Below, one piece after another: positions 1 through 64,000 of a stretch of DNA of 64,000 nucleotides. The stretch is from assembly GCA_041483895.1 (NCBI GenBank), contig JBGPGO010000003.1, forward strand, positions 192,001 through 256,000, written 5' to 3'. The DNA comes from Fimbriimonadia bacterium. GTDB taxonomy: Bacteria > Armatimonadota > Fimbriimonadia > Fimbriimonadales > JABRVX01. Position 1 is the stretch's first letter, and the number at the start of each line of letters is the position of its first letter. The position numbers were made by a program, and so were the translations under genes. The notes below the pieces were generated by a model. The model made no database searches. It was given only the letters and a program-made list of their open reading frames with translations, and had not been told where the DNA came from.

Positions 1-2
1 AT

Positions 3-1589
3 GTCGCCGGTGGCGGCTATACCTGCTACGTTCCGCTCCCCTTCAAGAAATCTTGCAAGATACTATTGCGCGCAAAGCAGTTTCAGTTTTACGATCTAAA
101 CTACGCGATCTATCCCGAAGATGCTCCGGTGAAAACATTTGATCCGAAGGTGACGGAAACTGATATGCGGAATATCGAAGCGGCGAAGGCTGTCTTCGCT
201 GGTGGCAGGTCGAACGATCTGACGGCCTACAACGTGCCCGCCGGCGCCAAGCTGCGGAAGCAACAGTTCGATGCCCGCCTGGAGCCGGGAAAGAGCGTCA
301 CACTATTTGAAACCAAACGCCCGGGACGGATAGCCAGTCTGCGGATCGGTCCCGCGGAAGCATTCGTCGGCAAGAGTCGCGACATTCTTTTACGCATCAC
401 TTGGGATGGCGACAAGAAGCCCGCCGTTCTTTGCCCCGCAGGCGATTTCTTCGGGTACGCCTGGGGAAAGCCGGCGACCGGCGCCTGTCTGATTGGCACG
501 TATGCCGGGGTCAACTACTGCAACCTGCCGATGCCATTTGACCGCGCCGCGAAAATCGAACTCGTCTCGCTGAGAAGCAGTGGGCCGGCCATAACCGTTC
601 GCGGCGAAGTGGTTGTGGGCGATACACCCCGTCGCGCCTACGAAGGGAAATTCTACGCAGTGTGGCGTCGTGAGAATCCCACAACGGAAGGCAAGCCGTT
701 TACGTTTCTCGAGACCAAAGGACGCGGGCATATTGTGGGGTTGGCTCTACAGGCGCAGGGGAAAGAGCCTGGCAATACCTCGTTCTTCGAAGGAGACGAT
801 CAAACCACAATCGACGGCGAGCTTGTCATTCACGGTACAGGCTCGGAAGATTCTTTCAACGGTGGATGGTACGACGTGCCGGGACGATGGGACGGTCCTG
901 TCGCCCGTGCATTGAGCGGATGCATGGTCTATCAGAAACAGCTCGGCCGGACCGGTGGATATCGTTTCATGCTTGGCGATGCATACAGTTATCGCGAGGG
1001 GATACTGCAAACGATCGAGCATGCGCCGGAGCGAAATGAACTCCCCGCCGATTACTGTTCCGTGACCTATCTCTATTCACAGAATCGACCGACCGCCAAT
1101 ATTGATATGCCGGATCGCGCCGCTCGGCAAGTGGAGGACCCTTCGAAGATAGTATTTGCCGCTCATTGGACGCTGCCAATCGGGTCGTTCAGTTTCGCCG
1201 ATGCAACGTTGAGCCGCAAGGCTGTACCCGCGGGCAACCAGCAGGTTCGATGCCTGTCGCTCAGGGCAAAGGGACAAGATTTCTTCGGTCCTCCGTTCCT
1301 GTCGCTCATCTGCGAACTTCCGGACAGCGGCAAGTATCAGGTGTTCATTGACGCCGTGAAGGGTCCCGAGCAGGGAAAAGTGCAGCTGTTTCAGGACGAG
1401 TCGCCCGTGGGCGATCCGGTCGATCTGTTTTCGGATAAACCTGCCTTGGCTAACGGCATTCTCATGGGCGACTTCGCGGGTGTGGAAGGCAACAACACCG
1501 TCATGTTTAAGATCGTGGGAAAGAATGACGCTTCCGCTGCCCTTGGCTTCGACCTGGTCAATATTGTCTTCGTAAAAGCATCGCAATAG
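3..1589 (+). CDS. DUF2961 / GH172-like glycoside hydrolase, 5'-partial
   Basis: Frame is open from the window edge (VAGGGYTCYVPLPFKKSC...). Motifs CNLPMPF, FEGDD, HGTGSEDSFNGGW and TIEH are typical of DUF2961/GH172. Confidence 0.8.
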   Translation, partial: VAGGGYTCYVPLPFKKSCKILLRAKQFQFYDLNYAIYPEDAPVKTFDPKVTETDMRNIEAAKAVFAGGRSNDLTAYNVPAGAKLRKQQFDARLEPGKSVTLFETKRPGRIASLRIGPAEAFVGKSRDILLRITWDGDKKPAVLCPAGDFFGYAWGKPATGACLIGTYAGVNYCNLPMPFDRAAKIELVSLRSSGPAITVRGEVVVGDTPRRAYEGKFYAVWRRENPTTEGKPFTFLETKGRGHIVGLALQAQGKEPGNTSFFEGDDQTTIDGELVIHGTGSEDSFNGGWYDVPGRWDGPVARALSGCMVYQKQLGRTGGYRFMLGDAYSYREGILQTIEHAPERNELPADYCSVTYLYSQNRPTANIDMPDRAARQVEDPSKIVFAAHWTLPIGSFSFADATLSRKAVPAGNQQVRCLSLRAKGQDFFGPPFLSLICELPDSGKYQVFIDAVKGPEQGKVQLFQDESPVGDPVDLFSDKPALANGILMGDFAGVEGNNTVMFKIVGKNDASAALGFDLVNIVFVKASQ

Positions 1590-1616
1590 GCGTCTTCATC
1601 CAAGAAGCTGCGGCAG

Positions 1617-2519
1617 CTACTTGATGGCAACAATCTGAATGCCGCTCTCGAAGGGCCACGTCAAGCGGGTTAAGAGACTCGTCTTTATTCCACTCCCTGG
1701 GGCCAAGGGCGACATCCCTCTTTGTTCGGGGCTTCGCAATCTATGTGCATAGACGCTTCGAACGCCAATGCGCTTGAGTTCGCGGACGATATCAATCGGG
1801 CTGGAATAGTAGACTAAATCCCGATCGCCGCCGACGAACCCTTCCGTGTCCAAATCAGGTCGCACATAAACAAAACTCGGTTTAGGCCAAAGCAGTTTTC
1901 GAATCGTCAATCCAACGTTGCGCCAGAGTCGCCTCTTTGCCTGAGTCATGGTTTCCGCAAGCCAATTTCGACCCTTTCCACCGCGCTTTAGGTCTCGGAT
2001 GTCTCGAATGGAATCGAAGACGGACGTTGTGTTTGGGGCATGAATGTAAAGTAGGCCACCCGACTTGAGTACCCGGACCATTTCACGGAGGGCCGCCGGA
2101 ATGTCAGGGACATGCTCGATCATCTCAAACGACGTTATCGCGTCGACGGATTCGGTACGAAAAGGCAACCGGATCACGTCACCGACCGCTGTCGGTTGAT
2201 TGCACAATCCTCGCGTCTTACCCTCGCGAAGCATCTTGAGCGAAAGATCGCACCCGAACGCATTTCCCAGATGCTCGGACAATATTTCGGTTGTCTGACC
2301 GCAGCCACAACCGACGTCAAGGACGAGTTGTCCCGGCTTCAGCCACCGCAGAATGGGATTGACCGCGCCGCGGTGATGGTCGAGACCGTAGTCGGCAAAA
2401 TGCGATGCATAATCTTCGGACTCCTTGTAAAACGTGCGTATCGCGTCGCGGTCGAGGTTGGTGGGCCCACGCGTTTCTGGCTCGTTTTCGACGGAGAGAA
2501 TGGACTGTAGGAGACCCAT
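1617..2519 (-). CDS. Class I SAM-dependent methyltransferase
   Basis: VLDVGCGCG motif I, GDVIRLPF, IEHVPD...LREMVRVLKSGG. Confidence 0.85.
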   Translation of the reverse strand: MGLLQSILSVENEPETRGPTNLDRDAIRTFYKESEDYASHFADYGLDHHRGAVNPILRWLKPGQLVLDVGCGCGQTTEILSEHLGNAFGCDLSLKMLREGKTRGLCNQPTAVGDVIRLPFRTESVDAITSFEMIEHVPDIPAALREMVRVLKSGGLLYIHAPNTTSVFDSIRDIRDLKRGGKGRNWLAETMTQAKRRLWRNVGLTIRKLLWPKPSFVYVRPDLDTEGFVGGDRDLVYYSSPIDIVRELKRIGVRSVYAHRLRSPEQRGMSPLAPGSGIKTSLLTRLTWPFESGIQIVAIK

Positions 2520-2595
2520 GCGAGGATATCATTCTACCCGGCGAGGGGTTTTTCATGTGATAACGCTACTGGAGTGAATTAACAAGCATTGCTCT

Positions 2596-2751
2596 GTAGT
2601 CGCGGGCCAGGCTAGCAATTCCTTTCGAGCGTTGATCGACAAAGGCCCGCGTTGGCACCGTTTCCCCGTTCCATTCCCGTTGTAGCACGGTTGCAACGCG
2701 GGCCTTTGATCGTGGCACTCGCTCGGCTCCGGTAAGCTGACCCGCGTCTAC
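2596..2751. repeat. Inverted pair of GTAG-led ~58-bp hairpin units (REP/REPIN-like)
   Basis: 2596-2654 (+) gtagtcgcgggcc...caaaggcccgcgttg and 2751-2694 (-) gtagacgcgggtc...caaaggcccgcgttg. Confidence 0.65.
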
Positions 2752-2756
2752 ACTTT

Positions 2757-3581
2757 CTAGGATTTTAGCCACGGAGCGCGGAAGAGTTCCCATTGGCCCC
2801 GCGAGGTATCTTGCAGCGCCGCCTTCACCCCGAACATTTCCGACCACATCGCAGCGATCTGCGCCTCCTCCGGCCGCTTCCCATCATCCAGCACCACCAG
2901 GGAGCTCTCCCCCATCTGGTTCAAGAACGTCGGCAGGGCAGGGTATCGCGCGAGCGGGCAGGTGTCTCCCTTCGGCCCGTCGACGAGCAGCGCATCGATC
3001 CGACCAAGAGCGAGCGCTGGTTGGATGGATTCCTTTGCGTACCACTGGAATGTACGGCCATCGAGAGACAACGCCGCCAGAGGGGCGGTCAGCACCGTCG
3101 CGTATTCTGTGAGGCCCCGCTCCGACAGCATCTGCCAGACAAAATCCGCCCATTTCGCGTCATGTTCCAACGCATAAACGTGACCTTTTCCCGTCAGCTT
3201 AAACTCCCTGGCGAGCACGACTGTCGAGATTCCGGACCCGAATTCAACCACGGTCGTCCACCCGTTGATGCGCACCATTCCCACAAACCGCAACAGCGCG
3301 TCGGGCGCCAACGCCCAAATGCTCCACGGCAGGATGGGCGCTTCCTCCTTGGGGTAGATGACGGCCATCGCCGCTGCCTCTTGAATGAAGTAGTAATTGC
3401 GAAAGATTTGCGCCCACAAAGCATCCTTCCAGCGATGAATGAAGAACAGTGCCGCGCTGACTGCCGCCACAGACCCTGCGAGAGCGCCGTACCCCTTGGC
3501 GATCTGCTCCACGCCTATCCCAACCCCACAGCCGACGATGAGGCAAACGGCTGAAAATTTTGCGCCCTTCATCACTGACAT
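2757..3581 (-). CDS. Membrane-anchored class I SAM methyltransferase (Methyltransf_24-like)
   Basis: Two N-terminal hydrophobic helices; VVEFGSGIST, ALEHD, LLVDGP, VVLDD. GGAGG upstream of ATG 3581 supports this start. Confidence 0.75.
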   Translation of the reverse strand: MSVMKGAKFSAVCLIVGCGVGIGVEQIAKGYGALAGSVAAVSAALFFIHRWKDALWAQIFRNYYFIQEAAAMAVIYPKEEAPILPWSIWALAPDALLRFVGMVRINGWTTVVEFGSGISTVVLAREFKLTGKGHVYALEHDAKWADFVWQMLSERGLTEYATVLTAPLAALSLDGRTFQWYAKESIQPALALGRIDALLVDGPKGDTCPLARYPALPTFLNQMGESSLVVLDDGKRPEEAQIAAMWSEMFGVKAALQDTSRGQWELFRAPWLKS

Positions 3582-3665
3582 ATCCCAACCTCCACCCGAC
3601 CCCCTGAATTTTTGGTCGCCGGGAACCGGTACTATACCTAGGCCCGGCAAACGGCCCACGAAAGC

Positions 3666-4790
3666 ATGAATTTCCTTACCTTTGTCCATCGAGCCAACCC
3701 GGAAGTGCCCACGAACCCGGTGCAGCTTCCCCGAGGCCTTGCTCTCTCCGGCAACTGCATCCTGATGGTAGAGGTGCGCGACCGGCTGACCTCCCGGACG
3801 CTTCAACCATGGTTATGGAATCGATTGGAGATTCACGAAGATCGCCCGAATCTCCACGTTCTGACCTACACTCCCGCGCTGCCATCCAAGGCCGGATTCG
3901 CGCCGTCCGCCCTCGCCCAGTTTCGCAGCGCTGTGGAACGCGGGATTGCGGCGATCTTCGGATCGGATCGTCCAACGCTGCTTCTGTTTAGTCCCAATGA
4001 GGCGCGATTTAAGGTTGTTGTGCCGGACCTGAAATTCGTTTACCGGGTGATCGACGACTATCCGACGATGCCATTCTATGCGGCCGATCCCGAGGGTTGC
4101 CGATTGTTGGATGAACGGCTTTGCCGAGAGGCCCTTGCCGTCGCGCCCAGCAATCCGAAATTACTACGCCAACGGGCCGAATTCAACCCAAACCATATCT
4201 TGATTCCGAACGGAGTGGACTACGACCATTTTTCCGCGCCGACCGATGTGCCGCACGACATCGGCGCGCTGCCGCATCCCGTCATCGGCTTCGCGGGGGC
4301 GCTGGATTCTTACAAAATGGATTGGAAACTGGTCGCCGAACTCGCGGCACTGCGTCCCGATTGGAGCTGGATCCTGATCGGCAAGATCGGGGTGAGCGAC
4401 GGAACTCACGCGGCCACGCTTCCGAAGGCTCCCAATCTCCACTATCTTGGATTCCGCGCGTATCAATCGCTGCCGGGCTATCTGAAGAGTTTCGATGTCG
4501 GCATGATTCCTTATGCGGTCAACGATTACACGGAAGGGATCTCACCCCTCAAGCTGTACGAGTATTTGGCTGTAGGCCTGCCGGTGGTCTCCACCCCGCT
4601 GCCGTTTGCGCGGGAGGCAGGTGAGGCGGTGCGAGTCGGGCACGATGCGAAGGAGTTCGTTCACGCCATCGAATCGGCGTTGGCGGAGCAGGGGAGGGAA
4701 GACCACCGAAAGGAATTAGCCAAAGCGAACTCCTGGGAGGTCCGAGGCCGCGTCCTCGTTGACTACCTCCGCTCGCTGGGACTTTCCTAG
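3666..4790 (+). CDS. GT-B glycosyltransferase (GT4, TuaH-like)
   Basis: IPNGVDYDHF, IGFAGAL, FDVGMIPY, SPLKLYEYLAVGLPVVST. Confidence 0.85.
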   Translation: MNFLTFVHRANPEVPTNPVQLPRGLALSGNCILMVEVRDRLTSRTLQPWLWNRLEIHEDRPNLHVLTYTPALPSKAGFAPSALAQFRSAVERGIAAIFGSDRPTLLLFSPNEARFKVVVPDLKFVYRVIDDYPTMPFYAADPEGCRLLDERLCREALAVAPSNPKLLRQRAEFNPNHILIPNGVDYDHFSAPTDVPHDIGALPHPVIGFAGALDSYKMDWKLVAELAALRPDWSWILIGKIGVSDGTHAATLPKAPNLHYLGFRAYQSLPGYLKSFDVGMIPYAVNDYTEGISPLKLYEYLAVGLPVVSTPLPFAREAGEAVRVGHDAKEFVHAIESALAEQGREDHRKELAKANSWEVRGRVLVDYLRSLGLS

Positions 4791-6002
4791 CGGCAAAATC
4801 TCCGCGATGACCGACTCGACGCTGTCAACCATCGCCTCCAATGTGTAGCGTTTTTCAGCATGGGCCCGAAGGTTGGCGGAGAGCTGCGCGCGCAGGCCGG
4901 GATTGGACAGGAGAGAGTGCATGGCGTCTGCCAGCTCCCTCACGTCGCCGGGTTTTACCAAGATCGCCCGCTCCGTTCCGGCAAGCTCCGAACCCAATCC
5001 CGCTCGGTTGGATGCGATAACCGCCAGGCCAGCGGCAGCCCCTTCGATGAGGACGTAGGGATGGCCTTCGTATCGAATGGATGGCAGAAGCAAGATGTCT
5101 GAGGCGTTGTAGTACGCCTGGACGCTGTCCTGTGGCACAGGGCCGGTGAAAATTATGCGGTCAGTGACACGAAGCTCCTGGGCGATTTGCCGTAAGCGCT
5201 GCTCCTCCGGACCTCCGCCGACAATGAGCAGCCTCGCGCTCTCGGGAGGGGAACAAACGGCAAATGCCCTTATGGCCCGATCGAATGCCTTGTCGGTCGC
5301 CAATCGGCCGCTGCAAAGCAAATACGTTCGATCCTGTTCCAGACCCAGCGCTCTTCGCGTGTCCAACCGGCTTTGGTCGGTGGGGAGGGGCGGCAGGGGG
5401 ATCCCGTTTGGGATCACCCGAACCTTTTCTTCCGGAACAAGATAGAAGTGTTTGCACTGTTCGGCCACGTATTCGCTGACGCAGACAACTCGCTCCGCGC
5501 GAAACGCAGCCCGATCCCGGATGATGGATGCCGCCATTCCTGGAAGGTGCTTGAACAGAAAGCGCAGCGCCTTTCCTGGGCCGGTGTCCGCGGCGATAAC
5601 GGACAAGTGCTCGGATATCCAGGTGCCATGCATAAATATGATCGCAGGGGGCCTATCAGGAGGATGCAGCGTGCGCATCGTCATCGTCGCGGATCCGGAC
5701 TCGGCCAGAAGGACATCGAATTGATGTGGCTGACGAAGACGCTCCAAAACCGCATGTCCAAAGGCAGGGGAGTGAATGCAGGTCGGCGTGTCGGCCAGGA
5801 ACCGGGTCAGAACGCCGCCGTGCTCATCCGTAGCCATGCCCTGCTCATGGGCTGTTGTCCAGACCTCGACGCAATTGCCGCGGCGGGACAACTCCCCGGC
5901 AAGATCGCGCGCATGGCGCTCCAAACCGCCGATTCGGTGCTGAACCACGCAACGGCTGACGAGAAGAATCTTGAGTGGCTCTCTCGCGGCCACCTGAGTC
6001 AC
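4716..6002 (-). CDS. GT4 family glycosyltransferase
   Basis: GGLERH, IPNGI, GRLATDK, EGHPYVLIEG (ExxxxxxxE). Confidence 0.85.
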   Translation of the reverse strand: MTQVAAREPLKILLVSRCVVQHRIGGLERHARDLAGELSRRGNCVEVWTTAHEQGMATDEHGGVLTRFLADTPTCIHSPAFGHAVLERLRQPHQFDVLLAESGSATMTMRTLHPPDRPPAIIFMHGTWISEHLSVIAADTGPGKALRFLFKHLPGMAASIIRDRAAFRAERVVCVSEYVAEQCKHFYLVPEEKVRVIPNGIPLPPLPTDQSRLDTRRALGLEQDRTYLLCSGRLATDKAFDRAIRAFAVCSPPESARLLIVGGGPEEQRLRQIAQELRVTDRIIFTGPVPQDSVQAYYNASDILLLPSIRYEGHPYVLIEGAAAGLAVIASNRAGLGSELAGTERAILVKPGDVRELADAMHSLLSNPGLRAQLSANLRAHAEKRYTLEAMVDSVESVIAEILPLGKSQRAEVVNEDAASDLPGVRFG

Positions 6003-7567
6003 GCAGCGATTGCCTCAGCGGCGGTGATATTGGATTGTTCGTCGAGGTCTTTGCGCGAGATGGCCTGAGTGAGGCCGATGACCACGGCGGTTGTCGTCAC
6101 GGGCGCAACGAGGAAGAAGTTCGGTTGGACCCAAGAACCGGCCAACATGGCAAGCATATAGGCGGTTCCGCCCCAAATGAATCCGCGCGCCGAGGGTTCG
6201 CGCAATTTCCTCACGCGCCGCATGCTCACAAATATGGGAACACACAGCAGAATCAGCAGCGGAAGCGTGGTGAGAACCCCTCCCGTGGCAAGAACATACA
6301 CGTATGAGTTGTGCATGAACGGTTGGAAGTTTGCCCGTTTGGTCCCACTGGCTGTGGGCTCATAGGATCGCCTCAGGTAATACCCCGGCCCCTGTCCAAT
6401 TGCGGGGTGTGCGAGGAAGCGAGGCCATGCCTGCTCCACCTCCAACATTCGCTCATGGTAGCCGCCCTCTTCGTATTCGCGCACATCGAAAGTTTGGGTG
6501 AACCGGATTCCCACTTCATCGAACACTCCGGCCAAGCGATCGCCGAATTGTGGGACGCAGACCGCCATCGTCGCGACGACAACCGCGACCCAGAAGGAAT
6601 CCCGGAAAGCGATCCATCGCATGGTCTTGGTTGAGAAGAACCATATGAATGAAGTACCCAGAAGAACGCCGACATACCCATTGCGTCCTTTGTTCATGGC
6701 GACGGCCACCATAAACGCGAGGAAAGCGATGAAATACCAACGCTTCTTGCGCTCGTCGTCAACGTGCATATAGAGACCGAACGAGATCAACGTCATCGCT
6801 ACCATCAACATCGCGCTCGGCAACCGCACGGCAAGGCCGGAACCGCGTGCGGAGACGTCGACCAGTCCGAATAGGTCACCCCATCCATACTGGCCAAAGA
6901 AGTAGAAGTAGTACGTTTGGCACGCGCAGGCCAAACTCATCGCGAACAGCAAGTTGATAAACGATCGGAGCCGATCCTGACGCCGAAGGTAAATGATCAT
7001 GGGCAGGATGAGCAGGTAATGGACCATCTGGCCATACTGATTCCAAATGTCATCCCAACCGCGCTCCAGCATCATGACCGCCGCGACCATTTGTGTAAGG
7101 ACGATCGCGTAGAAAACGAGCGGCGTCATCATCACAGCGTCAAGTTTGGGCCGCTCGTGGGGTCGTTCCTTGAGGTATTCCCATGCGGCAAACACCAGCA
7201 GCAGTCCCAAAACAACTTCGGCCGTGTTGAACACGTTGAACTTCAGCGCCATTTGGCTCCACGCGCCGAAACCAAACAATGTCGCATTCAGGATAAAGAC
7301 AATGCCGATCAGACTGTCGGGCGAGCGCGCGACCAATACAAATCCAATGATGCCGGCAATGAAGGCAATGGACATCTTCAACGCCTCTCTCCCCTCAAGA
7401 TCGCCCATGAGGAGATAGAGGACGACACCGCACAAAAGGACGATCGTGCCGACAACGGCATTGAACCGCCACTCGGGAGTCATGACGTTGAACCAGCTTC
7501 GCCGCTGCCTCGCGAAGGAAAGGCGGAAGTTGTGCGTCAGTTGTTCGAGGCCGCTGCGTATAACCAT
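5999..7567 (-). CDS. O-antigen ligase / Wzy-like polysaccharide polymerase
   Basis: Many TM helices, a periplasmic loop with HPAIGQGPG and HNSYV, and EPS operon context. Confidence 0.7.
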   Translation of the reverse strand: MVIRSGLEQLTHNFRLSFARQRRSWFNVMTPEWRFNAVVGTIVLLCGVVLYLLMGDLEGREALKMSIAFIAGIIGFVLVARSPDSLIGIVFILNATLFGFGAWSQMALKFNVFNTAEVVLGLLLVFAAWEYLKERPHERPKLDAVMMTPLVFYAIVLTQMVAAVMMLERGWDDIWNQYGQMVHYLLILPMIIYLRRQDRLRSFINLLFAMSLACACQTYYFYFFGQYGWGDLFGLVDVSARGSGLAVRLPSAMLMVAMTLISFGLYMHVDDERKKRWYFIAFLAFMVAVAMNKGRNGYVGVLLGTSFIWFFSTKTMRWIAFRDSFWVAVVVATMAVCVPQFGDRLAGVFDEVGIRFTQTFDVREYEEGGYHERMLEVEQAWPRFLAHPAIGQGPGYYLRRSYEPTASGTKRANFQPFMHNSYVYVLATGGVLTTLPLLILLCVPIFVSMRRVRKLREPSARGFIWGGTAYMLAMLAGSWVQPNFFLVAPVTTTAVVIGLTQAISRKDLDEQSNITAAEAIAA

Positions 7568-7570
7568 GGT

Positions 7571-8230
7571 TTAGGCGCCCGTCGCTTCCGGAATCGATTT
7601 TTTCAAGGCGTCGAATACCTCTGTGGCAAACCGCTGGATCAGATTCAGGTCTTCGTTCTTCTTGCCGGAGGAGTCCAGTACGATAAATCGGAAGAAATAT
7701 CCTTGGCCCATCGGGATGCCGAGAGTCTTAGACAAGGTGAGCGACATCACTTGCCGGAAGGGGTCGGCCGTGAAGCCCCATGGTCCCAAGAAAAAGTAGA
7801 TTGCCGTGGTCTGCGATCCGGAAACGCTGTTCGTCATCGACAGAACGACCGCCGGGATATTTTTTCCGCCGATATTCAATGTCTTGATTTCGTTTTGATC
7901 CAACCGCCAATTCTGATTTCGGAAGCATATCTGTGGATCATGAAAGGCGTTGGACGACGTGCTGGAAACGAGCGTGAAATCCAAATGATGATTGTCCGGT
8001 CCGGAATAGATCGCGCTGATCATGCCGTCCGGGCTAAGGGCGTCCCACGTCGCCTGATCGACATCCATGGTCTTTAGCAGTGGGAAGTTCGGACATGAGT
8101 TTGGCACGCGCGCTTCATAATAGGCCTGGTTCGGCTTTTTGGCCGCCTTGTTTGGGATCACCGTTGCGGCAACCCCTGCAGCCAGCAAGAGCGTGATTAC
8201 GTGGATTGCATTTCTTCTCAATCTTTCCAT
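7571..8230 (-). CDS. Exosortase-associated EpsI family protein
   Basis: N-terminal membrane anchor and HDPQICFRNQNW motif (EpsI HxPxxC-like); overlaps the exosortase 3' end. Confidence 0.7.
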   Translation of the reverse strand: MERLRRNAIHVITLLLAAGVAATVIPNKAAKKPNQAYYEARVPNSCPNFPLLKTMDVDQATWDALSPDGMISAIYSGPDNHHLDFTLVSSTSSNAFHDPQICFRNQNWRLDQNEIKTLNIGGKNIPAVVLSMTNSVSGSQTTAIYFFLGPWGFTADPFRQVMSLTLSKTLGIPMGQGYFFRFIVLDSSGKKNEDLNLIQRFATEVFDALKKSIPEATGA

Positions 8231-9072
8231 CCCAACCTCCGAGCCAGCCAAAATAGAACGCCGTAGGCAATTACCAACTCCAGATAACTGCCGTAGTCGT
8301 GAAACCAACTTCCCGCTCTTTCCCCGAAATTCTCCCCGAACACTCCGATCATCGCAATCCGCCAGCTATTTACGACCAGCGCCACGGGTACCAGCACGAC
8401 GAACATGACTCCAATCCGCCACCAGTTGAATTTTGCAATGGATGAGAAGAAAAGGGCGAACATGAGCAGCGCCATCGTCAATTTGAACCCACTGCATGGC
8501 ACACCAACGTATAATTCGTAGTTATCCAGATGGATCTGGGAGTTGTTTATCATGGTGGGCGCGAAACCGAGCACGTCGAGCATCTTCACCGCGATCTTCG
8601 TTGAATACACCTGGCCAACATTTGTGAACTGCGTGAAAATATATTCCGGCAATGGCAGCATGAATCCCATCAGGATAATTGGGATCGTAAGCCGACGGGT
8701 CATCTTCGTCCCGAATGTATAGATGCACGCTCCCACGATGAACAGCATGAAGCCGACCTGCGAGACGAACTGGCTCAGAACGTGCGACCCCCACCAGGCC
8801 AGCAACACCGAGAGTATCAGCAAGCCCATCCCCAAAGGCGCCGGCCGAACCTCTACCTTTTTTAGATCATCGCGCATCCGGTAGATCATATATCCCACAA
8901 GGAACGGAACAAAGACACCGTGCTGGTAGTAACCGTTCGTCTCCCACCACTGCGCCCATGCGAATCGCAACATGTAGTGGAAGGCGAAGATCACCGCGGC
9001 CGTAAAGAGCCCAATCAGGATCCAGTCCCGATTGTCCAGCTTTGGGAGCTCGAACTTCACAGCCTTAATCAA
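8218..9072 (-). CDS. Exosortase
   Basis: Multi-TM protein with YYQHG, VGVPCSG (catalytic Cys), NSWRI (Arg) and FHD (His). Confidence 0.9.
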   Translation of the reverse strand: MIKAVKFELPKLDNRDWILIGLFTAAVIFAFHYMLRFAWAQWWETNGYYQHGVFVPFLVGYMIYRMRDDLKKVEVRPAPLGMGLLILSVLLAWWGSHVLSQFVSQVGFMLFIVGACIYTFGTKMTRRLTIPIILMGFMLPLPEYIFTQFTNVGQVYSTKIAVKMLDVLGFAPTMINNSQIHLDNYELYVGVPCSGFKLTMALLMFALFFSSIAKFNWWRIGVMFVVLVPVALVVNSWRIAMIGVFGENFGERAGSWFHDYGSYLELVIAYGVLFWLARRLGWKD

Positions 9073-9626
9073 ATTACATCCCCTGCCTTTTTCTTAAACG
9101 TCCAAAATCGGTTCATAAAGAAATTCCAGAACATGACGATAAAAATCGCTATCAGATTGTATGGCAGCATCTCTCGGGCGCTCAGGCCCTCCTTGTGCGG
9201 CACCAACGCGTAAACCAACCCGGCGCGCAATGCCATACCAGAATACGCAACGACGAAGAATTTCTTCATCTGCGATCCCGCGGTCCCCGGCTCCGTTGCC
9301 CGGAATGTCCACCGCCGGTTCCAATAAAAGGCGTTTGCCGTCCCGATGATGCCGCTCGAAATCACGCTCGTCATGGCCGCGGCCAGCTTCTGTTCGTCCG
9401 GCGCGATGGCAAGCGGCGTCAGAACCGATAGGCACCAATCCGCCATTGCATACGGAATGAACCGGAAAAAGTGCCACAAAACGTAGTTGGAGGCGAGGTC
9501 CAACACTGTGCTCGTCCCACCGACGATGGCGAACTTGACGAACTGCCGAACGCCTTCCGGCTTCGTCCGTATCCACTCCTGAAATCCTGATTTTTCCATT
9601 GGTGGCGACAAACTTCCGTTAGCCAT
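9069..9626 (-). CDS. GtrA-family small flippase-like membrane protein
   Basis: QFVKFAIVG, NAFYWNRRWTF, WNFFMNRFWTF. Confidence 0.85.
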   Translation of the reverse strand: MANGSLSPPMEKSGFQEWIRTKPEGVRQFVKFAIVGGTSTVLDLASNYVLWHFFRFIPYAMADWCLSVLTPLAIAPDEQKLAAAMTSVISSGIIGTANAFYWNRRWTFRATEPGTAGSQMKKFFVVAYSGMALRAGLVYALVPHKEGLSAREMLPYNLIAIFIVMFWNFFMNRFWTFKKKAGDVI

Positions 9627-9627
9627 A

Positions 9628-10506
9628 TTACCGTGCGCCTCCCGCACCGAACTTGAGCGCCAGGATGCAGCTGGCCATCCACAGCACAACCGTCAACCCT
9701 ATATGAATATCGGTAAAAAGGATTCTATCCGGGGAGCCGCTCTCTTGGTTCGAATAAATGTGATATAGGTACCTAAGTACTCCATACAGGACGAACGGGA
9801 TAGTGAACATGAGGTAGGGATTGTTGCGGCCGGTGCTGGAATCGATGGTATAGAGAGCATAGGATAGGACGGACGACGTGGCGCTGAGCCCCACCGCCTG
9901 GTCCAGGAGACCTGTGGTGTAGGCCGAAAGTGAGGGCCTGTGCGCGCTTGCGGCGCCCAACAGGTTCAATTCATGCCGCCGCTTTCCGAAGCCCAGGAAT
10001 AACGCCAACACCAGGGTGCAAAGGAAGAGCCACGGCGAAAATTGCACCCGCAGGACGACCGCTCCGGCAAGCGCCCGCAAGACGAAGCCGGTGGCGATAA
10101 GGAATACGTCCAGCAGCACCACGTTCTTCAGGCCAAGGGTGTACGCTGCCTGGAGCGCTATATAGGCAACTCCCACCACCCCAAACCGAAGCTCGATTTG
10201 AAAGGCAAAGACCAGGCATATGGATATCAAAATCGCGGCAAGAACAATCGCTGCCATGACAGGCAGATCGCCGGACGCGATGGGGCGTCTGCGTTTCTCG
10301 GGATGGGCTGCATCCCGTTCCTTGTCCATCACATCGTTGAGCAGATACACGCCGCTGGACAGGCCGCAAAACAGTCCGAATGCCAAGAACGATGTCCGAG
10401 TGGCCGCCGCATTGGTGAACTGTTGCCCGAAAACCAGGCCGCCGAATATGAGCAGGTTCTTGGCCCATTGGCGTGGCCGAAGAGCGATCAAAATGGCTAC
10501 CGGCAA
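9628..10506 (-). CDS. Decaprenyl/polyprenyl-phosphate phosphoribosyltransferase (UbiA family)
   Basis: LRPRQWAKN, YLLNDVMD..D..HPEKRRRPIASG, GKRRHEL. Confidence 0.85.
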   Translation of the reverse strand: MPVAILIALRPRQWAKNLLIFGGLVFGQQFTNAAATRTSFLAFGLFCGLSSGVYLLNDVMDKERDAAHPEKRRRPIASGDLPVMAAIVLAAILISICLVFAFQIELRFGVVGVAYIALQAAYTLGLKNVVLLDVFLIATGFVLRALAGAVVLRVQFSPWLFLCTLVLALFLGFGKRRHELNLLGAASAHRPSLSAYTTGLLDQAVGLSATSSVLSYALYTIDSSTGRNNPYLMFTIPFVLYGVLRYLYHIYSNQESGSPDRILFTDIHIGLTVVLWMASCILALKFGAGGAR

Positions 10507-10553
10507 TGGCCTCCTCCCTGTCGTCGAGAGGGGCTGATCGGTTGTTGTTGCGC

Positions 10554-11492
10554 TCAGGACGTCACCACCGGATGCCTGGCCGATTCCGCTGCCATGTCCG
10601 CAAGGCCCTTCGCGAAATCAACTTTCGCCTGGAACGGCAGTAGTTCGGCGGCAAGACGCACGTCGGCGGCGCTCAGGCGAATATCGCCGGGCCGCTCAGA
10701 TTGAAACTGCGGTTCGATGTTGATTCCGAGGGCGTTGTTGAGGCCCGTGATCAGCTCGAGCAGATCGTGCGTATGTCCGGATGCGACGTTGATCGATCGG
10801 TCGCACAAATCGGGCCGATGGGCGGCGGTGACAAATGCCGTGACCACATCGGAGACATGGATAAAGTCCCGGCGCTGCTTGCCGTCGCCGTACACGATGG
10901 GTGGCAACCCGGCGACCATTCGGGACAGGAAGATCGGAACCACCGCCGCATACGTCGAGTCATGTCGCTGCCCTGGCCCAAACACGTTGAAAAGGCGCAG
11001 AGACAGGACCGGCAGCCCGAATTCCCTCGAGTACAGGCCGGCCAGCCGTTCCGTTTCTAATTTGGAAAAACCATAGGGCGAGAGCGGTGCCGTCGGGTCC
11101 GTTTCCGAAACCGGCTTGCCGTCGGTTTGCCCATATACGGCGGCGGAACTGGCCAGCACGCAGCACTTGACTCCATGCAGCCGGGCCTCTTCAAGGACAT
11201 TGAGGGTGCCCATCACGTTGACGGAATAGGTGTACCGTGGATTCTTCATCGAATTCGGTACGGAGATGTCCGCGGCAAGATGAATGACGCGATCGACGCC
11301 CGGCATTGCCTTTCTGACATCCAGCTCATCGCGAACATCCCCATATATGAAGTCCGTGCCGATGCACACCTGGTCCCGATGTCCCGTGCTCAGATTGTCA
11401 AGAATCCGGACCTCCGCCCCGGCAGCCAGCAAATGGGAACAGATATGCGGGCCAATAAAGCCTGCCCCACCGGTGACGAGAAGCCGTTCCAC
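10554..11492 (-). CDS. NAD-dependent nucleotide-sugar epimerase/dehydratase
   Basis: TGGAGFIG, SSAAVYG, YGFSK (YxxxK), RLFNVFGP. Confidence 0.9.
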   Translation of the reverse strand: MERLLVTGGAGFIGPHICSHLLAAGAEVRILDNLSTGHRDQVCIGTDFIYGDVRDELDVRKAMPGVDRVIHLAADISVPNSMKNPRYTYSVNVMGTLNVLEEARLHGVKCCVLASSAAVYGQTDGKPVSETDPTAPLSPYGFSKLETERLAGLYSREFGLPVLSLRLFNVFGPGQRHDSTYAAVVPIFLSRMVAGLPPIVYGDGKQRRDFIHVSDVVTAFVTAAHRPDLCDRSINVASGHTHDLLELITGLNNALGINIEPQFQSERPGDIRLSAADVRLAAELLPFQAKVDFAKGLADMAAESARHPVVTS

Positions 11493-12176
11493 CTAGTAGG
11501 CGCCCGAGCCTTTCATTACGGCCGGGATTGTGAGCAGCAAAATCTTAAGGTCCAGCCAAAAAGACATGTGCTCAATGTAAAAACGGTCCATCTCCACCCA
11601 ATCCTTGAACGAAACGTCGCTTCGCCCGCAGACCTGCCACAGACAGCTGATTCCCGGCGTCACGCAGAGCCGCTCGAAGCTGATATCGTCGTACTTTTCG
11701 ACCTCCCTGGGCAAAGGCGGCCTGGGACCAACGAGGCTCATGTCGCCTCGCAGGACATTGATCAGTTGGGGAAGCTCATCGAGGCTGTATTTTCGCAGAA
11801 ACTTCCCGACCGGCGTCACGCGCGGATCGTCTCTGATTTTGAAGATCGGACCGTCCTTCTCGTTCTTCGATACCAGTTCGTTCAGCCGCTGTTCCGCATC
11901 CATGTACATCGACCGAAATTTGAGGAATTCGAACGTCCTGCCGCGCAACCCGACGCGCCTTTGGCGAAAGACTACGGGCCCGGGAGATGTCAACCTTACA
12001 CAGATGGCAATCGTCAGCATCACCGGGAACAGAGCCACGAGCAAGAAGCCGGATCCCACGATATCCAATAGCCGCTTGAATATCGAATACCGTACATTGC
12101 GCTCCGGGATCCGCCGCTCCAAGATCGAAATGGTCTCGACGGCGGCCCCCGACTTGTCGTACCTCATGCCACTCAC
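11493..12176 (-). CDS. Priming polyprenyl-phosphate sugar-1-phosphate transferase
   Basis: KRLLD, KFRSM, DDPRVT..GKFLRKYSLDELPQL, MSLVGPRP. Confidence 0.92.
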   Translation of the reverse strand: MSGMRYDKSGAAVETISILERRIPERNVRYSIFKRLLDIVGSGFLLVALFPVMLTIAICVRLTSPGPVVFRQRRVGLRGRTFEFLKFRSMYMDAEQRLNELVSKNEKDGPIFKIRDDPRVTPVGKFLRKYSLDELPQLINVLRGDMSLVGPRPPLPREVEKYDDISFERLCVTPGISCLWQVCGRSDVSFKDWVEMDRFYIEHMSFWLDLKILLLTIPAVMKGSGAY

Positions 12177-12233
12177 CGACTGGACGCTCTCCTTCTTCCT
12201 GGTTCATCCAGGGGTCAAACCAGCAGATTGAGT

Positions 12234-14468
12234 CTATGCTTCGTCGTCATCGTCTTCTATCGTTGGCCGCGGCATGGGCTTCGGCTTCGGTCTGCCAAAC
12301 TTCTTGCGTTCGGCGCCGTTGTCCAGCGTACTTGCTCGCGATACGCTGGCGCCGGCCAGCTCGCGACCGAGCAGGGAGGCCTCGTACGCGCGCTTGTAGC
12401 TGATGTATCCGTGGCAGTCCTCGGGTCGAACCTTGTTTAGCGCCACGCCGACGATGTTGACCCCGAGGCGCTCGAGACGCCTATGGAAGTCCATCTCCGC
12501 CGCGGTTGCCGGCGACCCTGCCTCATGCACCAGCAGGACATTCTGAACCCCGCCGGCGATGACATCCGCGTCAGCGAACGTCGATCCGGACGGACTGTCG
12601 AAGATGATGAAATCCGTGGCCTTGGAGACCTGCTCGATGAACCGCTCAAAATTTTCATCCCGAAGCAGTCTGACCGGGTTGCTCGGCGGCTTGCCGGCGG
12701 TGACGATGAGGAGCCGGTCCACCGGGGTCGGCATGGCAACATCCTCGATGTTGGCGGTGCCGGAAAGGATATCGACGAGTCCGGCGCGATTCTCAACATC
12801 GAAGTGCCGGTGCAGCGATGGCTCACGAAGGTCCGCGTCGACCAGCACCACGCGCGCCCCGTCGCGTGCCAGGGCGACCGCCAAATTCGCGGCAACCGAG
12901 CTGCGGCCGGAGTTCGGTTCGGCGCTTGCGACAACCAGCGACGGTCCTTGCATTCTCCCCCGCGTCTCCATCAAGTTTGTGGACAGGATCTGGAACGCGA
13001 CGGAAAGCGGGGATGGGCTGTCAATCGTTTTGGGCAGCTCGGCCTGGCGAGTTCGGGGCAGGGACGCGATGACCGGGAAGCCGAGGGCGTTCTCGGCCTG
13101 GCTCGGATTGTAGGCGCCGGCATCGAACTGGCCGAGGATCAGCACGAGGCCAACCGACAACGCAAAGCTCAATCCGAAGGCAAGCGCCACTTTGATCCAT
13201 GTCTTTTTCAGGATGATCGGCGCGAATGGGCTGTCCACCATCGTGATGTTTAGCTGCGTTGACTTGGCCTGCTTGATTTTCGCTTCCGTCAATCGGGTGT
13301 TCAGTAGATCGATGTCGTTGCTGCGCGCCCTGAATTCCGTTTCCAGAACAGACAATTCTTTTTCTTTTGACGGAATTTCATCCAACTTCTGATCAATGTC
13401 AGTGATCTGCTCGTTGCACTTCAAGATTGTTGCGGAGGCCATCGCGTTCTGTGCAACGGCTCTGTCAACGCTTTCCTGCGCTGTCATGCGTTGCGGATTT
13501 CGCTGTGTGGATTCGCCGATCTGCTTCATCACGTCTCCGGCTTTCTCGATCACAGCCATTTGTTTGATGATTGCTTGGAGTTGCTTGCTGCGCTCCTTCA
13601 TCTTTGGGTGATTGGGACCCAGCGTCTGGGAATCGGCTACCAATTGCGCTTCGAAGCTGGCGCGCGACAACTGGAGCTGTGCGTAGACCGGATTCAGCTG
13701 GGTGTTCTCCGCAGCAATAATCATCGGTTTATTCTTCTGCGCGATGAACTGTGACGTGTACACCTGAAGCCCTCTTTGGCCCATGATCAGATTTCTTTGC
13801 GCTTCGTTCCGCCGCGTCATCAATTCCGACTTCATCCCCACGAGATTGCTTGTTTCCGCTTGCAGAGAGACCGCCTTATTGGCCTTTTTATACGAGGTGA
13901 GATCATCGACCGCTTGCACAAATTGGGTTTTCGAGTCCTCAAGCTGCTTCTGGATGAACTCTGTTTCCTGGCTGCTTTGTTGGCTGTTCAGAGCAATGTA
14001 GTGCTCGCGGAAGTTCTCATAGAGACGCTGAATTCCTTTCAAAGCCTCTTTTTGCGTATCGGCGCGGAAGTGGACGCGAATGTGCTCAGAGCCACGGACC
14101 GGCTCAATTTCCACACGGTTCTTGAACTCTTCCCGTATCGCTTCCGGGGACCCAGAGGACGGCTTCCATTCGCCGTAGTTGATCAAATCTCTTAGGGTCT
14201 TGTCGAAAACCGTGTAGCTGCCGATCGTCTGCATAAGGTTGTTGATGCGCGTTTCCGGATCCATGATCCGTTGCGACAAGTCCGGATAGATGCTTACCTT
14301 GGATTCCTCATTCAATCGAGTTTCCGTTACGGTCACAAAGCCGTCGTATTGCGGGGGAGCAAGGATCGACAGCAACGCCGTGATCAGGCAGATCGGCAAG
14401 ACGATCATTGCGATAATCCACCACCGGCGCCGGATTGGCGAGAGAAACTGAAATATTCCTGTTTGCAT
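12234..14468 (-). CDS. Wzc/GumC polysaccharide co-polymerase with BY-kinase domain
   Basis: Two TM helices flank a coiled coil; variant Walker A SAEPNSGRS, A' DADLR, B IIFDSP; Tyr-containing tail. Confidence 0.85.
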   Translation of the reverse strand: MQTGIFQFLSPIRRRWWIIAMIVLPICLITALLSILAPPQYDGFVTVTETRLNEESKVSIYPDLSQRIMDPETRINNLMQTIGSYTVFDKTLRDLINYGEWKPSSGSPEAIREEFKNRVEIEPVRGSEHIRVHFRADTQKEALKGIQRLYENFREHYIALNSQQSSQETEFIQKQLEDSKTQFVQAVDDLTSYKKANKAVSLQAETSNLVGMKSELMTRRNEAQRNLIMGQRGLQVYTSQFIAQKNKPMIIAAENTQLNPVYAQLQLSRASFEAQLVADSQTLGPNHPKMKERSKQLQAIIKQMAVIEKAGDVMKQIGESTQRNPQRMTAQESVDRAVAQNAMASATILKCNEQITDIDQKLDEIPSKEKELSVLETEFRARSNDIDLLNTRLTEAKIKQAKSTQLNITMVDSPFAPIILKKTWIKVALAFGLSFALSVGLVLILGQFDAGAYNPSQAENALGFPVIASLPRTRQAELPKTIDSPSPLSVAFQILSTNLMETRGRMQGPSLVVASAEPNSGRSSVAANLAVALARDGARVVLVDADLREPSLHRHFDVENRAGLVDILSGTANIEDVAMPTPVDRLLIVTAGKPPSNPVRLLRDENFERFIEQVSKATDFIIFDSPSGSTFADADVIAGGVQNVLLVHEAGSPATAAEMDFHRRLERLGVNIVGVALNKVRPEDCHGYISYKRAYEASLLGRELAGASVSRASTLDNGAERKKFGRPKPKPMPRPTIEDDDDEA

Positions 14469-14490
14469 CGTACTGCTCCCTGCGATAAGT

Positions 14491-15450
14491 CTAGCGAAGT
14501 GCGTTCGTCAAAGCGTCGAATGGGTTGGCCCGCAATAATACTGTAGTAATGTACAGCGTATCCATCATGTTCTTGAACCGAGTCGTATCGAGATTGTTCG
14601 TCTTCGGAACCAATACGAAGTCCTGTCGCTCCAAAACAATATCCTTATTCGGATTCTGCAGTGCCTCAAAGTAGTTGACCTTCATCTTCGTCTGCTTTGC
14701 CGGATTGTACGGGTCCGTTCGGAAAATCGTAACCTTGGTCAATTGTCCGCGTTCAAAAGTACCGCCCTTGGCGTTGGCAATCGCTTCCGTCATACGCATG
14801 CCTTCACGAAAGCCCTGTGGACCTGGACTGTTGACTTCGCCCGCGACCGTGATGTAGCCCTTTTCGTCTCTGGGGACGATGAGCTGATCCCCGTCCTTGA
14901 GCAAGTAATTCTGATCGTCTCGACCCTCTTGAATGAGCGTGCGCAGATCGATCGGCACCTGTTCGGGGCTGTCCTTGCGCTGGAATATCGCGCCGCGCAT
15001 ATCGGCAACTCCGGCGACCGGGCCGCCGGCAAGTCCGATAAGATCTCGCAGCCGCTGCCCGGGTCGGAATTCATATTGATTGGGCGCCCGCATGGTTTCT
15101 TGGCCAATGACCGTGGCGCGGGGTTTTCGGAAATTCACCACCGTGATATTGACTGTCGGTTCGACGAGTATGCCGGCCGCCACCAGACGCTGCTCGATCT
15201 CTTCTTTGATTTCAGCGACCGTTCGGTTCTTGATTTTAACCTGGCCGATGTACGGATAGCTCATAAATCCGTCCGTGCCCACCGTCGCCTGCATGTTGCG
15301 TTCGGTCTCTTCAGCCAACGTAATAAATATTACGTCCTCTTCCTGCAAACGGTAATCCGGGGCGGGAGCGACACCAGACGGCGTCGGATTCTGGGCAAGC
15401 GCTGTGGACAACACTCCCAACAAACTTACAAAAATGGTCAGAATGCGCAT
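14491..15450 (-). CDS. Polysaccharide export protein (Wza/Poly_export + SLBB domains)
   Basis: Signal peptide, DYRLQEED, DGFMSYPYIG, GEVNSPG; SD GGAGG upstream of ATG 15450. Confidence 0.85.
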   Translation of the reverse strand: MRILTIFVSLLGVLSTALAQNPTPSGVAPAPDYRLQEEDVIFITLAEETERNMQATVGTDGFMSYPYIGQVKIKNRTVAEIKEEIEQRLVAAGILVEPTVNITVVNFRKPRATVIGQETMRAPNQYEFRPGQRLRDLIGLAGGPVAGVADMRGAIFQRKDSPEQVPIDLRTLIQEGRDDQNYLLKDGDQLIVPRDEKGYITVAGEVNSPGPQGFREGMRMTEAIANAKGGTFERGQLTKVTIFRTDPYNPAKQTKMKVNYFEALQNPNKDIVLERQDFVLVPKTNNLDTTRFKNMMDTLYITTVLLRANPFDALTNALR

Positions 15451-15682
15451 TAAAAAACCTCCATCCGAGTCCTGTTCCACCTGCTTCGGTTGGCTACCCC
15501 GTTGAATTTTCGGGTACGACGCCAGTTCGCCACAGGTGAATGCAGTTCAATACGGAACACAGTTCGCTATCATCACCCTTAAGCAACCGATTGTATCTAC
15601 TTTTTTTTATTTCCCAGGCATTTTCATGCCTTGTTGTGTGAAAAAGTTGCAATTGCCCTCGCACAGTTACGGGGTTCTGCCA

Positions 15683-15973
15683 TTAATTCGGGGTCAGCTT
15701 GCAACAGCCGGGACCGCATGCCTCGGGTTCCGCCTTCGGCTCCGACTTGGGAGCTTCTGCCTGCTCGGTCTTCGGGGCGTCCGTTTGGCCGCCGCTTCCG
15801 GCATAGTCATTGATATGGAATCCGCTCCCTTTGAAAGCGATGCCGACCGGGAATATCAGCTTGGACACCGGCCCGCCGCACTTCTCGCACTTCTTGATTG
15901 GGGGCGCGGTGAAGCTCTGGACGACTTCGAACTGATGTCCACATTTCTTACATTGGTAGCCGTAGGTTGGCAT
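15683..15973 (-). CDS. FmdB-family zinc-ribbon protein
   Basis: MPTYGYQCKKCG...CEKCGG...FKGSGFHINDY. Confidence 0.9.
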   Translation of the reverse strand: MPTYGYQCKKCGHQFEVVQSFTAPPIKKCEKCGGPVSKLIFPVGIAFKGSGFHINDYAGSGGQTDAPKTEQAEAPKSEPKAEPEACGPGCCKLTPN

Positions 15974-15980
15974 TCTGCAG

Positions 15981-16748
15981 TCAAACTCCTTTGGTCGAAC
16001 TAGGCTCGCGCAGCACCTTCATCACGAAAATCGGCAGCGCGGCCACCTTCTTAAACTTTCTCGGATTGAGGGCCAGTCGCCAGGCCCACTCCATTCTCAA
16101 TTTCTGCACAAAGCGCGGGGCTCTCCGGGCGACGCCGGCGAATACGTCGAGCGTACCACCGACTCCCATCGATACGGGAACCCGCAAATTTCGCATGTTC
16201 CGGGCGATCCACTGTTCCTGCTTCGGCATCCCCATCGCGACCAACAGCACATCGGGTTCCGCGGCTCTAATTCGATTGAGTATCTCCGGTTCGCCGGTTT
16301 CGTCGAAAAAGCCGTTGTCCGTCCCCACGATATGGCAGCCCGGATACTTGGCTTCCAGATGCCGGGACGCCCGGACCGCAATCCCCGGTCCCCCGCCCAA
16401 AAGGTATATGCGGTATCCAGATTCTACGCTGCGGCGGCACAATTCATCAGCAATATCACATCCGGAGACCCGATCGGCCAGGTGCGCCCCCTTGCGCCGA
16501 AGCGCCCATACCACGCCGGTGCTGTCAGGAGTTACGAGGTCGGCGCGATTCAAAAGGTCCCGCCATGCCGGATCGTCCGTCGCCATGACCAGGCCGCTGG
16601 CATCGGCGGTAATGATTAGGCGGGGAATTCGCTCTTTGATGAACTGATCCAGGATGTTCAGCGTCTCGGTCATGGAAACCAGGTGCACAGTGCAGCCGAG
16701 TACGCTGGCGGAAGGGATCGAATTCTTAGCGAGTTCGAGCGACGTCAC
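15981..16748 (-). CDS. WecB/TagA/CpsF (GT26) glycosyltransferase
   Basis: DLVTPDSTG, RVSGCD, VAMGMPKQE, GVGGTLD, RAPRFVQKLRMEW. Confidence 0.9.
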   Translation of the reverse strand: MTSLELAKNSIPSASVLGCTVHLVSMTETLNILDQFIKERIPRLIITADASGLVMATDDPAWRDLLNRADLVTPDSTGVVWALRRKGAHLADRVSGCDIADELCRRSVESGYRIYLLGGGPGIAVRASRHLEAKYPGCHIVGTDNGFFDETGEPEILNRIRAAEPDVLLVAMGMPKQEQWIARNMRNLRVPVSMGVGGTLDVFAGVARRAPRFVQKLRMEWAWRLALNPRKFKKVAALPIFVMKVLREPSSTKGV

Positions 16749-19206
16749 GATGGGCCGATTCTACCTGCCGGAGTATCGCGGGTTTCGGCTGGACCTTGCG
16801 CTGCCGGGCCGACTGGCACGGTCCAATTGCCAATTCCAGCACCTCGTCGGCGCTCGTGACATAGTGCACCGTTACGGCTTTGCGGACCTCTTCCGGCACT
16901 TCCTCTTCGATATCCTTTTGGTTTCGCTTTGGGATGATCAGCGTTCGGACGCCGCCGCGATAGGCGGCAAGCACCTTATCTTTGACGCCGCCGACCGGAA
17001 GCACCTGTCCCTTCAGGGTGATTTCGCCGGTCATCGCCAGTCGGGGCGGGATCGATTTCGCGCAGGCGAGGCTGGCGATGGCCGTAAGCATAGCGATGCC
17101 TGCGCTGGGACCATCCTTGGGAATCGCCCCGGCAGGGACGTGCACATGGATATCTTTTCCTTCGAAGAATGACTGCTTGATTTCGTGTTTGTGACCCTCA
17201 GCCTTCAAATAGGTAAGCGCCGCTTGCACCGATTCCTGCATTACCGCTCCCAGTTGACCGGTCAGGATTAATCCCTTCGTGCCCGGAGTGGCGGAAGCTT
17301 CGATGAAGAGAATCTCGCCGCCGACTGGGGTCCACGCAAGGCCGATGGCGACGCCCGGCTCCAATTTCCTCTCCAACACCTCTTCGCGGAGAAAGTCCGG
17401 AGCGCCCAGCATGTCATGGACGGTCTGAGGGGTGATCGTAATTGGGCCTTCTTCGCCCTCCGCGAGCCGGCGGGTCGCTTTTCGGCAGATGGCGGCGATT
17501 TGGCGCTCCAGATTGCGGACCCCCGCCTCTCGCGTGTAGCCGGTTATCAGGGCCCTGATCGCTTGCGGCTGGAATTTCATGATCTTCCGACTGATACCGT
17601 GCTCGTCCAACTGTTTTGGGATCAGGTGGCGGCGGGCGATGTTTATCTTTTCCTCTTCTGTGTATCCGCTCAATTCGATGACTTCCATGCGGTCTCGCAG
17701 CGGGCTTGGGATCATTTCGATCATGTTCGCGGTTGTAATAAAGAATACACGGCCCAGATCGAAGTCCACGTCGAAGTAGTGATCTCGGAAGGTGTTGTTC
17801 TGTTCCGGATCGAGCACTTCCAGCAAGGCCGATGCCGGATCGCCGCGAAAATCCGCCCCAAGTTTGTCGATTTCGTCGAGAACGAAGACAGGGTTGTTGG
17901 AGCCGGCGCGACGAATTCCCTGCAATATCTGGCCCGGAAGCGCGCCGACATAGGTCCGCCGGTGGCCCCGTATCTCCGCCTCGTCCCGCATGCCGCCGAG
18001 GGAGATGCGAACGAACTTTCTGCCGAGCGCATGGCCGATCGAACGGGCGAGAGAGGTTTTACCGGTTCCCGGCGGGCCCGTGAACGCAAGGATCGGCTGG
18101 CGCACGGTCCCTTCTTTCTTGAACTTTCTCACGGCAAGGAACTCGATGATCCGTTCCTTGATCTTCTCCAGGCCATAGTGGTCCTTGTCCAAAATGCGCT
18201 TGACCCGCGCCATGTCCAGGTTGTCGATTGTCGCGGACGACCAAGGGAGAGCGACCATCCAATCGATGTAGGTTCTCGCCACGGAGTATTCCGGCGATCC
18301 GGGGGACATGCGCCGCAATCGATCCAGCTCCCGCCGGCACTCCTTTTCCGCTTCCTCGCTCATCTGGGCCTTCACGATGCTCTGCTCCAGCTCGTCCAGT
18401 TCCAGGCCCGTATCGTCCGTCTCACCCAGCTCGCGCTGAATCGCCCGTAGCTGCTCCCGGAGATAGTAGTCCCGTTGAGATTTGCTTAGCTCCGACGTGA
18501 CCTCGTTTTGGACCTTGCTGCTGAGCTCGAGCACCCGGACCTCGCGGCCCAAAGCGGCCATCAGCTCCCTCATGCGGGCGTTGATGGGAACCGTCTCCAA
18601 AATCTTCTGCTTCACTTCCACGGAGAACGGCATGTGCGCGGCGACCAGGTCCGTCATCACGTGCGGCTCCGGGACCTGGTGCGTCAGGGTCCTCAGCTCA
18701 TCGGGGAGGTTTTGGCTGTAGGAGATCGCACGGTCGAACAGGCTGCCGATGCCTCGCCGAAGGGCTTCGATTTCGATCTGCTCCTCGCCCTTGGGCATCT
18801 CCGGCTCATTCAGAATCTCGACCCGGGCGCGCAGGTACGGCTCCTCTTGAAGGGGCTCGACGATCTTGAAGCGGGACAGCCCCTGAACGATGAGGCGCAC
18901 CCCATCCGCCATTTTGACCATCGTTCGGATGATGACGGCGCAGCCGACGGTGTGGACATCGGCGAAGGTCGGCTTTTCCACCGCCGGATCGCGCTGGGCG
19001 ATGACCCCGATAATCCGCCGGTTGCCCAGAACGCTGTCGTCAACGAGTTGGATGGAATGGTCCCGTCCGACCGCCAGCGGCGCGATCAGCATTGGGAAGA
19101 CAACGGCATCGCGAAGGGGCAGCAGATTGAGCTCGGCCGGAATGTCCGGTCGAGGCTCGGTATCCGATATCTCCTCCACGATTTCATTGACGACGGGCAA
19201 TTCCAT
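16726..19206 (-). CDS. lon: ATP-dependent Lon protease
   Basis: LON N domain (LPLRDAVVFP), GPPGTGKT, LDEIDK, PKDGPSAG (catalytic Ser), GGVKDK. Confidence 0.97.
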   Translation of the reverse strand: MELPVVNEIVEEISDTEPRPDIPAELNLLPLRDAVVFPMLIAPLAVGRDHSIQLVDDSVLGNRRIIGVIAQRDPAVEKPTFADVHTVGCAVIIRTMVKMADGVRLIVQGLSRFKIVEPLQEEPYLRARVEILNEPEMPKGEEQIEIEALRRGIGSLFDRAISYSQNLPDELRTLTHQVPEPHVMTDLVAAHMPFSVEVKQKILETVPINARMRELMAALGREVRVLELSSKVQNEVTSELSKSQRDYYLREQLRAIQRELGETDDTGLELDELEQSIVKAQMSEEAEKECRRELDRLRRMSPGSPEYSVARTYIDWMVALPWSSATIDNLDMARVKRILDKDHYGLEKIKERIIEFLAVRKFKKEGTVRQPILAFTGPPGTGKTSLARSIGHALGRKFVRISLGGMRDEAEIRGHRRTYVGALPGQILQGIRRAGSNNPVFVLDEIDKLGADFRGDPASALLEVLDPEQNNTFRDHYFDVDFDLGRVFFITTANMIEMIPSPLRDRMEVIELSGYTEEEKINIARRHLIPKQLDEHGISRKIMKFQPQAIRALITGYTREAGVRNLERQIAAICRKATRRLAEGEEGPITITPQTVHDMLGAPDFLREEVLERKLEPGVAIGLAWTPVGGEILFIEASATPGTKGLILTGQLGAVMQESVQAALTYLKAEGHKHEIKQSFFEGKDIHVHVPAGAIPKDGPSAGIAMLTAIASLACAKSIPPRLAMTGEITLKGQVLPVGGVKDKVLAAYRGGVRTLIIPKRNQKDIEEEVPEEVRKAVTVHYVTSADEVLELAIGPCQSARQRKVQPKPAILRQVESAHRDVARTR

Positions 19207-19207
19207 C

Positions 19208-19663
19208 TTATCCCTCCACGATCGGGATGGTCCGCTGCACAACCTCTTGCTTGGATTTAGGAACGGCGATTCGCAGGATTCCGTTTCGGCACGTCGCGAC
19301 GATGCCTTCTGTGTCCAGGGGGACATCGGGCAATTGGACCTCCCGCAAGAAGTCGCCGTAATAGATCTCAAGCTGGTAGCACCGTATTCGGCAGTCGGCC
19401 TCCTGCTCCTGCTCGGCCCGGAATCCCCGTATGATAAGCGAATGCCGGTCCGGAGCGAAGGACAGGTTGATCGATTCGACATCGACCCCGGCGATTTCGG
19501 CAGTCACGATAATCGATTCTTCCGATTCCGAGACGTCGACGCGCGGTTCCCAGAAGCTCCGGGTCCGGATGGACGTTGGATTGACGCGCAGCAACTCCTC
19601 GGAAAGAGAGCGAAGCTCGGATCCCAACTGCCAAAACCATTCAATCTCTCGCCGATTTGGCAT
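19208..19663 (-). CDS. Hsp20/alpha-crystallin small heat-shock protein
   Basis: PRVDVSE, AEIAGV, EIYYGDFLREVQLP, NGILRIAVPK; directly upstream of lon. Confidence 0.9.
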   Translation of the reverse strand: MPNRREIEWFWQLGSELRSLSEELLRVNPTSIRTRSFWEPRVDVSESEESIIVTAEIAGVDVESINLSFAPDRHSLIIRGFRAEQEQEADCRIRCYQLEIYYGDFLREVQLPDVPLDTEGIVATCRNGILRIAVPKSKQEVVQRTIPIVEG

Positions 19664-19665
19664 GA

Positions 19666-21303
19666 TCACTTCTCCTTTGGCGGTTCGAGGACCGGCGGCG
19701 TGGTCGAGAAACTGAAATTAATCGACACTTCATACGCTCTTGGCCACGGAAGCGAGACCCGTACGTCTGCCAGGTCCTGCAGAACTTGGGGATAGCCGTC
19801 CAATCCGCCTGGTATCACAGTCCCCTTGAACCCCAACTTAAAGAACGTTTCCAACATCTTTCTTGTGTGCTTATCGACGAATCGCTGCAGTTGGAGCAGC
19901 TTTTCTCCGCTGATCTCCTCTTTTGCGCCCTTCAAGTCCTCTTTGGCGAAATCGTACGCAAGCGGACGGATGTAATTGTCGTACCCATATTCGGAGGCAA
20001 AGCGCGTCAGCAGGAACAGTTGCTGAGCCATCTCCCGATCCGCCACTTTGAGATGAGAATCTCGACGGGCGATTGCGTAGACGATGGCGTGCGGGATCGC
20101 TGTTCCGATGGTGTTGCTGGCCGTGTTCCAGCCGGAATAGGCCATGAGCCGCGTCCCCAGCCGGGACTCCAGCAGATACCGGATCAGCGCCTCGTCTCCC
20201 TGGCCCAACTTCAGATTCAGGTCGACAAGGGCGACCCGTCTGCCCGCCTCAATTTCCGCGGTGAACTGTTCTTTGAGCTTCTGGAAGTCTTTCTCCGACC
20301 GCTTCGGCGTGTTGACGTAGAGGGTGAAGTCCGAATCCTCCGTCGGCGTTGCGATGCGCCCTCCACAGGCGGTGATTTGCGAATAGAGCGCCCGCTCGAC
20401 CGTCTGACCCTCGTTGGGCGGCACGTCGCGCTTGCCGTTGTCATCCGCCCAGACGACCTGGAGCGTTGGGGTCAAACCCTCGTCCTGCGAAAGAACTCGT
20501 GCCAGCAGCGTGCAGGCAATCTGGTCGATTCCGCCCGAGAGCATGGCCCTGTCGTCCAGTCCAAACTTGTGGATGCCTTCCAGTAGGCGTTTCCGTTCCA
20601 ACCGCTGCGGACCGTACGGTTCGGCATCGTCCTGGCCGTAGATCAGGAAATCGACGGTCTTGTTCTGGGCGAGCGATAGCATCGCCTGAAGGACTTTGAA
20701 GTTTCTGTGACGAGTGTCAAGGTATTTCTGCAGGGCGTCCTTCGGGATCTTCGTGTAATGGAGGGCAGCTTCGGCATGGGCATCTTTGTTGCCGGTCGCC
20801 GCAGCCTTGTCCTTCTTGTATAGATAGTTCGCCAGGTCCAGCCGCCAGGTGGCCGCCTCCCGAGTGGCGGTCGGGGCGGCCCGCATGATGCCGGCGAACA
20901 GAAAAATGGGGAGATTTGGGTGGCTCGTCTTGATCCTCTTGAGAATGGCCAGCCGCTCCATCGCGTCTTTAACCGTGACCCCAGACTCGCGGGAAGGGAC
21001 GAGGCCGCCGTAGCACAGCATGTCGGCGGAGACGATGAGCGCGTCCGCCTCGTCGCTTGATCGGTATAGCCAGGCGGTCAGCGCTCCATAGTCCCCCGCC
21101 TGAGTGAACCGGCCCAGGTTCTCTGCCGGTGGCATCAGGAAACGGACCCCGGCGATTTCGGCCATCATTCGCGGCATCTGCGTGCATACGGGCCGGCTGT
21201 CGAGAGGCAGCAGGGCCACGGTGATCGGCCTTTGCGGCTCTTGAGCGAATGACGGAGCGGCGCCGAGCAACGCAATCCAAAGACATGGTTTGACGAAAGA
21301 CAT
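19666..21303 (-). CDS. Secreted DUF4127-family protein
   Basis: Signal peptide; PLDSRP, SADMLCYGGLVPSR, GQDDA, YSGWNTASNTIG. Confidence 0.75.
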   Translation of the reverse strand: MSFVKPCLWIALLGAAPSFAQEPQRPITVALLPLDSRPVCTQMPRMMAEIAGVRFLMPPAENLGRFTQAGDYGALTAWLYRSSDEADALIVSADMLCYGGLVPSRESGVTVKDAMERLAILKRIKTSHPNLPIFLFAGIMRAAPTATREAATWRLDLANYLYKKDKAAATGNKDAHAEAALHYTKIPKDALQKYLDTRHRNFKVLQAMLSLAQNKTVDFLIYGQDDAEPYGPQRLERKRLLEGIHKFGLDDRAMLSGGIDQIACTLLARVLSQDEGLTPTLQVVWADDNGKRDVPPNEGQTVERALYSQITACGGRIATPTEDSDFTLYVNTPKRSEKDFQKLKEQFTAEIEAGRRVALVDLNLKLGQGDEALIRYLLESRLGTRLMAYSGWNTASNTIGTAIPHAIVYAIARRDSHLKVADREMAQQLFLLTRFASEYGYDNYIRPLAYDFAKEDLKGAKEEISGEKLLQLQRFVDKHTRKMLETFFKLGFKGTVIPGGLDGYPQVLQDLADVRVSLPWPRAYEVSINFSFSTTPPVLEPPKEK

Positions 21304-21368
21304 CTCTCTCCTATTTTTGCATGGCGGCGATCTCCAGCGCGATCAATCATTCGGGTAGAGTTCAGGCA

Positions 21369-21857
21369 ATGGCGGACCTTAGTCACATCGATGATGCCGG
21401 CGGCGCTTCCATGGTGGACGTTGGCGGCAAGCCGGCGACCCATCGCAAGGCCGTCGCCCGTGGCGAGGTGCGCCTCCCTTCGGAGACGCGTCGGCTCTTG
21501 GCAGAAAAGGCCCTGCCGAAAGGCGACGTGCTCACTGTCGCGCAGGTCGCCGGGATTTTGGGGGCCAAGCGGACATCGGACCTGATTCCCATGTGCCACA
21601 ACATCGCTCTTACTCACCTGTCCGTGGAATTGGAACCAACGGAATATGGCATCGAGGTGCGGGTCGAGGCCGTGACCGAAGCGCAGACGGGGGTCGAAAT
21701 GGAGGCCCTGGTGGCGGTCAGCGTTGCCGCGCTCACAATCTATGATATGTGCAAATCGGCGGGCCATGGAATATCCATCACGAACATCGAGCTCATCAGC
21801 AAGACCGGGGGGAAGCCTGTCCCGAACCGGAGGGAGGGAAGCGATTGGCAGAAGTAG
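21369..21857 (+). CDS. moaC: Cyclic pyranopterin monophosphate synthase
   Basis: MVDVGGK, KGDVL, AKRTSDLIPMCH, TGVEMEAL, TIYDMCK. Confidence 0.96.
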   Translation: MADLSHIDDAGGASMVDVGGKPATHRKAVARGEVRLPSETRRLLAEKALPKGDVLTVAQVAGILGAKRTSDLIPMCHNIALTHLSVELEPTEYGIEVRVEAVTEAQTGVEMEALVAVSVAALTIYDMCKSAGHGISITNIELISKTGGKPVPNRREGSDWQK

Positions 21858-22342
21858 CCATTGCCGACATTCGATTTGGCGTCATAACCGTCAGCGACCG
21901 GTGCTCGCGCGGAGAGGGAGAGGACCAGTCCGGACCTAGAATTGTGCGGCATATCGCACAAGCGGGCGGCGCCGTCCTAACGGCCCAAATCGTGGCCGAC
22001 GACCTTGAGGCGATATCGCTAGAAATTCTTTCAACCGCCAAACGGTGCGACGTGGTCCTGACCACGGGAGGGACGGGCCTTTCCCCAACCGACATTACGC
22101 CTGAAGCCACGATGCACGCGATGGATCGAGAGGCGCCCGGCATCGCGGAAATGCTGCGGGCGATAGGAAGGCAGAAAAACCCGATGGCGGACCTGTCCCG
22201 TGGCGTCTCAGTCCTCGTTGGCAAGTGCCTCGTTATCAATCTTCCCGGTTCTCCCAACGCCGTCCGCGAGTTGATGGAGCCGCTGCTGAAGCTGCTCCCC
22301 CATGCCGTCGCTGTGCTGCGCGGCGATTCTTCGCACGACTGA
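21845..22342 (+). CDS. MogA/MoaB molybdopterin adenylyltransferase
   Basis: ITVSDR, DQSG, TTGGTG...DITPEA, NLPGSP; TTG start inferred from an upstream GGAGGG. Confidence 0.9.
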   Translation: MAEVAIADIRFGVITVSDRCSRGEGEDQSGPRIVRHIAQAGGAVLTAQIVADDLEAISLEILSTAKRCDVVLTTGGTGLSPTDITPEATMHAMDREAPGIAEMLRAIGRQKNPMADLSRGVSVLVGKCLVINLPGSPNAVRELMEPLLKLLPHAVAVLRGDSSHD

Positions 22343-23106
22343 TGCGGCTCATCGACACCCACTGCCATCTGAATACCACAGCAGCATATCCCGATCTCGG
22401 GGAGGTGTTGGCGCGAGCGCGAGAGGCCGGCGTGGAGAAGATGCTGGTGGTTGGGATCGACCGGGGCAGCACTCCGGAGGCGTTGCGCTTCGCGATTGCT
22501 TATTCTGAGATCTATGCCATCGTCGGTGTGCATCCCAACAGCGCGGCGGGATTCGGCGACCGGGAGATGGCTGAGGTGCGGGAGTGGCTCCAGGCGCCAA
22601 AAACCGTCGGGATCGGCGAGACGGGTCTTGACTATCACCATCAGGACGCCTCGAAGGACGATCAGGCCCGGGCCTTCGAATGGCACCTCGATCTTGCTGC
22701 GGAGACCGGACTGCCGCTCAGCATCCACTGCCGCGAGGCCTACGACGACCTCCTTGCGATTTTGGAGCGGCGCGGCGGGCCGTATCGCGGTGTTCTTCAC
22801 TGTTTCGGCGGAACCGTGTCCCATGCGGAGCGGGCGATCACTTTGGGGTTCCACTTAGGGGTCGACGGCCCGGTTACCTACAAGAAAGCCGACGATTTGC
22901 GGGAGGTGATTCGCCAAGTTCCCCTCGATCGCCTGTTGCTGGAAACCGATTGCCCCTATCTGCCGCCGGTTCCGCATCGGGGCAAGCGCAACGAGCCGTC
23001 CTACCTCCCGCTCATCGCCCAGGCCGTGGCCGACGCAAGAGCGGAGCCCTTAGAAACCGTTGCGGAAGCGACGACAAGGAACGCGATCAACCTGTTCGGT
23101 TTGTAG
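22342..23106 (+). CDS. tatD: TatD-family DNase
   Basis: IDTHCHL, GVHP, IGETGLDY, IHCREA, VLHCF, LLETDCPYL. Confidence 0.93.
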   Translation: MRLIDTHCHLNTTAAYPDLGEVLARAREAGVEKMLVVGIDRGSTPEALRFAIAYSEIYAIVGVHPNSAAGFGDREMAEVREWLQAPKTVGIGETGLDYHHQDASKDDQARAFEWHLDLAAETGLPLSIHCREAYDDLLAILERRGGPYRGVLHCFGGTVSHAERAITLGFHLGVDGPVTYKKADDLREVIRQVPLDRLLLETDCPYLPPVPHRGKRNEPSYLPLIAQAVADARAEPLETVAEATTRNAINLFGL

Positions 23107-24322
23107 CGACCCGATGCTTTCTTCGCAATCCGAGCCCCAATCCCGCGACGGCCAGGCAGGCCATCGAACTCGGCTCCGGCGTCACTTGAAGCGTCGGAAA
23201 CGGCGACAGAGTAACCGGACGCACGCCGTCATCGGCGATGATTTCGAATCGGTCTATGCCCGCGTGGATGGTCGCCGTAAGGTCCACCGAGTAAAGCCCG
23301 GCCCCCAAATCGAATATGGACCCAATCGAAGTCGCTTGTGAGCTGTCCGCCGCATGCCTTACTGTGAGCGACTTCATGGAATGGGTGATCGCCTGGCCGC
23401 GCCAGTCGAGCAGTTGGATCATCATCGTCGAAACCGACATGCCGTCATTGGGGAGCATGTCGTCCGAAAGCGTTGCGGTCGAAACGATTCCGTCTGGCCG
23501 GCCCACAAGGCCGCTGCGCCAAGTATCGAAAAGCCCTTCCATTTGGATGACGGGATCGGGATCGGCGAAACCGCCCTTGGTGATGTTGAAATTCATCAGA
23601 TAGTTGCCCTGCGCATAGCCATTCGCATTGGCATTTCCGTTTATGTCTCCCAGGCGCGCGTCGATCATAAAGCCGACATATGCCGATCGAACGAAGTGAG
23701 CAGGCGGAGAACCGCATCCTTCTGGGTTGCTGCCACAAGAGCATCGTCCGTCCCCGCCCATGGATCGCGCCGCCTCCATACCCGCCATCAGCTTTGCCGG
23801 CAGGTCCCCGGCAGTCTCCAATATCGCCTTTTGCGCCATCAGGATCACAGGTTCTCCCGTAAGCACATTGCCCTGGATTGCGTACACCGTATCGCCAAAG
23901 GATCCGATCAGGCCGCCGCGCCATCGTCCGTCTTGCGTGCCGGTAAACGTTGCGGAACGGCTTCGGGTATCCGCGATTCCATATTGACGGGTCTGATGAC
24001 TCGGGTCTCTTGCCGCCAAGCCTGTGATAATGTCGTTCGGATCCGTGCCGAGTTTGAGCTGATCGTAAATGTATTTGCGATTGGCCCCAGTTTGATCGAC
24101 TGAACTCTGCGCCGCCGCCGCGCCAACTCCCACGACGACAACGGGCAGCCATTGGCGCAGATCAAATCCTTGGAGGCAGGTCGCAGAGCCGATGGCGATC
24201 TCTTTTGTCCGGGAATTCGCCATGATGATGGACCAGGTAGCTGACACAGGAGTCAGTGTGAGAAGGCAGAGGCTCGCCGCCGCGAGCCCCTTGCCGATGC
24301 GGATCGCTGCAATGCAGTTCAT
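23087..24322 (-). CDS. Secreted DUF1028 (Ntn-hydrolase-like) protein with Ig-like domain and PEP-CTERM tail
   Basis: Signal peptide then TWSII; RQYGI, QGNVL, GGDGRC; C-terminus VTPEPSSMACLAVAGLGLGLRRK. Alternative start at 24331. Confidence 0.75.
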   Translation of the reverse strand: MNCIAAIRIGKGLAAASLCLLTLTPVSATWSIIMANSRTKEIAIGSATCLQGFDLRQWLPVVVVGVGAAAAQSSVDQTGANRKYIYDQLKLGTDPNDIITGLAARDPSHQTRQYGIADTRSRSATFTGTQDGRWRGGLIGSFGDTVYAIQGNVLTGEPVILMAQKAILETAGDLPAKLMAGMEAARSMGGDGRCSCGSNPEGCGSPPAHFVRSAYVGFMIDARLGDINGNANANGYAQGNYLMNFNITKGGFADPDPVIQMEGLFDTWRSGLVGRPDGIVSTATLSDDMLPNDGMSVSTMMIQLLDWRGQAITHSMKSLTVRHAADSSQATSIGSIFDLGAGLYSVDLTATIHAGIDRFEIIADDGVRPVTLSPFPTLQVTPEPSSMACLAVAGLGLGLRRKHRVATNRTG

Positions 24323-24553
24323 AATTCCCATCCTTCAAAAACAATAATATGCATCCCATGCGAGGATGCCGAACTCTGATACATCAATTTCGAGTGCCAT
24401 TTCGGCTTGACAGCATTATAACATGGAATTGGTGCGTTTAGCACCAACGTTCAGCGTAAATTCGTGCAACCTGAAAGAAAGTTGCGTCCTGGCTAAACTT
24501 GGTGTAAACTGAGGCGTCGATTGGTTTTGCATATCTGGACAGGAGTGGTGAGA

Positions 24554-25837
24554 ATGTTTCGCAGCCTTATTTTCCTCAGCATATTTGCCGCGTCTTGCGT
24601 CGCGTACGCGACCGACTTCCCCGAACACGAGCCGAACAACTCTTTCCCGCCGGGAGCGAGCCTTGGCCTTCTGAGCTCCGGCGATCGAATCGTGGGAGAC
24701 ATATCGTCAAGCTCCGACGTCGATTGGCATTATTTTGACACTTTAGGGACGGGCAGCTTCGGTCTCTATCGGTACACGTTCACCACTCAAATCCCGGCCG
24801 GCAAAGATTCAATTCTCATGATATTTGATTCGAATCCCGTTCCGGATCCCGACTTTCCCGATTCACCGAAGTATGTCTTGAATTACAACGACGACGCGGT
24901 ACCTGGCGTGGCAGCGTATAGCCGTTGCGAATACGATATGTTCACGAACGGTCAGAACGTCCGATGGGGGGCTTTCATTGAAGGTTTTACATCGCAAGAC
25001 GTTTGGGCCTATGGAATACAAGCGACGTGGGAGAAAATCATACCGGTCGACGTTGGCGCTTATGCTCCGGGCAATATCGTCCTCGACACCACGAAGTCAG
25101 CGGAGATGGATGACACGGAGATTGTTGTCTTCGATGCAAACGGCAATATGGTGGCCTACAACGATGATATCGATGGTACGCATCGCTTGTCGCATTTGGA
25201 GAAGAACCTAGCTAGTGGCGACTACTACATTTGCCTCACGTCCGCCGCCGCCTATCTGCCGACCGCGGGCCAAGATCGCACCGGCGTCGGTCCTGGCGAC
25301 CTGTCGGACGGCGCGTACACATTGACCATCAACGGGACGGATTACAACGGATCGATTACCATAGGAAGCGCCAACTGGTACATTGTTCATATTGGCAACC
25401 CGAAGACGATCTCCGGAACGGTGACCTTGGAAGCCATCAAGGGCGATCCGGCGACGGTGGCGGTCACGTTTGAAATCCGTGAACAGGGGACACAAAACGT
25501 GCTCCAGTCCACCACAAAGAACCTGAACAGCGACGGTTCCTACTCGTTCAGCACGAGCCTGACGGGGACAGTGGACATCGCGGCAAAAGGACCCGTCTAC
25601 CTGCGATCCAAACAGACGGTCGATCTTTCCGGATCGACAAGCGGTATCGATTTCGAACTCACAGCGGGCGATACAACAGGCGATAATGTCGTCGATCTGA
25701 AGGATATATCACCCATTTTCGTCTATTTCGAAACGACGGGGCTGTGGACGGAAGGCGATATCAACGGCGATGCAATCGTCGACATATTCGATCTCAACCT
25801 GCCGTTCCTTCATTTCGGCGAATCCGGAGCGCCATAG
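24554..25837 (+). CDS. Secreted protein with PPC-like domains and C-terminal dockerin-like domain
   Basis: Signal peptide, EHEPNNS, DTEIVVFD...AYNDD, paired GD-x-x-GD loops at the C-terminus. Confidence 0.65.
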   Translation: MFRSLIFLSIFAASCVAYATDFPEHEPNNSFPPGASLGLLSSGDRIVGDISSSSDVDWHYFDTLGTGSFGLYRYTFTTQIPAGKDSILMIFDSNPVPDPDFPDSPKYVLNYNDDAVPGVAAYSRCEYDMFTNGQNVRWGAFIEGFTSQDVWAYGIQATWEKIIPVDVGAYAPGNIVLDTTKSAEMDDTEIVVFDANGNMVAYNDDIDGTHRLSHLEKNLASGDYYICLTSAAAYLPTAGQDRTGVGPGDLSDGAYTLTINGTDYNGSITIGSANWYIVHIGNPKTISGTVTLEAIKGDPATVAVTFEIREQGTQNVLQSTTKNLNSDGSYSFSTSLTGTVDIAAKGPVYLRSKQTVDLSGSTSGIDFELTAGDTTGDNVVDLKDISPIFVYFETTGLWTEGDINGDAIVDIFDLNLPFLHFGESGAP

Positions 25838-25928
25838 CCACTGAGCCGAGGCAAAATTATGCACGTTCGTCTACATTTTTTTGGCTGATCCCTGGCATCG
25901 GGCGCCTCGCGGAAGGTAGCCTCTAGGC

Positions 25929-28118
25929 GTGGTGGCGACCCTCGATCTTTCCATCCTGAATCCGGCGCAGCGCGAAGCTGTCATGCATCCCGGCGGGCCT
26001 CTGCTCATCTTTGCGGGCGCCGGGAGCGGGAAAACGCGGGTCATAACCTATCGAATTGCCCGTCTGGTTGAAGAGGGCGTCCCACCCTATCGGATCCTTG
26101 CTGTGACGTTCACCAACAAGGCCGCAAACGAAATGAAAGAGCGGCTCGCAGACCTGCTGGGGGATCGAATCCGGAGCCTCTGGGTAGGGACATTCCACTC
26201 CACCTGCAGCCGGATTTTGCGGGAATCGGGAGAGGCAATCGGGGTGGACCGCGGCTTCGTCGTTTACGACGATGACGATCAACTTTCGCTGATCCGCCAA
26301 ACGCTCAAGGAATTGGGAATCGACGACAAGCAGTTCGCGCCACGTGCCGTTCTGAGCGCTATCAGCCGGGCAAAAGAGAAGCTGATTTCCGCGGAACAGT
26401 TCCCGGAGATGTTCTCTTCGTACTTTGACCGGATTGTGGCCCAGGTCTACCCGGTATACCAAAGGAAGCTGAGGCAGAGCGGCGCGCTGGACTTTGACGA
26501 TCTGATCTTCACGACCGTCCGCCTGCTCCGCGAGCGGGAAGACGTGCTCGCCAAATATCAAAATCGATTCGAGCACCTATTGGTCGACGAGTATCAGGAT
26601 GTGAATCAGTCTCAGTACGTTTTGGTCCAGCTTTTGGGCGGCGCACATGAAAACGTAACCGTTGTGGGAGATGACGACCAGTCCATTTACGGTTGGCGCG
26701 GGGCGGATGTATCCCTCATCCTGCGGTTCAGCAGCGATTATCCGAACGCCAAAGTCGTCACATTGGAGCAGAACTACCGCTCGACGCAACGAATTTTGGA
26801 GGCCGCGAACGACGTCGTGCGCAACAACCGCAGCCGCGCTTCTAAAAAGCTATGGACCGACAACTCGGAAGGGACTCCGGTTACGGTCACGATGTGCGGG
26901 ACCGAGCATGACGAGGCTCAGCTCGTTGCCAAGACGGTCCAGCAGGAGCTTGCGGCGGGAAAACGGGGCTTCCGGGATTTCGCCGTTCTGTACCGTACGA
27001 ACGCTCAATCCCGCGTGTTTGAGGAGGTGTTCCTCAGCCTTCGCATCCCGCATCAAATTGTTGGCAGCATCCGATTCTATGAGCGCAAAGAGATCAAGGA
27101 CATGATCGCTTATCTCCGCGTCCTCGCCAACCCGATCGACTCCATTTCCATCAAGCGCATCATCAATACCCCGGTGCGCGGGATTGGGGCGACAACCATC
27201 ACGGCTCTCGAACAGCACGCCGGCGATTTCGATCAAACCCTGTGGGATGCCCTCAACGACCCGGATGTGCTCAACCGCTTCGGCGCGGGGCCAAAAAAGA
27301 AGCTGATGGAGTTTGTCAAGCTGATCACCCGTCTGCGCGAACTGCCGCTCAATGGTCCGGTCACGCCGACGTTGGAGGCTGTCCTTACAGAATCCGGCTA
27401 CCTCCAGGCCTTGGAAGCGGAGCACACTTTGGAAGGGCAGGACCGCGCCGACAACGTCCGGGAGCTCTTGACCGTCACGGAGGAATACGATAACAGCGCC
27501 GATCCGCCATCGCTGGGTGAATTCTTGCAGAATGTCGCCCTGGTAAGCGACGCGGATTCGGTGGGTGAAAAGGCCAATTCCGTGGTCCTGATGACGCTGC
27601 ATACCGCGAAGGGGTTGGAGTTTCCCGTGGTCTTCCTAACAGGCTTGGAAGAAGGGGTGTTTCCGCATGCCCGATCGCTGGCATCGGATTCGGAAACGGA
27701 AGAAGAGCGGCGACTCTGCTATGTCGGGATGACCCGGGCCAGGGAAGAGCTGCATCTCACATTGGCGAGCCGCCGATCATTTCGGGGCCAGGCCCAATTC
27801 AATCCGCCGTCTCGATTCATCAAGCACCTTCGCCAAGAGCGGATCGCCACGTTGGGAGGATCCATCCAACCGACGATTGGCACTCGGCCCGGGACGCAGC
27901 GCTCGAGCCAAGTGGCCGCCATGATGGAGACACCGCACCATGACGACTACGAGGCCCCGTTCAACGTGGGGCAGAGAGTGCGGCATCCGAAGTTCGGAAG
28001 CGGCGTGGTTGTCGCCTGCGCCCGCGTGGGAGATGACAGCGAAGTCACAGTCGCATTTCCTGGTATTGTTGGAATTAAGAAGCTTTTGCAAAGATTCGCC
28101 CAACTGGAGCCGCTGTAG
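25929..28118 (+). CDS. pcrA: ATP-dependent DNA helicase PcrA/UvrD
   Basis: AGAGSGKT, VDEYQD, VGDDDQSIY, LEQNYRS, LMTLHTAKGLEF, EEERRLCYVGMTRA, C-terminal Tudor-like domain. Confidence 0.96.
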   Translation: MVATLDLSILNPAQREAVMHPGGPLLIFAGAGSGKTRVITYRIARLVEEGVPPYRILAVTFTNKAANEMKERLADLLGDRIRSLWVGTFHSTCSRILRESGEAIGVDRGFVVYDDDDQLSLIRQTLKELGIDDKQFAPRAVLSAISRAKEKLISAEQFPEMFSSYFDRIVAQVYPVYQRKLRQSGALDFDDLIFTTVRLLREREDVLAKYQNRFEHLLVDEYQDVNQSQYVLVQLLGGAHENVTVVGDDDQSIYGWRGADVSLILRFSSDYPNAKVVTLEQNYRSTQRILEAANDVVRNNRSRASKKLWTDNSEGTPVTVTMCGTEHDEAQLVAKTVQQELAAGKRGFRDFAVLYRTNAQSRVFEEVFLSLRIPHQIVGSIRFYERKEIKDMIAYLRVLANPIDSISIKRIINTPVRGIGATTITALEQHAGDFDQTLWDALNDPDVLNRFGAGPKKKLMEFVKLITRLRELPLNGPVTPTLEAVLTESGYLQALEAEHTLEGQDRADNVRELLTVTEEYDNSADPPSLGEFLQNVALVSDADSVGEKANSVVLMTLHTAKGLEFPVVFLTGLEEGVFPHARSLASDSETEEERRLCYVGMTRAREELHLTLASRRSFRGQAQFNPPSRFIKHLRQERIATLGGSIQPTIGTRPGTQRSSQVAAMMETPHHDDYEAPFNVGQRVRHPKFGSGVVVACARVGDDSEVTVAFPGIVGIKKLLQRFAQLEPL

Positions 28119-28129
28119 GAGATTGTGAA

Positions 28130-28894
28130 TTGTTGAGAGACAACGCGCGATTGTGCTGGACGATAGGATTTGCGATTACGGTGCTTGCGCTGGGTTTAGT
28201 CGGATGCGCCTCAAGTCCAAAAGCCACAAAAAACACGTCGACTGATAAGGACCACGACATCAATGCCAACCCCGTCAGTCTCGACCCATCAAAGTACCCG
28301 ATTACGGATTTTTATCCGATGAAGTCCGGCATGGTTAAGGACTACGTCCGGTCGGAAGGATTCAAAAATTTTCCGGTGAAAGCCACGTTCGGTCAGGTTA
28401 CGGACAGTGGTGGCAAGAAGATGGTGATCGTCACGTCCGTGAGCTTGGACGACAAGGGTCAGCCTCGCCTTGATGCCAATAAGAAACCGATTCCGAAATC
28501 GGTGGAAACTCATTTGTGGGATCCGAACGCCGGCCTATTCATCGACGGAACGAAGGTGGGCGAAATTACCGCTGCCGGGCAAAAGGTTCTTCCCGCGAAA
28601 TGGGAAGAGGGCGCCCGATGGCAACGGCACATGCAGTTGGGTACCGCCAAAAAGCCCACCCCCGCGACGCTGTTCGGCGTCGTGGGAAAACCTGAGCGTG
28701 TCGATACGCCGGCGGGTCAATTTGAAGCGATGACTTCGGAAATTACGATTTCTTGGATCGCTGTCCAAAATGGTCGTCCAGGAACCGGTTCACTCTACAG
28801 CAAGTACTGGTTCGTCAAAGATTTGGGGATCGTTAAGGTGTCCCAAGAGTCAAACAACCAACGCGTCTCCCTGATGCTAGCAAAGAAGCCATGA
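28130..28894 (+). CDS. Hypothetical lipoprotein (beta-rich, TPAGxF...GxVK C-terminus)
   Basis: Lipobox LVGC; VDTPAGQFEA...YWFVKDLGIVK. Confidence 0.6.
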   Translation: MLRDNARLCWTIGFAITVLALGLVGCASSPKATKNTSTDKDHDINANPVSLDPSKYPITDFYPMKSGMVKDYVRSEGFKNFPVKATFGQVTDSGGKKMVIVTSVSLDDKGQPRLDANKKPIPKSVETHLWDPNAGLFIDGTKVGEITAAGQKVLPAKWEEGARWQRHMQLGTAKKPTPATLFGVVGKPERVDTPAGQFEAMTSEITISWIAVQNGRPGTGSLYSKYWFVKDLGIVKVSQESNNQRVSLMLAKKP

Positions 28895-29487
28895 TCCATA
28901 CCTTCGCGCTGGCCATCCTGGCACAAAGCGCCGCTATCCCGGCCGAGCAATACCAGCCGCTCAAAATCGGGAACTCGTGGACATACCGACTGAAGGATGG
29001 AGCGAGAACTTCCGAATACGTTCACAAAATCAGCGGCATCAAAAAGACAGATGGGCGCAGCGCGTTCCTGATGGAGGTGGTGGTGAAGGGCAAGCCCATT
29101 TCCAGCGCACTCCTCTATTGGTCACTCGACGGTCTGCGACAGTCGGAAAGCGGAACCGTGAAAATGACTCCCCCGCCCATCGAGTTCCGACTCCCGCCGA
29201 AGCTGGGGAGCAAGTGGACGTGGAGCGGCACGGCAACGATCTCCGGCATGGACTGCCCGGCAAAGGCGGACTGCTCCATATCCGGCACGGGAAAGGTGAC
29301 GGTGCCGGCCGGAACGTTCCTCTGCCTGGTTGTGACGAAGAAGGTTCATATGATGGTGCAAGGAAAGCCGTATTACTTTGTTTTGACGGAATGCTACAGC
29401 CAGGGTGTGGGACTCGTGAAGACCACCAACAGCTCGCCGGAACGCAAATCCGTGGCAGAGCTCATGACGTACAAGTTGGTGAAATAG
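28891..29487 (+). CDS. Hypothetical secreted protein, distant paralog of the upstream lipoprotein
   Basis: YQPLKIGNSWTY; VTVPAGTFLC...CYSQGVGLVK; ATGA coupling to the upstream gene. Confidence 0.6.
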   Translation: MIHTFALAILAQSAAIPAEQYQPLKIGNSWTYRLKDGARTSEYVHKISGIKKTDGRSAFLMEVVVKGKPISSALLYWSLDGLRQSESGTVKMTPPPIEFRLPPKLGSKWTWSGTATISGMDCPAKADCSISGTGKVTVPAGTFLCLVVTKKVHMMVQGKPYYFVLTECYSQGVGLVKTTNSSPERKSVAELMTYKLVK

Positions 29488-29488
29488 C

Positions 29489-30247
29489 ATGCTTTTGTCC
29501 GGGAAGAAGGGCGTTGTTTTCGGCGTCGCCAACAAATACTCCATCGCCTGGGCGGTCTGCCAATCGGCGGTGGAAAACGGCGCGCAGGTGGCGATTGGAT
29601 ATCAGGACGAGCGCATGAACGATAGCGTGCTGAAGCTGATCGACGGAGACGAGCGCTTCATGGCCTATCAGTGCGATTTGAACAAAGAAGATGACATCGT
29701 CGCGCTTTGTCGTGCTCTCCAATCCGATTACGGCACGATCGATTTTTTGGTCCATAGCGTGGCGTATGCGCAGCGCGACGATCTGGGGGGACGGTTTGTC
29801 GATTGCTCGCGGGAGGGGTTCAAGATTGCGTTGGAGACCAGTTGCTACACGCTGGTGGCGGCCTGCCGGGCGCTGGAGCCGCTCATGAACGAGGGCGGGA
29901 GCATAGTGACGATGACCTACCTGGGCAGTGAGCGTGTGGTGCCGATCTATGGGATCATGGGGATCGCCAAAGCGGCGTTGGAAAGCGCGACAAGGTATCT
30001 GGCGTATGATTTGGGACCGAAGAATATCCGGGTCAATGCCTTGTCGCCGGGGCCGATTGGGACTGTTGCGGCCCGCAGCATCCCCGGCTTTAGCAACATG
30101 GCTTCCGAAATGAAAGGCACACAGCCCCTGAAGCGCGAGGTGGCGCAAACCGAAGTGGGGGACGCGACGCTATTTCTTTTGAGCGAGCTGTCGCGCGGGA
30201 TCACCGGCGAGGTGATCTTCGTGGACGGCGGATTCCATTTGCTATGA
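29489..30247 (+). CDS. fabI: Enoyl-ACP reductase
   Basis: GVANKYSIAW, VHSVAYA, YGIMGIAKAALE, RVNALSPGP, ITGEVIFVDGG. Confidence 0.95.
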   Translation: MLLSGKKGVVFGVANKYSIAWAVCQSAVENGAQVAIGYQDERMNDSVLKLIDGDERFMAYQCDLNKEDDIVALCRALQSDYGTIDFLVHSVAYAQRDDLGGRFVDCSREGFKIALETSCYTLVAACRALEPLMNEGGSIVTMTYLGSERVVPIYGIMGIAKAALESATRYLAYDLGPKNIRVNALSPGPIGTVAARSIPGFSNMASEMKGTQPLKREVAQTEVGDATLFLLSELSRGITGEVIFVDGGFHLL

Positions 30248-31134
30248 CGCGGCCTCCTCTCCTCGCCGTGCCGAACTTTTCCGAGGGCCGCTGCTACCAT
30301 TTCTATCGCACGATGAAGGCTCTGATCGCCCAACACAAGGTGTACTTGCACTCTATCGGCTGGGATGTGGATCACAACCGCACGGTCGTGGCGATTTCCG
30401 GTGACCCGGAGCCGCTTCAAAACTGCCTGCAGTCGCTAGCGGTGTTTGCCCTGCAATTGATTGACATGCGGCGGCACCGGGGCGTCCATCCCCGAATTGG
30501 GGCGATGGATGTCGTCCCCGTCATCCCGACCGAACCACAGCATGAAGAGATGGCTCAGGAGTTCGTGTTGACTTTGGCGGAGTTCATCGGTATGTTGCCC
30601 ATTCCGGTTTTCCTCTACGGCCGATCCGCTCGGCCCGGCCGGATTTCGGAGCTGCCGGCCTTGCGGAAAGGGCAGTTCGAGGGATGGGCGGACAAGGAGC
30701 TGACCGGCGACCACGCGCCGGATTTTGGGATGCAGTTCTTGCATCCGTCGGCCGGCGCCTGCATCATCGGCGTGCGGGGCCCTCTCATTGCATTTAATGT
30801 AAATTTGTGGGATCCCGATCCGGCGTTGGCCAAGGAGATAGCGGCGGCGATTCGGGCGGAGCGGACCAACAAGCCGAAGCTGCCCGGCGTGCAGTCGATG
30901 GGGGTTCCGCTGGAATCACGTGGGATGTCCCAGGTCTCGACGAATATCACCGAACCGGACCGCGTTGGTATTGCGGATGTTTTCGCGTTCGTTCGAGGCC
31001 ATGCCCTGGAAAAGACCGCCTGGTCCGAGCTGATCGGCGTCATCCGCCGGTCCGACCTCGCTCGCGCGGAGGCTCTGCCTATCTTCGAGGGGATGGAACT
31101 TCGCTACTACGCGGAGCAGGTGCTGGATTATTAA
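30244..31134 (+). CDS. ftcd: Glutamate formimidoyltransferase (FT domain only)
   Basis: VPNFSEGR, DVDHNRTV, IDMRRHRGVHPRIGAMDVVP, LIAFNVNL. Confidence 0.9.
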   Translation: MTRPPLLAVPNFSEGRCYHFYRTMKALIAQHKVYLHSIGWDVDHNRTVVAISGDPEPLQNCLQSLAVFALQLIDMRRHRGVHPRIGAMDVVPVIPTEPQHEEMAQEFVLTLAEFIGMLPIPVFLYGRSARPGRISELPALRKGQFEGWADKELTGDHAPDFGMQFLHPSAGACIIGVRGPLIAFNVNLWDPDPALAKEIAAAIRAERTNKPKLPGVQSMGVPLESRGMSQVSTNITEPDRVGIADVFAFVRGHALEKTAWSELIGVIRRSDLARAEALPIFEGMELRYYAEQVLDY

Positions 31135-31155
31135 GACACAAATAGCGAAATCCAA

Positions 31156-31321
31156 GTAGCCGCAGTTCCTCGCGCCGATGTCCATTGGAATTTCCACCCC
31201 CAAGAACTGCGAAATCCCGTTGGAGTTGACACGTCGTATCGGTATTGGCAATTCCGCATGCGTTGCGCGGTTCTTGTGGTCGTCGATTCCCGCCGTTGTC
31301 GGCACGCGGAACCGCGGCTAC
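31156..31321. repeat. Inverted pair of 56-bp GTAGCCGC hairpin units (REP/REPIN-like)
   Basis: 31156-31211 (+) and 31321-31266 (-) align without gaps; the latter overlaps the sucC TAG stop. Confidence 0.75.
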
Positions 31322-32466
31322 GCACAGAGCGCGACGATCTTTTGTGCCGCCTCTTGCATAGTGGCTGCTCCGGTGATTTTGGAGCCTTCCAGCAATGCCA
31401 GTCCTTCCGCCGCGCGGGTGCCTTCCAGTCGCAGGACGACGGGAACGCGGATGGAGAGGGAAGACATCGCCTCCAAAATCCCTTTCGCCACTTCGTCGCA
31501 GCGGGTGATGCCGCCGAAAATATTAATAAGGAGCCCCCGCACGTTCTCGTCCATCAGCACCAGCTCCACCGATTTGCGAACCTGGTCGGCCTGCGCGCCG
31601 CCGCCGATGTCCAGGAAGTTGGACGCCTTGCCACCCGCCCGCGCCACCTCGTCCAGCGTGCACATCACCAGCCCCGCGCCGTTGCCGATCACCCCCACAT
31701 GCCCGCCGAGCCGCACGTAGGCGATGCCGCGCCGGTGCGCCTCCGCCTCGATCGGGTCGTCCGCCGACTCGTCTTGTAGCGCGGCGAACTCCTTCTGCCG
31801 GTACAGCGCGTTGTCGTCAATCAGCACCTTCGCGTCCGCCGCCAGCACCTTGCCCTCTGGCGTCACCGCGCACGGATTGACCTCCACCATCGAAGCATCC
31901 ACGCCGTAGTAGACCTTGACCAGCCCCTTGATCAGCGCGCCCAACTGCCTATGGTCCACTTCGTCGATCCCAGCCTCTCGCAGCAGATTGCGGACCTGAA
32001 AGTCGTCCAATCCCCAGGCCGGATCGATGTGGAGCCGGATGATGGCGGCCGGGTCGGAATGCGCGACCTCCTCGATGTCCACCCCGCCCTTGCGCGACAG
32101 GATCACCACGTCCTTCTGCGCCGCCCGGTCCAGCGTGACGGCTACGTAATATTCCTTCGCGATGTCTATCAATTCTGTGACAAGGACCTTCTCGACCACC
32201 ATGCCCGCCGGGTTTTGGATGGAGACCAGGCGTTTGCCCAGCATCTCGCGGGTCTCCTTTTCGGCGTCCTCGGCGGTCTGGACCAGCTTCACGCCGCCGG
32301 CCTTGCCGCGCCCGCCCATGTGCACCTGGGCCTTGACCACTGCCTTGCCGCCGAACTCCTCCGCGATGCGCCGCGCCTCCGCCGGGTCGCTGGTCACGCG
32401 CCCGCGCTGGGTCGGGACGGCGTATCGGTCGAGGATTTCCTTGGCCTGGTATTCGTGAAGTTTCAA
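31318..32466 (-). CDS. sucC: Succinate-CoA ligase (ADP-forming) beta subunit
   Basis: MKLHEYQAK, KAQVHMGGRGKAGGVK, GNGAGLVM, NFLDIGGG, INIFGGITRCD. Confidence 0.96.
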   Translation of the reverse strand: MKLHEYQAKEILDRYAVPTQRGRVTSDPAEARRIAEEFGGKAVVKAQVHMGGRGKAGGVKLVQTAEDAEKETREMLGKRLVSIQNPAGMVVEKVLVTELIDIAKEYYVAVTLDRAAQKDVVILSRKGGVDIEEVAHSDPAAIIRLHIDPAWGLDDFQVRNLLREAGIDEVDHRQLGALIKGLVKVYYGVDASMVEVNPCAVTPEGKVLAADAKVLIDDNALYRQKEFAALQDESADDPIEAEAHRRGIAYVRLGGHVGVIGNGAGLVMCTLDEVARAGGKASNFLDIGGGAQADQVRKSVELVLMDENVRGLLINIFGGITRCDEVAKGILEAMSSLSIRVPVVLRLEGTRAAEGLALLEGSKITGAATMQEAAQKIVALCA

Positions 32467-32487
32467 AATGGGCTCCTTGGTCGCACG

Positions 32488-32523
32488 TATAGGTCATATA
32501 GGTCGTATAAGTCCTATAGGTCC
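32488..32523. repeat. Four tandem 9-bp repeats TATARGTCV
   Basis: tataggtca-tataggtcg-tataagtcc-tataggtcc between divergent sucC and nth. Confidence 0.8.
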
Positions 32524-32574
32524 GAGAGATTCTACCCAAGCAGGTTCGGAGGGCAAAGCGGCGAAAGGGAGCGC

Positions 32575-33237
32575 ATGGCCCGGCCCGCAGACATCCCCAC
32601 CATCCTCAAACGCCTCGAGAAGCAGTATGGCAAGATCGTCCGGCGCCCGCGTTTCGATGCGGTAGACGAGCTAATCTGCTGCATCCTCAGCCAGCACAGT
32701 TCCGATGTTGCCTCCTTTCCCGCCTTCACCAAGTTGAAATCGACCTTCCCGACATGGCAACAGGTGGTGGATGCGCCGAGTGGCAAGGTGGCGGACGCGA
32801 TCCGCAGAGCGGGGATGTACAACCAGAAATCCACGCGCATCCAGAATGCTCTGCGCGAGATCAAGGAGCGGGTCGGGGAATATTCGCTGGACCATCTGTA
32901 TGGAATGCCGTGGCCGGAGGCGCGAGCGTGGCTCATGTCGCTGCCGGGCGTCGGACCCAAGACCGCGGCGATCGTCTTGTCCATGAACATGGGAATGCCC
33001 GTCATCCCCGTGGATACCCACGTCTTCCGGGTCGGCTGGCGGCTCGGGTTCTATGACAAAAAAATTGGGGAGGCCAAGGCGCACGAAGTGGTGCAGGAAA
33101 TAGTGCCGCCGAAGTTGGCGTTTTCCTACCATGCGCTCCTTATCCAGCATGGCCGCAATCTGTGCGACGCGCGGAAACCGCGGTGCGTCGCCTGTCCCGT
33201 ATTGGAGTTTTGCGATTACGGGAAGACGCAAGCGTAG
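32575..33237 (+). CDS. nth: Endonuclease III family HhH-GPD glycosylase
   Basis: ILSQHS, LPGVGPKTA, PVDTHVFR, CDARKPRCVACPVLEFC 4Fe-4S motif. Confidence 0.9.
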   Translation: MARPADIPTILKRLEKQYGKIVRRPRFDAVDELICCILSQHSSDVASFPAFTKLKSTFPTWQQVVDAPSGKVADAIRRAGMYNQKSTRIQNALREIKERVGEYSLDHLYGMPWPEARAWLMSLPGVGPKTAAIVLSMNMGMPVIPVDTHVFRVGWRLGFYDKKIGEAKAHEVVQEIVPPKLAFSYHALLIQHGRNLCDARKPRCVACPVLEFCDYGKTQA

Positions 33238-33289
33238 CCGCGGATCCTCATGCTGACTCGTGATCGAATTGCCACCGCCAAGACCCGCG
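33234..33289 (+). repeat. Third copy of the 56-bp GTAGCCGC hairpin unit
   Basis: gtagccgcggatcc...gaat...caagacccgcg; overlaps the nth TAG stop. Confidence 0.65.
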
Positions 33290-33353
33290 CGACAATGGCA
33301 AGAGCTGGAGTTTAATGATTACGGAAACACAAAGAATCGGTAGAATAGGATCC

Positions 33354-33758
33354 ATGAAGGTAATCGCGCTTCATAAGGTGCCATTCGATCCGCAGAAATT
33401 TGAGCAGGATCTCCTCGTTGTTGCCGGCGCACCGGAATACGTCAAAGAATTTCGGCCTCAGGTCTTGGAGAATTGGAATAACTCATGGTACATCGTCGTT
33501 GAGTGGCCGGGCGGCGAGGGTGATGTGGATTGGAACGCCTTCGAGCATCAGCATAAAGATCCGCGGTATTGCAGCCAGGCTGCTTGGGAGGAGCTGTTTC
33601 TCGGCACGGAAAGTGGTGTGAGCCGGGGGATGTTCTTCATGCACTACGTCGATACCAGTCAGCCGCTCATGTATGGGGCGGAAGCGCTCTCTTGGCCGGA
33701 AACGACGCCCGCTCCTCCAGAACTTGTCAAACTGCGACCCTACTGCGCCCCAGACTAA
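33354..33758 (+). CDS. Hypothetical protein
   Basis: Fills the intergenic gap with protein-like composition; TAGAAT lies 7 nt upstream of the ATG. Confidence 0.55.
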   Translation: MKVIALHKVPFDPQKFEQDLLVVAGAPEYVKEFRPQVLENWNNSWYIVVEWPGGEGDVDWNAFEHQHKDPRYCSQAAWEELFLGTESGVSRGMFFMHYVDTSQPLMYGAEALSWPETTPAPPELVKLRPYCAPD

Positions 33759-33770
33759 TTGCGAAAGAAA

Positions 33771-33820
33771 CCCCCACCCTAACCCTCCCCGTTACTCGTA
33801 CCTCGCAAGGGGGAGGGGAC
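33771..33820. repeat. CCCCCACCCTAACCCTCCCC...GGGGAGGGG palindromic intergenic element
   Basis: ccctcccc and ggggaggg arms; resembles a widespread REP-like class. Confidence 0.55.
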
Positions 33821-33872
33821 TTAGAGGGACCGCCAGGCAAAATTGCGCGTCACAATAGGGTAGGAGGCAAGA

Positions 33873-35282
33873 ATGATTTTTCTATTTGCGCTCGCAGCCC
33901 TGGCCCAGGGCGTTTCCAAAGACATCGACCGTGTCGAGATCACGGTCTACAACCAGAATTTTGGGGTGGTGAAGGAGACCCGGACGGTGGATATCAAGCC
34001 GGGAATCAGCACCCTGGCCATCGAAAACGTCGCGTCATCCATCGACGCCACCACCGTGCATTTCAAATCTCTCGACGACCCCACAGGTGTTCGCATCCTC
34101 GAGCAAAACTACCAGTTCGATCTCCTCAGCCCGACCGCAATCTTGGAAAAGTCGGTAGGGAAGAAGGTCCGTTGGCATCGCACCCTGCCGGACGGCAAAA
34201 AGGAAACGGTCGAGGGCACCTTGCTCACACCGCCATCCCAGGGCATCGTGGTCCGCGCCAATGACGGCCGCTTGCTTCTCACCCCCAGCGGCGAGGTGGA
34301 AGTGCTCGAGCTGCCAGAGGGACTGATCCCGCGCCCGACCCTCGTCTGGCAATTGGATGCGGACAAAGGCGGACGCCAGAAGACCGAGGTCAGCTACATG
34401 ACCGACAACATCAACTGGCAGGCCGATTACGTGGTGACGGTCAACAAGGACGACACGATGCTGGACCTGGACGGCTGGGTGACGCTGAGCAACACGTCCG
34501 GCGCAAGCTACAAGGACGCGAAACTGAAGTTGGTTGCCGGGGATGTGCGTCGGACACCGCGATACAATGTCGGTATTGGGGGTGCGCCGGCCGGTGGCGG
34601 ACGAATGGGAGCCAAGTCCGCGCCACAGTTCGAAGAGAGCTCTCTGTTCGAGTACCACCTTTACACGCTGCAACGACCGACCACTATCAAGAACAAAGAG
34701 ATCAAGCAGGTCTCACTTCTCACGGCCAGTGGCGCGACGGCGCACAAGCTGCTCATCTACGAAGGCCAGCGATTCTATTACATGAACTACGGTCCGGAGG
34801 CAAGGCCGGGACAGGGCGAGGATACGGACCAAAACTCCAAGGTCGCGGTGTACATCGAGGTCAAGAACAGCGAAGCCAATCACTTGGGAATGCCACTTCC
34901 GAAGGGTACCGTCCGGGTCTACAAGCAGGACAACGAGGGGCAGCTACAGTTCGTGGGCGAAGACACGATCGACCATACTCCCAAGGACGAAACGGTCCGG
35001 CTGTGGCTGGGGAACGCATTTGACGTGGTGGCAACTCGAAAGCGGACGGATTTCAAGACCATCAGCCCTTTGATTTGGGAAGAGACGATTGAGATCAACG
35101 CCCGCAATCACAAGGACTCCCCGCAGGACCTCACGATTGTGGAGCATCCCTGGGGCGACTGGGAAATGCTGTCTAAGTCCCAAGAGTACGCCAAGCGCGA
35201 CGCCCACACCATCGACTTCCCGGTCACCATCCCGGCGAATGGCGAGGTGACGGTCACGTACCGCGTCCGAATGAAATGGTAA
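33873..35282 (+). CDS. DUF4139/DUF4140-family secreted protein
   Basis: ITVYNQNFGVVKE, EQNYQFDL, SYMTDNINWQADY, LFEYHLY, PLPKGTVRVY. Confidence 0.85.
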   Translation: MIFLFALAALAQGVSKDIDRVEITVYNQNFGVVKETRTVDIKPGISTLAIENVASSIDATTVHFKSLDDPTGVRILEQNYQFDLLSPTAILEKSVGKKVRWHRTLPDGKKETVEGTLLTPPSQGIVVRANDGRLLLTPSGEVEVLELPEGLIPRPTLVWQLDADKGGRQKTEVSYMTDNINWQADYVVTVNKDDTMLDLDGWVTLSNTSGASYKDAKLKLVAGDVRRTPRYNVGIGGAPAGGGRMGAKSAPQFEESSLFEYHLYTLQRPTTIKNKEIKQVSLLTASGATAHKLLIYEGQRFYYMNYGPEARPGQGEDTDQNSKVAVYIEVKNSEANHLGMPLPKGTVRVYKQDNEGQLQFVGEDTIDHTPKDETVRLWLGNAFDVVATRKRTDFKTISPLIWEETIEINARNHKDSPQDLTIVEHPWGDWEMLSKSQEYAKRDAHTIDFPVTIPANGEVTVTYRVRMKW

Positions 35283-35291
35283 GAGACTTCC

Positions 35292-35362
35292 GGTAGCCGC
35301 ACGCTTCAGCTTGCGTTCAATCAAGGTCGATTATATTGCGCAAGCTAAAGCGTGCGGCTACC
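35292..35362. repeat. GTAG-type REP doublet with 24-bp inverted arms
   Basis: ggtagccgcacgcttcagcttgcg (35292-35315) and cgcaagctaaagcgtgcggctacc (35339-35362) are complementary at 23/24 positions. Confidence 0.8.
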
Positions 35363-35470
35363 ATGGGAGTTCGAGGCCCCGTAAAAAAGCGGGGTTTTTG
35401 TTAGGAACGTCTAAAGGAAATGCCCGCCTGCGCCGAAACTGAAACTGGATCGAGTTCACCTTCCTTCCTT

Positions 35471-35516
35471 GGGGGTGGTAGGCTTTGCTCTCCTTTCACT
35501 GCCGCCCCCTTTTTTA
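35471..35516 (+). terminator. Hairpin plus T-tract, a possible terminator of a small RNA
   Basis: gggggtggtag...ctgccgccccc followed by tttttt. Confidence 0.5.
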
Positions 35517-35560
35517 ATTCTTGGTTCATGGATGCTGAACAACCCTTTGGCTCCGCGCTC

Positions 35561-35890
35561 GATGTGTCGGGGTCCTCGCCTGCCGATATTTGTGGTTCGC
35601 CTGCATCCCCAGACCCCGACACGGACGAAGAGGCCTGCGCCTGAAAAAAGGGCAGGGCTTTCCAAAATTGCCTGGATGTGTCGGGGTCCTCGCCTGCCGA
35701 TAACTGTGGTTCGCCTGCATCCCCAGACCCCGACACGGACGAAGAGGCTGACGCCTGAAAAAAGGGCAGGGCTTTCCAAAATTGCCTGGATGCGTCGGGG
35801 TCCTCGCCTGCGGATATCTGTGGTTCGCCTGCATCCCCAGACCCCGACACGGACGAAGAGGCCGGCGCCTGAAAAAAGGGGAGGGCTTTC
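35561..35890. repeat. About 2.9 tandem copies of a 114-bp unit with an internal hairpin
   Basis: Units start at 35561, 35675 and 35789; each carries gtgtcggggtc...gaccccgacac arms (the copy 3 left arm is gcgtcggggtc). Confidence 0.92.
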
Positions 35891-35895
35891 AATCG

Positions 35896-36531
35896 TTACC
35901 CCTGTTCCTCAGCCGGCCTCCTTCGGCGACGCAAATGGCTGTACACGAACCAGACAATCCCGACCAGAATCAGCACAATGATGAGAGTTTCGAACCGGTT
36001 CATATACCGTTGGACGGTCTCCCACTGTTCGCTCGCCCGGTATCCCACGTAGGCAAGGCCGTAGCACCAGGGCAGGGAACCGACAAGTGAAAGCGCCAGA
36101 AACGGCCAAAAGCTGACTCCGTGGATTCCGGCGGGCAAGGAGATGAACGTGCGGATGACCGGCACCATGCGCCCCAGGAACACCGCCCCCTGCCCATATT
36201 TGTGGAACCAGCGATCGGCGACTTCGAAGTCGTGTGCCCGGAACAGCACGTATTTCCCGTACTTTTCAAGGAAGGGCCGCCCCCCCTTTCGCCCCGCCCA
36301 ATAGGACAGCGCGGAACCGATCATACAGCCGAACGCGCCCAAAATCGCAGCCGCATGAAAACATATGCCGCCCTTCTGCGCGACGATTCCGGCGGCCACC
36401 ATCACCACTTCGCTGGGGATTGGGATACAGGCGCAGCCGATCGCCATGAGGGCGATGATGCCGGGGTAGCCGGTGGTCGCAACCACCTGTTCGCACCAGT
36501 CCTTCAAGGTTGTGAGCAGCGATTCGACCAA
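35896..36531 (-). CDS. dedA: DedA family membrane protein
   Basis: CIPIPSEVV, YWAGRKGGR, GRMVPVIRTFISLPAG. Confidence 0.92.
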   Translation of the reverse strand: MVESLLTTLKDWCEQVVATTGYPGIIALMAIGCACIPIPSEVVMVAAGIVAQKGGICFHAAAILGAFGCMIGSALSYWAGRKGGRPFLEKYGKYVLFRAHDFEVADRWFHKYGQGAVFLGRMVPVIRTFISLPAGIHGVSFWPFLALSLVGSLPWCYGLAYVGYRASEQWETVQRYMNRFETLIIVLILVGIVWFVYSHLRRRRRPAEEQG

Positions 36532-36587
36532 AGGAGACCCCTTTGCTGATTATTGCCGGACGGTCAAGGATACCTAGGCGCCATCCG

Positions 36588-36685
36588 GAAGCCCTCCCCT
36601 TTTTTCAGGCGGCAGCCTCTTCATCCGTGTCGGGGTCTAGGGATGCAGGCAAACCACAGATATCGGCAGGCGAGGACCCCGACAC
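36588..36685. repeat. Inverted fourth copy of the 114-bp unit (about 98 bp)
   Basis: Its reverse complement matches the 35561-35890 units with few mismatches. Confidence 0.9.
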
Positions 36686-36709
36686 AACGGGTTGGGTGGG
36701 GGTCTTTCG

Positions 36710-39700
36710 CTACGGACCCTCTTCGCGACCGGACTTCGGTGCGACGCGCACCTTGGTAGTAAGTTCCCGCCATTCCCGAATCGGTTTCGTCTTCGCCTCA
36801 CCCGAGCCGGCCTTGATGGCCAGCGTTCGGATCTCCTGTGGATGGAGCATGCCGGTTTCGGCGTCCATGGGAATCCCCAATAGATTCGTGGTCGTCATTC
36901 CGGTCTGGTCGTAGCCGATCTTTAGGTCCGCCTTGCCGGATTTGCCGGATAGGTTGACCAATCGCAACACCTGGCCCGCCCCCTCTCTCCGGAGTGCGGC
37001 AGCGACGATATTTGGTCCTGTTTGTAGATAGCTCTTCTCCGCTGCCAGGTTTCCGCCGCCGGTTGACACGGTCATCGCGATCAGTGGTTCCTCGTACTTC
37101 CACGATTCAGCGGCGATATTCGTGCGATTGTCGTGAGGCAGCAGTGCATATTCGAACTCATTGATTCCGTTCCCGGCGAGCGATGGGCAGGGATGCTCGA
37201 TATATTGGGGAAGGCTGTTGAGAAGCAGAAGGGCAACGTCGTCGCCGTATGCCTCTCGGTTGGTGATCCCTTTGTCCAGAAGCGCCGCCCCGCCATGATC
37301 GCTCCAACCGACGACGGGAAACAGGCCCTCCCCCCGCTGTTGCCGCCCGTAGGGAATCCCCTGTTCGGACTGCCCGTTCCCGGGAAGTCGAAAGTGCACG
37401 GATACGATCTTCGATTCGCCCCGCCAGTCCAGGCGCGTCTTGAAGTCAATCCGTGGGCTGTGGCGATACAGGGTGATTTGGCGGCGCAGAGGCGAATCCT
37501 TTCCCAGAGAGTTCTCCACCGTAATCACCCAAGCGAGCGGCCCTTCTTCCACGGCGATGGCCGGCTTCGTCTCTCCGGATGTCCCAACGATCTTCCGTTG
37601 TTGGCGCGGAGCGGGAAAATGCTGTTCCGCCCCTGTTTCGATGCGCAGCTCATTCGATTCCCCACTGAGCAGTTCTTTGCCGCCTTTGTCCTTCAGGCTT
37701 GCGATTGCCCCTGATGTCGGGTTAATGGTCAGTGTGTAATAGGGAGTCTTGATGGTGGCGGCCTTCGTGCTCTTTGATTCGGTTGGCACGCCCGAAGAAA
37801 CGTGAAGGGTTGTGTAGCCAAGCGCCGGCGTCTTCACAAGACCGACAACCTTGCCATCCAAGGTCTGTGTCGGTATGAGTCGACCCGTGTTGTCCCGCAC
37901 GATTGTCCCCGGAGCGATGGGCAATTCGCACGTTTCCTCGCGCGGCCAAGAAAGGGGATTGAATACCAGAATCGTCGCCTCCTCCTTGCTCGCCGCCATT
38001 TTGCCACCCACGTACCGCAACGCATCTTCCAACACCCGCCCAGCTATCCGGTCCACAAAATCAAACCGATCCGTCGCGTTCCACTCCTCATCCCCCCGGA
38101 AAACCGACTCGATCGCCGCGCCCCAAATCGTGTTGCGATCCATGTTGAGCAGCAACTGGATCCAGCAGGTATACAAATCCTGTGCCGGGTAATCGAACCC
38201 GTGCAGGTTCGCCAGAGTTGCCGCCTTCTCCGCCTCCATCAGCAAATGCTCCGAATGGCGAAACCGCTGCCGGACCCACGGCATATTGACGTTGAACGCG
38301 AGCCAGCTATACCCCAGCTCGCCGTCTAGGACCGGCAAGCCGTCGCTCTTTAGATTCTTTAGGAACGACGAGGGGGTTGTGAATTGGAACTTGTCCTTCG
38401 GGTGGGCCGCGTTCCACTCTTCAATCAGTTGCTCGGCAAATCCCGGTTTGGCGGGGGGCAGGGAGTAGTCGCCATACCCGGTCGGGACCAACGCCGCGTC
38501 CGTGGGCGAGTTCAGTGCAATGTATCGCTTCGTTTCTTCAAAATCACGCAACGCGTTCTCGTGGACTGTAGCTTCGGCAAAGACGCTCCCTGGATGTTCC
38601 GGTTGGCCGAACCAGCCGTACACGGGCCAGTTCACGCCGAACAGCTCGCTTCCATCCGGGGATCGCCATCGGAAGACCGTGCTGCCGGTCGGATTGCCGC
38701 GCGTGAACACGATGGAGGAGATGCCGGTCTTGCTGACTATCTGGGGCATCTGAGCGTGCATGCCGACCGCGTCTATCATCCAGCAGGTTGAAGGCGTGCG
38801 CCCCATTTCCTCCTGTTGCCATCGTACACCCTGGATAGCCATCTGGCACAGCGCTTCGCCATCTGCCAAGTTCGTATCCGGCTCCAGAAAGAAGCTGTTC
38901 ACGAGCTCCACCCGCCCCGCGTCCATCTCCTCTTTCAGCCGCATCCACTGGTCGTCCGTCAGCTTCTCTTTGGCAGTGATCAGGTTTGGGACCTCGGAAA
39001 GCGCGAACCGATAACTGGGTTGGTTTCGCATGTAGTACAGGTGCTGGTTTAGAATGTCCGCGACTTTCTGCCGTTCGCCCGACCAGGGCAGAAGCCATCC
39101 GCAGATCGTGCCGTGCGAATTGGGGACCATATCGACCGTGATCGGACGGTTCATCCATTGGCGCACTGGTGAAATATCGAACCACTTGTGGCCGGCGAGA
39201 TAATCTAGGGCGTTCCTCGTCAGCCGCTCCAGGTTGGCGCGATAGCGGTTGTTCGCGCGGCCATAGTCCGGCAGCCGCCAACCGATGGCGAGAATGCGAC
39301 CCTTCCCGACCGCGTACTCGACAATCGGCCACTCGCCTTCATCGGGCCAAGCCTGCGCTATCGGAATGCCCTCTATTGGACCGCCCGTCCCATGGAAATC
39401 GGCCGTTGGTGGATGACCGCCGGACGTGACGCTTGTCTCGCCGGTCAGTCCTTGGAATAGTGGGTGGGTTTTGGTGGGGATCAGCGGTCGAAACCCGGCG
39501 ACGAAGTTGTCGGAACCCGCTTCCAGGCGGCGTAACGGCGCGCTTTCGATCCCGACGGAGTTGAGACTTGTCAGCGCGGTACCTGTGAGCAGCAGCCCCC
39601 CACCCTTCTCCACAAATTCGCGCAAATGGGGCGTAAGTCCGGAGGTCGGGCTGGTCTGGTCGCCGTGCCACCACACTGTATCGAAGCCGTCGAACCTGTC

Positions 39701-39823
39701 GTCCACCATCTTGGCGTGGAGGCTTTTGAGCGCGAATTCCTTCGCCGAACTGTCTCCCTTGTCAACAAACCCGATGGAGTGCGGAGCGATTCCCGTCAGA
39801 ACACAAATTACAAGTGTCATCAT
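36710..39823 (-). CDS. GH38 alpha-mannosidase-like glycoside hydrolase with an extra N-terminal domain
   Basis: EPDTNLADGEALCQ, WMIDAVG (nucleophile region), FRWRSPDGS, GYGD, VFNPLSW; N-terminal class-I GATase-like segment (FVEKGGGLLL). Confidence 0.75.
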   Translation of the reverse strand: MMTLVICVLTGIAPHSIGFVDKGDSSAKEFALKSLHAKMVDDRFDGFDTVWWHGDQTSPTSGLTPHLREFVEKGGGLLLTGTALTSLNSVGIESAPLRRLEAGSDNFVAGFRPLIPTKTHPLFQGLTGETSVTSGGHPPTADFHGTGGPIEGIPIAQAWPDEGEWPIVEYAVGKGRILAIGWRLPDYGRANNRYRANLERLTRNALDYLAGHKWFDISPVRQWMNRPITVDMVPNSHGTICGWLLPWSGERQKVADILNQHLYYMRNQPSYRFALSEVPNLITAKEKLTDDQWMRLKEEMDAGRVELVNSFFLEPDTNLADGEALCQMAIQGVRWQQEEMGRTPSTCWMIDAVGMHAQMPQIVSKTGISSIVFTRGNPTGSTVFRWRSPDGSELFGVNWPVYGWFGQPEHPGSVFAEATVHENALRDFEETKRYIALNSPTDAALVPTGYGDYSLPPAKPGFAEQLIEEWNAAHPKDKFQFTTPSSFLKNLKSDGLPVLDGELGYSWLAFNVNMPWVRQRFRHSEHLLMEAEKAATLANLHGFDYPAQDLYTCWIQLLLNMDRNTIWGAAIESVFRGDEEWNATDRFDFVDRIAGRVLEDALRYVGGKMAASKEEATILVFNPLSWPREETCELPIAPGTIVRDNTGRLIPTQTLDGKVVGLVKTPALGYTTLHVSSGVPTESKSTKAATIKTPYYTLTINPTSGAIASLKDKGGKELLSGESNELRIETGAEQHFPAPRQQRKIVGTSGETKPAIAVEEGPLAWVITVENSLGKDSPLRRQITLYRHSPRIDFKTRLDWRGESKIVSVHFRLPGNGQSEQGIPYGRQQRGEGLFPVVGWSDHGGAALLDKGITNREAYGDDVALLLLNSLPQYIEHPCPSLAGNGINEFEYALLPHDNRTNIAAESWKYEEPLIAMTVSTGGGNLAAEKSYLQTGPNIVAAALRREGAGQVLRLVNLSGKSGKADLKIGYDQTGMTTTNLLGIPMDAETGMLHPQEIRTLAIKAGSGEAKTKPIREWRELTTKVRVAPKSGREEGP

Positions 39824-39872
39824 CAAGGGATCCTATTCGCCTCTCACAGGCGATTCCCTTGAGGACAGATGC

Positions 39873-39899
39873 AAACAGGAGGCGGCCGGCCGCCTCCTG
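39873..39899 (-). terminator. Perfect 24-bp palindrome followed by TTT on the minus strand
   Basis: caggaggcggccggccgcctcctg at 39876-39899. Confidence 0.55.
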
Positions 39900-40053
39900 A
39901 TCGGATCGATGGCAATGCTCCTTGGCTACTTCGGCATGTCGCCGGCTCCATTGCAACGGTGGTTGTCCGGCGTGAAATGGGTCATGCCACTTTCGGGTCC
40001 CGACCCCAATCAGTCGGCTTGCGGGCCGGTAGCAATTCACCGACCTTTGCGGG

Positions 40054-40062
40054 TGCTATAAT
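40054..40062 (+). promoter_or_regulatory. Extended -10 promoter of carB
   Basis: TGcTATAAT about 38 nt upstream of the GTG start. Confidence 0.55.
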
Positions 40063-40099
40063 ACACGGGTTCCCCCCAACTCTCCCGGAAAGGCTGCCT

Positions 40100-43000
40100 G
40101 TGCCACGCGACGCGAGCATCAAGAAGGTCCTGGTCATCGGTTCAGGTCCGATTGTGATCGGGCAGGCGGCGGAATTTGATTATGCCGGGACACAGGCGTG
40201 CCGGTCGCTTCGCGAGGAAGGCGTTTCCGTCGTCCTCGTCAACTCCAATCCCGCAACAATCATGACTGACGCGGCTACAGCGGATCGGGTGTACATCGAG
40301 CCGCTCACGATCCCCTTTCTCGAGCGCATTATCGCCATCGAAAAACCGGATTCGCTGTTGCCGTCGCTAGGGGGGCAGACCGGACTCAATCTCGCCGCCC
40401 AGCTCGCGGACGAGGGGATACTAGAAAGATATGGCGTCCGTCTTCTGGGTACGCCGCTCTCGGCGATTCACAAAGCGGAGGACCGGGAGATGTTCCGCGA
40501 TGCCATGCGGCATATCAATGAGCCCGTTCCGGAAAGCTGGGTCGTCGTGTCGCGGGAACAGCTAGCGGATGTCGCGGAGATTGCTCCGTACCCGTGCATC
40601 ATCCGCCCCGCCTACACTCTCGGCGGCACGGGCGGCGGCGTGGCCCATGACAAAGAAGAGCTGATCGAGATCGGCCGACTCGGTCTCTCCCTCTCCATGC
40701 GCAATCAGATATTGGTCGAACGCAGCCTGCTCGGTTGGAAAGAGCTCGAGTATGAGGTGATGCGCGATGGCGCGAACAACGCGATCACCATCTGCAACAT
40801 GGAGAACCTGGATCCGATGGGAGTGCATACGGGTGACAGCATCGTGGTCGCTCCCAGCCAGACGCTGAGCGATATCGAATATCAGTTGCTGCGGTCCGCA
40901 TCGTTGCGAATCATCCGCGAGCTTGGCGTAGAGGGCGGGTGCAACGTACAATTTGCCGTCAGCCCGCACGGCTTCGATTACTATGTGATCGAGGTCAATC
41001 CGCGCGTGTCACGGTCTTCCGCGCTGGCATCTAAGGCGACGGGATATCCCATCGCGCGCGTATCGGCAAAGGTTGCGATCGGTCTTCGGCTGGACGAAAT
41101 CGACAACGCCGTGACGAAGAAGACCAAGGCATTTTTCGAACCGGCATTGGACTATTGCGTGGTGAAAATCCCACGATGGCCGTTCGACAAATTCTTAGAG
41201 GGCGACCGGCGGTTGGGCACGCAGATGAAGGCGACCGGAGAAGTGATGGCGATCGACCGGACCTTTGAGGCGGCCCTGATGAAGGCGCTCCGCTCGCTGG
41301 AATTGGACGCCCACGATCTCCGACATCCCCGCTTTTCCGGTATGCCCGATGACGAGCTTTGGACCGCGGCCCGCACCGCCACCGACGATCGCCTGTGGGC
41401 TGTCATCGAGGTTCTCCGACGTTCTGGAGGATTAGTGTCTGGAGGGCTCCGTTCCATCGGAGCCGATTTGCGACATGGCTCCGATGGAACGGAGCCCTCC
41501 AGAACGGAGTCTTCCAATAAAGCCGGCTCCGATGGAACGGAGCCCTCCAGAACGGAGCCCTCGATCCGGGCGCTCGCGCGCGAAACGGGCATCGACTTGT
41601 GGTTTCTGGAAAAGCTCCACCGGCTCGTGCAAATCGAAAAAGAGATTTCGGACACGCCGATGGATGGCAACAGCTTGCGCCGATGGAAGCAGTTAGGTTT
41701 CTCCGATCGCACGATCGCCGCAATGCTGGGAATGACGGAAAGGGAAGTGCGGGAACGGAGGAAGATCGAAGGCATCCTTCCCGCCTACAAAATGGTCGAT
41801 ACGTGCGCCGGGGAGTTTGAGGCAGTCACGCCCTATTATTACTCCACCTATCATGGCGAATCCGACGACACTCCTCCGCGCGACGGTTCGGCTATCCTCG
41901 TCCTCGGCTCCGGTCCCATCCGCATCGGCCAAGGCGTGGAGTTCGATTACTGCAGCGTCCACGCCGTCCAAGCGCTGCATGACGCCGGTCGGCGATCGGT
42001 CATCATCAACAGCAATCCGGAAACCGTCAGCACCGACTTCGACATCTCCGACGCCCTCTACTTCGATCCGATAACGCTCGAAGACGTGCTGAACCTGTGC
42101 AATCACGAGCAACCGGAAGGGGTCATTGTGCAGTTCGGCGGGCAGACTGCCGTCAACCTCGCCCGGCCGCTGCAAGAAGCGGGGATCAAGCTGATGGGGA
42201 CCTCGGCGGATGCGATGGAGGCGACCGAAGACCGCGACAAATTCGAGCAGCTTCTCACGCGATTGGACCTGCCGAAGCCGCCGGGGCAAGGAGTGACGGC
42301 GTTGGTGGACGCGCGAAAAGTGGCCGCGCGGATCGGCTATCCGGTGCTGGTCCGGCCGTCGTTTGTTTTAGGGGGCCGGGCGATGCGAGTGGTTCACGCC
42401 GAGGATGAGCTGACCGCCTATTGGGCGGGCGCGGCGGCGGCATCGGCGGATGCGCCGGTACTTGTAGATAAGTTTATCGTTGGCGGTGAGGCGGAAGTCG
42501 ATCTGGTATGCGACGGATCGAACGTGGCACTCAGCGGCATCATGGAGCATATCGAAGCGGCCGGCGTGCATTCCGGCGACAGCATGGCGGTTACTCCTCC
42601 CATCACGCTGACGGCAACCGTATGCGAGCAGATCGAGGAGAGCGCGCGCCGAATCGCTTTGGAGGCGGGGATAGTCGGCATGCTCAATATCCAATACGTG
42701 ATTCGCGATGGCGTCCCGTACGTTTTGGAAGTGAATCCGCGCGCCAGCCGAACCATCCCGTACATTAGCAAGGTGATTGGCGTTCCGCTCGTTCAGCTTG
42801 CGGTGCGGGCCATGTTGGGAGAGCCGATAGCCGAGGTCGTTCGCGCCACCGGCAAGGTCTACGCGGTCAAAGCGCCGGTGTTCAGCTTCCAAAAGTTGAC
42901 CAGGGTCGAACCGATGCTGGGACCCGAGATGAAATCCACGGGCGAGATTATGGGGGTGGACGACGACTATCCCTCGGCGTTGCTCAAGGCCTTCATCGCC

Positions 43001-43423
43001 GCCGGGATGCCGCCGCAGCCGACGGGTTTGGCGCTTCTCACCGTGTCGGATCGCGATAAGGAGCGGATCGTGCGAATCGGGAAAAAGCTCATCGATCGAG
43101 GGTACGAAATCGCGGCGACGCTGGGGACGCATGAAGCCCTCCAATCGGCCGGTGTCGCGTCGGCGCCGGTGCAGAAGATGCAGCAGGGGTCGCCGAGCAT
43201 TCTGGACCTCGTTCGTGGCGGAACGGTTTCGCTACTCATCAATACCATCTCGCACACTGTCGAATCGGAGGGGCATTCGGTCAAGATTCGACGCGCTTGC
43301 GTGGAACAGGGCGTCCCATGCGTTACATCCCTGGACACCGCCGAAGCGCTCATCGAGGCGATAGACGCCGCCAAGAACCCGTCCGCAGTAGATTGCCGGG
43401 CCTTGACGGACTATGTGCACTAG
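40100..43423 (+). CDS. carB: Carbamoyl-phosphate synthase large subunit
   Basis: IKKVLVIGSGPIVIGQAAEFDYAGTQAC, EVNPRVSRSSALASKATG, second ATP-grasp half, MGS domain. Confidence 0.97.
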   Translation: MPRDASIKKVLVIGSGPIVIGQAAEFDYAGTQACRSLREEGVSVVLVNSNPATIMTDAATADRVYIEPLTIPFLERIIAIEKPDSLLPSLGGQTGLNLAAQLADEGILERYGVRLLGTPLSAIHKAEDREMFRDAMRHINEPVPESWVVVSREQLADVAEIAPYPCIIRPAYTLGGTGGGVAHDKEELIEIGRLGLSLSMRNQILVERSLLGWKELEYEVMRDGANNAITICNMENLDPMGVHTGDSIVVAPSQTLSDIEYQLLRSASLRIIRELGVEGGCNVQFAVSPHGFDYYVIEVNPRVSRSSALASKATGYPIARVSAKVAIGLRLDEIDNAVTKKTKAFFEPALDYCVVKIPRWPFDKFLEGDRRLGTQMKATGEVMAIDRTFEAALMKALRSLELDAHDLRHPRFSGMPDDELWTAARTATDDRLWAVIEVLRRSGGLVSGGLRSIGADLRHGSDGTEPSRTESSNKAGSDGTEPSRTEPSIRALARETGIDLWFLEKLHRLVQIEKEISDTPMDGNSLRRWKQLGFSDRTIAAMLGMTEREVRERRKIEGILPAYKMVDTCAGEFEAVTPYYYSTYHGESDDTPPRDGSAILVLGSGPIRIGQGVEFDYCSVHAVQALHDAGRRSVIINSNPETVSTDFDISDALYFDPITLEDVLNLCNHEQPEGVIVQFGGQTAVNLARPLQEAGIKLMGTSADAMEATEDRDKFEQLLTRLDLPKPPGQGVTALVDARKVAARIGYPVLVRPSFVLGGRAMRVVHAEDELTAYWAGAAAASADAPVLVDKFIVGGEAEVDLVCDGSNVALSGIMEHIEAAGVHSGDSMAVTPPITLTATVCEQIEESARRIALEAGIVGMLNIQYVIRDGVPYVLEVNPRASRTIPYISKVIGVPLVQLAVRAMLGEPIAEVVRATGKVYAVKAPVFSFQKLTRVEPMLGPEMKSTGEIMGVDDDYPSALLKAFIAAGMPPQPTGLALLTVSDRDKERIVRIGKKLIDRGYEIAATLGTHEALQSAGVASAPVQKMQQGSPSILDLVRGGTVSLLINTISHTVESEGHSVKIRRACVEQGVPCVTSLDTAEALIEAIDAAKNPSAVDCRALTDYVH
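41438..41557. repeat. Palindromic REP-like element in frame within carB
   Basis: 27-bp perfect inverted repeat at 41438-41464 and 41477-41503; 33-bp direct repeat at 41477-41509 and 41525-41557. Confidence 0.9.
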
Positions 43424-43433
43424 GTAGTTCCAA

Positions 43434-43465
43434 ATTCTGAATTCTAGAATATAGAATGGTATACT
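43434..43465 (+). promoter_or_regulatory. Palindromic operator overlapping an extended -10 promoter (leaderless transcript)
   Basis: ATTCT-ga-ATTCT|AGAAT-at-AGAAT at 43434-43457; TGgTATACT ends 6 nt before ATG 43472. Confidence 0.65.
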
Positions 43466-43471
43466 GGCGCC

Positions 43472-43972
43472 ATGCTAAAGCCTCAAGATGTATTGATCGT
43501 ACTAAAGCTCCAGGCCATCGGCAATAAAGAAACGCTCCAGAAACTTAGTTCGATGCTTGGTCTGAGCGCATCTCAAGTACACGCATCCATGCAGCGGCTC
43601 AAAGTCGGAGGATTGGTAAATGATGTCTCCGCGGTGCAACCGAGGGCCGTATATGAGATGCTCCTAGCACTAAGATATTTCATGCCCGCGGAAAAGAACG
43701 GACTGGTCCGGGGTATTCCTACGGCATACGCCGCGCCGCCGCTTTCGAACAAGATCGTTGCGGGCGACGAGCCTCCACCGGTATGGTCGGATGCGGAGGG
43801 CACTGTGAAGGGCATGTCCATTTCGCCGATCCACAAAGTGGTGCCTGTGGCAATAAAGCAGGATCCAGTGCTTTATGAATATCTCGCACTCGTGGATGCG
43901 CTCCGCATTGGACGCGCGAGAGAGGTTCAATTGGCACGTGACGAATTGAAGGCGAGATTTGGCATTTCGTGA
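43472..43972 (+). CDS. wHTH protein, putative antitoxin/regulator
   Basis: N-terminal HTH (LSSMLGLSASQVHASMQRL); RGIPTAYAAPPL; LALVDALRIGRARE. Confidence 0.7.
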   Translation: MLKPQDVLIVLKLQAIGNKETLQKLSSMLGLSASQVHASMQRLKVGGLVNDVSAVQPRAVYEMLLALRYFMPAEKNGLVRGIPTAYAAPPLSNKIVAGDEPPPVWSDAEGTVKGMSISPIHKVVPVAIKQDPVLYEYLALVDALRIGRAREVQLARDELKARFGIS

Positions 43973-44670
43973 TGCGATCTTCTCCGCAATTAGACATGAT
44001 CGTGAAGGCATCGGGTGCACTGGGCCCTTTGAACGACAACGTTGTCTTTGTTGGAGGCTCGGTCCTCTGCTTGCTGCTGACCGATGAGTCCGCCGCAACG
44101 CCGAGGCCGACAGAAGACGTTGACGTCATTATCGAGATTGCATCGCGGAAGCAGTACTATGAACTCGAAGACAAGCTACGAAATCTCGGTTTTCAACAAG
44201 ACCCATTTGAGTCGAACATATGCCGCTGGCGTATTGAAGATTTGGCGGTGGACATTATGCCGATCAAAGAGGAGATATTGGGGTTTACCAACGATTGGTA
44301 TCTTTCGGCGATGACTCATGGCACCAGGATCGAACTTCCGAATCGTATGGTAATTGCAAGGATCGATGCGCCGCACTTTGTCGCAACGAAGCTGTCGGCC
44401 TTTCGTGATCGTGGCGGCGGCGACATGTTCTCGAGCGTCGATATGGAAGACGTCGTTACAATTCTTGATGGCCGACCGGAATTGATCGAGGAAGTTAGTC
44501 TGTCCCCGGCCGACCTGTTGTCGTATCTAGCTTCTGAGGCTCGCCGGCTCCTCGAAGAACAACATTTGGAATCCGCGATAGAAGGCCATCTTCGAACTGT
44601 CCTCAATTCGGCCGCGCGCGTTCCGATCGTATTGGATCGAATTCGCCTGTTGACCGAGATAAAGGGCTAA
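43969..44670 (+). CDS. Nucleotidyltransferase-fold protein, putative AbiEii-like toxin
   Basis: VFVGG, RPTEDVDV (DxD), ATKLSAF, DMEDV; GTGA coupling to the HTH gene. Confidence 0.7.
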   Translation: MMRSSPQLDMIVKASGALGPLNDNVVFVGGSVLCLLLTDESAATPRPTEDVDVIIEIASRKQYYELEDKLRNLGFQQDPFESNICRWRIEDLAVDIMPIKEEILGFTNDWYLSAMTHGTRIELPNRMVIARIDAPHFVATKLSAFRDRGGGDMFSSVDMEDVVTILDGRPELIEEVSLSPADLLSYLASEARRLLEEQHLESAIEGHLRTVLNSAARVPIVLDRIRLLTEIKG

Positions 44671-44703
44671 CGCCGCCGGACGGCGAAACTGAGTACCGCA
44701 AGG

Positions 44704-45774
44704 ATGCTAGGTATCTGGACCACTCTCTTCGGGTTTTTTGTGGGAGCCGCCGCCGGGAGCTTCGTCAACGTCCTTGTCTGGCGGCTCCCGCGCAACCAGT
44801 CCATCAATAACCCCAAGTGGAGCTATTGCCCGAACTGCAAGGCCCGCCTCACGCTTTTGGACCTATTCCCCCTGCTCAGCTTCCTGTTCAGCCGTGCCCG
44901 GTGCCGCCACTGCGGAAAGCCGATCGCGTGGCGATATTTTTGGGTAGAGATTATGTGCGCCTCCCTTTGGGCCGGTCTGTGGTATCAGAATATGGTGATC
45001 GGTTGGCAGCCTGCCGTCTTCCTGGCCTACGCGCTTTTTGCCACCGCTCTCGTCGCGATCGTATTTATCGATATCGAGTTTTTCCTCATCCCCGACGAGC
45101 TGAACACCTGGCTTCTCCTGTGCGGCATCGGGCTTGGAGTCTATTTCCTGGTGATCGGAGACCTGCGCGGCTGGCAGCAGGTGGGTTCGTTGCATCTGCC
45201 GGCATTCTTGGTCGGGATGGTGGCGGGTACGGCAATTCTGTGGCTAATCGCGTTTTTGGGCAGAATTCTGTTTCGCAAAGATGCCATGGGGCATGGGGAC
45301 ATCAAGATGGCGCGGGGCATGGGGGCGCTGCTGCCGTTCCCGTTTCTGGTGGCCTCTATCGGATTGGCAATCGCGTTTGGGGCGGTGATTGGGGTCATTT
45401 TGCTGATACTGTTGGGGAACAAGAGTGAGCCGGAAGTTGCGCAGGAAGCGCCGGAAGAGGAAAATCCCAAGCCAGAGCCGGTTGGGGTGCTTCTCGTCGC
45501 CCTCCCGATCTATCTCCTCTGTCTGGATGCCATTACGACCCTCATCCCGCCGCTCATGAAGCCGCTGGATGGCGTTACTACGCGATTGATAAAGTCCGTC
45601 GCACCTGGTTGGGAGCCGCCGTCCGAAGACCCGGCAGAAGATGACTGGAAGCCGACCGCGTCGACAATCCCATTTGGCCCCTGGCTGGCGGCGGGGGCAT
45701 TGTGCGCCATGCTGCTTGCGGGGCCCATCGAAACCGGCGTACGAGCCTATATCCGATGGGCGACAGGGGGTTGA
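44704..45774 (+). CDS. pilD: Prepilin peptidase / N-methyltransferase (A24)
   Basis: GSFVNVLVWRLP, CPNC...CRHC, FIDIE, MGHGDIKM, IPFGPWL. Confidence 0.92.
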   Translation: MLGIWTTLFGFFVGAAAGSFVNVLVWRLPRNQSINNPKWSYCPNCKARLTLLDLFPLLSFLFSRARCRHCGKPIAWRYFWVEIMCASLWAGLWYQNMVIGWQPAVFLAYALFATALVAIVFIDIEFFLIPDELNTWLLLCGIGLGVYFLVIGDLRGWQQVGSLHLPAFLVGMVAGTAILWLIAFLGRILFRKDAMGHGDIKMARGMGALLPFPFLVASIGLAIAFGAVIGVILLILLGNKSEPEVAQEAPEEENPKPEPVGVLLVALPIYLLCLDAITTLIPPLMKPLDGVTTRLIKSVAPGWEPPSEDPAEDDWKPTASTIPFGPWLAAGALCAMLLAGPIETGVRAYIRWATGG

Positions 45775-45860
45775 CGTCGTCCGATGTGTTTGGGTCTTGG
45801 GTATCGGTGCTAGGGCGGATATCGGAACGCGTGAACCCCGACACTTCTGGGGTAAGGCTT

Positions 45861-45894
45861 AAACAATAAAGACGGCCCGAAGGCCGTCTGTTTT
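45861..45894. terminator. Bidirectional Rho-independent terminator
   Basis: aaacaataa-agacggcc-cgaa-ggccgtct-gtttt. Confidence 0.8.
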
Positions 45895-45950
45895 ATAAGT
45901 GGGGCCGCATCCGTGCGGCCTCCTTCGTTCCCACCATCCTTGGTGTCCAC
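45861..45950 (-). ncRNA. Candidate GGA-rich CsrA/RsmA-sponge-like small RNA (about 90 nt)
   Basis: Own promoter and terminator; five GGA motifs, two of them in hairpin loops (CACCA-AGGA-UGGUG and GGCCGCA-CGGA-UGCGGCC). Confidence 0.6.
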
Positions 45951-45955
45951 TGCTT

Positions 45956-45985
45956 ATCTTAGCAAACCACTTTAACGTTTGTCAA
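45956..45985 (-). promoter_or_regulatory. Sigma70-type promoter for the candidate sRNA
   Basis: TTGACA (45985-45980), an 18-nt spacer ending in TGc, then TAAGAT (45961-45956). Confidence 0.65.
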
Positions 45986-46003
45986 CCCCTATCCCGGTAT
46001 TTT

Positions 46004-46639
46004 TTACAAGTTTTCGTCCTTGGGGGCGGTTGGGCGGGGCAGGGGGAATAGGTCTTCCGGCCTCGTCATGCTGTACCAGGGGCCTCCCAAACGTCCGATC
46101 AGATCAATTTTCGTCGTGTCCGGAACCCCATCCGTCAGGATGGATTCGTCGTAATGGCACATCACAATCTCGCCGATCACATAGTTCGCGGCGAGCGGAC
46201 CTTCCCCGTGCCGGACGACCTGGAACAGCTTGCATTCGAAATTCGCCGGACTTTCGGCCACCAGCCAGGGCCGGATTTTCGTCGCCGGTTTCGGCGTGAA
46301 CCCGGCTTTTTCCCACTCGCTCACCCCATACGGATACTCATAGCTGGCCTCGTTGACCTTCGAGGCCATCGACCGGGTGACGACCGAAATCACATACTCC
46401 CCCGTCGCTTCGACGTTCACCAGCGTGTGTTTGGGAGCGGAATCGCGGGTGTTGGTTGGGGAAAAGGTCAAGCTCGGCGGATTGGAGCCGCCCATGATGA
46501 AAAAGCTGAACGGAGCGAGGTTGGGAACTCCTTCCGGCGATAGGGTGGATACGAAGGCGATCGGGCGAGGCGCGATGCACGGAAGGATCTTGGCGTATCG
46601 TTCGCGCGGCGGCAGCTCGGCGGGGTCGAACGAAAGCAT
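46004..46639 (-). CDS. Flavin reductase family protein (DIM6/NTAB-like)
   Basis: IAPRPIAFVST, NLAPFSFF, KHTLVNV, VAESPANFEC, IGRLGG. Confidence 0.88.
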   Translation of the reverse strand: MLSFDPAELPPRERYAKILPCIAPRPIAFVSTLSPEGVPNLAPFSFFIMGGSNPPSLTFSPTNTRDSAPKHTLVNVEATGEYVISVVTRSMASKVNEASYEYPYGVSEWEKAGFTPKPATKIRPWLVAESPANFECKLFQVVRHGEGPLAANYVIGEIVMCHYDESILTDGVPDTTKIDLIGRLGGPWYSMTRPEDLFPLPRPTAPKDENL

Positions 46640-47790
46640 CAGCGCTCCTGGATGTCGAAGCCCCGCTTGCGCAGCTCTTCCATGTATCGTGTGCCCGTTA
46701 CCGCCAACTCATAGGGAATCGCTCCTGGCTTCACCCGTCCCTGCGCAATCTCGATGGCGTAGATCGAGGTGCTGAAGCCGGTCATTCGCTCCATGGCCGT
46801 GAAGCCTGTGGCGTCGTCGTGATAGTCCACAATATCAACAATTCGCTCCACGCTCTGCCCGCCCTTTACCCCTTTTGCCCAGCCGCGCACGGCGACGAGG
46901 TCTTTCGAATCGTTGACGAGGCGTGGACCCATCAGGGTGTGAAACACCTCTCGCGGTACGGCGGAACCGGTCCGTGTTTCGATTTCCGCCTGATCCCAGT
47001 AACCGAAGTCCTTGAAAATCTTCATGAGATGGCAGTGGCCGGGATATCGGAAGGTCTTGTACTCATAATTGCGAACACGGCCCTTGAAGCTGGTCGGGGC
47101 GGTGCTGGTGCCGCCGCTGGTGACAAAAGCCTCTAGCTTGCCAAGTTTTGGATGATCGACCTCTTCCAATTCTGTGAGAGTCGGGATGTGGATGATTTCG
47201 CCGTTTCGCAATGCGGTCGCTTCGCCGCTGTACTCGGTCACGAGCCCTTCTACATTGAACACCAGTTTATAGTTGAAGGGCGGTTTGGGATCCTGCGGCA
47301 GGCCGCCGCAATAGAGCTTTACGTCCGTGGCTTCGTCCATCGATTCCATCAGATAGGTCGCGATGTTGTTCACCATGCCTGGGGCCAGTCCGGTGTCGGG
47401 GACCACCGAAACGCCGGCGGCCTCCGCCCCGGCCGCGGCCGCGAGGGTCGCAAGGGTGATGTCCGTGTTGCCACCCAAGTCCACCATGCTGGTCTTGGCT
47501 GCCACGGCAACGGGTGCGATGCGCGGGTGCATCCAGTACGGAACGCAGCTCACGACGATGTCCATCCCGCTGAGGAACGAGCCCAGCTCCTCGGCGTCCA
47601 GGGCATTGACATGGTCCGGTTGGCAGATCTCCGATCCGACCAGCTTGTTCACCCGCTCCGCCGCACGCTGAGCCTGCGCCTTGTCCGAATCCCCCATCAC
47701 AATGCGGTGCGGATTGCCGAACCGAGCGAGATCATAAGCGACCGACGTGCCCTGCATCCCCGAACCCAAAATTGAATAAACCGCGCCCAT
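46639..47790 (-). CDS. Saccharopine dehydrogenase-like / lysine 6-dehydrogenase
   Basis: ILGSGMQG, VDLGGN, DTGLAPG, CGGLP, KTFRYPGH, TAMERMTG. Confidence 0.85.
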   Translation of the reverse strand: MGAVYSILGSGMQGTSVAYDLARFGNPHRIVMGDSDKAQAQRAAERVNKLVGSEICQPDHVNALDAEELGSFLSGMDIVVSCVPYWMHPRIAPVAVAAKTSMVDLGGNTDITLATLAAAAGAEAAGVSVVPDTGLAPGMVNNIATYLMESMDEATDVKLYCGGLPQDPKPPFNYKLVFNVEGLVTEYSGEATALRNGEIIHIPTLTELEEVDHPKLGKLEAFVTSGGTSTAPTSFKGRVRNYEYKTFRYPGHCHLMKIFKDFGYWDQAEIETRTGSAVPREVFHTLMGPRLVNDSKDLVAVRGWAKGVKGGQSVERIVDIVDYHDDATGFTAMERMTGFSTSIYAIEIAQGRVKPGAIPYELAVTGTRYMEELRKRGFDIQER

Positions 47791-47986
47791 ATTGCCTCCC
47801 TGCGCCGTTGCAGGCACAAATAATTGAGGAGCCCGCCCAAGACAAGCTCCCCGTCGCTAAGAAGATACCCCAGGGAACCATCGGAAATCAAGGCCCGTTA
47901 AGTTTCATTTTCGGCGATTTGCTTCCATTTGCTCGTACTTTGTTCCTACGGCAGGACCGGTTTTGGCTTGGACGAATTGGGTCTCA

Positions 47987-49435
47987 ATGAAGATTTTATC
48001 GGGCGCCCAGATGCGCGAGATGGACCGGCATACGATTGAAACAGTCGGTATCCCGTCTCTGGAGCTGATGGAAAGAGCCGGGCGGGTCGTTGCGGATTTC
48101 GTTTTGGAGCGGTTTCCTTCGGCTTCGCGGATATTGGTCGCGTGCGGGCGCGGGAACAACGGCGGGGATGGGTGGGTGGTCGCGCGCCGGTTGGCGGATG
48201 CCGGGAAGGACGTCTTCGTAAGCGCTCTCGAAAAGCGCGAGGATTGTTCCCCGGACTGCCAGGAAATGTGGCGGCGATCAGACATCGAGCCGAGCCGGGA
48301 GTACCATCCAAATCCCGATCTGGTTGTCGATGCGATATATGGCACGGGTTTCGACGCTTCGCGATCGGGTGATTTGGACGATCGGGTGACCGGGATGAGC
48401 AAGGCCGACGCTCGAATTGTAGCGGTGGACATCCCATCCGGATTGGACGCCACGACGGGAAAGATCGGAGCGGCTGCGGTGCGGGCAACCGCGACCGTGA
48501 CATTCCAGAATCCGAAACTTGGATTTTTCCAGGCCGCCGGTCCGGACCATGTCGGCGAGGTGTATGTGCGCGACATCGGACTCGTGCCGGCGGAAGAGCA
48601 CGCCGATGCGCCGGAGTTCCTGCTCGATCCGCGAATGCCATCCTTGCCCCGCACGGCGCACAAAGGAACGCGCGGCCATGTACTTTGCGTTGGCGGCTCG
48701 ACGAGCATGCCCGGTTCCATCGCCCTCACCGCCATCGCCGCATTGCGAGCGGGCGCCGGCCTCGCCACCTGCGCCGTGCCGGAAACGATCCAACCCATCG
48801 TCGCCGGATATCACCCGGAAGTGATGACGATTCCATTGCCCGACGGCGGCACTGGACGCCTCACCGAAGCCGGAGCTAACAAAGTCCTGGAAGTTCTGCC
48901 GAAGTATAGTGTGATGGCGCTGGGTCCGGGGCTCACCGCGGAACCGGAAACCCAAAAGGCCGTGGAACTGCTTTTGCGCCAATCGGTTATTCCGATCGTG
49001 CTCGATGCCGACGGCCTCAACTGCCTTGCCAACATCGGACCGATTGCGATTCAAGAGGACCTGATCCTCACACCGCATCCGGGAGAAATGGGACGGCTGA
49101 TGAACGTGCCGACGGAGAAGGTGCTGGAAAATCGGCTTGAAATCGCGAAGGCGTGCGCGATGAAATACAATGCCACCGTAGTCTTAAAAGGTATGTATAG
49201 TTTAATCGCCCATCCGAATCGCCCGACGATTGTTAATTCCACCGGCGGCAACCGCCTCGGCACCGCCGGCAGCGGCGACGTGCTGACCGGGGTGATCGCC
49301 GCGATGCACAACGAGCCGGCCACGGCGGTGTATCTGCATGGCCTCGCGGGGCAACAGGCGACGGCGTACCTGACCGCCACGGACCTGAGCAAGCGAATCT
49401 CCGCGTTGCGCGGCCGATTGGAGCACGACCATTAG
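47987..49435 (+). CDS. nnr: Bifunctional NAD(P)H-hydrate epimerase/dehydratase
   Basis: LMERAG, GRGNNGGDG, DAIYGTG, DIPSG; HKGTRG, LDADGL, TPHPGE, GTAGSGDVLTG. Confidence 0.93.
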   Translation: MKILSGAQMREMDRHTIETVGIPSLELMERAGRVVADFVLERFPSASRILVACGRGNNGGDGWVVARRLADAGKDVFVSALEKREDCSPDCQEMWRRSDIEPSREYHPNPDLVVDAIYGTGFDASRSGDLDDRVTGMSKADARIVAVDIPSGLDATTGKIGAAAVRATATVTFQNPKLGFFQAAGPDHVGEVYVRDIGLVPAEEHADAPEFLLDPRMPSLPRTAHKGTRGHVLCVGGSTSMPGSIALTAIAALRAGAGLATCAVPETIQPIVAGYHPEVMTIPLPDGGTGRLTEAGANKVLEVLPKYSVMALGPGLTAEPETQKAVELLLRQSVIPIVLDADGLNCLANIGPIAIQEDLILTPHPGEMGRLMNVPTEKVLENRLEIAKACAMKYNATVVLKGMYSLIAHPNRPTIVNSTGGNRLGTAGSGDVLTGVIAAMHNEPATAVYLHGLAGQQATAYLTATDLSKRISALRGRLEHDH

Positions 49436-50639
49436 ACACTTTTTTGCGGCGCTCATTCTTCTCATCGGTTCTGTGGCATTTGCCGCCAAGCTGACGATCA
49501 AGTTCCCGGCAAAGGGCGACTATTCCATCTGGTTCGAGACTTCGGACGGAAAGCCGGCAGGCGACAAGATTCAGATCGAGGGAATGCAAGGCACGGATGT
49601 GGATGTTCCCGGCGATGCGAAGAAGCTGGTGGTGGAAAAGGCGGATACATTGGCGGTGGTGAATTTCAAGCCGCCATCGGTGGACATCGGCACGAAGGAT
49701 TTCAAATACGCCAAATCGCTGACGGTTAACGTTCAGCACGAGGGCAAGCCGGTGGCGTCCGCATTGGTCAAGCTGAAGGACCAAGACGGCAAGCGGGATC
49801 TGCTGATCTCGCCTGACATGAAGGGCACGGTGGCATTCGATCGCGTGCGATTGGGTGCGGTGGTCGCCGCCGTTGAATATACATTCGAAGGCAAGAAGAA
49901 AACCGCGGCGGAACTGCATGCCAATGTGGAGGCGGGCCAACCGACAACGCTCACCGTCGCGATTTCGGACAAGGTGGTGACGGTAGGCGAAGAAAAGGGC
50001 GCGCCAAAAGAGGCCGAGCCGTCCAGCGGATTCAACATCGGCTCGATGATCACGATCCTGCTCGCTCTCGTGGTCGGGGCCGGAGGGCTGTATGCCGTAG
50101 TGCGTTTTGTGCAGCATAAAAGAGATTGGGTTTCGGCGAAGATGGAGGCGATGGGGGTCCAGCTGCCGTCCGACCCGGCGACGGGCGATCCGGGGGCGGT
50201 CCATACGTCCGGGTTCCGGGATGACGCCGCCCCGCCGCCACCCCTTGTGCCGGAAGGCGCCTGCCCGTTTTGCGGCCAGCCGAAGGGTCCGGACGGCTCT
50301 TGCGGATGCCAGATCGGCGGTTCGGTCGCGGCCGTCGCGGTTGCGACGTCGCCGCGACTATTTGCCATGAAGGGCCCCTATTCCGGTCAGCCGTTCGATC
50401 TGGGGGCCGATCCGGTGTCTGTGGGGCGCGAGCCGGGAAATACGATCTGCCTGGAAAACGACACAAGCATCAGCCGCCGCCACGCACAGTTGCAACGCCA
50501 GGATCGCGCTCTGCTCGTCGAGGATTTGGGTAGCACCAATGGCACCTTTGTCAATGGCCAGAAAGTGAGCGGACAGGTCACCGCCCAACCCGGTGACACC
50601 GTGCAGTTCGGAGAAAGTATGTTTAAGTATGAGGCCTAA
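49431..50639 (+). CDS. Single-pass membrane protein: exported beta domain, TM, Cys4 Zn site, FHA
   Basis: Signal peptide if started at ATT 49431; TM ITILLALVVGAGGLYAV; CPFC...CGC; FHA motifs GRE, SRRHA, DLGSTNGT. Confidence 0.8.
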   Translation: MRHFFAALILLIGSVAFAAKLTIKFPAKGDYSIWFETSDGKPAGDKIQIEGMQGTDVDVPGDAKKLVVEKADTLAVVNFKPPSVDIGTKDFKYAKSLTVNVQHEGKPVASALVKLKDQDGKRDLLISPDMKGTVAFDRVRLGAVVAAVEYTFEGKKKTAAELHANVEAGQPTTLTVAISDKVVTVGEEKGAPKEAEPSSGFNIGSMITILLALVVGAGGLYAVVRFVQHKRDWVSAKMEAMGVQLPSDPATGDPGAVHTSGFRDDAAPPPPLVPEGACPFCGQPKGPDGSCGCQIGGSVAAVAVATSPRLFAMKGPYSGQPFDLGADPVSVGREPGNTICLENDTSISRRHAQLQRQDRALLVEDLGSTNGTFVNGQKVSGQVTAQPGDTVQFGESMFKYEA

Positions 50640-50642
50640 AAG

Positions 50643-52067
50643 TTGATCGATAGGCTGTTCTATCTGCTGATCGCGGGCGGCCTCGGTGGCCTTCTCGGCT
50701 GGCTGTGCAGCGAGCCGTTCATGCCCGGCGAGATTCTTCCGGTCGGCGTCAACATCAACTCTGCCGAATGGCATGAGCTGTATCGGAGGATCGTTTTTCA
50801 ACAGAATCTGCTAGGGTTGTTCACCGGGCTGTTTGTCGGCGGCCTCATCGGTGGAGCCAGCGGATGGTCGCAAGGATCGCGCGCGCAGATCAAGCGGGGG
50901 CTCCTATGGGGCAGCGTCGCCGGGGCCATAGCCGGCACGATCGGGGTTCAGATTGCGGCGACGGTTTACTCTTGGATTCAGTCCGTCCAGCCCAGGGCCA
51001 GAGAAAACTTCATTGGCGAACCCGTGCAGCTCATCGCGCGCGCGCTGGGTTGGGGGGCGTTCGGCATGCTTCTCGGAGCGGGCCAAGCCGTCGCGACCCG
51101 GTCCTGGCAGCGCGTTCGGCAGGGGGCCATCGGCGGGCTGATCGGCGGTGTCATCGGCGGCATCGCTTTTGAGGTGGTCGCGCCGCTGACGCAGGGAATC
51201 TCCCAAGCCGCCGAATCCGGTCGCGCGGAGGTCGGTCGCTTCAGCCGAGCGGTCGGGTTGGTCTGCATCGGCTCCGGCATCGGCCTGTTCGTCGGCCTGA
51301 CGGAATTCCTATTGAGATCGGCCTGGATCCGGGTGCTGATCGGCCGCAACGAGGGGAAAGAATTCCTGGTGGACGCGCCCCGCACGCTGATCGGCCGGTC
51401 AGAATCGGTCGACATTCCGCTCTTCGGCGACCCATCCGTTGTCCCGCAGCACGCCGCCATCGATCGCGCTGGGAGGGAGTACGTGCTGACCGCCGCGGGA
51501 CCGCAAGCGCCGGTTTTCGTCAACGGCCAGCCGGTCGGACAGATGGCGTTGCGAGATGGCGACGTGATGCAGATCGGCCAGTTTCAGCTTCAATTCCGCC
51601 TGAAATCCGGCCAAGGGGTTCGTGCTCCGGTGGACATGCGCAGGTCGGCGCCAGTCCCCATGCCGTCCGTGCCCGCAAACGTGTGCCCCTATTGCGGCCA
51701 GGTCAAGGGACCGTCCGGCGAATGCGCATGCACACCGGTCGCCGGTCAGACAGCCCCGATTGGAAGCGTCGCAACCGCCGCCAAGGTTCAGGCCGTAGTG
51801 GTGATGGATGGGCCGATGGCCGGGCAACGCTTTCCGCTCGCCGGTGCAATCATAATCGGCCGAGAGGCGCTTGGCGGGATACAGATCGGATATGATCAAC
51901 TTTCCAGCAGGAAACATGCGCATATCGAACCGGCCGGCAGTGATTGGATCGTCTGCGACGACGGCAGCACGAACGGAACGTTCGTCAATGGCGTTCGAAT
52001 CAGCAGGCAGCCCGTCGTTCCGGGCGACGTTATCACAATTGGAGCGACAAACTTCCGGGTAGAGTAG
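50643..52067 (+). CDS. Gly-rich polytopic membrane protein with two FHA domains and a Cys4 Zn site
   Basis: Several GxxxG-rich TM helices; FHA1 IGRSE...QHA; CPYC...CAC; FHA2 IGRE...SRKHA...STNGT. Confidence 0.8.
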   Translation: MIDRLFYLLIAGGLGGLLGWLCSEPFMPGEILPVGVNINSAEWHELYRRIVFQQNLLGLFTGLFVGGLIGGASGWSQGSRAQIKRGLLWGSVAGAIAGTIGVQIAATVYSWIQSVQPRARENFIGEPVQLIARALGWGAFGMLLGAGQAVATRSWQRVRQGAIGGLIGGVIGGIAFEVVAPLTQGISQAAESGRAEVGRFSRAVGLVCIGSGIGLFVGLTEFLLRSAWIRVLIGRNEGKEFLVDAPRTLIGRSESVDIPLFGDPSVVPQHAAIDRAGREYVLTAAGPQAPVFVNGQPVGQMALRDGDVMQIGQFQLQFRLKSGQGVRAPVDMRRSAPVPMPSVPANVCPYCGQVKGPSGECACTPVAGQTAPIGSVATAAKVQAVVVMDGPMAGQRFPLAGAIIIGREALGGIQIGYDQLSSRKHAHIEPAGSDWIVCDDGSTNGTFVNGVRISRQPVVPGDVITIGATNFRVE

Positions 52068-52073
52068 GAGCAG

Positions 52074-53435
52074 GTGATGAGCATTCCAGGCAGCGACCCC
52101 AACAAGACGCAGATTTTTGGCCCCGCCGACCCCAACAAAACCCAAATGGTGGGAGCGCCCGATCCCAACGTCACCCGCATGACCGGTCTCGCCCCGGGCA
52201 AAGCATTGTCGCTCGAAATCGTCGCGGGCCGCAAAGTAACGCTGGCCAACACGATGTCACGCGAAGCTTTCCTCATCGATTTGGTCGCGGGGCAGTCTCT
52301 CGGCGGGACTCGCCAGCCGCTCAACCTGTGCCTGGTTATAGACCGGAGCGGTTCCATGGAGGGCGAGCCGCTGGAATATGTGAAGCGCGCCTGCGACTAT
52401 GTCGTGGACCTGCTGGACCCAAACGATGTGCTGAGCATCGTGACGTTCGAAGAGGTGGTCGAGGTGCTGATGCCGCCGCGCAAGGTGGTGAACAAGGACC
52501 TGGTAAAGCAGCACATTCAGCGAATTGCTCCCGGCAACACGACCAACCTATTCGACGGAATCCAGTTGGGCGCGCAGCAGGCATTCTCTGTCGCGGAACC
52601 CGGCCGCCTGTCCCGTCTGGTGCTCCTGACCGACGGCGACCCGACGGCTGGAATAAAAGACTTCCCAAGCATCGTCAACCTGGTAGGCGATCTCAAGCAG
52701 CGGGGTCTGACGATAACTGCGCTCGGTTTCGGGCCGGAATATAATGAAGAGCTTGTCGCCGGCATCGCGCGAAAAGCCGGGGGAAACTACTATTTCATCG
52801 CCCGGCCGGACCTGATCCCAGAGGTGTTCCGCAAAGAGCTGGAACGCATCATGACCACGACCGCGCTCAACATCAAGATGAAGCTGCGATTCTCCCGATG
52901 GGTGCAGCCGAGGCAGATATACGGCCATCAAGTGAACCTGACCCAACGCGAGATCGATCTGGCGCTGCCCGATGTGGAAAAGGGAACGACCGTCGGCAAT
53001 GTGGTCGAAATGGATTTTCCGAACCATCCGGTCGGCGATTACCGCGTGGCAAAAGTGACCGTAACCTACGACGATGCGGTGTCCGGCCAAACGGAGATTC
53101 TTGATGGAGATATCGTGATCCAATTTACCGGCGACCGATCGAAGGTACCTCTCGAGCCGGATCCGCGTGTGGCTAGAGAAATTCAAGCGGCGGCGGCATC
53201 CCGCGCGATGGAAAAGACATTGATGGGAATGCGCACGCAGCAGGTCAATGCCGCGACGGCTGTGTTGGAGCTTCAGAAAACCCAAGCCATGCTGGCCGGT
53301 CAGGGCCGCGCGCAGGAAGCGCAAGAGGTGGCCCAGGCGATCCGTGAGCTGCAAAAGGGCGATACCGGCGCGGTGGAAAAGACGCTGATCGGCACGGTTA
53401 TGAACCTGGATCAGGGCAAGAGGAGCGGGAACTGA
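52074..53435 (+). CDS. vWA (MIDAS) domain protein with N-terminal DPNxT repeats
   Basis: LVIDRSGSM, GNTTNL, LLTDG, ALGFG. Confidence 0.88.
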   Translation: MMSIPGSDPNKTQIFGPADPNKTQMVGAPDPNVTRMTGLAPGKALSLEIVAGRKVTLANTMSREAFLIDLVAGQSLGGTRQPLNLCLVIDRSGSMEGEPLEYVKRACDYVVDLLDPNDVLSIVTFEEVVEVLMPPRKVVNKDLVKQHIQRIAPGNTTNLFDGIQLGAQQAFSVAEPGRLSRLVLLTDGDPTAGIKDFPSIVNLVGDLKQRGLTITALGFGPEYNEELVAGIARKAGGNYYFIARPDLIPEVFRKELERIMTTTALNIKMKLRFSRWVQPRQIYGHQVNLTQREIDLALPDVEKGTTVGNVVEMDFPNHPVGDYRVAKVTVTYDDAVSGQTEILDGDIVIQFTGDRSKVPLEPDPRVAREIQAAAASRAMEKTLMGMRTQQVNAATAVLELQKTQAMLAGQGRAQEAQEVAQAIRELQKGDTGAVEKTLIGTVMNLDQGKRSGN

Positions 53436-54295
53436 TGGCCGAGATGGATCCCAACGCAACCCAGGCGCTTGTTGCCGACCCAATGAAAACGGCGATGGGA
53501 ATGCCGGCGCCGGGGCTCGGCGCGACGCAGGCCATCGCGCCGGTCCAGTGCCCAGTCTGCAAGCAGCACAACCCGCCGGGTGAAATTTATTGCGTGGAAT
53601 GCGGACTGCTATTTACATCGGAAATGGTGGAGGAACCGGTTGCCGAAGCCGCGCCGTTGCCGTGCCTGGTGGAGGCGGGCGGCAGGGAACAGCATTTGCG
53701 GCTCGGGTCCAACATTATCGGACGCGACGGGACGGACATTTTGCTCAATGATTCCCGCGTTTCGCGCCGCCATGCGGACCTGTCTCTCGCGGAGGACGGC
53801 AGCGCAACGATTGAGGATTTGGGCAGCACGAACGGCACGATGGTCGGAACGGCTCGACTGGAGTCGGGCCAAAAGATTCCGGTAGAGAACGGGACCAAGC
53901 TGTTTTTCGGCGGGCTGGAGATGACGCTCTCGCTGCCGGGCGAGGCGATGAGAACAGCCGCCATGCCCGCCGCCGCACCTCCGGCGGAAGATGCCGTTGA
54001 CGCGGTCGCCCATCTCGTCGGGCCGGATGGAACAAAGCATCCAATCATCGAGGGGGAGACAACTCTTGGCCGCCGCTCGACCAACAACATCGTTATCCCC
54101 GACGCTTTTCTTTCCGGCAACCACGCAAAGTTTGTTTCCAAAGACGACGGACTGTATTTCGTGGACATCCGCAGCACCAACGGCTCGGCATACAACCAGC
54201 GAAAAGTGGAGCCGAATGAAGAAGTCAAGATCGCCGATGGCGACGAGATCACGTTCGGGCAAACCACCTACGTCGTGCGGTTTCCTGAAAAGTGA
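53435..54295 (+). CDS. Zinc-ribbon plus tandem FHA protein
   Basis: CPVC...CVEC; IGRD...VSRRHA...GSTNGT; LGRR...SGNHA...STNGS. Confidence 0.88.
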   Translation: MAEMDPNATQALVADPMKTAMGMPAPGLGATQAIAPVQCPVCKQHNPPGEIYCVECGLLFTSEMVEEPVAEAAPLPCLVEAGGREQHLRLGSNIIGRDGTDILLNDSRVSRRHADLSLAEDGSATIEDLGSTNGTMVGTARLESGQKIPVENGTKLFFGGLEMTLSLPGEAMRTAAMPAAAPPAEDAVDAVAHLVGPDGTKHPIIEGETTLGRRSTNNIVIPDAFLSGNHAKFVSKDDGLYFVDIRSTNGSAYNQRKVEPNEEVKIADGDEITFGQTTYVVRFPEK

Positions 54296-55206
54296 CCTGT
54301 ATTTCTTGCGGATCCGATAACCCGGAAGGGGCAGTCTTTTGCACCCATTGCGGCGCGGAATTGGTGGAGCGCACGCAGGAATTCGCGCTGCCCGATCTCG
54401 GTGAATACACCCCTCCGCCGCTGCGAATGCGACCGGTGATTCGCGTCGCCGCAAAAACCGACATGGGCCGCGTCCGCGAAAACAACGAGGACAAATTCGA
54501 ATACTATCAGCCCGACAAGCCGCCCGTTGTCGCCGCGCGCGGATCGGCGTTTGTTGTTTGCGATGGCATGGGCGGGCATGCGGCGGGACAGATCGCCAGC
54601 GAGATTGCCGCGAAGACATTTCTCGATATCTACTATCGCAGCAGCGCCGCCTATTTTCCGGATGCGGCAACAGCCGGGGTGTCTGAGGCGAATCGATATG
54701 TGGCCGACGTGGCGAAGACGATTCCCGATCGGCATGGGATGGGGACCACGCTGACCGGCCTCATTATTTGTCAGGACCAAGCGTTGGCGGTCCATGTCGG
54801 GGACTCTCGAATGTATCGCCTGAGCGGGTCGGAATTTGGGATGGTGACGACCGACCAAACATGGGTGGAAGAGCAGGTGGCTTCCGGAGCGATGACTCAC
54901 GAGGAAGCGATGCACTCGCCCTACGCGCATGTGATCACGAATGCCGTTGGTATGATGACGACCACCAAGCCGGACCTGATCCCCATCGAGCCCAAAGTCG
55001 GGGACCGCTATCTTTTGTGCAGCGACGGGCTGACCAACCATGTGAAGGATAACGAGATACGGGACCATCTGATGGAATACGGACCATCCGATGCCTGCTG
55101 GCGGCTGGTGAATTTGGCCCTGGATCGCGGCGGCAGCGATAACTGCACGGTGCTGGTTGCGGAGCTTACGGACCTGATTCCGGCTGATACCCAATCGGAA
55201 GTTTGA
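54292..55206 (+). CDS. Zinc-ribbon plus PP2C (PPM/Stp1) Ser/Thr phosphatase
   Basis: CISC...CTHC; RENNED, VCDGMGGH, GMGTT, HVGDSR, CSDGL, GGSDNCT. Confidence 0.93.
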   Translation: MTCISCGSDNPEGAVFCTHCGAELVERTQEFALPDLGEYTPPPLRMRPVIRVAAKTDMGRVRENNEDKFEYYQPDKPPVVAARGSAFVVCDGMGGHAAGQIASEIAAKTFLDIYYRSSAAYFPDAATAGVSEANRYVADVAKTIPDRHGMGTTLTGLIICQDQALAVHVGDSRMYRLSGSEFGMVTTDQTWVEEQVASGAMTHEEAMHSPYAHVITNAVGMMTTTKPDLIPIEPKVGDRYLLCSDGLTNHVKDNEIRDHLMEYGPSDACWRLVNLALDRGGSDNCTVLVAELTDLIPADTQSEV

Positions 55207-56062
55207 GGCAGTCCCGCAACACGATTCCAAACGTTCTGGGCTTGAATGGCAATCGCAGAATCGCACCCATTGTGTTTAAGATTCGGCATAAAAAGCTGTA
55301 CAATCCTCCCTTGTGGATGCGAAAGTACAACTCTTTCCCGCAATTGTAAAGCGACACCATATCCGCCCGCCTTACCGCTCCGCTGGCACCGAGCGCGTGG
55401 CGAAACACGGCGTCATGCACGTACCAAATCTCCCCGGAGCGAGAGAGCCGGTGGCACAGCTCCGTGTCCTCGCAATAGAGAAAGAACTGCCCATCGAAGA
55501 GCTGGAAATGGCCGTCCGGTTCCCGCCGGAGCAGGAGGCAGGCCCCCATCACCTGCCGGACCCGCCTCGTCGATGCGTGGTCCCACCAGGTCATAAAGTA
55601 GGACCCGAACAGGCGCGACCAGGGGAACAGCTTGGACAGCCCGCTCTGTTCCAAGAAGACTGCCCACAAGGTGAGGCGACCCGCGCAAGACGGTTGCAGC
55701 GAACCGTCCGGATTTACCAGCTTGCCACCGCATGCGACCGCAGAGGGATGGGCATCCATGAACTCGACCAGCCTCTCGACCGCTCCCGCCTCCACTTCGA
55801 TGTCGGCGTTGAGAACCAGCGCGTACTCTGTCTCGCATTCCGCCAGCGCGATGTTGGCCCCGCGTCCAAATCCGCGATTGACGTAGGATTGGATCAAGGC
55901 GACGCCGGGAAACTCATGCCGCACCATCTCTCCGGAGTGGTCCCAGGATGCGTTGTCCACCACCGCCGTCTTCACCCCCGGAGGCAGGCTGGCAAGACAC
56001 CGCCGCAACGCGTCCCGGGTGTTGTAGCTGACGATGATAACGGAGACGCTTTCGGGGCTCAC
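55166..56062 (-). CDS. GT2 glycosyltransferase (WbbL-like)
   Basis: IIVSYN, VDNAS, LNAD, FFLYCEDTELC; GTGA coupling to the upstream gene. Confidence 0.88.
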   Translation of the reverse strand: MSPESVSVIIVSYNTRDALRRCLASLPPGVKTAVVDNASWDHSGEMVRHEFPGVALIQSYVNRGFGRGANIALAECETEYALVLNADIEVEAGAVERLVEFMDAHPSAVACGGKLVNPDGSLQPSCAGRLTLWAVFLEQSGLSKLFPWSRLFGSYFMTWWDHASTRRVRQVMGACLLLRREPDGHFQLFDGQFFLYCEDTELCHRLSRSGEIWYVHDAVFRHALGASGAVRRADMVSLYNCGKELYFRIHKGGLYSFLCRILNTMGAILRLPFKPRTFGIVLRDCLKLPIGYQPESGP

Positions 56063-58227
56063 GTCGGCAATTTCGGATGGACGGCATTCGTATCTTCCGT
56101 CCATTGCGAGGCATCGTCGTGACGCTTCAGATCGAGGTACACATTGAAAACACTTTCGACGGTTTTTTTGAACATATCCGACACGTGTCTCTGCCACGGC
56201 TCCAACGTGTCGTCGCGCCGGATCGCCAGACTCGCCTTCACCGAGCTCAAATACATATCCCGGTTCTTGGCTGCTTGTTCATCCGTTATGCCACTGTACT
56301 GCCCCCGCCGCAGATAGATCGGATAGGTGGTGCGCATATAGCTGTCCAAATCCTCGAACGCCTCTTGTAGCCTCCGATCGCGATCATCTCCCTCCTTCGC
56401 CAAGATAAGATTCGCCTCAGAGTAGATCGTTTCCACCATCTCGGGCACCGCGCGGGTAGTGGCATACGTTGTCTCCCGTTGTGCTGCGACCTTCCGAGCA
56501 AGCGCAACCATTTGCTCGTTTCGCCCAGCTGTCCGGTACAAATCGAGCAGCTCCATCTCGGCGGTGGGTGAATAGGGGTCCTTTTCGAGAGCTGCGCGAA
56601 ACGATCGCTCCGCATCTTCCGGTTCGCGCATGGCCAGATACAGCCGGCCCGCCCCGACATATGCGTCCGCGGAAGGCTCCGCCGCGACAGCAGCCTTTAC
56701 CTGTTCTTTCGCCTTCTTGGAATCCCTGGCCCAATTCAAAAGTCCGCCGTATGCCAGCAGATACCGCCGATCCGACGGCTGCCAATACACTGCGTTCGCA
56801 AACCCCTCTTCCGCCGCAGACAGTTCGCGCCGCACGACCGCAGCTTGGGCAGACGACGCATAGTTCGCCCCAATCGCCATCCGTCCCACAAGCGTGAGCG
56901 CGAAAATCGCGATCGCCGACCCCATTAGGCCCAGCGCCGGCTCCGGCACCCGCACGGGCATCGTCCCATCAACCGCCAACGCCAATGCCAATCCCATCAG
57001 CCCCCACATAGTGAGGTTGTTGGCGAACAGATAGGCCTGGCTGTCGATCATGTTGTGGACCAACGCCGCCAGGACGCCTGCGACAGCCGCCGACCGGATG
57101 AGCGGCGCGCGCAAACCCAAAAGCTCTTCCCCCGGCACCTCGCCGCTTGCCTCTCTGGGAAAGGTTCGGCGTCCCCACGCAAGGAACAGCGCGAACAGCA
57201 CAACGACGGAGGCCACGCCGGATTCGGTCGCCAACTGAATGAACGTGTTGTGTGCGAGCCGCGTAAATCCGACGGTTGCAAATTCGGTGCGCGCCCACGG
57301 GTAGCTTCCGAGGCCGAACCCCGCCATCGGTTTTGCCTGGATCATCGCTTTCGCATCCTGCCACAGATGCAATCGGAATGATCCGGAATGAGCCTCTTGC
57401 GACGAGCCGGGCGCCAGCCGCCCCCCGCCCCCTTGCGATGAGACGAGACCAAACGTACCGATTGCGATGAGAGTCGACACGGCGACCGCAATCGCCACGC
57501 GCCGATCCAGCGACCGATTCCACGCACTGAGCGCCAAAAACGAACCAATGCCGACTCCGGCGGCGATCAGGCCGCCCCGAGAACCGGTAAGCACCAACGC
57601 CGGCAATGGCAGGAAAGCAAGCAGACGCAAAATGGGGGACAGGCTGCCACGAACGTGCGCCAAGAATGCGATGCAGAGCGGCGTCGCCATCGCAAGGTAG
57701 CAGGCAAGAAAATCCGGGTTGAAGAAGGTCCCGAACACCCGCCAGTTCGGATCGCCCCGAAACGATTCGGCGTACTCACGAATCGCGACCGCCGCCTCCA
57801 GGCATCCCGCCAGCGCGATGATCCCGGCGAACGCCAGCGCATACCGGCCCCGCCCCAACGTGCTCGCCGCCAAGACGAATGCGGAAAGCGAGACCGTCCA
57901 GATGCCGAGCTCCCGCCATCCGGCCGCGCGAAAATCCGACGAAACGATTGAGAGCAAGAGCCAAACCCAAAAGAGGCAGAGAAACGAGAGAATCCATCCC
58001 TGGGGAAACCGGGCAACCGGCGACTTCCACGCCGTCACAACCAACGGCGTCATCACGAGCAGCCCAATGATGAGATACCCAATCTCCGGCACTCCGGATC
58101 CGCCCGGAAGAAAGTTTATCTTCTGCAAATCTTCGGACGCAATGATGGAGAAACCGAACTGTCCTGCCAAAAACGGCGCGAGGAACAGCGCTGCCGTGAA
58201 CAGCCACCATTCCCATCGCAGCCTCAC
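56059..58227 (-). CDS. O-antigen ligase family protein with C-terminal TPRs
   Basis: RVFGTFFNPD, LTGSRGG, GFGLGSY, AHNTFIQLATESG; TPR-like helical tail. Confidence 0.82.
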   Translation of the reverse strand: MRLRWEWWLFTAALFLAPFLAGQFGFSIIASEDLQKINFLPGGSGVPEIGYLIIGLLVMTPLVVTAWKSPVARFPQGWILSFLCLFWVWLLLSIVSSDFRAAGWRELGIWTVSLSAFVLAASTLGRGRYALAFAGIIALAGCLEAAVAIREYAESFRGDPNWRVFGTFFNPDFLACYLAMATPLCIAFLAHVRGSLSPILRLLAFLPLPALVLTGSRGGLIAAGVGIGSFLALSAWNRSLDRRVAIAVAVSTLIAIGTFGLVSSQGGGGRLAPGSSQEAHSGSFRLHLWQDAKAMIQAKPMAGFGLGSYPWARTEFATVGFTRLAHNTFIQLATESGVASVVVLFALFLAWGRRTFPREASGEVPGEELLGLRAPLIRSAAVAGVLAALVHNMIDSQAYLFANNLTMWGLMGLALALAVDGTMPVRVPEPALGLMGSAIAIFALTLVGRMAIGANYASSAQAAVVRRELSAAEEGFANAVYWQPSDRRYLLAYGGLLNWARDSKKAKEQVKAAVAAEPSADAYVGAGRLYLAMREPEDAERSFRAALEKDPYSPTAEMELLDLYRTAGRNEQMVALARKVAAQRETTYATTRAVPEMVETIYSEANLILAKEGDDRDRRLQEAFEDLDSYMRTTYPIYLRRGQYSGITDEQAAKNRDMYLSSVKASLAIRRDDTLEPWQRHVSDMFKKTVESVFNVYLDLKRHDDASQWTEDTNAVHPKLPT

Positions 58228-59111
58228 CGCGCCAGCCACCGCTTCAGCGCGTCCCATTGGTTTTTCAGAATGAACAGAGTTCCTCGCAGCCACAGTCCAA
58301 AGGGTACCAGTGGTCGCAAGAGCAAAGGCACTTTTTGAATCGTGTGCTTTTTGTAGAACAGCCACATGCTGTGATGGAACATTCGAATGGCCTTGTTCGC
58401 GATCAGGTCCGTGCTGCGCCCGATGATGTGCGTTATCACCGCCGACGGCACATACCAGACCTCCCATCCCGCTTGATGCGCCCGCAGCGCCCAGTCCACT
58501 TCTTCGCAATACATAAAGAATTGCTCATCGAAACCACCCAATTGTTCCAAAAGGGATCGGCGCACCATCATTGCCGATCCGGAAACCCAGTCCACCTGCC
58601 GAGGCTCATTGTGCAGCCAACTCTTCATCAAGTAGTCGGAGGCAAATCTGTTGTTGGGGAAGAGACGCCCGAGCATGGTGTTGCGAAAGAGCGCTGCTTC
58701 GATGGTCGGAAAGCGGCGACAGGAATACTGCAACGACCCGTCGGGGTTTAGTATTTTCGGGCCGAATATGCCACCCTTTTCATGCGAATCGGCAAACGCG
58801 ACCAGTTCATCGAGGGCATGCGGATGGACGGTCGCATCAGGATTCAGCATCAGCAAGTATCGGCCAGTCGCCCGTTCCATGGCCCGGTTATGCCCAGCGC
58901 CAAAGCCCAAATTCTCATTCGAAGCACACAGCTCAACGGAAGGAAATTCTTGAGCAACCATATCGGGAGTGCCGTCCGACGATGCGTTGTCCCACACTAT
59001 GACCTCGTGCGAAACGGAGTCCGGGAGCGCGCAAATCGCGCGGAGACAGTCGCGAAGGCAGTCGCGTGAATTCCAACTAACGATTGTGATCGACAGGTCC
59101 AAACCCGGCAT
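58224..59111 (-). CDS. GT2 glycosyltransferase (WbbL-like)
   Basis: IVSWN, DNASSDG, LNPD, VDWVSG, FFMYCEEVDW. Confidence 0.9.
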   Translation of the reverse strand: MPGLDLSITIVSWNSRDCLRDCLRAICALPDSVSHEVIVWDNASSDGTPDMVAQEFPSVELCASNENLGFGAGHNRAMERATGRYLLMLNPDATVHPHALDELVAFADSHEKGGIFGPKILNPDGSLQYSCRRFPTIEAALFRNTMLGRLFPNNRFASDYLMKSWLHNEPRQVDWVSGSAMMVRRSLLEQLGGFDEQFFMYCEEVDWALRAHQAGWEVWYVPSAVITHIIGRSTDLIANKAIRMFHHSMWLFYKKHTIQKVPLLLRPLVPFGLWLRGTLFILKNQWDALKRWLAR

Positions 59112-59919
59112 GCCATCCTTTGGCTCTCACCCACGCCCCGGTCCAAATCAGGCCCGTCAGCAGCCAGGTGAGCGGTGGGAACGTTCGCGCCTTCACGTGC
59201 TTGTCATAGTACCTGAGCAGGCTCCGGTGCGACTCCCAGATCATGGCTTTGCGAACCTGCCGCGTGCTCGCCCCGCCGTGGTGCAGAACCTTGGCCGCTG
59301 GATCAAACCATATCTTCCACCCCGCCTTCTTGGCTCGATAGCACCAGTCCACATCGTTGAAAAAGATGGGAAACGGTTCATCAAGTGGGCCGACCTGGTC
59401 CCATGCTTCGCGCCTCACCAGCCAACAGGTCGCCATCGGCTGGTCCACTTCTCGTGCCGTTTTGTGGTCGAAATCGGACATTCGATATTTGCCGCCGAAG
59501 CCGAGCATGGCTTTGAGCAGCGGCCACGGCTCCGGGAACCTGCGGCAAGACATCTGCACCGAACCGTCCGGGGATACAAGCTGGGGCGCGACCAAGGCGA
59601 TCTTTGGGTCCTCCGACAATCGCTTGACGAGCGGCGCGAAGCTGTCCGTGCGCAATTCCGTGTCGGGATTGAGGAAAAGCAACAGGTCGCCGGTCGCCTC
59701 CGCCGCAAGCTGATTGTTGGCCGCGGCATAGCCCCGATTGGCTTCGCTTGCGAACAGGCGCACTGCGGGAAACTCCGTTCTCACCATTTCCGCCGAACCA
59801 TCTGCGGACGCGTTGTCGGCGACGAGAACCTCCTGCGGTTCTCGCACCAAGGCGATCGATGCCAGGCACGCCCGGAGTAGTTCCCGCGTGTTCCAGTTGA
59901 CGATGAGGACGGAGATCAT
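59077..59919 (-). CDS. GT2 glycosyltransferase
   Basis: MISVLIVNWN, DNASADG, LNPD, FPIFFNDVDW. Confidence 0.9.
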   Translation of the reverse strand: MISVLIVNWNTRELLRACLASIALVREPQEVLVADNASADGSAEMVRTEFPAVRLFASEANRGYAAANNQLAAEATGDLLLFLNPDTELRTDSFAPLVKRLSEDPKIALVAPQLVSPDGSVQMSCRRFPEPWPLLKAMLGFGGKYRMSDFDHKTAREVDQPMATCWLVRREAWDQVGPLDEPFPIFFNDVDWCYRAKKAGWKIWFDPAAKVLHHGGASTRQVRKAMIWESHRSLLRYYDKHVKARTFPPLTWLLTGLIWTGAWVRAKGWHAGFGPVDHNR

Positions 59920-59952
59920 TCGCCAGATTGTATCCGCAACGCTGCCTCTCAC

Positions 59953-60005
59953 GTAACGCCGGCAGCCAGCAGGCATTGAATGTGCCGGCTGGAAGCAAGC
60001 GTTAC
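59953..60005. repeat. Imperfect REP-like inverted repeat
   Basis: gtaacgccggcagccagcaggca and tgccggctggaagcaagcgttac; overlaps the HAD stop codon. Confidence 0.55.
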
Positions 60006-60646
60006 AAAAGTTCTGTCAACTCGGCCACAACCAGGTCCGGCGGGCAGGTCGCGAAGTGGAACTCGTCCCGGCCCGGTGGCAGTACGCCGATTGTGGATGC
60101 GTTTATGTTCCGGCCACCGCGCACATCCATCGGATGGTCGCCGATCACGCACACCCCTTGTCGGGGCCGGTCCAATTGGGAGGTAATGCTCCAGTAGTGT
60201 TCCGGGTCCGGCTTCACGCGGCCGACGTGCTCCCGCGCGACCACGCAGTCCACGGCGATCCGCGCTCCCACCAGCATCTTCGTCGCCAGCGCGCCGCTGT
60301 TTCGGGTCGCGACCCCGACCGCGATGTTCATGGATCGCAGTGCGTCCACCAGGTCCTTGGCGCCTTCGCGGGCCACGACTTCCAAACAGTATTCTCGCTC
60401 GATCGCCTCGAATTCGGCAAAAGCCCGGTCGCGAAACTCTTGCTCGCGCCGCTCGGGCAGCCAGCCGCACACCGCGTAGACCACTCTCATCGCATCCTGG
60501 CCATCGAGCGTTTCGATCGGGAAGCCCGCTGCGCTTGCCAGCTTCATCGCCGCCGCACGGAGTCGTGAGAAGTCAATCGCGCTGTGGACCAGCGTGCCAT
60601 CGAGATCGAAAATGACCGTTTCGGCGGTAGAAAGCAGGGTGTGCAC
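60002..60646 (-). CDS. HAD-family hydrolase (phosphoglycolate phosphatase-like)
   Basis: FDLDGTL, ATRN, KPDP, IGDHPMD. Confidence 0.88.
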   Translation of the reverse strand: MHTLLSTAETVIFDLDGTLVHSAIDFSRLRAAAMKLASAAGFPIETLDGQDAMRVVYAVCGWLPERREQEFRDRAFAEFEAIEREYCLEVVAREGAKDLVDALRSMNIAVGVATRNSGALATKMLVGARIAVDCVVAREHVGRVKPDPEHYWSITSQLDRPRQGVCVIGDHPMDVRGGRNINASTIGVLPPGRDEFHFATCPPDLVVAELTELL

Positions 60647-60814
60647 TGCCAAAGGATACCAGCCCATCGCCCTGAACGAAGAACCCCGTAGCATTATCAT
60701 CTTCCATGGCACACCGCCTGCTTCAACATGAACCAAGAGATTTCACAACGACACTTCCCGTGGCGTACGCGAAGAGCCGGCTCGTACGAACGGGCCGGCT
60801 TTGGCAGTCCCGAT

Positions 60815-63232
60815 CTAGTTGTCGCCGACCTGCGCAAAATTCGTGAACACGACATTGAGATCGGGCAGGGACACTTGACCATCGCAATCCACATCCCCAT
60901 CACCGCTCAAGGTGAAGTTGGTAAGGACCGCATTCAGGTCCGTCAGGTCAATCTGATTGCTATCATCCGTATCGCCGTTGACCAGAGAGAAATCCGCGAC
61001 CGTCGGTCCACTCACTGTTTGAGAACCGCGAACCTGGCGCAACCAGGTGGATCCTTTCGCCGCGATATCGTAGGTGCCTGTCAGGGCCGATGCGATGCTG
61101 TAGTTGCCGGAATCGTCCAGCGCTACCGGATAGGATGCGACCACAGTTGTCGTTCCCGGATCGCGGAACTCAATCGTAACGGCTTTTCCCACAGGCGAGA
61201 CAGCGAGATTCTGCAGGTCGATGTTCCCCGAAAGGCTGGTCGGCTCTGGGCAGACAAAGGACACGACGTCGACCGCGTCCACCCCGGCCTCCACAACGGA
61301 GCCGTTCAGGAGGTCGCCGGCGTCGAATCGAAGTCTCATCAGGGAGGTCGGCGCAACGAAGTCGCTGACGACAAAGTCATGAGTAAACCAGCCGCCGCTC
61401 ACCTGCGAACCCGTCGGCCCCACCGTTTCCACCGTCGTCCAATTTGCGCCGTCATCATTCGAAATGGAAACTATGAACGTGTCTTCGAAGGGATTGTTGC
61501 CGGTTGAGTTGGAATACCATCGCGAATAGCTGATCATCCCATCGGATCCCGCAAGGCTGAATGGTGGGGAGATGAGGTACGTCGTGCCGCCATCCACGTC
61601 GGTATCTCCCGCGCCGTTCTGTGTGAGGTAGCAGGGGCCGGAACCGTCGTAATCCGTCGGTGGATCGCCGCGCGCGCCGCCGCCGGTCGGCGCCCCGCGC
61701 TCCCATGCTCCGGAAGTCAGTCCGCTGTCGTTCTGAACCGTCCAGCCCATGTCAGTTTGAAAGTTGTCCGCCAAGACCGTAATCGGCAATGAGGCGCCGT
61801 ATCCGGTGTACGTGGTCGTGGGGGCTCCTGTAGGACTGTAGCGAGTGTCGCCGACCGTGGATTGGGCGCTGAAGTAATATCGATTCTTGGTCTTACAAGG
61901 CACGGCAGGGAAGACGGCGTCGTAGACGTTGGCGGATACCACATTCATCTTCGCCGAAGAAAATCCGCTGCCCGTATCGTAATACATCTTTCCCGAATCC
62001 GCCAGCGGAGTCAGACCGTTTTGACCGGAGATAATGACTCTGACCGTAGTCGTGGAATTCTGATCGAATACGAACGGAAGTCCATTGGGAAAGCCGAACG
62101 CAAGGCCGGCCGCACAGACGCCTGTCGGATTCGCCAGCGCGGTTTGCAACCCGGCATTATTGACCCCCGTGCCCCAATTGTTTCCGCTGAAAGTGCTGCA
62201 ACCGCTATGCGTATGGATTCCGATGGCCTCGCTCGTATCTTCATCGATCACGGGAGATCCGGAGTTGCCGCCGGTGGTGTCAACCTCGTAACCCAGTGTT
62301 GAACCGCTGAAGATGACATAGGGTCCCACGCCGGTCTTCTGCACCTGGTTCCATGTCGGAGTTACCGGCGATGTCGTTGTCCCGTATCCGGTCACGCGCA
62401 GCGTTTGACCTGCGACCGCAGGCGGCGTGGAGGCGAGGTTGAAAAATGCGCCTTGTGCCTGATAGGGCGTCAATCCGGTTGTACTATTCGCATAACATCC
62501 ATAGTAGCAATAGTCGTTCCCGACCCCGCCGTCGGTGAACTGAATGGAGCTAGCATCGACGGTATACTGATCGCTCGGTGGCGGATGCACGATGCTGCCG
62601 TTTCCGGTTGATAGCGGCACGTTGAATTCAGCCACGGTCATGGTTCCTGGGGAGGCACAATGGCCGGCGGAAAGCATGCAATGGTTAATATCGTTGATCA
62701 TATATCCGGTGCAGCCGACCGGCACCAGTCGGCAGGCCCGCGAATCGCTGGAAAGGACTCGATCATCGAAGGAGCCGCAAATGGAAGCGATACCTACCTC
62801 GTCATCCCATGGCGCGCCGGCGGTTGCCTGGTCAATGATGATTCGGTTGGGTTGACCGTTCGGGGCCGCGAGAAGCTCGAGAAGAACGGCGGGACCGTTG
62901 AAGTAGGCGCTGGTATTGCCCCACTCCCGCATGCTCTTGGCGTCGAGCAGTTGGACCGCGCCGTCTTCCAACGACGTAATCCGCAATGTTGAGCTGCCGA
63001 TGATGAGCGGATGATCGCCGAGAATGGCCACGCGAAATTTTAGGCGGACCCAAACCGCGTCGGGCAGATAGATCGTCTTGGACCAGACGGTCTTTGATTC
63101 GGAACCGTTGTTAAAGAGGAGATCCGAGTCGGCGCTGACCGCTACGTCCCAACTGGGAATCGAATGGGTCTGGCATAGACCCGCGACAGCAAACACGACC
63201 GAGCAAATGACAAGCCAAAAGCGCGTCCTCAC
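60815..63232 (-). CDS. Secreted trypsin-like serine protease with C-terminal dockerin-like domain
   Basis: SD GAAGGAG before GTG 63232; signal peptide; catalytic triad SAGHC / NDY / GGNSGSPV; beta-sandwich modules; paired GD-D loops. Confidence 0.85.
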   Translation of the reverse strand: MRTRFWLVICSVVFAVAGLCQTHSIPSWDVAVSADSDLLFNNGSESKTVWSKTIYLPDAVWVRLKFRVAILGDHPLIIGSSTLRITSLEDGAVQLLDAKSMREWGNTSAYFNGPAVLLELLAAPNGQPNRIIIDQATAGAPWDDEVGIASICGSFDDRVLSSDSRACRLVPVGCTGYMINDINHCMLSAGHCASPGTMTVAEFNVPLSTGNGSIVHPPPSDQYTVDASSIQFTDGGVGNDYCYYGCYANSTTGLTPYQAQGAFFNLASTPPAVAGQTLRVTGYGTTTSPVTPTWNQVQKTGVGPYVIFSGSTLGYEVDTTGGNSGSPVIDEDTSEAIGIHTHSGCSTFSGNNWGTGVNNAGLQTALANPTGVCAAGLAFGFPNGLPFVFDQNSTTTVRVIISGQNGLTPLADSGKMYYDTGSGFSSAKMNVVSANVYDAVFPAVPCKTKNRYYFSAQSTVGDTRYSPTGAPTTTYTGYGASLPITVLADNFQTDMGWTVQNDSGLTSGAWERGAPTGGGARGDPPTDYDGSGPCYLTQNGAGDTDVDGGTTYLISPPFSLAGSDGMISYSRWYSNSTGNNPFEDTFIVSISNDDGANWTTVETVGPTGSQVSGGWFTHDFVVSDFVAPTSLMRLRFDAGDLLNGSVVEAGVDAVDVVSFVCPEPTSLSGNIDLQNLAVSPVGKAVTIEFRDPGTTTVVASYPVALDDSGNYSIASALTGTYDIAAKGSTWLRQVRGSQTVSGPTVADFSLVNGDTDDSNQIDLTDLNAVLTNFTLSGDGDVDCDGQVSLPDLNVVFTNFAQVGDN

Positions 63233-63298
63233 ACCCTCTCCTTCAAGCAAGACCTGGTTGGTACAGTGTATCACAGGTTTCCTCGCATGGAATACAAG

Positions 63299-63334
63299 CA
63301 AAAACCCCGCGGGACGAAACTGTCCCACGGGGTT
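63299..63334 (-). terminator. Rho-independent terminator
   Basis: Minus strand reads aaccccgtgggac...gtcccgcggggttttttt. Confidence 0.7.
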
Positions 63335-63355
63335 GAATCGCGTGCGTATTCAGCC

Positions 63356-63907
63356 CTAATTGACGGCTACAACTCCAACAGCTTCGGAAAGCGTTTCGAG
63401 TCCGGCCTTGTCGGCCTTCAGGTTCACGAAATTGGCGGTCACTTTCTTGTCTTTGTACACGATGACGGTGTTCTTCGCGTCTTCGTTAAACTTATAGCGA
63501 GAAACCGCGCCGTCGCTCTTGTTCAGGTACGCGATGTGTACGTTGTCGTTTTCCGTTTTCTGTGTGGCAATGGCGGCAACCGGAGCCTTGCCGTCGGTAA
63601 GAACAATCACGAAGGCCTTGAATTCCGCCTTGTTGTACTTGGTCACGGCAGAACTGAGCCACTTGGTAATCTCTGCTACGTTCTTTGGGTCATCCCCATT
63701 GACCCAGACCTGAACGGCCGGTCGGTCGCCATAGGTACAGGGCGGGCAGGAATCCGTACCCTTGAGCGGGCCGGAGACGTGCTTGGGGTGGAACGGGGTG
63801 ACCATCTCGCCGATGGCCAGGCCGGATTTCAGGGAACCGGCGAATACGGGGATCGCGATGGCTGCAGCGGTCGCGAACAGGGCAGCGCCCCAAATAGACT
63901 TACTCAT
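63356..63907 (-). CDS. Secreted redoxin-like hypothetical protein
   Basis: Signal peptide, SGLAIGEMVTPF, CPPC motif; SD GGAGG. Confidence 0.6.
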   Translation of the reverse strand: MSKSIWGAALFATAAAIAIPVFAGSLKSGLAIGEMVTPFHPKHVSGPLKGTDSCPPCTYGDRPAVQVWVNGDDPKNVAEITKWLSSAVTKYNKAEFKAFVIVLTDGKAPVAAIATQKTENDNVHIAYLNKSDGAVSRYKFNEDAKNTVIVYKDKKVTANFVNLKADKAGLETLSEAVGVVAVN

Positions 63908-64000
63908 GCAACGAGGCCTCCATTCAAAGTTACAGCATTATACGTCCGATTCGCACCAAATGTTTCGTTATTGTGCGATGAATTGGACGCACTGAGGCGA

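Follow-up and report, generated by a model that had tools for sequence, protein, structure and literature searches.

Organization of the locus

The window is the whole 64,000-nt stretch of DNA analysed here, from a Fimbriimonadia bacterium. The element of interest lies on its minus strand, between a flavin-reductase-like gene upstream and a prepilin-peptidase gene that converges on it. The features of the region are listed below in window coordinates.

44704..45774, plus strand: prepilin peptidase gene (pilD-like), convergent with the element; Pfam A24_N_bact and Peptidase_A24
45861..45889, minus strand: intrinsic-terminator-like hairpin (45889-45870) with U tail, called on both strands
45899..45950, minus strand: putative sRNA core, 52 nt, closed by the outer stem P1
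45950-45947 (GUGG) with 45902-45899 (CCAC), minus strand: stem P1, which closes the core
45903..45920, minus strand: hairpin P3, GGCCGC-ACGGAU-GCGGCC, with the third ANGGAN loop
45921..45931, minus strand: linker with the second ANGGA site (AAGGA), which is the loop of a 2-4 bp mini-hairpin in other families
45932..45945, minus strand: hairpin P2, CACC-AAGGAU-GGUG, with the first ANGGAN loop
45956..45964, minus strand: extended -10 box TG-N-TAAGAT (TAAGAT at 45961-45956), with an 18-nt spacer containing the TG
45980..45985, minus strand: -35 box TTGACA of a sigma70-type promoter
46004..46639, minus strand: flavin-reductase-like gene (Pfam Flavin_Reduct), ending 19 nt before the -35 box

The initial annotation read this interval as a candidate sponge sRNA of the CsrB/RsmZ kind, transcribed from a near-consensus promoter. 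The TTGACA box, the 18-nt spacer with its TG and the TAAGAT box are all present, and the ~90-nt unit that it quoted occurs exactly in the sequence. The two boxes form the sole promoter-like site in 45000-47000 (shuffle mean 0.6), and transcription is predicted to start near G45950. In two genomes of the same family the -35 TTGACA is unchanged while the spacer differs. The annotated terminator is also there as a hairpin with a U tail; since both strands give the call, it probably serves the convergent prepilin-peptidase gene as well. A separate terminator is, however, rare in the RNA family described below (5 of 113 members), most members ending in the P3/P1 stem and a pyrimidine-rich tail.

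Five GGA motifs, which had been placed within 45 nt, start at 45948, 45939, 45931, 45923 and 45912 and span 39 nt. Three of the five are ANGGA, two in hairpin loops and one in the linker, and the GGA spacings at the locus are 16, 11 and 27 nt. Both annotated hairpin loops exist, but as ANGGAN hexaloops closed by C-G rather than as tetraloops closed by A-U, and the fold as first drawn lacked the pairing of the 5' GUGG with the 3' CCAC that closes the core. The folding z-score of the unit was -3.7 to -3.9 relative to shuffles. Among 185 in the genome, this is the only ANGGAU hairpin pair (at least 5 bp, within 80 nt); a looser hexaloop rule gave five such pairs, the other four of which belong to a REP-like repeat. 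No second full-length copy of the element was found in the 3.95-Mb genome.

Other classes of element were also considered. A 14-codon frame opens at the AUG in loop 1, but neither the AUG nor the frame is kept across the RNA family; we therefore rejected a small peptide, and the earlier statement that there is no credible ORF holds. ARAGORN called no tRNA or tmRNA gene at the element's position on contig C3, and there was no Rfam match at gathering level in the window.

Distribution of the RNA family

The host had been taken as probably non-gammaproteobacterial, and its lineage is indeed Armatimonadota. BLAST located the element in both other genomes of its own family (E ~1e-17), with promoter boxes and core kept. 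A first covariance model built from three sequences was searched against 150 Fimbriimonadales genomes and matched 64 of them at E ≤0.5. All 30 returned loci share the same plan, as do 32 of 39 weaker matches that were fetched; the remaining 7 do not. A consensus pattern run against 185,579 species genomes gave 92 matching stretches, and 78 of the 80 titles listed were Armatimonadota taxa, mostly Fimbriimonadales. The two other listed titles, Terrimicrobiaceae (a 1.7-kb contig) and Methanoregulaceae, we suspect to be misbinned or mistitled records. After 7 non-members and 42 duplicates were dropped, the alignment held 109 unique sequences, and four added by hand brought it to 113. Genome G036, which is flagged as unpublished, contributes a single row to this alignment, a single csrA leader and one genome to every order tally given below.

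A second covariance model, with a strong match defined as E below 1e-7, returned one strong match in 92 of the 150 Fimbriimonadales genomes. By family these were f1 3/3, f2 70/97, f3 0/1, f4 0/29 and f5 19/20. No strong match was obtained in 136 genomes of other Armatimonadota orders (best 24 bits, E 3.3e-5), 63 of which carry csrA, and none of the 20 best weak loci of those orders looked by eye like a member. In the 29 genomes of family f4, a triple-GGA pattern hit gene leaders, coding DNA and repeats, and no standalone RNA. A metagenome pattern scan gave one true member (L189) among the 80 matches listed, the rest looking coding or repeat-like, and a loose two-motif pattern in 151 genomes returned mostly coding matches and REP-like tandem repeats. 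We concluded that the element is almost certainly genuine and represents an sRNA family of Fimbriimonadales not catalogued before.

One genome (G147) has a second, longer copy of the RNA at L468:208-317 on contig C50. It has its own -10 box, and its P3 carries ~50 inserted nt with an ACGGAC loop at their end.

Neighbouring genes and repeats

The initial annotation placed the RNA beside pilD and possibly in control of an EPS operon. A link to pilD is not supported: neighbours differ even within the same family, where two genomes have a divergent purF-like gene and a convergent patatin gene, and pilD is absent from the homologous loci L006 and L007. Nor is the flavin-reductase-like gene a constant neighbour. 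A crude ORF call over the 113 loci placed the next gene convergently in 49 and on the same strand in 55. Because neighbours vary this widely and the downstream gene is so often convergent, neither pilD nor any other single gene can be linked to the RNA. Control of EPS found no better footing, as the cluster (Wza-, Wzc- and sugar-transferase-like genes at ~1.6-17 kb of the window) is ~29 kb away and just single SD-like ANGGA motifs occur at some starts.

These data also bear on whether the element might instead act in cis, as a leader or riboswitch, or derive from a REP-type repeat that was domesticated without any function in trans. The 55 loci with a same-strand gene, the scarcity of separate terminators, and the REP-like repeats with GGA loops in this genome and elsewhere in the order all speak for such a reading. 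Against it, the next gene is convergent in the host genome and throughout its family, the downstream genes are mutually unrelated, each genome has one strong copy, and no riboswitch in Rfam matched. The variation in neighbours together with the 49 convergent loci argues that the RNA is not a leader, and the single full-length copy in the genome, with one strong match per genome, led us to reject a REP-type repeat. Overall we regard this explanation as very improbable. The element, by its sequence, resembles Csr/Rsm sponge sRNAs in having its own promoter, in being non-coding and in being independent of its neighbours.

The REP-like repeat of this genome is a 23-nt palindrome with the loop AYGGAR, itself an ANGGAN hexaloop, in 46 copies genome-wide. 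Three copies lie in frame at window positions 41442-41547, inside a carbamoyl-phosphate-synthase-like ORF (39869-43423). Such copies could titrate CsrA if transcribed, or loops of this kind could arise for other reasons. As ANGGAN hairpins also occur in this 46-copy repeat, the motif alone is no proof of CsrA binding. Tandem REP-like repeats with CANGGAUG loops were seen at G011:C39:27282-27394, G029:C245:3921-4021 and G054:C83:3276-3349 (L111, L124 and L072), family f4, which lacks the sRNA, being among the groups concerned.

Two further features of the window were recorded. Several ~100-nt direct repeats, with spurious repetitive ORFs, occupy 35401-35981 and 36543-36620, after a gene ending at 35282. 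On the plus strand at 43472-44670, between the carbamoyl-phosphate synthase gene and pilD, two adjacent ORFs of 166 and 233 aa without a Pfam match are possibly a toxin-antitoxin-like pair; we take a D-x-D stretch of the 233-aa ORF to be nucleotidyltransferase-like.

Structure and conservation of the RNA

The consensus is a closed junction made of the outer stem P1, hairpin P2 (CACC/GGUG), a mini-hairpin P2b and hairpin P3, followed by a 3' tail that is 74% C+U and is otherwise not conserved. At the 16 named pairs, 90.9% of cells were paired, compared with 81.2% in shuffles and 43-54% with slid partners, and 185 double changes were observed against 76. Among 113 members, P2b is closed by U-A in 62 and by A-U in 47, and the P3 stem is 99% paired with double changes at three of its five pairs. 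P1 is paired in 73.8% at fixed register, and matched 5' and 3' flanks pair at -10.85 kcal/mol versus -6.4 for mismatched flanks. RNAalifold alone recovered P2 and P3 and no more, and ViennaRNA missed the full junction for some members (L141, L138, L472). The family of the host genome has, in place of P2b, an open linker with AAGGA or, in relatives, AGGGA; divergent copies have a 4-bp P2b. The homologue covariation that the initial annotation had put forward as a check is thus seen in the stems, and the ANGGAN loops are largely kept.

P2 hardly varies and is therefore uninformative on covariation; its near-invariance suggests a further constraint. One alternative to a sponge is a CsrA-bound guide or scaffold that pairs with mRNAs instead of simply titrating CsrA. 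The near-invariance of P2 and of the GGUGGNAAC segment fits this idea, as does the small number of sites for a sponge, and PasE of pathogenic E. coli offers a precedent (bioRxiv 10.64898/2026.08.12.744399). Against it, almost nothing besides the GGA loops is single-stranded, P2 is rewritten in divergent copies (CAAC/GUUG in L472 and CCC/GGG in L461-L463), and the 3' tail is conserved only in being pyrimidine-rich. We consider a guide role quite unlikely.

The loops were compared with the form of high-affinity RsmE binding, an ANGGAN hexaloop with variable N positions (PMC7652899). Loop 1 was left free in the search pattern. Of 109 unique members, 85 have ANGGA at its start (N = C39, A28, G11, U7) and 24 do not; 91 have GGA somewhere in this loop and 18 lack it, and ANGGC and ANGGU are tolerated. 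In the ANGGAN of loop 3, N was C40, G34, A22 and U13 and the sixth base U48, A27, C25 and G9 (109 members each). These free N positions were not a product of selection by the search pattern or by the three seed sequences. For the middle and third GGA, conservation is in part a product of the method, since the pattern required both and the models favoured them. Cores contain two ANGGA in 17, three in 61 and four in 35 of 113 members. The stems of the divergent copies in G072, G119 and G037 are rewritten, with three GGA loops kept; in other copies GGA is lost and the fold kept, at the middle site in L473 and L475 and at most sites in L464 and L465. Judged by sequence, the loops of the family match the RsmE-type ANGGAN hexaloop.

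In 100 of 113 members a -10-like hexamer precedes the first hairpin by 10-23 nt, compared with 3-11 of ~112 in controls at three offsets under a slightly stricter rule. TTG is found at -35 spacing in 36 of the 100 members that have the -10-like box.

CsrA, FliW and candidate target leaders

A search for csrA and fliW was among the checks first proposed, and the genome encodes one of each, side by side, behind a flagellin-family gene that reads as flgL; two flagellins are also encoded. The 72-aa CsrA aligns to solved CsrA proteins (E ~3e-17). Both Leu4 and Arg44 are present, which we take to be residues of the RNA-binding core of CsrA. The protein also retains Asn55, the residue linked to FliW binding (PMC13407953).

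We examined the 30 nt upstream of csrA at L001 and L037-L065. A CC-ANGGAG-GG hairpin with free N (C9, G9, U6, A5) encloses the csrA ribosome-binding site at 29 of these 30 Fimbriimonadales loci. From this arrangement we infer autoregulation and canonical CsrA specificity, and the hairpin is predicted to be an order-wide autoregulation site. One flagellin leader of the host genome has two ANGGA sites; among 30 flagellin leaders, 12 have at least two, nine have one and nine have none. A genome-wide screen gave 50 crude candidates for CsrA-target leaders, a number that comes without a usable control, so we name no regulon. The best score for a UvrY/GacA ortholog (NF007018) was 119 against a cut-off of 280 bits, in a genome that is 95% complete.

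Leaders with related hairpins were also seen elsewhere in the order. In G007 and G028, the leader of a sigma-54-like ORF (L012:1450-1560, minus strand, and L013) contains an ACGGAU-loop hairpin nearly identical to P3, behind a sigma-28-like promoter; the promoter consensus and the RpoN box were used for these assignments. Both genomes have lost the sRNA. The P3-like hairpin is absent from the 200 nt of leader of the sigma-54-like homologue in the host genome. In family f4, conserved GC-ANGGAG-GC hairpins with variable N occur in leaders (L527, L531-L535, L541, L542, L544, L528 and L530) of genes that by eye encode a ~465-aa protein, a response-regulator-like protein and an ATP-synthase c-subunit-like protein; these are candidate non-flagellar CsrA targets. 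Other Armatimonadota families, f32 (G199, G211, G245, G253, G261, G269) and f21 (G216, G238, G280), have two to five CsrA-family matches per genome, and no match to the RNA was found in f32 and f21 genomes.

Co-occurrence of the RNA with csrA and fliW

Of the 150 Fimbriimonadales genomes, 146 have csrA and 129 have fliW, and csrA is present in 91 of the 92 RNA-bearing genomes. The RNA occurs in 16 of 17 csrA-positive genomes that lack fliW (15 of 16 without G036), versus 75 of 129 fliW-positive genomes. The 17 fliW-less genomes span four genera, and three of them are only 73-86% complete. Within genus g3, the RNA was found in 9 of 10 genomes without fliW and in 5 of 17 with it. Since kin are not independent, we place no weight on the nominal P value of this association. 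Genomes with csrA and no strong match comprise all 29 of f4 and, counted by fliW, 54 of the 129 fliW-positive ones.

Losses were examined by synteny. The usual upstream gene was sought in 20 genomes without a strong match and was found in 15, all of them fliW-positive. At none of these 15 syntenic loci was the RNA detected, even with filters off, and in eight of them the usual downstream gene directly follows (by eye). Among 41 genomes checked, the three fliW-less ones also have no flagellin, and their CsrA has no Asn55; CsrA would have to have other targets there. Two genomes depart from the pattern: G129 has the RNA with csrA and fliW undetected (160 contigs, 97% complete), and G074 has csrA with neither antagonist found.

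Several of these observations could suit a structured sRNA that has the ribosome or a protein other than CsrA as its partner, the GGA loops being incidental. The middle loop resembles a Shine-Dalgarno sequence, degenerate copies lose GGA and keep the junction, loop 1 accepts ANGGC and ANGGU, and csrA went undetected in RNA-bearing G129. Yet three ANGGAN sites with free N survive the rewriting of stems, retention of the RNA tracks the loss of fliW, and no conserved start codon follows the SD-like loop. The lack of an ARAGORN tRNA call weighs the same way, as does, in regard to a Y RNA, a Ro60/TROVE search of the genome, which gave no match and on which we rejected that class. A partner other than CsrA is in our view unlikely, if the least so of the three alternatives. 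The claim of a CsrA-sponge-like sRNA outside Gammaproteobacteria is strongly supported by the presence of csrA, the order-wide RNA family and the conserved ANGGAN loops.

Proposed mechanism

We think it probable that the RNA acts as a minimal CsrA sponge that coexists with FliW. Transcription, binding and titration are inferred here from established Csr biology. Transcription from the sigma70-type promoter would yield an RNA of ~55-90 nt, whose three ANGGA(N) sites may bind one or two CsrA dimers. CsrA held by the RNA would free CsrA-repressed mRNAs, and the RNA presumably competes with targets, the csrA and flagellin leaders for example. FliW would tie CsrA to the export of flagellin as a flagellin checkpoint, and the RNA would adjust CsrA activity whatever the state of flagellar assembly, becoming the sole antagonist after flagella and fliW are lost. 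Such independence would explain why csrA and the RNA are kept where fliW and flagellin have been lost. We also favour, with somewhat less assurance, the fuller proposal that Fimbriimonadales evolved their own minimal sponge RNA, one without shared ancestry with CsrB/RsmZ and without BarA-UvrY control, alongside FliW.

If this is true, two modes of CsrA control that reviews regard as mutually exclusive would be bridged by a living intermediate in these bacteria. With a ~55-nt RNA and three candidate sites, the question of coexistence is testable in vitro with CsrA, FliW and the RNA, and lineages that naturally lost one or the other antagonist chart how CsrA may shift from a flagellar checkpoint to a wider regulator. 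The RNA would further offer a natural CsrA sponge of very small size, useful for structure work and synthetic control.

Comparison with known systems

One review speaks of 'two mutually exclusive mechanisms' for sponges and FliW (PMC7366521), another states that their joint action in any species 'remains to be determined' (PMC7652899), and a 2026 paper places sponges principally in Gammaproteobacteria (PMC13407953). Searches of titles and abstract openings in the open literature, with Rfam as the sole motif list, turned up no account of this RNA or of Csr regulation in Armatimonadota, and at that level 'CsrA' and 'Armatimonad' appear together in a hot-spring survey only. Candidate RsmA-regulating sRNAs in Geobacter sulfurreducens and Oceanobacillus iheyensis were predicted computationally and are unvalidated (PMC5568370); those are single-genome predictions in other phyla, in contrast to the order-wide family found here.

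The FliW-CsrA-flagellin switch of Bacillus subtilis, Campylobacter jejuni and Geobacter sulfurreducens shares much with the host: fliW and csrA adjacent behind flgL, Asn55 in CsrA, and a flagellin leader with two ANGGA. According to PMC13407953 and PMC7366521, such FliW systems have no antagonist sRNAs, whereas 75 of the 129 fliW-positive genomes here carry a dedicated RNA alongside FliW. The pairing of an RNA decoy with FliW in the same bacteria, which reviews describe as unknown, is likely on the sequence data.

Competitive titration of CsrA through GGA hairpins is common to the Escherichia coli RNAs CsrB and CsrC and is predicted for the new RNA. CsrB has 22 GGA and depends on BarA-UvrY (PMC7652899); the new RNA, in contrast, has five GGA at the locus and a plain sigma70-type promoter, and its two or three sites are few beside the 22 of CsrB. 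The closest resemblance is to RsmZ/PrrB, RsmY and RsmX of Pseudomonas (RF00166, clan CL00106), which are likewise standalone and short, with several ANGGA in hairpin loops and a linker. Unlike RsmZ/PrrB, the new RNA has a core of just ~52-60 nt with 2-4 ANGGA in a closed three- or four-way junction, and its host belongs to a different phylum, has FliW and lacks a UvrY/GacA ortholog. The best of 4227 Rfam models was in fact PrrB/RsmZ, at 23.9 bits (E 0.001) against a gathering score of 44, and no Rfam model matched at the element in six further family members. The RNA has the covarying ANGGAN hairpins and the CsrA encoded in the same genome that mark Csr/Rsm sponges, and differs from gammaproteobacterial CsrB/RsmZ in its Rfam score, in the BarA-UvrY or GacS-GacA control of those RNAs and in their FliW-less hosts. 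It likely works like RsmZ/CsrB, yet stands outside those families.
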